Assembly (NCBI RefSeq): GCF_003334765.1
Contig: NZ_QOWT01000145.1
Strand: one strand, 5' to 3'
DNA: 315 nucleotides
Source of the DNA: Escherichia coli
GTDB taxonomy: Bacteria; Pseudomonadota; Gammaproteobacteria; Enterobacterales; Enterobacteriaceae
In this document: positions 1 through 315 of the stretch, piece after piece
Numbering within the stretch: position 1 is the first letter of the stretch
Layout: each line of letters opens with the position of its first letter
Made by a program: the position numbers and the translations under genes
Notes under the pieces: model-generated
Told to the model about the DNA's origin: nothing
The model's input: only the letters and a program-made list of their open reading frames with translations
Databases searched by the model: none

Positions 1-122
1 ACCCCCGCCGATCTCGATTATCTCCGGCAGTTCGACAGGGAGTGTATCGAACGAAATCTCAGTCCAGGCGGCAGTGCCGATTTGCTAATTGTCACCTGGT
101 TTTTAGCGTCCCTAACCGGGCG

Positions 123-134
123 CTGAATCATTAA
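123..134 (+). promoter_or_regulatory. Candidate Cra (FruR) operator-like site, TGAATCATTAAT, in the leader just upstream of the RBS
   Basis: Seen in sequence: gcTGAATCATTAAT; against the Cra consensus as I recall it (TGAAWCSNTHHW, left half GCTGAA most conserved) it matches 11 of 12 positions, with the left half GCTGAA fully present at 121-126. Established knowledge: acnB is reported to be Cra/FruR-regulated. Consensus matching done by eye only. Confidence 0.35.
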
Positions 135-141
135 TATATCC

Positions 142-145
142 GGAG
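142..145 (+). promoter_or_regulatory. Shine-Dalgarno / ribosome-binding site of acnB (GGAG), 6 nt upstream of the ATG
   Basis: Seen in sequence: cGGAGttaactATG, a purine-rich core with canonical spacing to the only start codon in the frame. Confidence 0.8.
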
Positions 146-151
146 TTAACT

Positions 152-315
152 ATGTTAAAAGAATACCGTAAGCATGTAGCTGAGCGTGCCGCTGAGGGGA
201 TTGCGCCCAAACCCCTGGATGCAAACCAAATGGCCGCGCTTGTAGAGCTGCTGAAAAACCCGCCCGCGGGCGAAGAAGAATTCCTGTTAGATCTGTTAAC
301 CAACCGTGTTCCCCC
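152..315 (+). CDS. acnB: Aconitate hydratase B (bifunctional aconitase 2 / 2-methylisocitrate dehydratase), N-terminal fragment; 3' end lies beyond the window (54 complete codons 152-313 plus 2 nt)
   Basis: Seen in sequence: ATG at 152-154 is the only ATG/GTG/TTG in this frame after the in-frame TAA at 113-115; GGAG at 142-145 sits 6 nt upstream; the frame is open to the window end; Leu is mostly CTG, as in enterobacterial coding sequence. Translation MLKEYRKHVAERAAEGIAPKPLDANQMAALVELLKNPPAGEEEFLLDLLTNRVPP matches my recollection of the E. coli AcnB N-terminus (MLEEYRKHVAERAAEGIAPKPL...) at all but residue 3. Recognised from memory, not from a database search. Confidence 0.93.
   Translation, partial: MLKEYRKHVAERAAEGIAPKPLDANQMAALVELLKNPPAGEEEFLLDLLTNRVP

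Follow-up and report, generated by a model that had tools for sequence, protein, structure and literature searches.

A second acnB gene downstream of citG

The window, a 315-nt stretch of Escherichia coli DNA (assembly GCF_003334765.1, contig NZ_QOWT01000145.1), contains the end of a citG gene and the beginning of an acnB gene. Its features are collected in Table 1. The frame opened by the ATG at 152-154 runs to the end of the window and encodes MLKEYRKHVAERAAEGIAPKPLDANQMAALVELLKNPPAGEEEFLLDLLTNRVP, with the N-terminus MLKEYRKHVAERAAEGIAPKPLDANQ of aconitase B. A sequence-only reading of this DNA had taken positions 130-190 to be the ribosome binding site and early coding region of acnB, and this is borne out, as a Shine-Dalgarno (SD) sequence, an ATG and the AcnB frame are all present there. 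The same reading assumed by implication that the gene was the canonical acnB, and this premise does not hold. K-12 acnB has yacH and yacL as neighbours and is preceded by a 354-nt intergenic region; here the gene upstream is citG, the 5' sequence is unrelated to that of the canonical gene, and a second copy of acnB starts 25 nt downstream of a second citG.

Table 1. Features of the 315-nt window (positions count from its first letter; figures with a plus or minus sign count from the acnB start codon)
Feature	Position	Strand	Details
3' end of accessory-operon citG	1..126	+	Frame 1, last 41 codons, stop TGA 124-126; from the translation and the RefSeq annotation of a 100% match
Predicted 10-bp hairpin	102..127 (102-111 / 118-127)	+	Encloses the citG stop codon
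Operon-specific 45-nt joint	108..152	+	citG end, 25-nt intercistronic spacer (127-151), SD and first base of the start codon; similar to neither canonical locus
SD core GGAG	142..145	+	6-nt spacer (TTAACT) to ATG 152-154; kept in the Enterobacter homologue
Equivalent of the canonical RyhB-pairing octamer (-3..+5)	149..156	+	Canonical GUCGUGCU, here ACUAUGUU; site lost
Accessory acnB, first 54 codons	152..315	+	ATG start, Lys3 replacing Glu3; ~98% identity to canonical acnB from 153
Imperfect RyhB complementarity (candidate)	159..189 (+8..+38)	+	RyhB nt 34-68; ~25 bp in 7 helices (3, 5, 1, 5, 3, 3 and 5 bp)

Window positions 1-107 are ~97.5% identical to canonical E. coli citG. In the BLAST comparison the similarity to K-12 citCDEFXGT stops at window position 107 (L001 12107; numbers prefixed with L are positions in the longer stretches compared), and the C-terminus of the protein differs from position 108 onwards (...LASLTGR* vs canonical ...LAQI*). 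In the alignment with K-12, similarity to canonical acnB begins at position 153, the second nucleotide of the start codon, and the K-12 5'UTR gives no alignment upstream of this point. It was considered whether the window could nevertheless be the canonical acnB 5' region carrying the published RyhB site, as would fit the ~98% identity of the coding part (153-315) to the canonical gene. This was refuted by the neighbouring gene, which is citG rather than the yacH intergenic region, and by the 5' sequence upstream of nucleotide 153, which does not align; the GUCGUGCU octamer is also missing from the window. We give this explanation practically no chance.

At least 80% of the window is covered by a match in 35 of 5,426 complete E. 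coli genomes, and in all of them the match is annotated as citG followed by acnB. Identity is 100% across the window in three (E. coli E400634, E500002 and OY754357). The gene in the window is a rare second copy of acnB and not the canonical yacH-acnB-yacL locus.

The citG-acnB joint and the translation start

Among three diverged alleles of the island, the joint at 108-152 carries one synonymous change (C123A) and is otherwise identical. It is also present, in its E. coli type, in three human-gut metagenome contigs, which were the sole matches to the joint pattern in the metagenome scan. An exact 22-mer and a degenerate 27-mer from the joint found no match in 100,044 GTDB representative genomes, and the citG-acnB junction was not found in PLSDB plasmids. 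A homologous joint, CAGGAGTTAATTGTGTTAAAAGAATACCG, is carried by an Enterobacter cluster. The fact that the same joint occurs in this collinear cluster means that it is old and a member of an operon family; judging from these sequences it is neither an assembly artefact nor a recent accident. The hairpin predicted around the citG stop codon is probably incidental: the fold of 100-200 has a z-score of -0.50, with 55 of 200 shuffles folding as well, and one of its stem pairs is broken by C123A in the allele of strain 21AR0173.

In the same fold of 100-200 the GGAG is in the loop of a weak A/U stem, where it is predicted to be accessible. The accessory ATG aligns with the GUG start of the canonical gene. 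The region has the features expected of an SD-dependent start, namely an SD within 5-9 nt upstream, a long conserved open reading frame and a weakly structured context; positions 130-190 are an ordinary SD-led translation start. The canonical E. coli acnB start region (Benjamin & Massé 2014, PMC4150767) precedes the same enzyme (7-8 amino acid differences) and also has a GGAG SD, and the coding sequences are ~96.5-98% identical from the second nucleotide of codon 1 onwards. The two differ in the start codon (GUG in the canonical gene, ATG here), in the spacer (7 nt vs 6 nt) and in the 5' sequence, which is wholly unrelated. Furthermore, canonical acnB has a dedicated 5'UTR of ~95 nt and its own promoter, whereas the accessory gene has neither because its start lies 25 nt after citG.

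Other regulatory signals were looked for around this start. No promoter-like site was found in the window or close upstream, nor a convincing promoter inside citG. The best match to a Fur box in the window was 11/19, equal to the shuffle expectation, with 12/19 in the operon promoter region and 16/19 in the ryhB promoter used as control. An Rfam scan of the window at E<=10 returned two sub-threshold chance matches (CRISPR direct repeat and glmS) and no known cis-regulatory RNA. A terminator-like hairpin with a T-run was seen at 259-274 on the minus strand, inside the acnB coding sequence; one such hit against 0.3 expected is at the level of chance.

The accessory operon and its relatives

The intact module is seen in strains ES1 and 21AR0173. 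It consists of a GntR/HutC-type regulator gene divergent from genes for an Amidohydro_2 lactonase and an MFS transporter, followed by citC-D-E-F-X-G and acnB; the genes are tightly packed and IS elements are located on the flanks (L008 1712-12598; L007 1712-12598). The operon is present in ~33-35 of the 5,426 complete E. coli genomes and is kept whole in 32-33 carriers. Carriers of the island make up ~0.6% of these genomes and come from gut, urinary, animal and environmental isolates. The GntR-lactonase-MFS part was found in 33 genomes, with at least 99.6% identity among carriers. The Amidohydro_2 protein matches PF04909, and among solved structures it is closest to lactonases, putative and true, for 2-pyrone-4,6-dicarboxylate (2ffi, 4i6k and LigI, 4d8l); against 4-sulfomuconolactone hydrolase it scores below the cutoff. 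As judged from its gene content, the operon suggests catabolism of a tricarboxylate-type lactone via citrate. A literature search on the accessory operon found no description of it.

In E400634 only citF'-citX-citG-acnB is found. The genomic island around it also contains kps capsule genes, IS remnants and toxin-antitoxin genes of the CP4 type, and the operon is truncated 41 nt into citF, directly next to CP4-like island genes (JAB domain, YeeU/CbtA; L001 9144-9263). This copy may therefore be without its native promoter, and its transcription uncertain. The citF annotated in this strain has an artificial N-terminal extension, which overlaps the JAB gene on the other strand.

The similarity of the island to the canonical loci is limited to the open reading frames. 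One block begins near nucleotide 10 of citC and ends 10 nt short of the citG stop codon (~97.9% identity); the other begins at the second nucleotide of the acnB start codon and ends 23 nt beyond the acnB stop codon (~96.5% identity; L008 4750-9956 and 10002-12621, respectively, vs K-12 cit and acnB). The island acnB alleles differ among themselves at 39-79 sites (up to 2.9%), mostly synonymous and in mosaic patterns. Since the acnB alleles are mosaic while the genes unique to the operon are nearly identical, the sequences suggest recombination, or gene conversion, between island acnB/cit and the resident canonical copies.

A collinear cluster is present on an Enterobacter sp. chromosome and on a Logan contig, over 8.4 kb at 79% identity. 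Like the E. coli operon, this cluster and a further one in Klebsiella oxytoca have a GntR gene divergent from an Amidohydro_2 (LigI-like) lactonase gene, a transporter and citC-D-E-F-(X)-G. The Enterobacter cluster also shares the citG-acnB joint, but its acnB is reduced to a stub of ~150 nt with a GTG start and an in-frame TAG, beyond which the sequence is unrelated (L010 9091-9240; same in L009). From its sequence this stub is a pseudogene remnant, and it shows acnB to have been in the operon ancestrally. In K. oxytoca a lactonase-CitMHS-citCDEFG-oadGAB cluster adjoins an operon ending in an AcnB paralogue (L011 1-8965), which also contains PrpF, an isocitrate/isopropylmalate dehydrogenase-family gene and two aconitase-family genes besides. 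These genes, oadGAB and the CitMHS transporter set the K. oxytoca arrangement apart, and its AcnB paralogue is only ~72% identical at the nucleotide level. The start region of this paralogue, ACCGUGCU, keeps 6 of the 8 canonical RyhB-pairing bases.

RyhB pairing at the canonical acnB start

Binding of RyhB to the translation-initiation region of canonical acnB has been demonstrated by in-line probing, by inhibition of the 30S toeprint and by repression of an AcnB177-LacZ fusion, the last being lost with the 6-nt RyhB mutant ‘mutstart’ (PMC4150767). At its stop codon, the canonical mRNA further contains UUUAAAAA, a site for RNase E that apo-AcnB shields by binding the neighbouring stem-loop (PMC4150767). 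The earlier statement that acnB is a RyhB target whose decay is countered by apo-AcnB is thus correct for the canonical gene (PMC4150767).

For the predictions, the K-12 RyhB sequence was used (annotated b4451; Rfam RF00057, 83 bits). Interactions were scanned in 26x26-nt windows with opening energies and cross-checked by dimer partition functions, and the energies were compared with those of shuffles and of 92 real start regions, with a stretch of strain 21AR0173 as a source of background starts. Whole-sequence duplex folding yielded uninformative structures (-55 to -63 kcal/mol, with very large loops), and the window scan took its place.

In sodB, RyhB anneals by its core to a stretch spanning the SD and start codon, which keeps the 30S subunit off and brings in RNase E, and this start-codon pairing is the mechanistic template behind the sequence-only proposal for the window. 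The scan recovered the sodB site (-14..+6 with RyhB 38-57) at a total of ~-9.6 kcal/mol; sodB has a perfect 9-bp RyhB seed, AGCAAUGUC:GACAUUGCU, whereas the maximum in 130-190 of the accessory window is 5 bp. For K-12 acnB, -18..+6 was paired with RyhB 32-57 at a hybrid energy of -23.7 and a total of -8.9 kcal/mol, with only 2 of 120 shuffles as good, and the duplex has at its centre 8 uninterrupted bp, GUCGUGCU:AGCACGAC, spanning the GUG start. This canonical duplex is a prediction of the present analysis; as a model it agrees with the published evidence that RyhB binds where translation of acnB is initiated and that the ‘mutstart’ mutant no longer represses. The start regions of E. coli and K. 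pneumoniae acnB are identical bar one base from about -37 to +41 and diverge completely further upstream, so that the canonical RyhB site is constrained where it is present. It should be borne in mind that sodB and canonical acnB themselves rank only in the top 5-10% among the 92 real start regions; such energy scans separate true targets poorly from the background.

Search for RyhB pairing in the accessory start region

It is clear that the canonical pairing sequence is not present in the accessory copy. The RyhB-complementary stretch of canonical acnB, GAGCGAGGAG...GUCGUGCU, is absent, and the complementary sequence GAGCGAGGAGAACCGUCGUGCU is replaced by unrelated sequence. Since the canonical site is located in the 5' part that the two genes do not share, RyhB control could not have been inherited from canonical acnB. 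The hybrid energy in the canonical register falls to -5.8 kcal/mol in the window compared with -23.7 kcal/mol in the canonical gene, and the dimer binding energy of the -40..+7 segment with RyhB is -2.4 compared with -13.2 in K-12.

The sequence-only reading had seen no convincing complementarity to RyhB by eye, with about 5 bp near 179-189. Consistent with this, Watson-Crick runs against RyhB in 130-190 are at most 5 bp long; there are six of this length, among them 185-189 (CGUGC:GCACG), the one noticed by eye. That reading proposed to look for a seed of at least 7 nt over the SD, start codon or first codons; with a longest run of 5 bp, the outcome is negative. The single-stranded core of RyhB (about nt 33-70) has no seed of 6-7 bp or more in 130-190, compared with 8 bp in canonical acnB. 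A run of 6 bp is the maximum in the 315-nt window as a whole, less than the median of 7 for 500 dinucleotide shuffles. When G-U pairs are tolerated, runs of at least 7 are formed only against the RyhB terminator hairpin (nt 75-89) and not against the single-stranded core. Of the suggestion that 130-190 is an iron-responsive, sRNA-regulated start region, the part which stands is that it is the translation-initiation region of an acnB gene; control by RyhB is unsupported, the canonical pairing sequence being absent.

Alternatively, RyhB might repress accessory acnB not at the SD or start codon but through the early coding region, by the imperfect complementarity at 159-189. The predicted duplex does use the single-stranded core of RyhB (nt 34-68), and the CGUGC:GCACG pairing at 185-189 is part of it. 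The dimer ensemble energy of the window from -40 to +40 is -11.0 kcal/mol, and the isolated segment +6..+45 binds at -13.1, compared with -9.0 kcal/mol for K-12. The accessibility-corrected scan places 159-181 (+8..+30) on RyhB 43-68 with a hybrid energy of -15.1 and a total of -6.6 kcal/mol. U175, an island-specific synonymous change (CAC>CAU), adds one pair relative to the canonical gene, and the 5' end of the duplex (+8..+15) is within the five-codon zone where sRNAs can block 30S binding. Yet the greater part of the duplex is downstream of codon 5, its longest helix is 5 bp with no 7-nt seed, and U175 is one of ~85 mostly synonymous differences. Energies as good as these also occur in the background: the scan total is equalled by 12 of 120 shuffles, and the ensemble energy by 10 of 200 shuffles and 11 of the 92 real start regions, so that the score is reached by 5-12% of the background, where true targets themselves are only in the top 5-10%. 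The complementarity is not retained in Enterobacter, where the joint and acnB stub bind RyhB at only -6.1 to -6.7 kcal/mol; the three E. coli island alleles are identical across 159-189 and hence uninformative on its conservation. The duplex at 159-189 is probably fortuitous, and repression through it is in our view improbable. RyhB control through the window is unsupported by the predictions.

Predicted RyhB sites in the cit genes

Two strong duplexes are predicted elsewhere on the operon mRNA. One pairs citG -18..+7 with RyhB 37-60 (hybrid -27 to -28, total ~-13.5 kcal/mol; L001 11221-11245), and the other pairs the 3' end of citF, 13-36 nt upstream of citX, with RyhB 25-50 (hybrid -31.3, total -12 to -13.5 kcal/mol; L001 10677-10700). 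Both sites are found in the canonical (K-12 cit, L005) and the island genes, with totals of ~-12 to -13.7 kcal/mol over the pair, and are stronger than all 120 shuffles and than the sodB and acnB controls. It could be, then, that the operon mRNA is RyhB-responsive through the citF end/citX start and the citG start, with decay or polarity lowering acnB. The strength of both duplexes in both sets of cit genes, ahead of 120 of 120 shuffles, is what speaks for this. However, the sites are within coding sequence, where conservation can be driven by the protein; in the Enterobacter cluster the pairing is weak at both (-16 to -17), and the ES1 allele weakens the citX site to -24.7. No link between RyhB and citrate lyase was found in the searchable literature, and both sites are outside 130-190. 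We regard such indirect control as having a similarly small probability to repression through the early coding region, and if anything a slightly smaller one.

The accessory AcnB protein and the 3' end of its gene

In the source genome the accessory AcnB is an intact protein of 865 aa which scores 1715.8 bits against TIGR00117 (cutoff 1287.2). All three E. coli allele groups have an uninterrupted frame of 865 codons, with 7-8 residues differing from K-12 AcnB (including E3K). The ratio pN/pS is ~0.03, and the Fe-S ligands Cys710, Cys769 and Cys772 are kept. From these sequence comparisons the frame is under purifying selection and the protein looks functional. These observations bear on a further explanation, that the copy is a decaying duplicate without a functional translation start. 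The E400634 operon, which a CP4-like island segment truncates 41 nt into citF and which has pseudogenes around it, would be consistent with decay, as would the Enterobacter acnB, of which only the ~150-nt stub with its in-frame stop is left. Decay does not fit with the intact 865-codon frames in three allele groups, the low pN/pS and the retained Fe-S cysteines, nor with the conserved SD and ATG and the 32-33 carriers that keep the operon whole; this explanation is very unlikely.

At the 3' end, the accessory gene resembles canonical acnB up to 23 nt beyond the stop codon, a stretch that takes in most of the AU-rich cleavage motif of the apo-AcnB/RNase E module. The motif itself is changed from canonical UUUAAAAA to UUUAAGAA, and the stem-loop bound by apo-AcnB is changed from CAGCGCACGCGCUG to CAGUGUGCUG, with a 4-nt deletion. 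At this place (L001 14745-14775, outside the window) no apo-AcnB-protected RNase E site was recognised in the accessory copy. In place of the canonical intrinsic terminator, the accessory copy has unrelated sequence containing a perfect hairpin of 16 bp. This perfect inverted repeat, TAGAACTCCGTCTAGA…, is ~70 nt downstream of accessory acnB (L001 14817-14851), in a region which folds with z = -4.3; from its sequence it might serve as a terminator or mark where a mobile element ends.

Discussion

The window contains the start of a second acnB, the last cistron of an IS-flanked operon. We consider it likely that positions 130-190 are a conventional SD-led start of this accessory gene which is outside RyhB start-codon control. 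Ribosomes that have terminated at the citG stop codon (124-126), or free 30S subunits, would bind the GGAG at 142-145 within the A/U-rich, weakly structured 25-nt spacer and initiate at the ATG at 152. Accessory acnB would then be an SD-dependent internal start on the polycistronic operon mRNA, of which it is the last cistron. Its expression would depend chiefly on how the operon is transcribed, presumably as directed by the divergent GntR/HutC-type regulator, and neither the canonical acnB promoter nor start-codon pairing with RyhB would determine it.

Judging from the sequences at both ends of the gene, accessory AcnB is probably not subject to the RyhB/apo-AcnB iron circuit known from canonical acnB. 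A wider reading may be drawn from this, although we hold it to be unlikely as a whole. It is that the mobile operon gives its host a second, near-canonical AcnB, whose mRNA has lost the start-codon pairing site, the exact RNase E motif and the apo-AcnB stem-loop, and which would hence supply aconitase for an anaerobic route regardless of iron-sparing; the similarity limited to open reading frames would, in the same reading, reflect recurrent gene conversion that is barred from the non-homologous start region. The anaerobic route so proposed could lead from a tricarboxylate lactone (e.g. isocitrate lactone) to isocitrate, from there to citrate, and from citrate to oxaloacetate and acetate.

The combination of lactonase, citrate lyase and aconitase genes points to a so far uncharacterised pathway that degrades a tricarboxylate-type substrate. 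Further, the locus shows that regulation is not transferable by gene name: an acnB coding sequence ~98% identical to the canonical one stands behind a different translation start, and the textbook RyhB/apo-AcnB circuit therefore cannot be assumed for it. If the escape from this circuit is real, carriers could, on induction of the operon, continue to produce an Fe-S aconitase even when starved of iron.

Follow-up and report, generated by a model that had tools for sequence, protein, structure and literature searches.

The acnB gene behind citG in Escherichia coli is a rare accessory copy in a probable genomic-island operon

Which gene does this stretch of Escherichia coli DNA carry, and is it the housekeeping copy of that gene? 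The mechanical ORF list for the whole stretch of 315 nt (hereafter the window) holds a single entry of at least 60 aa, a 63-aa ORF on the minus strand, as the original prediction had said. The same prediction placed the real gene on the plus strand, as an acnB cut by the window edge. Direct reading of the plus strand gave a frame that starts with an ATG at 152-154, is preceded by a Shine-Dalgarno (SD) motif, GGAG, and stays open through position 315; it is missing from the ORF list because it runs off the window edge. Its translation, MLKEYRKHVAERAAEGIAPKPLDANQMAALVELLKNPPAGEEEFLLDLLTNRVP, was identical to residues 1-54 of PDB 1l5j_A at 53 of 54 positions (E = 2.4e-29), the sole difference being E3K, and it matched NCBIfam TIGR00117 (acnB) at model positions 1-54 (E = 3e-21), which bears out the predicted near-identity to the first 54 residues of AcnB. 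Residues 4-54 matched Pfam PF11791 (Aconitase_B_N; E = 3.8e-17), in agreement with the predicted membership of the N-terminal HEAT-like domain. The 54-aa fragment alone scored 74.9 bits, where the curated equivalog cut-off of TIGR00117 is 1287.2 bits; the full acnB of genome L001 (NZ_CM128600.1; L001:20152-22746), in which the window is identical, scored 1715.6 bits. Extension in the identical genomic copies gave a gene of 2,598 nt with an 865-codon ORF, the length that had been anticipated. The three cysteine ligands of the 4Fe-4S cluster (C710, C769 and C772 in E. coli numbering), which lie outside the window, are all kept in the full-length protein of the island described below. The plus strand at 152-315 is thus the start of acnB, encoding the beginning of the N-terminal HEAT-like domain. 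The features of the window are collected in Table 1.

Table 1. Coordinates of the features in the 315-nt window
Feature	Position	Strand	Remarks
citG 3' end	1-126	+	Last 41 codons and TGA at 124-126; PRK10096 match, RefSeq citG
citG-acnB spacer, 25 nt	127-151	+	Read from the sequence; holds GGAG
Shine-Dalgarno GGAG	142-145	+	Six bases 5' of the ATG (direct reading)
acnB 5' end (accessory copy)	152-315	+	54 codons and 2 bases, cut by the window edge
Accessory-type core of the chimera	82-160 (approximate)	+	Last ~15 citG codons, spacer, SD, acnB codons 1-3
Antisense 63-aa ORF, TTG start	112-303	-	From the ORF listing; shadow of the acnB frame

The minus-strand ORF could itself be a real gene, or a second gene, and its place as the sole entry of the ORF list speaks for it. 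The NCBIfam search with its product returned no family match, and of 86 acnB genes compared from other strains and species, 25 have one to three stops in the antisense frame; therefore, we regard it as an antisense shadow, as had been proposed. It also begins with a TTG without an evident SD, encodes a Ser-rich product of low complexity, and extends over the spacer as well as the citG stop and the acnB start on either side of it. We give the gene reading practically no weight. At 259-274, the minus strand carries a terminator-like hairpin, TTCGCCCGCGGGCGGG, with a T-run, inside the acnB coding sequence; this is within chance expectation (0.3 +/- 0.5), and native acnB has the hairpin too. The promoter and terminator scan of the window gave no promoter-like site and no terminator-like site on the plus strand. 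The Rfam search of both strands of the window gave chance-level matches only (CRISPR-DR28, E = 8.8; glmS, E = 1.6).

To say which acnB this is, the flanks have to be considered. The frame upstream of the spacer, which takes up the first 40% of the window and goes unmentioned in the original prediction, matched NCBIfam PRK10096 (CitG, triphosphoribosyl-dephospho-CoA synthase) with E = 9.7e-17 (window residues 1-41, model positions 255-291 of 292), and the full-length CitG from L001 scored 644.7 bits against a cut-off of 477. In K-12, the order is yacH, a 354-bp intergenic region, acnB and yacL. Alignment of the window with the K-12 acnB upstream region showed no similarity 5' of codon 3, and the spacer does not resemble the sequence 3' of citG in K-12. 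The gene starts with ATG TTA AAA in the window versus GTG CTA GAA in K-12. At the island loci, acnB has citG upstream at 25 nt and IS remnants downstream, and the native yacH-acnB-yacL synteny is absent. On the 3' side of the acnB stop, similarity to the native flank fades within ~30 nt.

The frequency of the junction was determined in 5,426 complete E. coli genomes. The whole window was present in one piece in 35 genomes (~0.6%), from several continents and hosts, and parts of it were matched in every genome. Three separate window matches were found per carrier among the 20 carriers listed, a pattern that would fit one junction along with citG and acnB elsewhere in the genome. A search with acnB only gave two matches in the one carrier listed, and overall its matches exceeded the number of genomes by 40. 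Taken together, the 21 carrier records with listed counts each have another acnB match besides the junction.

Could the window nevertheless come from the usual chromosomal locus, with the housekeeping acnB cut off at position 315? Its 54 residues are 98% identical to K-12 AcnB, and the DNA from position 158 is ~99% identical to native acnB. However, citG stands upstream in place of yacH and the 354-bp acnB regulatory region, the full window is confined to the 35 genomes, of which those listed hold further separate matches, and the start codons and the last 8 codons are island-specific. The comparison of the synteny of the island loci with that of K-12 refutes the housekeeping reading, for which we see hardly any room. 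The acnB in the window is a rare second copy, accessory and differently wired, and not the housekeeping acnB. The original prediction was correct in everything that it spelled out and missed on the locus that it implied, as evidenced by citG upstream and by the island operon. The label acnB, which RefSeq already uses, is right for the family but hides the status of a second copy.

The island protein and K-12 AcnB (b0118, PDB 1L5J; a bifunctional aconitate hydratase 2 and 2-methylisocitrate dehydratase) are alike in length (865 aa) and 98.8% identical; the island copy shares the N-terminal HEAT-like domain and the Fe-S ligands and scores above the TIGR00117 cut-off. They differ at the C-terminus, which is RVIFPSVV in the island copy and GVIFQTAV in the native protein, and at residue 3, where E3K results from the ATG-TTA-AAA start. 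The last 8 codons and this start are specific to the island copy. In addition, the island gene lies at another locus, behind citG, without the native promoter or 5'UTR sequence.

Another concern was whether the junction is a chimera of assembly or sequencing, given that citG and acnB are 0.5 Mb apart in K-12. The junction recurs in 35 complete genomes that are independent of each other and in three metagenome contigs, and a homologous one exists in Enterobacter; this has already refuted the reading, whose probability is close to zero. The three contigs came from a metagenome scan with a degenerate junction pattern and were all of the E. coli island type; an intact junction from another genus was not found in that scan. 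An exact junction search in one genome per GTDB species gave 0 matches, and in 80 acnB loci of other species citG was not found beside acnB, save for an unrelated weak match in Serratia. In the plasmid search, acnB and citG were matched only apart from each other, mostly in records that are chromosomes, and the junction itself was not found. In the literature, we found no paper on the operon or on a second acnB in E. coli.

The putative island-borne operon was delineated in three genomes with the full unit (L084, L085 and L086). A GntR/HutC-type regulator gene lies on the opposite strand, followed on the plus strand by the genes for an Amidohydro_2 protein and an MFS transporter, by citC, citD, citE, citF, citX and citG, which encode citrate lyase and the enzymes that mature it, and by acnB. 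The gaps from the amidohydrolase gene to acnB are 31, 5, 14, -4, 10, 3, -26 and 25 nt, and the unit is bordered by remnants of IS66 or IS100. The amidohydrolase is nearest to 4-sulfomuconolactone hydrolase and other LigI-type lactonases, with a score of 136.8 bits that falls below the 500-bit cut-off, and the transporter resembles organic-anion MFS carriers. The part comprising the GntR, amidohydrolase and MFS genes was found in full in 32 genomes and in part in one, always on the chromosome and at least 99.6% identical. Carriers of the full operon include strain ES1/ST38 (NZ_CP133856.1) and strain 10 (NZ_CP048330.1). The promoter and terminator consensus scan of the whole operon gave no convincing site; it returned fewer sites than shuffled sequence and is uninformative. 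At the citG stop, L084 has CGA TGA (L084:10905-10910) for CGC TGA (within window 119-126), a synonymous change; the 99.7% window matches are partly due to this change.

The arrangement in L001 is shorter. Its window match is 100%, and the junction lies inside a genomic island with capsule (kps) genes, a CbtA/YeeU toxin-antitoxin system, IS66 and IS100 remnants, malX and an integrase gene. The gene order there is citF-citX-citG-acnB, with the operon cut inside citF by other island DNA; a cut inside citF was found in three E. coli genomes, L001 and two others. In the region L001:17144-17263, similarity to citF sets in at L001:17217, which corresponds to a point ~13 codons inside the native gene. 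The citF of RefSeq begins there with a foreign N-terminal extension, which overlaps a JAB-domain gene on the opposite strand. The citF of L001 is probably truncated and non-functional. Since the operon is truncated in citF, the acnB copy of L001 may be unexpressed. The second genome with a 100% window match, NZ_OY754357.1, has the regulator, amidohydrolase and MFS genes and the citF-acnB block.

The native E. coli citCDEFXG-citT locus (b0612-b0618) has the same order of cit genes, and the island citC to citG genes are 96-99.7% identical to it in nucleotides. The two loci differ in their surroundings and at the gene ends. The island citC follows the MFS gene at 5 nt, whereas the native gene has a promoter region controlled by dpiBA; the island citG is followed by acnB and the native citG by citT; and the first ~10 citC codons and the last ~15 citG codons of the island are of another type.

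Homologues of the amidohydrolase were used as the route to related clusters in other genera. In Enterobacter sp. (CP135594.1, L092; Logan contig L093), a GntR gene and an amidohydrolase-MFS-citCDEFXG block are followed by an acnB start. The Enterobacter cluster can be aligned with the E. coli operon as a single block of 8,455 nt (79% identity) that reaches from the GntR gene to a point 146 nt inside acnB, and the unique proteins are 75% identical. The Enterobacter spacer behind citG is homologous to that of the window and has the same SD, AGGAGTTAAT; the acnB start is a GTG followed by TTA AAA GAA TAC CGT AAG, which reads M-L-K-E-Y-R-K. The Enterobacter acnB is a remnant of ~146 nt, with an in-frame TAG and an indel, after which similarity to acnB is lost. 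The remnants lie at L093:9094-9240 and L092:17449-17594, and no gene is called there. The clusters share the gene order, a homologous spacer and SD, and 79% identity over 8.4 kb; unlike the E. coli operon, the Enterobacter cluster has a decayed acnB and cit genes that are not E. coli-like. Given this homologous joint, the citG-acnB joint is old in the accessory operon and is not an E. coli rearrangement or an artefact. Given the decay, at least one host has an operon that can do without acnB.

Klebsiella oxytoca and E. fergusonii have the GntR-amidohydrolase module with a CitMHS transporter, and aconitase-family and PrpF genes lie nearby. The K. oxytoca cluster (L094/L095) resembles the E. coli operon in that GntR and Amidohydro_2 genes are followed by a transporter gene and citrate-lyase genes, with an AcnB-like gene adjacent. 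It differs in that the transporter is CitMHS and not MFS, the AcnB-like protein is 72% identical and encoded upstream, oadGAB is present and citX is lacking. Within positions 1-20311 of L094/L095, the genes are an AcnA-like gene, PrpF, a 754-aa aconitase-family gene, Iso_dh, the AcnB-like gene and the divergent GntR gene; after GntR come Amidohydro_2, CitMHS, citCDEFG and oadGAB. We know of no characterisation of this large tricarboxylate-type cluster of K. oxytoca.

With the Enterobacter cluster as a reference, the E. coli copy could be sorted into native-type and accessory-type segments. Over positions 1-77, the window has the native citG sequence of K-12 and E2348/69 without a difference; from position 158 it departs from native acnB at 2 sites only, and it is of native type from 161. 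Between these segments, positions ~82-160 share the Enterobacter states, namely TTG and GTC codons, the LT of the CitG tail, the SD, and TTA AAA at acnB codons 2-3. Since native type at 1-77 and from 161 encloses accessory type, both exchange boundaries lie inside the window, with approximate positions of 77 to ~91 on the left and 160 to ~175 on the right. The CitG tail is ASLTGR before the stop in the window, AQI in native E. coli and TALTRVPVYVK in the Enterobacter accessory cluster.

The same pattern was observed over the whole operon. The island CitG is 3 residues longer than the native protein and differs in its last codons, and the first ~10 codons of the island citC differ from the native gene, with one codon missing. 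The acnB gene has accessory-type ends, an MLKEYRKH start preceded by GGAGTTAA and an RVIFPSVV tail before the stop. We compared the states at 1,064 informative sites, defined as positions at which the K-12 native genes and the Enterobacter cluster differ. The island had the E. coli state almost throughout L085:5700-10800, which is the citC-citG interior, and Enterobacter states outnumbered E. coli states at the edges (24 vs. 12 in the first bin, 23 vs. 7 in the last bin). Compared with native alleles, the island acnB was 95.3-97.2% identical. At thirteen sites, four island acnB alleles agree on a state that none of six native alleles has; 4 of these sites fall within the first 24 nt of the gene and 7 within its last 43 nt. 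Similarity to the native genes is bounded by the ORFs and is weaker at the ORF ends. Judged by sequence, these comparisons show that the E. coli copy is a chimera, with native-type cit and acnB interiors and accessory-type gene ends and spacers. They likewise show a foreign operon scaffold, shared with Enterobacter at 79% nucleotide identity, including the citG-acnB junction. An origin of the island acnB from another Escherichia species was considered separately and rejected, as the identity was 96-97% to E. coli versus 92% to E. albertii and 93.5% to a divergent Escherichia representative.

Alternatively, the junction could have been born de novo in E. coli, from duplicated native segments joined by illegitimate recombination, with no foreign ancestor. 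The identity to native E. coli alleles (98-99% in the cit interior, 95-97% in the acnB interior) would agree with this, as would the near-exact limitation of the native-gene similarity to the ORFs. What decides against it is the homology of the spacer, the SD, acnB codons 1-3, the CitG tail and the citC start to the Enterobacter cluster of the same order; a junction formed in E. coli would not be common to another genus at 79% overall identity. A recent acquisition of the Enterobacter cluster from E. coli is in turn unlikely at 79% identity, with the unique proteins at 75%. A de novo origin is therefore quite improbable, and we keep to the foreign scaffold with exchanged interiors.

We next consider how often the exchange took place. 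In pairwise comparisons of three carriers, the unique genes were 99.6-99.97% identical, the cit block 98.0-100% and acnB 96.1-97.5%; the island acnB alleles, that of L001 included, were 96.0-98.5% identical. L085 and L086 have identical cit genes and acnB alleles that are 2.5% apart. The four island acnB alleles have 138 polymorphic sites, and at 63 of these both states also segregate among six native alleles, a panel that consists of unrelated native alleles and not the carriers' own. Unique genes of at least 99.6% identity, together with acnB alleles differing by up to 4%, suggest repeated exchange with the resident genes; the data thus point to exchange with the resident cit and acnB genes on more than one occasion, as far as allele comparison can tell. 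We put the probability at about 85% that the accessory acnB is the last gene of an island operon with a foreign scaffold, in which the gene interiors were overwritten by resident alleles more than once.

It is established that duplicated bacterial genes evolve in concert by gene conversion, for example tufA and tufB. The present case is alike in that the interiors of the paralogues are homogenised and their flanks are distinct, and in the excess of mosaic variation in the paralogous part. It differs in that a core gene is paired with a copy on a horizontally acquired operon, and in that there are two blocks, cit with 5.2 kb and acnB with 2.6 kb, which here are compared with unrelated native alleles.

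Two further features of acnB variation were seen. In L085 and L086, a patch of ~100 nt at acnB nt ~700-800 (L085:11635-11735) is 12% diverged from the six native alleles; within the panel it is closest to Citrobacter youngae (93%), and it is absent from the L001 and L084 alleles. The patch may have escaped conversion, as a relic, or may have been imported from another genus. The native E. coli acnB alleles (L002 and L087-L091) differ by 2.3-3.2% in nucleotides, which is high for a core gene, and pS between the K-12 and Nissle acnB is ~0.12. Exchange with island copies might contribute to this native diversity.

The island acnB was intact in all seven copies available (L001, L084, L085, L086 and the three metagenome contigs), and all seven share the MLK start and the RVIFPSVV end. 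The pN/pS of the island acnB was 0.02-0.04. The seven intact ORFs and the low pN/pS indicate that the island acnB is probably under purifying constraint. It could also be a functionless passenger on its way to a pseudogene, kept intact by conversion from the native gene. This would be in keeping with the decay of the Enterobacter counterpart, with the truncation of the operon in three E. coli genomes and with the AcnA and AcnB that E. coli already has. Conversion of a passenger is harder to reconcile with seven intact alleles out of seven, with a pN/pS of 0.02-0.04 even between island alleles and with island-specific ends that are conserved in all copies; moreover, K. oxytoca also retains an AcnB-like gene beside the same module. 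On balance, we consider the passenger unlikely and favour constraint.

As to expression, the spacing of the genes suggests that citG and acnB would share a transcript that starts at a promoter upstream of the amidohydrolase gene, and acnB would be translated from its own SD. With co-transcription and its own SD, the island acnB would be expressed with the operon and not under the housekeeping controls. Expression of the operon is presumably controlled by the GntR regulator with an inducer. For native acnB, RyhB pairs at the ribosome-binding site and represses, and apo-AcnB binds a stem-loop immediately 3' of the ORF and protects (PMC4150767). In the island acnB, the RyhB target at the translation start appears to be replaced, and the 3'UTR region bound by apo-AcnB appears to be shortened, largely replaced and altered.

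The gene content and the related clusters allow a proposal for the function. The operon may import a citrate-related tricarboxylate, possibly as a lactone that is opened by the amidohydrolase; AcnB, by its predicted activity, would isomerise the imported tricarboxylate to citrate, and citrate lyase would split the citrate into acetate and oxaloacetate. The nature of the substrate, a citrate-related tricarboxylate or lactone, is our guess. We offer only tentatively, and with less than even confidence, the wider view of a mobile catabolic operon with which some E. coli strains would ferment or assimilate such a tricarboxylate or its lactone, and which repeatedly borrows host-adapted cit and acnB alleles and keeps its own spacers, SDs and gene ends.

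The call of acnB is in itself ordinary; what the analysis adds is that the gene is an island-borne paralogue, that it ends an uncharacterised operon and that its joint with citG is chimeric. ORF lists that drop frames truncated by an edge can promote an antisense shadow ORF. An acnB in a short read or contig may not be the housekeeping gene, with a second copy in ~0.6% of complete E. coli genomes, and such copies bear on typing schemes, on read mapping, and on the calling of copy number and variants in acnB and citCDEFXG. For the biology of E. coli, the locus points to an accessory operon, so far unstudied, in which aconitase B is joined to citrate lyase, and it offers a probable natural case of core genes writing over the corresponding genes of a mobile element, with the two exchange boundaries visible within 315 bases.

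Follow-up and report, generated by a model that had tools for sequence, protein, structure and literature searches.

Duplicated bacterial genes can undergo concerted evolution by gene conversion, as exemplified by tufA/tufB and the rRNA operons. For E. coli, the native acnB gene, which encodes aconitase B, lies in the gene order lpdA-yacH-acnB-yacL. In K-12 (W3110) the native ORF opens with GTG CTA GAA GAA TAC CGT AAG CAC GTA, and the same GTG CTA GAA start was present in five further native E. coli alleles that were compared. The crystallised E. coli protein (PDB 1L5J) begins with MLEEYRKHV. Several layers of control of the native mRNA are described in a published study: the small RNA RyhB binds to the ribosome-binding site and represses acnB, an RNase E site located at the stop codon, UUUAAAAA, is needed for the RyhB-induced decay of the transcript, and a stem-loop shortly past the stop codon, in the 67-nt 3'UTR, is protected by apo-AcnB (PMC4150767).

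The window analysed here, i.e., the whole stretch of E. coli DNA under study, is 315 nt long and contains the beginning of an acnB ORF that differs from this pattern. The ORF opens with ATG TTA AAA GAA TAC CGT AAG CAT GTA, which encodes MLKEYRKHV, and the translation of positions 152-315 is MLKEYRKHVAERAAEGIAPKPLDANQMAALVELLKNPPAGEEEFLLDLLTNRVP. A first-pass annotation, made from the letters alone, had noted Leu-Lys at codons 2 and 3, with TTA instead of CTA for Leu2, and had compared this with MLEEYRKHV as the N-terminus of K-12 AcnB. Both readings were right: W3110, the five additional native alleles and 1L5J agree with Leu-Glu, and therefore the difference is real. Across the 54 residues encoded by the window, residue 3 alone differs from 1L5J. 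At the nucleotide level, the window and native acnB differ at three positions within the first seven nucleotides of the gene (nt 1, 4 and 7) and at gene nt 24, and upstream of the start codon the window is unrelated to the native acnB leader. The ATG start in place of GTG, the change at nt 24 and the unrelated upstream sequence had been overlooked in the first-pass annotation. Its suggestion of natural variation was borne out; however, this is no E3K allele of the housekeeping gene, as the window holds a second acnB located behind citG. The variant is thus a marker of a paralogue at a recombination boundary.

Table 1. Features of the 315-nt window (positions count from its first nucleotide).
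Feature	Position	Strand	Basis or remark
3' end of citG of the accessory cluster (41 final codons, TGA stop at 124-126)	1..126	+	translation (frame 1), RefSeq citG annotation, NCBIfam
citG part homologous to native E. coli citG (in most genomes 90-95% identical)	1..107	+	genome alignments
cluster-specific junction segment, no homology to the citG-citT or yacH-acnB native loci	108..158	+	K-12 comparison, Enterobacter alignment
A/T-rich 25-nt spacer between citG and acnB; + strand without terminator-like site	127..151	+	sequence, promoter/terminator scan
Shine-Dalgarno-like GGAG, 6 nt before the ATG	142..145	+	kept in the Enterobacter junction (cAGGAGTTAATT GTG)
inverted repeat TTAAC-TAT-GTTAA	146..158	+	predicted RNA hairpin, 0 to -0.2 kcal/mol
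first 54 codons of the acnB paralogue on the island; full gene 2,598 nt (865 aa), intact	152..315	+	ORF, RefSeq, NCBIfam
codons 1-3, ATG TTA AAA (M-L-K; native GTG CTA GAA)	152..160	+	paralogue-specific 5' edge marks, gene nt 1, 4 and 7
start of the acnB interior, native-like, about 97-99% identical to native alleles	159..315	+	allele alignments
fourth paralogue-specific 5' site, gene nt 24, CAT versus native CAC, synonymous	175	+	comparison with native alleles

The coordinates of the features are collected in Table 1. Homology to K-12 citF'XG stops at window position 107, and homology to K-12 acnB begins at about 153-159; the differing bases at the gene start fall right at this second boundary. 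Mismatches to native citG concentrate in the last ~50 nt of the citG homology, and the final 60 nt of this block contain eight. The junction segment comprises the citG tail, the spacer, the Shine-Dalgarno motif, the ATG and codons 2-3. The encoded CitG ends with FLASLTGR, whereas the K-12 type ends with TWFLAQI, and the final six residues differ. The island CitG scored 641.1 bits against the NCBIfam model NF007503 for CitG (cutoff 477), and the acnB product scored 1716.2 bits against TIGR00117 (cutoff 1287.2) over residues 1-854; the 865-aa ORF is intact in every island allele type examined. The flanks of the housekeeping locus, yacH and yacL, are replaced by citG upstream and IS remnants downstream, and the leader is unrelated to the native one (…gagcgaggagaaccgtc GTG). 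The gene is hence a bona fide AcnB, but a second, horizontally acquired copy and not an allele of the housekeeping locus. The first-pass annotation had also pointed to a palindrome around the start codon. The inverted repeat is present, but its 5-bp A/U-rich stem has a predicted stability of about 0 kcal/mol, and it was therefore rejected as a meaningful structure. A search of the window with Rfam gave no hit to an RNA family at E <= 1.

The whole window was recovered from 35 of 5,426 complete E. coli genomes (<1%, about 0.6%), and positions 104-160 were found exclusively in those 35 genomes, with one copy each. In the other genomes the match is interrupted: window 1-107 aligns with citG (90-95%), and a separate acnB match starts at 153-159. 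When positions 140-190 were used as a query, exactly 35 of the 5,426 genomes matched with at least 99% identity, 5,390 matched with 90-95%, one with 80-90%, and none with 95-99%; in the non-carriers the alignment started at position 153 and had about 92% identity (three mismatches). Because the 95-99% band was empty, no native acnB carries both TTA and AAA, and the combination is absent from all 5,391 non-carrier genomes, although this test is blind to single changes. Each of the 35 carriers holds a separate native acnB besides the island copy. The peptide MLKEYRKHV, irrespective of the codons, was encoded in 3 of 100,044 species (one genome per species), namely two Cycloclasticus species (GTG TTA AAA) and Serratia sp. 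DD3 (GTG CTA AAA), the acnB of which has a typical enterobacterial leader and an lpdA...acnB...yacL-type arrangement. As the native acnB genes of these species encode it, Lys3 is tolerated but rare. The intact island acnB was also present on human-gut and other metagenome contigs, three of them with the identical junction; the metagenome scan for the junction retrieved E. coli island copies only and no new lineage, and a plasmid collection contained no match to the unique part of the cluster.

Strain E400634 matches the window across citG/acnB with 100% identity, and in its genome the segment is part of a genomic island together with kps capsule genes, a CP4-like toxin-antitoxin system, IS remnants, malX and an integrase gene. 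The gene order in this strain is citF'-citX-citG-acnB, with a 5'-truncated citF. Local BLAST searches assigned positions 17217-20107 of the island locus to native-type citF'XG (97.5%) and positions 20153-22772 to native-type acnB plus 27 nt (96.5%), and the ~45 nt between the two homology blocks matched neither native locus. Truncated clusters were found in three carriers (E400634, E500002 and B-JRPT-4119); intact clusters are present in 21AR0173, ES1 (ST38) and Santai. In the intact form, a divergent gene for a GntR regulator of the HutC type is followed by a compact, co-directional series of genes for a 265-aa Amidohydro_2 protein and a 449-aa MFS transporter, citC-D-E-F-X-G and acnB. The gaps from the amidohydrolase gene to acnB, calculated from the coordinates, are 31, 5, 14, -4, 10, 3, -26 and 25 nt. 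A consensus scan revealed no terminator-like site on the + strand between citG and acnB, but promoter-like hits were fewer than in shuffled sequences, which makes this promoter/terminator scan uninformative. The cluster has the architecture of an operon: genes on the same strand, short or overlapping gaps and no terminator-like site between citG and acnB.

The unique three-gene part of the cluster is complete in 32 genomes and always at least 99.5% identical. A rough placement by gene order suggests that the islands occupy different chromosomal sites, one pheV-like with kps and others pheU- or leuX-like. The carrier genomes span different hosts, countries and lineages, and the isolates came from humans, dogs, mink, poultry, gulls, wastewater and seawater. 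The amidohydrolase matches Pfam PF04909 over nearly its full length (residues 4-257, E = 1e-43), and its nearest structures are 2FFI (1e-67), 4I6K (7e-59) and LigI 4D8L (4.5e-24). Its sole NCBIfam equivalog match, the 4-sulfomuconolactone hydrolase model NF042924, remained below the cutoff (136.8 bits versus 500). The transporter belongs to the organic-anion group of the MFS. In RefSeq, the second acnB bears the name of the housekeeping gene and the cluster genes have generic names, and short-read contigs often end at the borders of these duplicated cit genes. A full-text literature search yielded no account of the cluster, of an island-borne acnB, or of the catabolism of isocitrate or hydroxycitrate lactones, and this context, in which a rare mobile operon has its own aconitase B and seems to evolve in concert with the core gene, is apparently undescribed.

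Relatives of the amidohydrolase led to a cluster in Enterobacter sp. (accession CP135594.1) that is colinear with the E. coli cluster and 79.2% identical over 8.4 kb. Downstream of its citG the sequence reads ...TATCAGGAGTTAATT GTG TTA AAA GAA TAC CGT AAG CAC GTA GCT..., and the CitG tail (FLTALTRV) resembles the island version and not that of K-12. The following acnB is a remnant with an in-frame stop codon, truncated after about 165 nt; as the gene has decayed, acnB is dispensable in Enterobacter. The unique genes of the two clusters have 72-81% identity, which is about the same range as that of the cit genes (74-87%). At the same time, the island and native K-12 share 96-99% nucleotide identity in their cit genes, and the CitD and CitE proteins are identical to those of K-12. 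Judged from these alignments, the junction, the Shine-Dalgarno motif, the spacer and TTA AAA were inherited from a common ancestor by two cluster lineages that are ~20% diverged. Because TTA AAA occurs at the same place in a junction that is only 79% identical, these bases were inherited as paralogue-specific sequence and are not a pair of recent point mutations. For closer relatives of the amidohydrolase, the contigs stop at the start of citC, short of the junction.

In Citrobacter amalonaticus, a divergent GntR gene is followed by genes for Amidohydro_2 and CitMHS, citCDEFXG, an acnB of 865 codons, and oadGA. In Klebsiella oxytoca, the module adjoins an AcnB-type gene, a PrpF gene, two more aconitase-family genes and an Iso_dh-family gene, and in E. 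fergusonii it is located near aconitase and PrpF genes. On two contigs of other Enterobacterales, the genes for the regulator, the amidohydrolase and the MFS transporter form a unit that directly precedes a native-like acnB-yacL locus or separates acnB from yacL. The cluster AcnBs of Citrobacter and Klebsiella represent a deeply diverged paralogue (about 72% at the nucleotide level; VLNDYRKHQ and VLEEYRQHQ, respectively). The association of an aconitase with the amidohydrolase/citrate lyase module therefore recurs independently.

The island copies were compared with native acnB as populations of alleles. Three island allele types (A, 21 genomes; B, 10; C, 3; one more copy apparently spans the record start) were aligned with six native alleles sampled from strains other than the carriers. 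The latter had been picked as the closest to the island alleles, a choice that makes interior variants shared with natives easier to find. Twelve sites are fixed among the island copies in a form that none of the natives has, and all of them lie at nt 1-24 or nt 2556-2591 of the gene (nt 1, 4, 7, 24, 2556, 2568, 2572, 2583, 2585, 2586, 2588 and 2591). Under uniform placement, the chance that all 12 sites would fall within those 67 nt is about 9e-20. In the interior of 2,530 nt, island-native distances of 55-111 lie inside the native-native range of 29-112, and identical island-native runs extend up to 641 nt. Interior codon differences are about 70 synonymous versus 2-3 non-synonymous, and at the protein level the island-specific residues are solely Lys3 and the tail ADRVIFPSVV (native ADGVIFQTAV). 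The paralogue-specific sites are thus confined to the edges of homology (12/12), with an interior that belongs to the native allele pool.

A similar pattern extends to the rest of the cluster. From one island to another, 0-4 differences per 500 nt were counted in the unique genes, whereas in cit and acnB the divergence is patchy and amounts to 2-3%. In the cit block, differences likewise accumulate over the first and last 60-100 nt, and the start of citC and the end of citG are different from the native type and Enterobacter-like. Even the nearest of the sampled native alleles differ from each island allele type by about 2%. One patch in ES1 (acnB nt 230-800) is 100% identical only to three island copies and 90-95% identical to most natives; it does not come from a common native allele, and a simple recent conversion from a resident allele was therefore rejected for this patch, which may be retained ancestral sequence or derive from an unsampled donor.

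From these population patterns we infer gene conversion between island and native acnB. The old junction and the close similarity of the paralogues can be squared only by a later replacement of the paralogous interiors with native E. coli sequence; as recombination cannot pass the homology boundary, only the extreme ends keep the sequence of the paralogue. The interior of the island acnB would accordingly have been homogenised by homologous recombination with native acnB alleles, and the unconverted edges would be nt 1, 4, 7 and 24 at the 5' end and nt 2556-2591, encoding the C-terminal RVIFPSVV, at the 3' end. Codons 1-3 would then be the unconverted 5' edge, derived from the operon's own junction and older than the split between the E. 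coli and Enterobacter versions of the cluster. We assign a probability of roughly 0.8 to this reading as a whole, i.e., that the window is the citG-acnB junction of a mobile accessory operon, with old junction codons and an acnB interior homogenised by recombination with the native gene.

Other explanations for the codons have to be weighed against this reading. Ordinary allelic variation would require that the synonymous C4T and G7A (E3K) are point mutations in the housekeeping acnB, and Serratia sp. DD3, in which Lys3 has arisen behind a native leader with GTG CTA AAA, illustrates that such a change can happen. However, the window has citG and not the yacH-acnB leader upstream of the start, 35 of 35 carriers own a separate native acnB, TTA plus AAA occurs in 0 of 5,391 other genomes, and TTA AAA is accompanied by the GTG to ATG exchange, the nt 24 change and the distinct C-terminal tail, so that we consider this explanation highly improbable and, for this window, refuted. 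The probability of an artefact, be it a sequencing error, a chimeric citG/acnB assembly or a wrong K-12 reference, is practically negligible. A misassembly would be conceivable in principle, given the tendency of short-read contigs to end at the borders of duplicated cit genes, but the identical junction is present in 35 independent complete genomes, the assemblies of which in effect already span citG-acnB, in three metagenome contigs and, in a diverged form, in Enterobacter, and the Leu-Glu of K-12 was verified by both the K-12 sequence and PDB 1L5J.

A recent de novo assembly of the island is quite unlikely, though it would account for part of the data. Two illegitimate recombinations would have brought E. 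coli citCDEFXG and acnB onto the island, with the ~45-nt bridge and codons 1-3 as filler and without concerted evolution; the 96-99% identity of the island cit and acnB genes to native E. coli genes, the identity of CitD and CitE, and the limitation of the acnB homology to the ORF plus only 27 nt would fit such an origin. It is contradicted by the Enterobacter cluster, which at about 79% identity shares the architecture, the type of CitG tail, the Shine-Dalgarno motif and spacer, GTG TTA AAA and an acnB remnant; an old junction is incompatible with a paralogue divergence of 2-3% unless the interiors were replaced later. The patchy differences of 2-3% between island copies are, moreover, restricted to the paralogous segments, and a recent transfer of the Enterobacter cluster from E. 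coli is at odds with the 72-81% identity of the unique genes. An adaptive protein change, in which Lys3 and the C-terminal tail would tune the second AcnB, e.g., via interactions of the N-terminal HEAT-like domain or RNA binding, is compatible with the old junction and the homogenised interior but is in itself unlikely. Lys3 and RVIFPSVV are the sole residues that are fixed across the island alleles and that natives lack, and Lys3 was kept in both the E. coli and the Enterobacter junctions. Nevertheless, their location at the edges is predicted by the limits of recombination without selection, Lys3 is present in ordinary native AcnBs (Serratia sp. DD3, Cycloclasticus) and missing from the cluster AcnBs of Citrobacter (VLND...) and Klebsiella (VLEE...), and the Enterobacter acnB has decayed. 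Lys3 is probably near-neutral for the AcnB enzyme; taken alone, the E3K difference has little consequence, and the variant is ordinary.

The initiation regions of the two acnB copies were compared by structure prediction. The predicted minimum free energy for -20 to +15 is -0.9 kcal/mol for the island copy and -6.2 kcal/mol for the native gene, and exchanging codons 1-3 between the two contexts moved the value by about 2.4 kcal/mol in the expected direction. For the pairing predictions, an assumed RyhB sequence was used. As predictions with full-length RyhB gave unrealistically long duplexes, the calculation was restricted to the RyhB core. With this assumed core, the native region from -25 to +15 yielded a predicted -25.0 kcal/mol (shuffles -13.0 +- 3.1; 0 of 500 reached this value), whereas the island region yielded -6.1 kcal/mol, which is no better than its shuffles (-7.2 +- 2.5). 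RyhB pairing is thus not predicted at the translation-initiation region of the island copy. In the native gene, positions -3 to +5 (GUCGUGCU) are complementary to the assumed RyhB core and part of the predicted duplex, so that G1A and C4T fall within the predicted native RyhB seed. At the other end of the gene, the stop-codon region of the island copy reads UUUAAGAA in place of the RNase E site, the native homology of the 3' flank ends about 27 nt past the stop codon, and neither the native-type stem-loop nor the terminator was predicted in the island 3' flank. A GGAG motif six nucleotides ahead of the ATG, in an A/U-rich unstructured region, would thus replace the native GTG leader. As the new initiation region and flanks take the place of the native ones, the RyhB pairing site, the native promoter and the 3'UTR controls would be lost, and it is plausible that the paralogue is released from iron-sparing and housekeeping control and would be expressed together with the operon.

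Judged by the architecture, acnB would be co-transcribed with the cit genes under the GntR-type regulator, and aconitase would be expressed together with citrate lyase and independently of housekeeping regulation. As the association of an aconitase with the module recurs, a putative route can be proposed in which the module would feed a lactone or a tricarboxylate-type substrate via aconitase to citrate and then to citrate lyase. A more far-reaching model is a circulating mobile nutrient operon in which a LigI-like hydrolase and the MFS transporter would supply a dedicated AcnB and citrate lyase, the leader would free acnB from RyhB and housekeeping control, and recombination with the core acnB would keep the enzyme matched, so that a core TCA-cycle gene would have been "borrowed" and would be kept on a genomic island by concerted evolution; we put it forward tentatively, as a possibility rather than an expectation. 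If the reading preferred here is right, the cluster would represent a new architecture of citrate lyase operons, with an aconitase in exchange for CitT plus a lactonase-like enzyme and an MFS transporter, and would point to an uncharacterised anaerobic catabolic route in gut Enterobacteriaceae. It would also be a natural regulatory rewiring of a core enzyme by exchange of only the leader and the 3' end. It would further show an island gene and a core gene evolving in concert, which matters for recombination and cgMLST analyses with acnB or cit genes. In practical terms, TTA AAA/E3K can serve as a diagnostic tag of a second acnB that shares the RefSeq name of the housekeeping gene and that could be overlooked or collapsed in short-read assemblies.

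The locus can be placed among known systems as follows. Compared with K-12 acnB (b0118; 1L5J), the island gene belongs to the same family, has the same length of 865 aa, and has 96.7% nucleotide identity with 2-3 interior residue differences. It differs in being located behind citG on an island instead of within yacH-acnB-yacL, in its unrelated leader, in its ATG instead of GTG start codon, in Lys3 and the tail RVIFPSVV instead of GVIFQTAV, and in that it is devoid of the native promoter, the predicted RyhB site and the native 3'UTR stem-loop/terminator. With the native citCDEFXG-citT locus and its dpiBA genes, the island shares the six cit genes in the same order (96-99% at the nucleotide level, identical CitD and CitE); however, acnB replaces citT, the gene for the citrate/succinate antiporter, the HutC-type GntR regulator replaces the two-component system DpiBA, and the genes for the Amidohydro_2 hydrolase and the MFS transporter precede citC.

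The clusters of C. amalonaticus, K. oxytoca and Enterobacter sp. share with the island a GntR gene divergent from Amidohydro_2, transporter and citCDEF(X)G genes. In C. amalonaticus, acnB directly follows citG, as on the island, whereas in K. oxytoca an AcnB-type gene lies beside the regulator gene. Unlike the E. coli cluster, the Citrobacter and Klebsiella clusters contain a CitMHS transporter, additional oadGAB genes and a deeply diverged AcnB; the acnB of the E. coli cluster, in contrast to that paralogue, is nearly native-like except at its edges. The first gene of the operon shares PF04909 with the branch of LigI, a 2-pyrone-4,6-dicarboxylate lactonase, but its product scores below the curated equivalog cutoff. 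The closest parallel to the pattern within acnB is the concerted evolution of the tufA/tufB type, in which the interior is likewise homogenised and differences are kept where the flanking homology ends. Here, however, one partner resides on a mobile island in <1% of the strains and the other one is a core gene, and the exchange between them is one that we infer.

In all six native E. coli acnB alleles examined, the gene starts with GTG, and the acnB junction of the Enterobacter sp. cluster also carries GTG. The second acnB copy encoded on the E. coli islands, in contrast, starts with ATG. The ATG start is thus a change particular to the E. coli island lineage. The positions of these and of the other features are summarized in the table.

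Coordinates of features at acnB and in the surrounding gene clusters
Feature	Sequence	Position
Island acnB start codon	window	152-154
Native acnB start codon (one example)	native E. coli acnB, L002	6000-6002
Diverged acnB patch (acnB nt 230-800)	ES1 island, L005	12230-12800
Island surrounding the window	E400634, L001	1-40315
acnB remnant	Enterobacter sp. cluster, L013	17447-17620
acnB remnant	Enterobacter sp. cluster, L014	9090-9270
Cluster fragment (GntR gene)	GmM066, NZ_CM183652.1	4400585-4401601
Additional gene block	K. oxytoca, L015/L016	1-9000
Additional gene block	E. fergusonii, L021	14400-20795

In a search of E. coli genomes, the diverged patch of the ES1 island acnB was 100% identical only to three island copies, and its identity to 4,739 native alleles was 90-95%. 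Nevertheless, a handful of native alleles, e.g. that of MFDS1022581, matched it at 98-99%. Therefore, the alignments indicate that the diverged segment is either passed around among island and native acnB genes, or originates outside the sampled E. coli. On plasmids, the E. coli genome searches also hit acnB three times and citG a few times (one citG on NZ_CP110860.1 with 92.5% identity); these hits would represent additional extra-chromosomal copies of these core genes.

Several clusters were found to be truncated or decayed. In E400634 the cluster breaks off within citF, where a JAB-domain gene adjoins it, and because of this the "citF" ORF is artificially lengthened to 1,566 nt. The E400634 island also carries kps genes for capsule export and biosynthesis, the CP4-like toxin-antitoxin genes cbtA/yeeU, remnants of IS66/IS100/IS3, malX-malY, part of agaR, and a gene for a tyrosine integrase. 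In GmM066 only a 1-kb cluster fragment is left, the GntR gene, which adjoins a DUF4942 gene; here, too, the island module has decayed, independently of the other cases. In the Enterobacter sp. cluster, acnB is reduced to a remnant of about 165 nt that contains an in-frame TAG as well as a frameshift, whereas the cit genes are intact. The aconitase is therefore dispensable for this version of the operon.

Among short metagenome/Logan contigs, two (L027, L028) begin and four (L030-L033) end at the boundaries of duplicated cit genes, suggesting that draft assemblies and gene-by-gene typing schemes often break up the locus and may also merge its second acnB into the native gene.

In K. oxytoca and E. 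fergusonii, the regulator/amidohydrolase unit is adjoined by an extra block, which encodes two additional aconitase-family proteins of about 645 and 754 amino acids, PrpF, and an Iso_dh-family dehydrogenase. In E. fergusonii, a PF10282 lactonase gene and the gene for a second CitMHS transporter are also part of the block. This arrangement looks like a bigger, uncharacterised tricarboxylate pathway.
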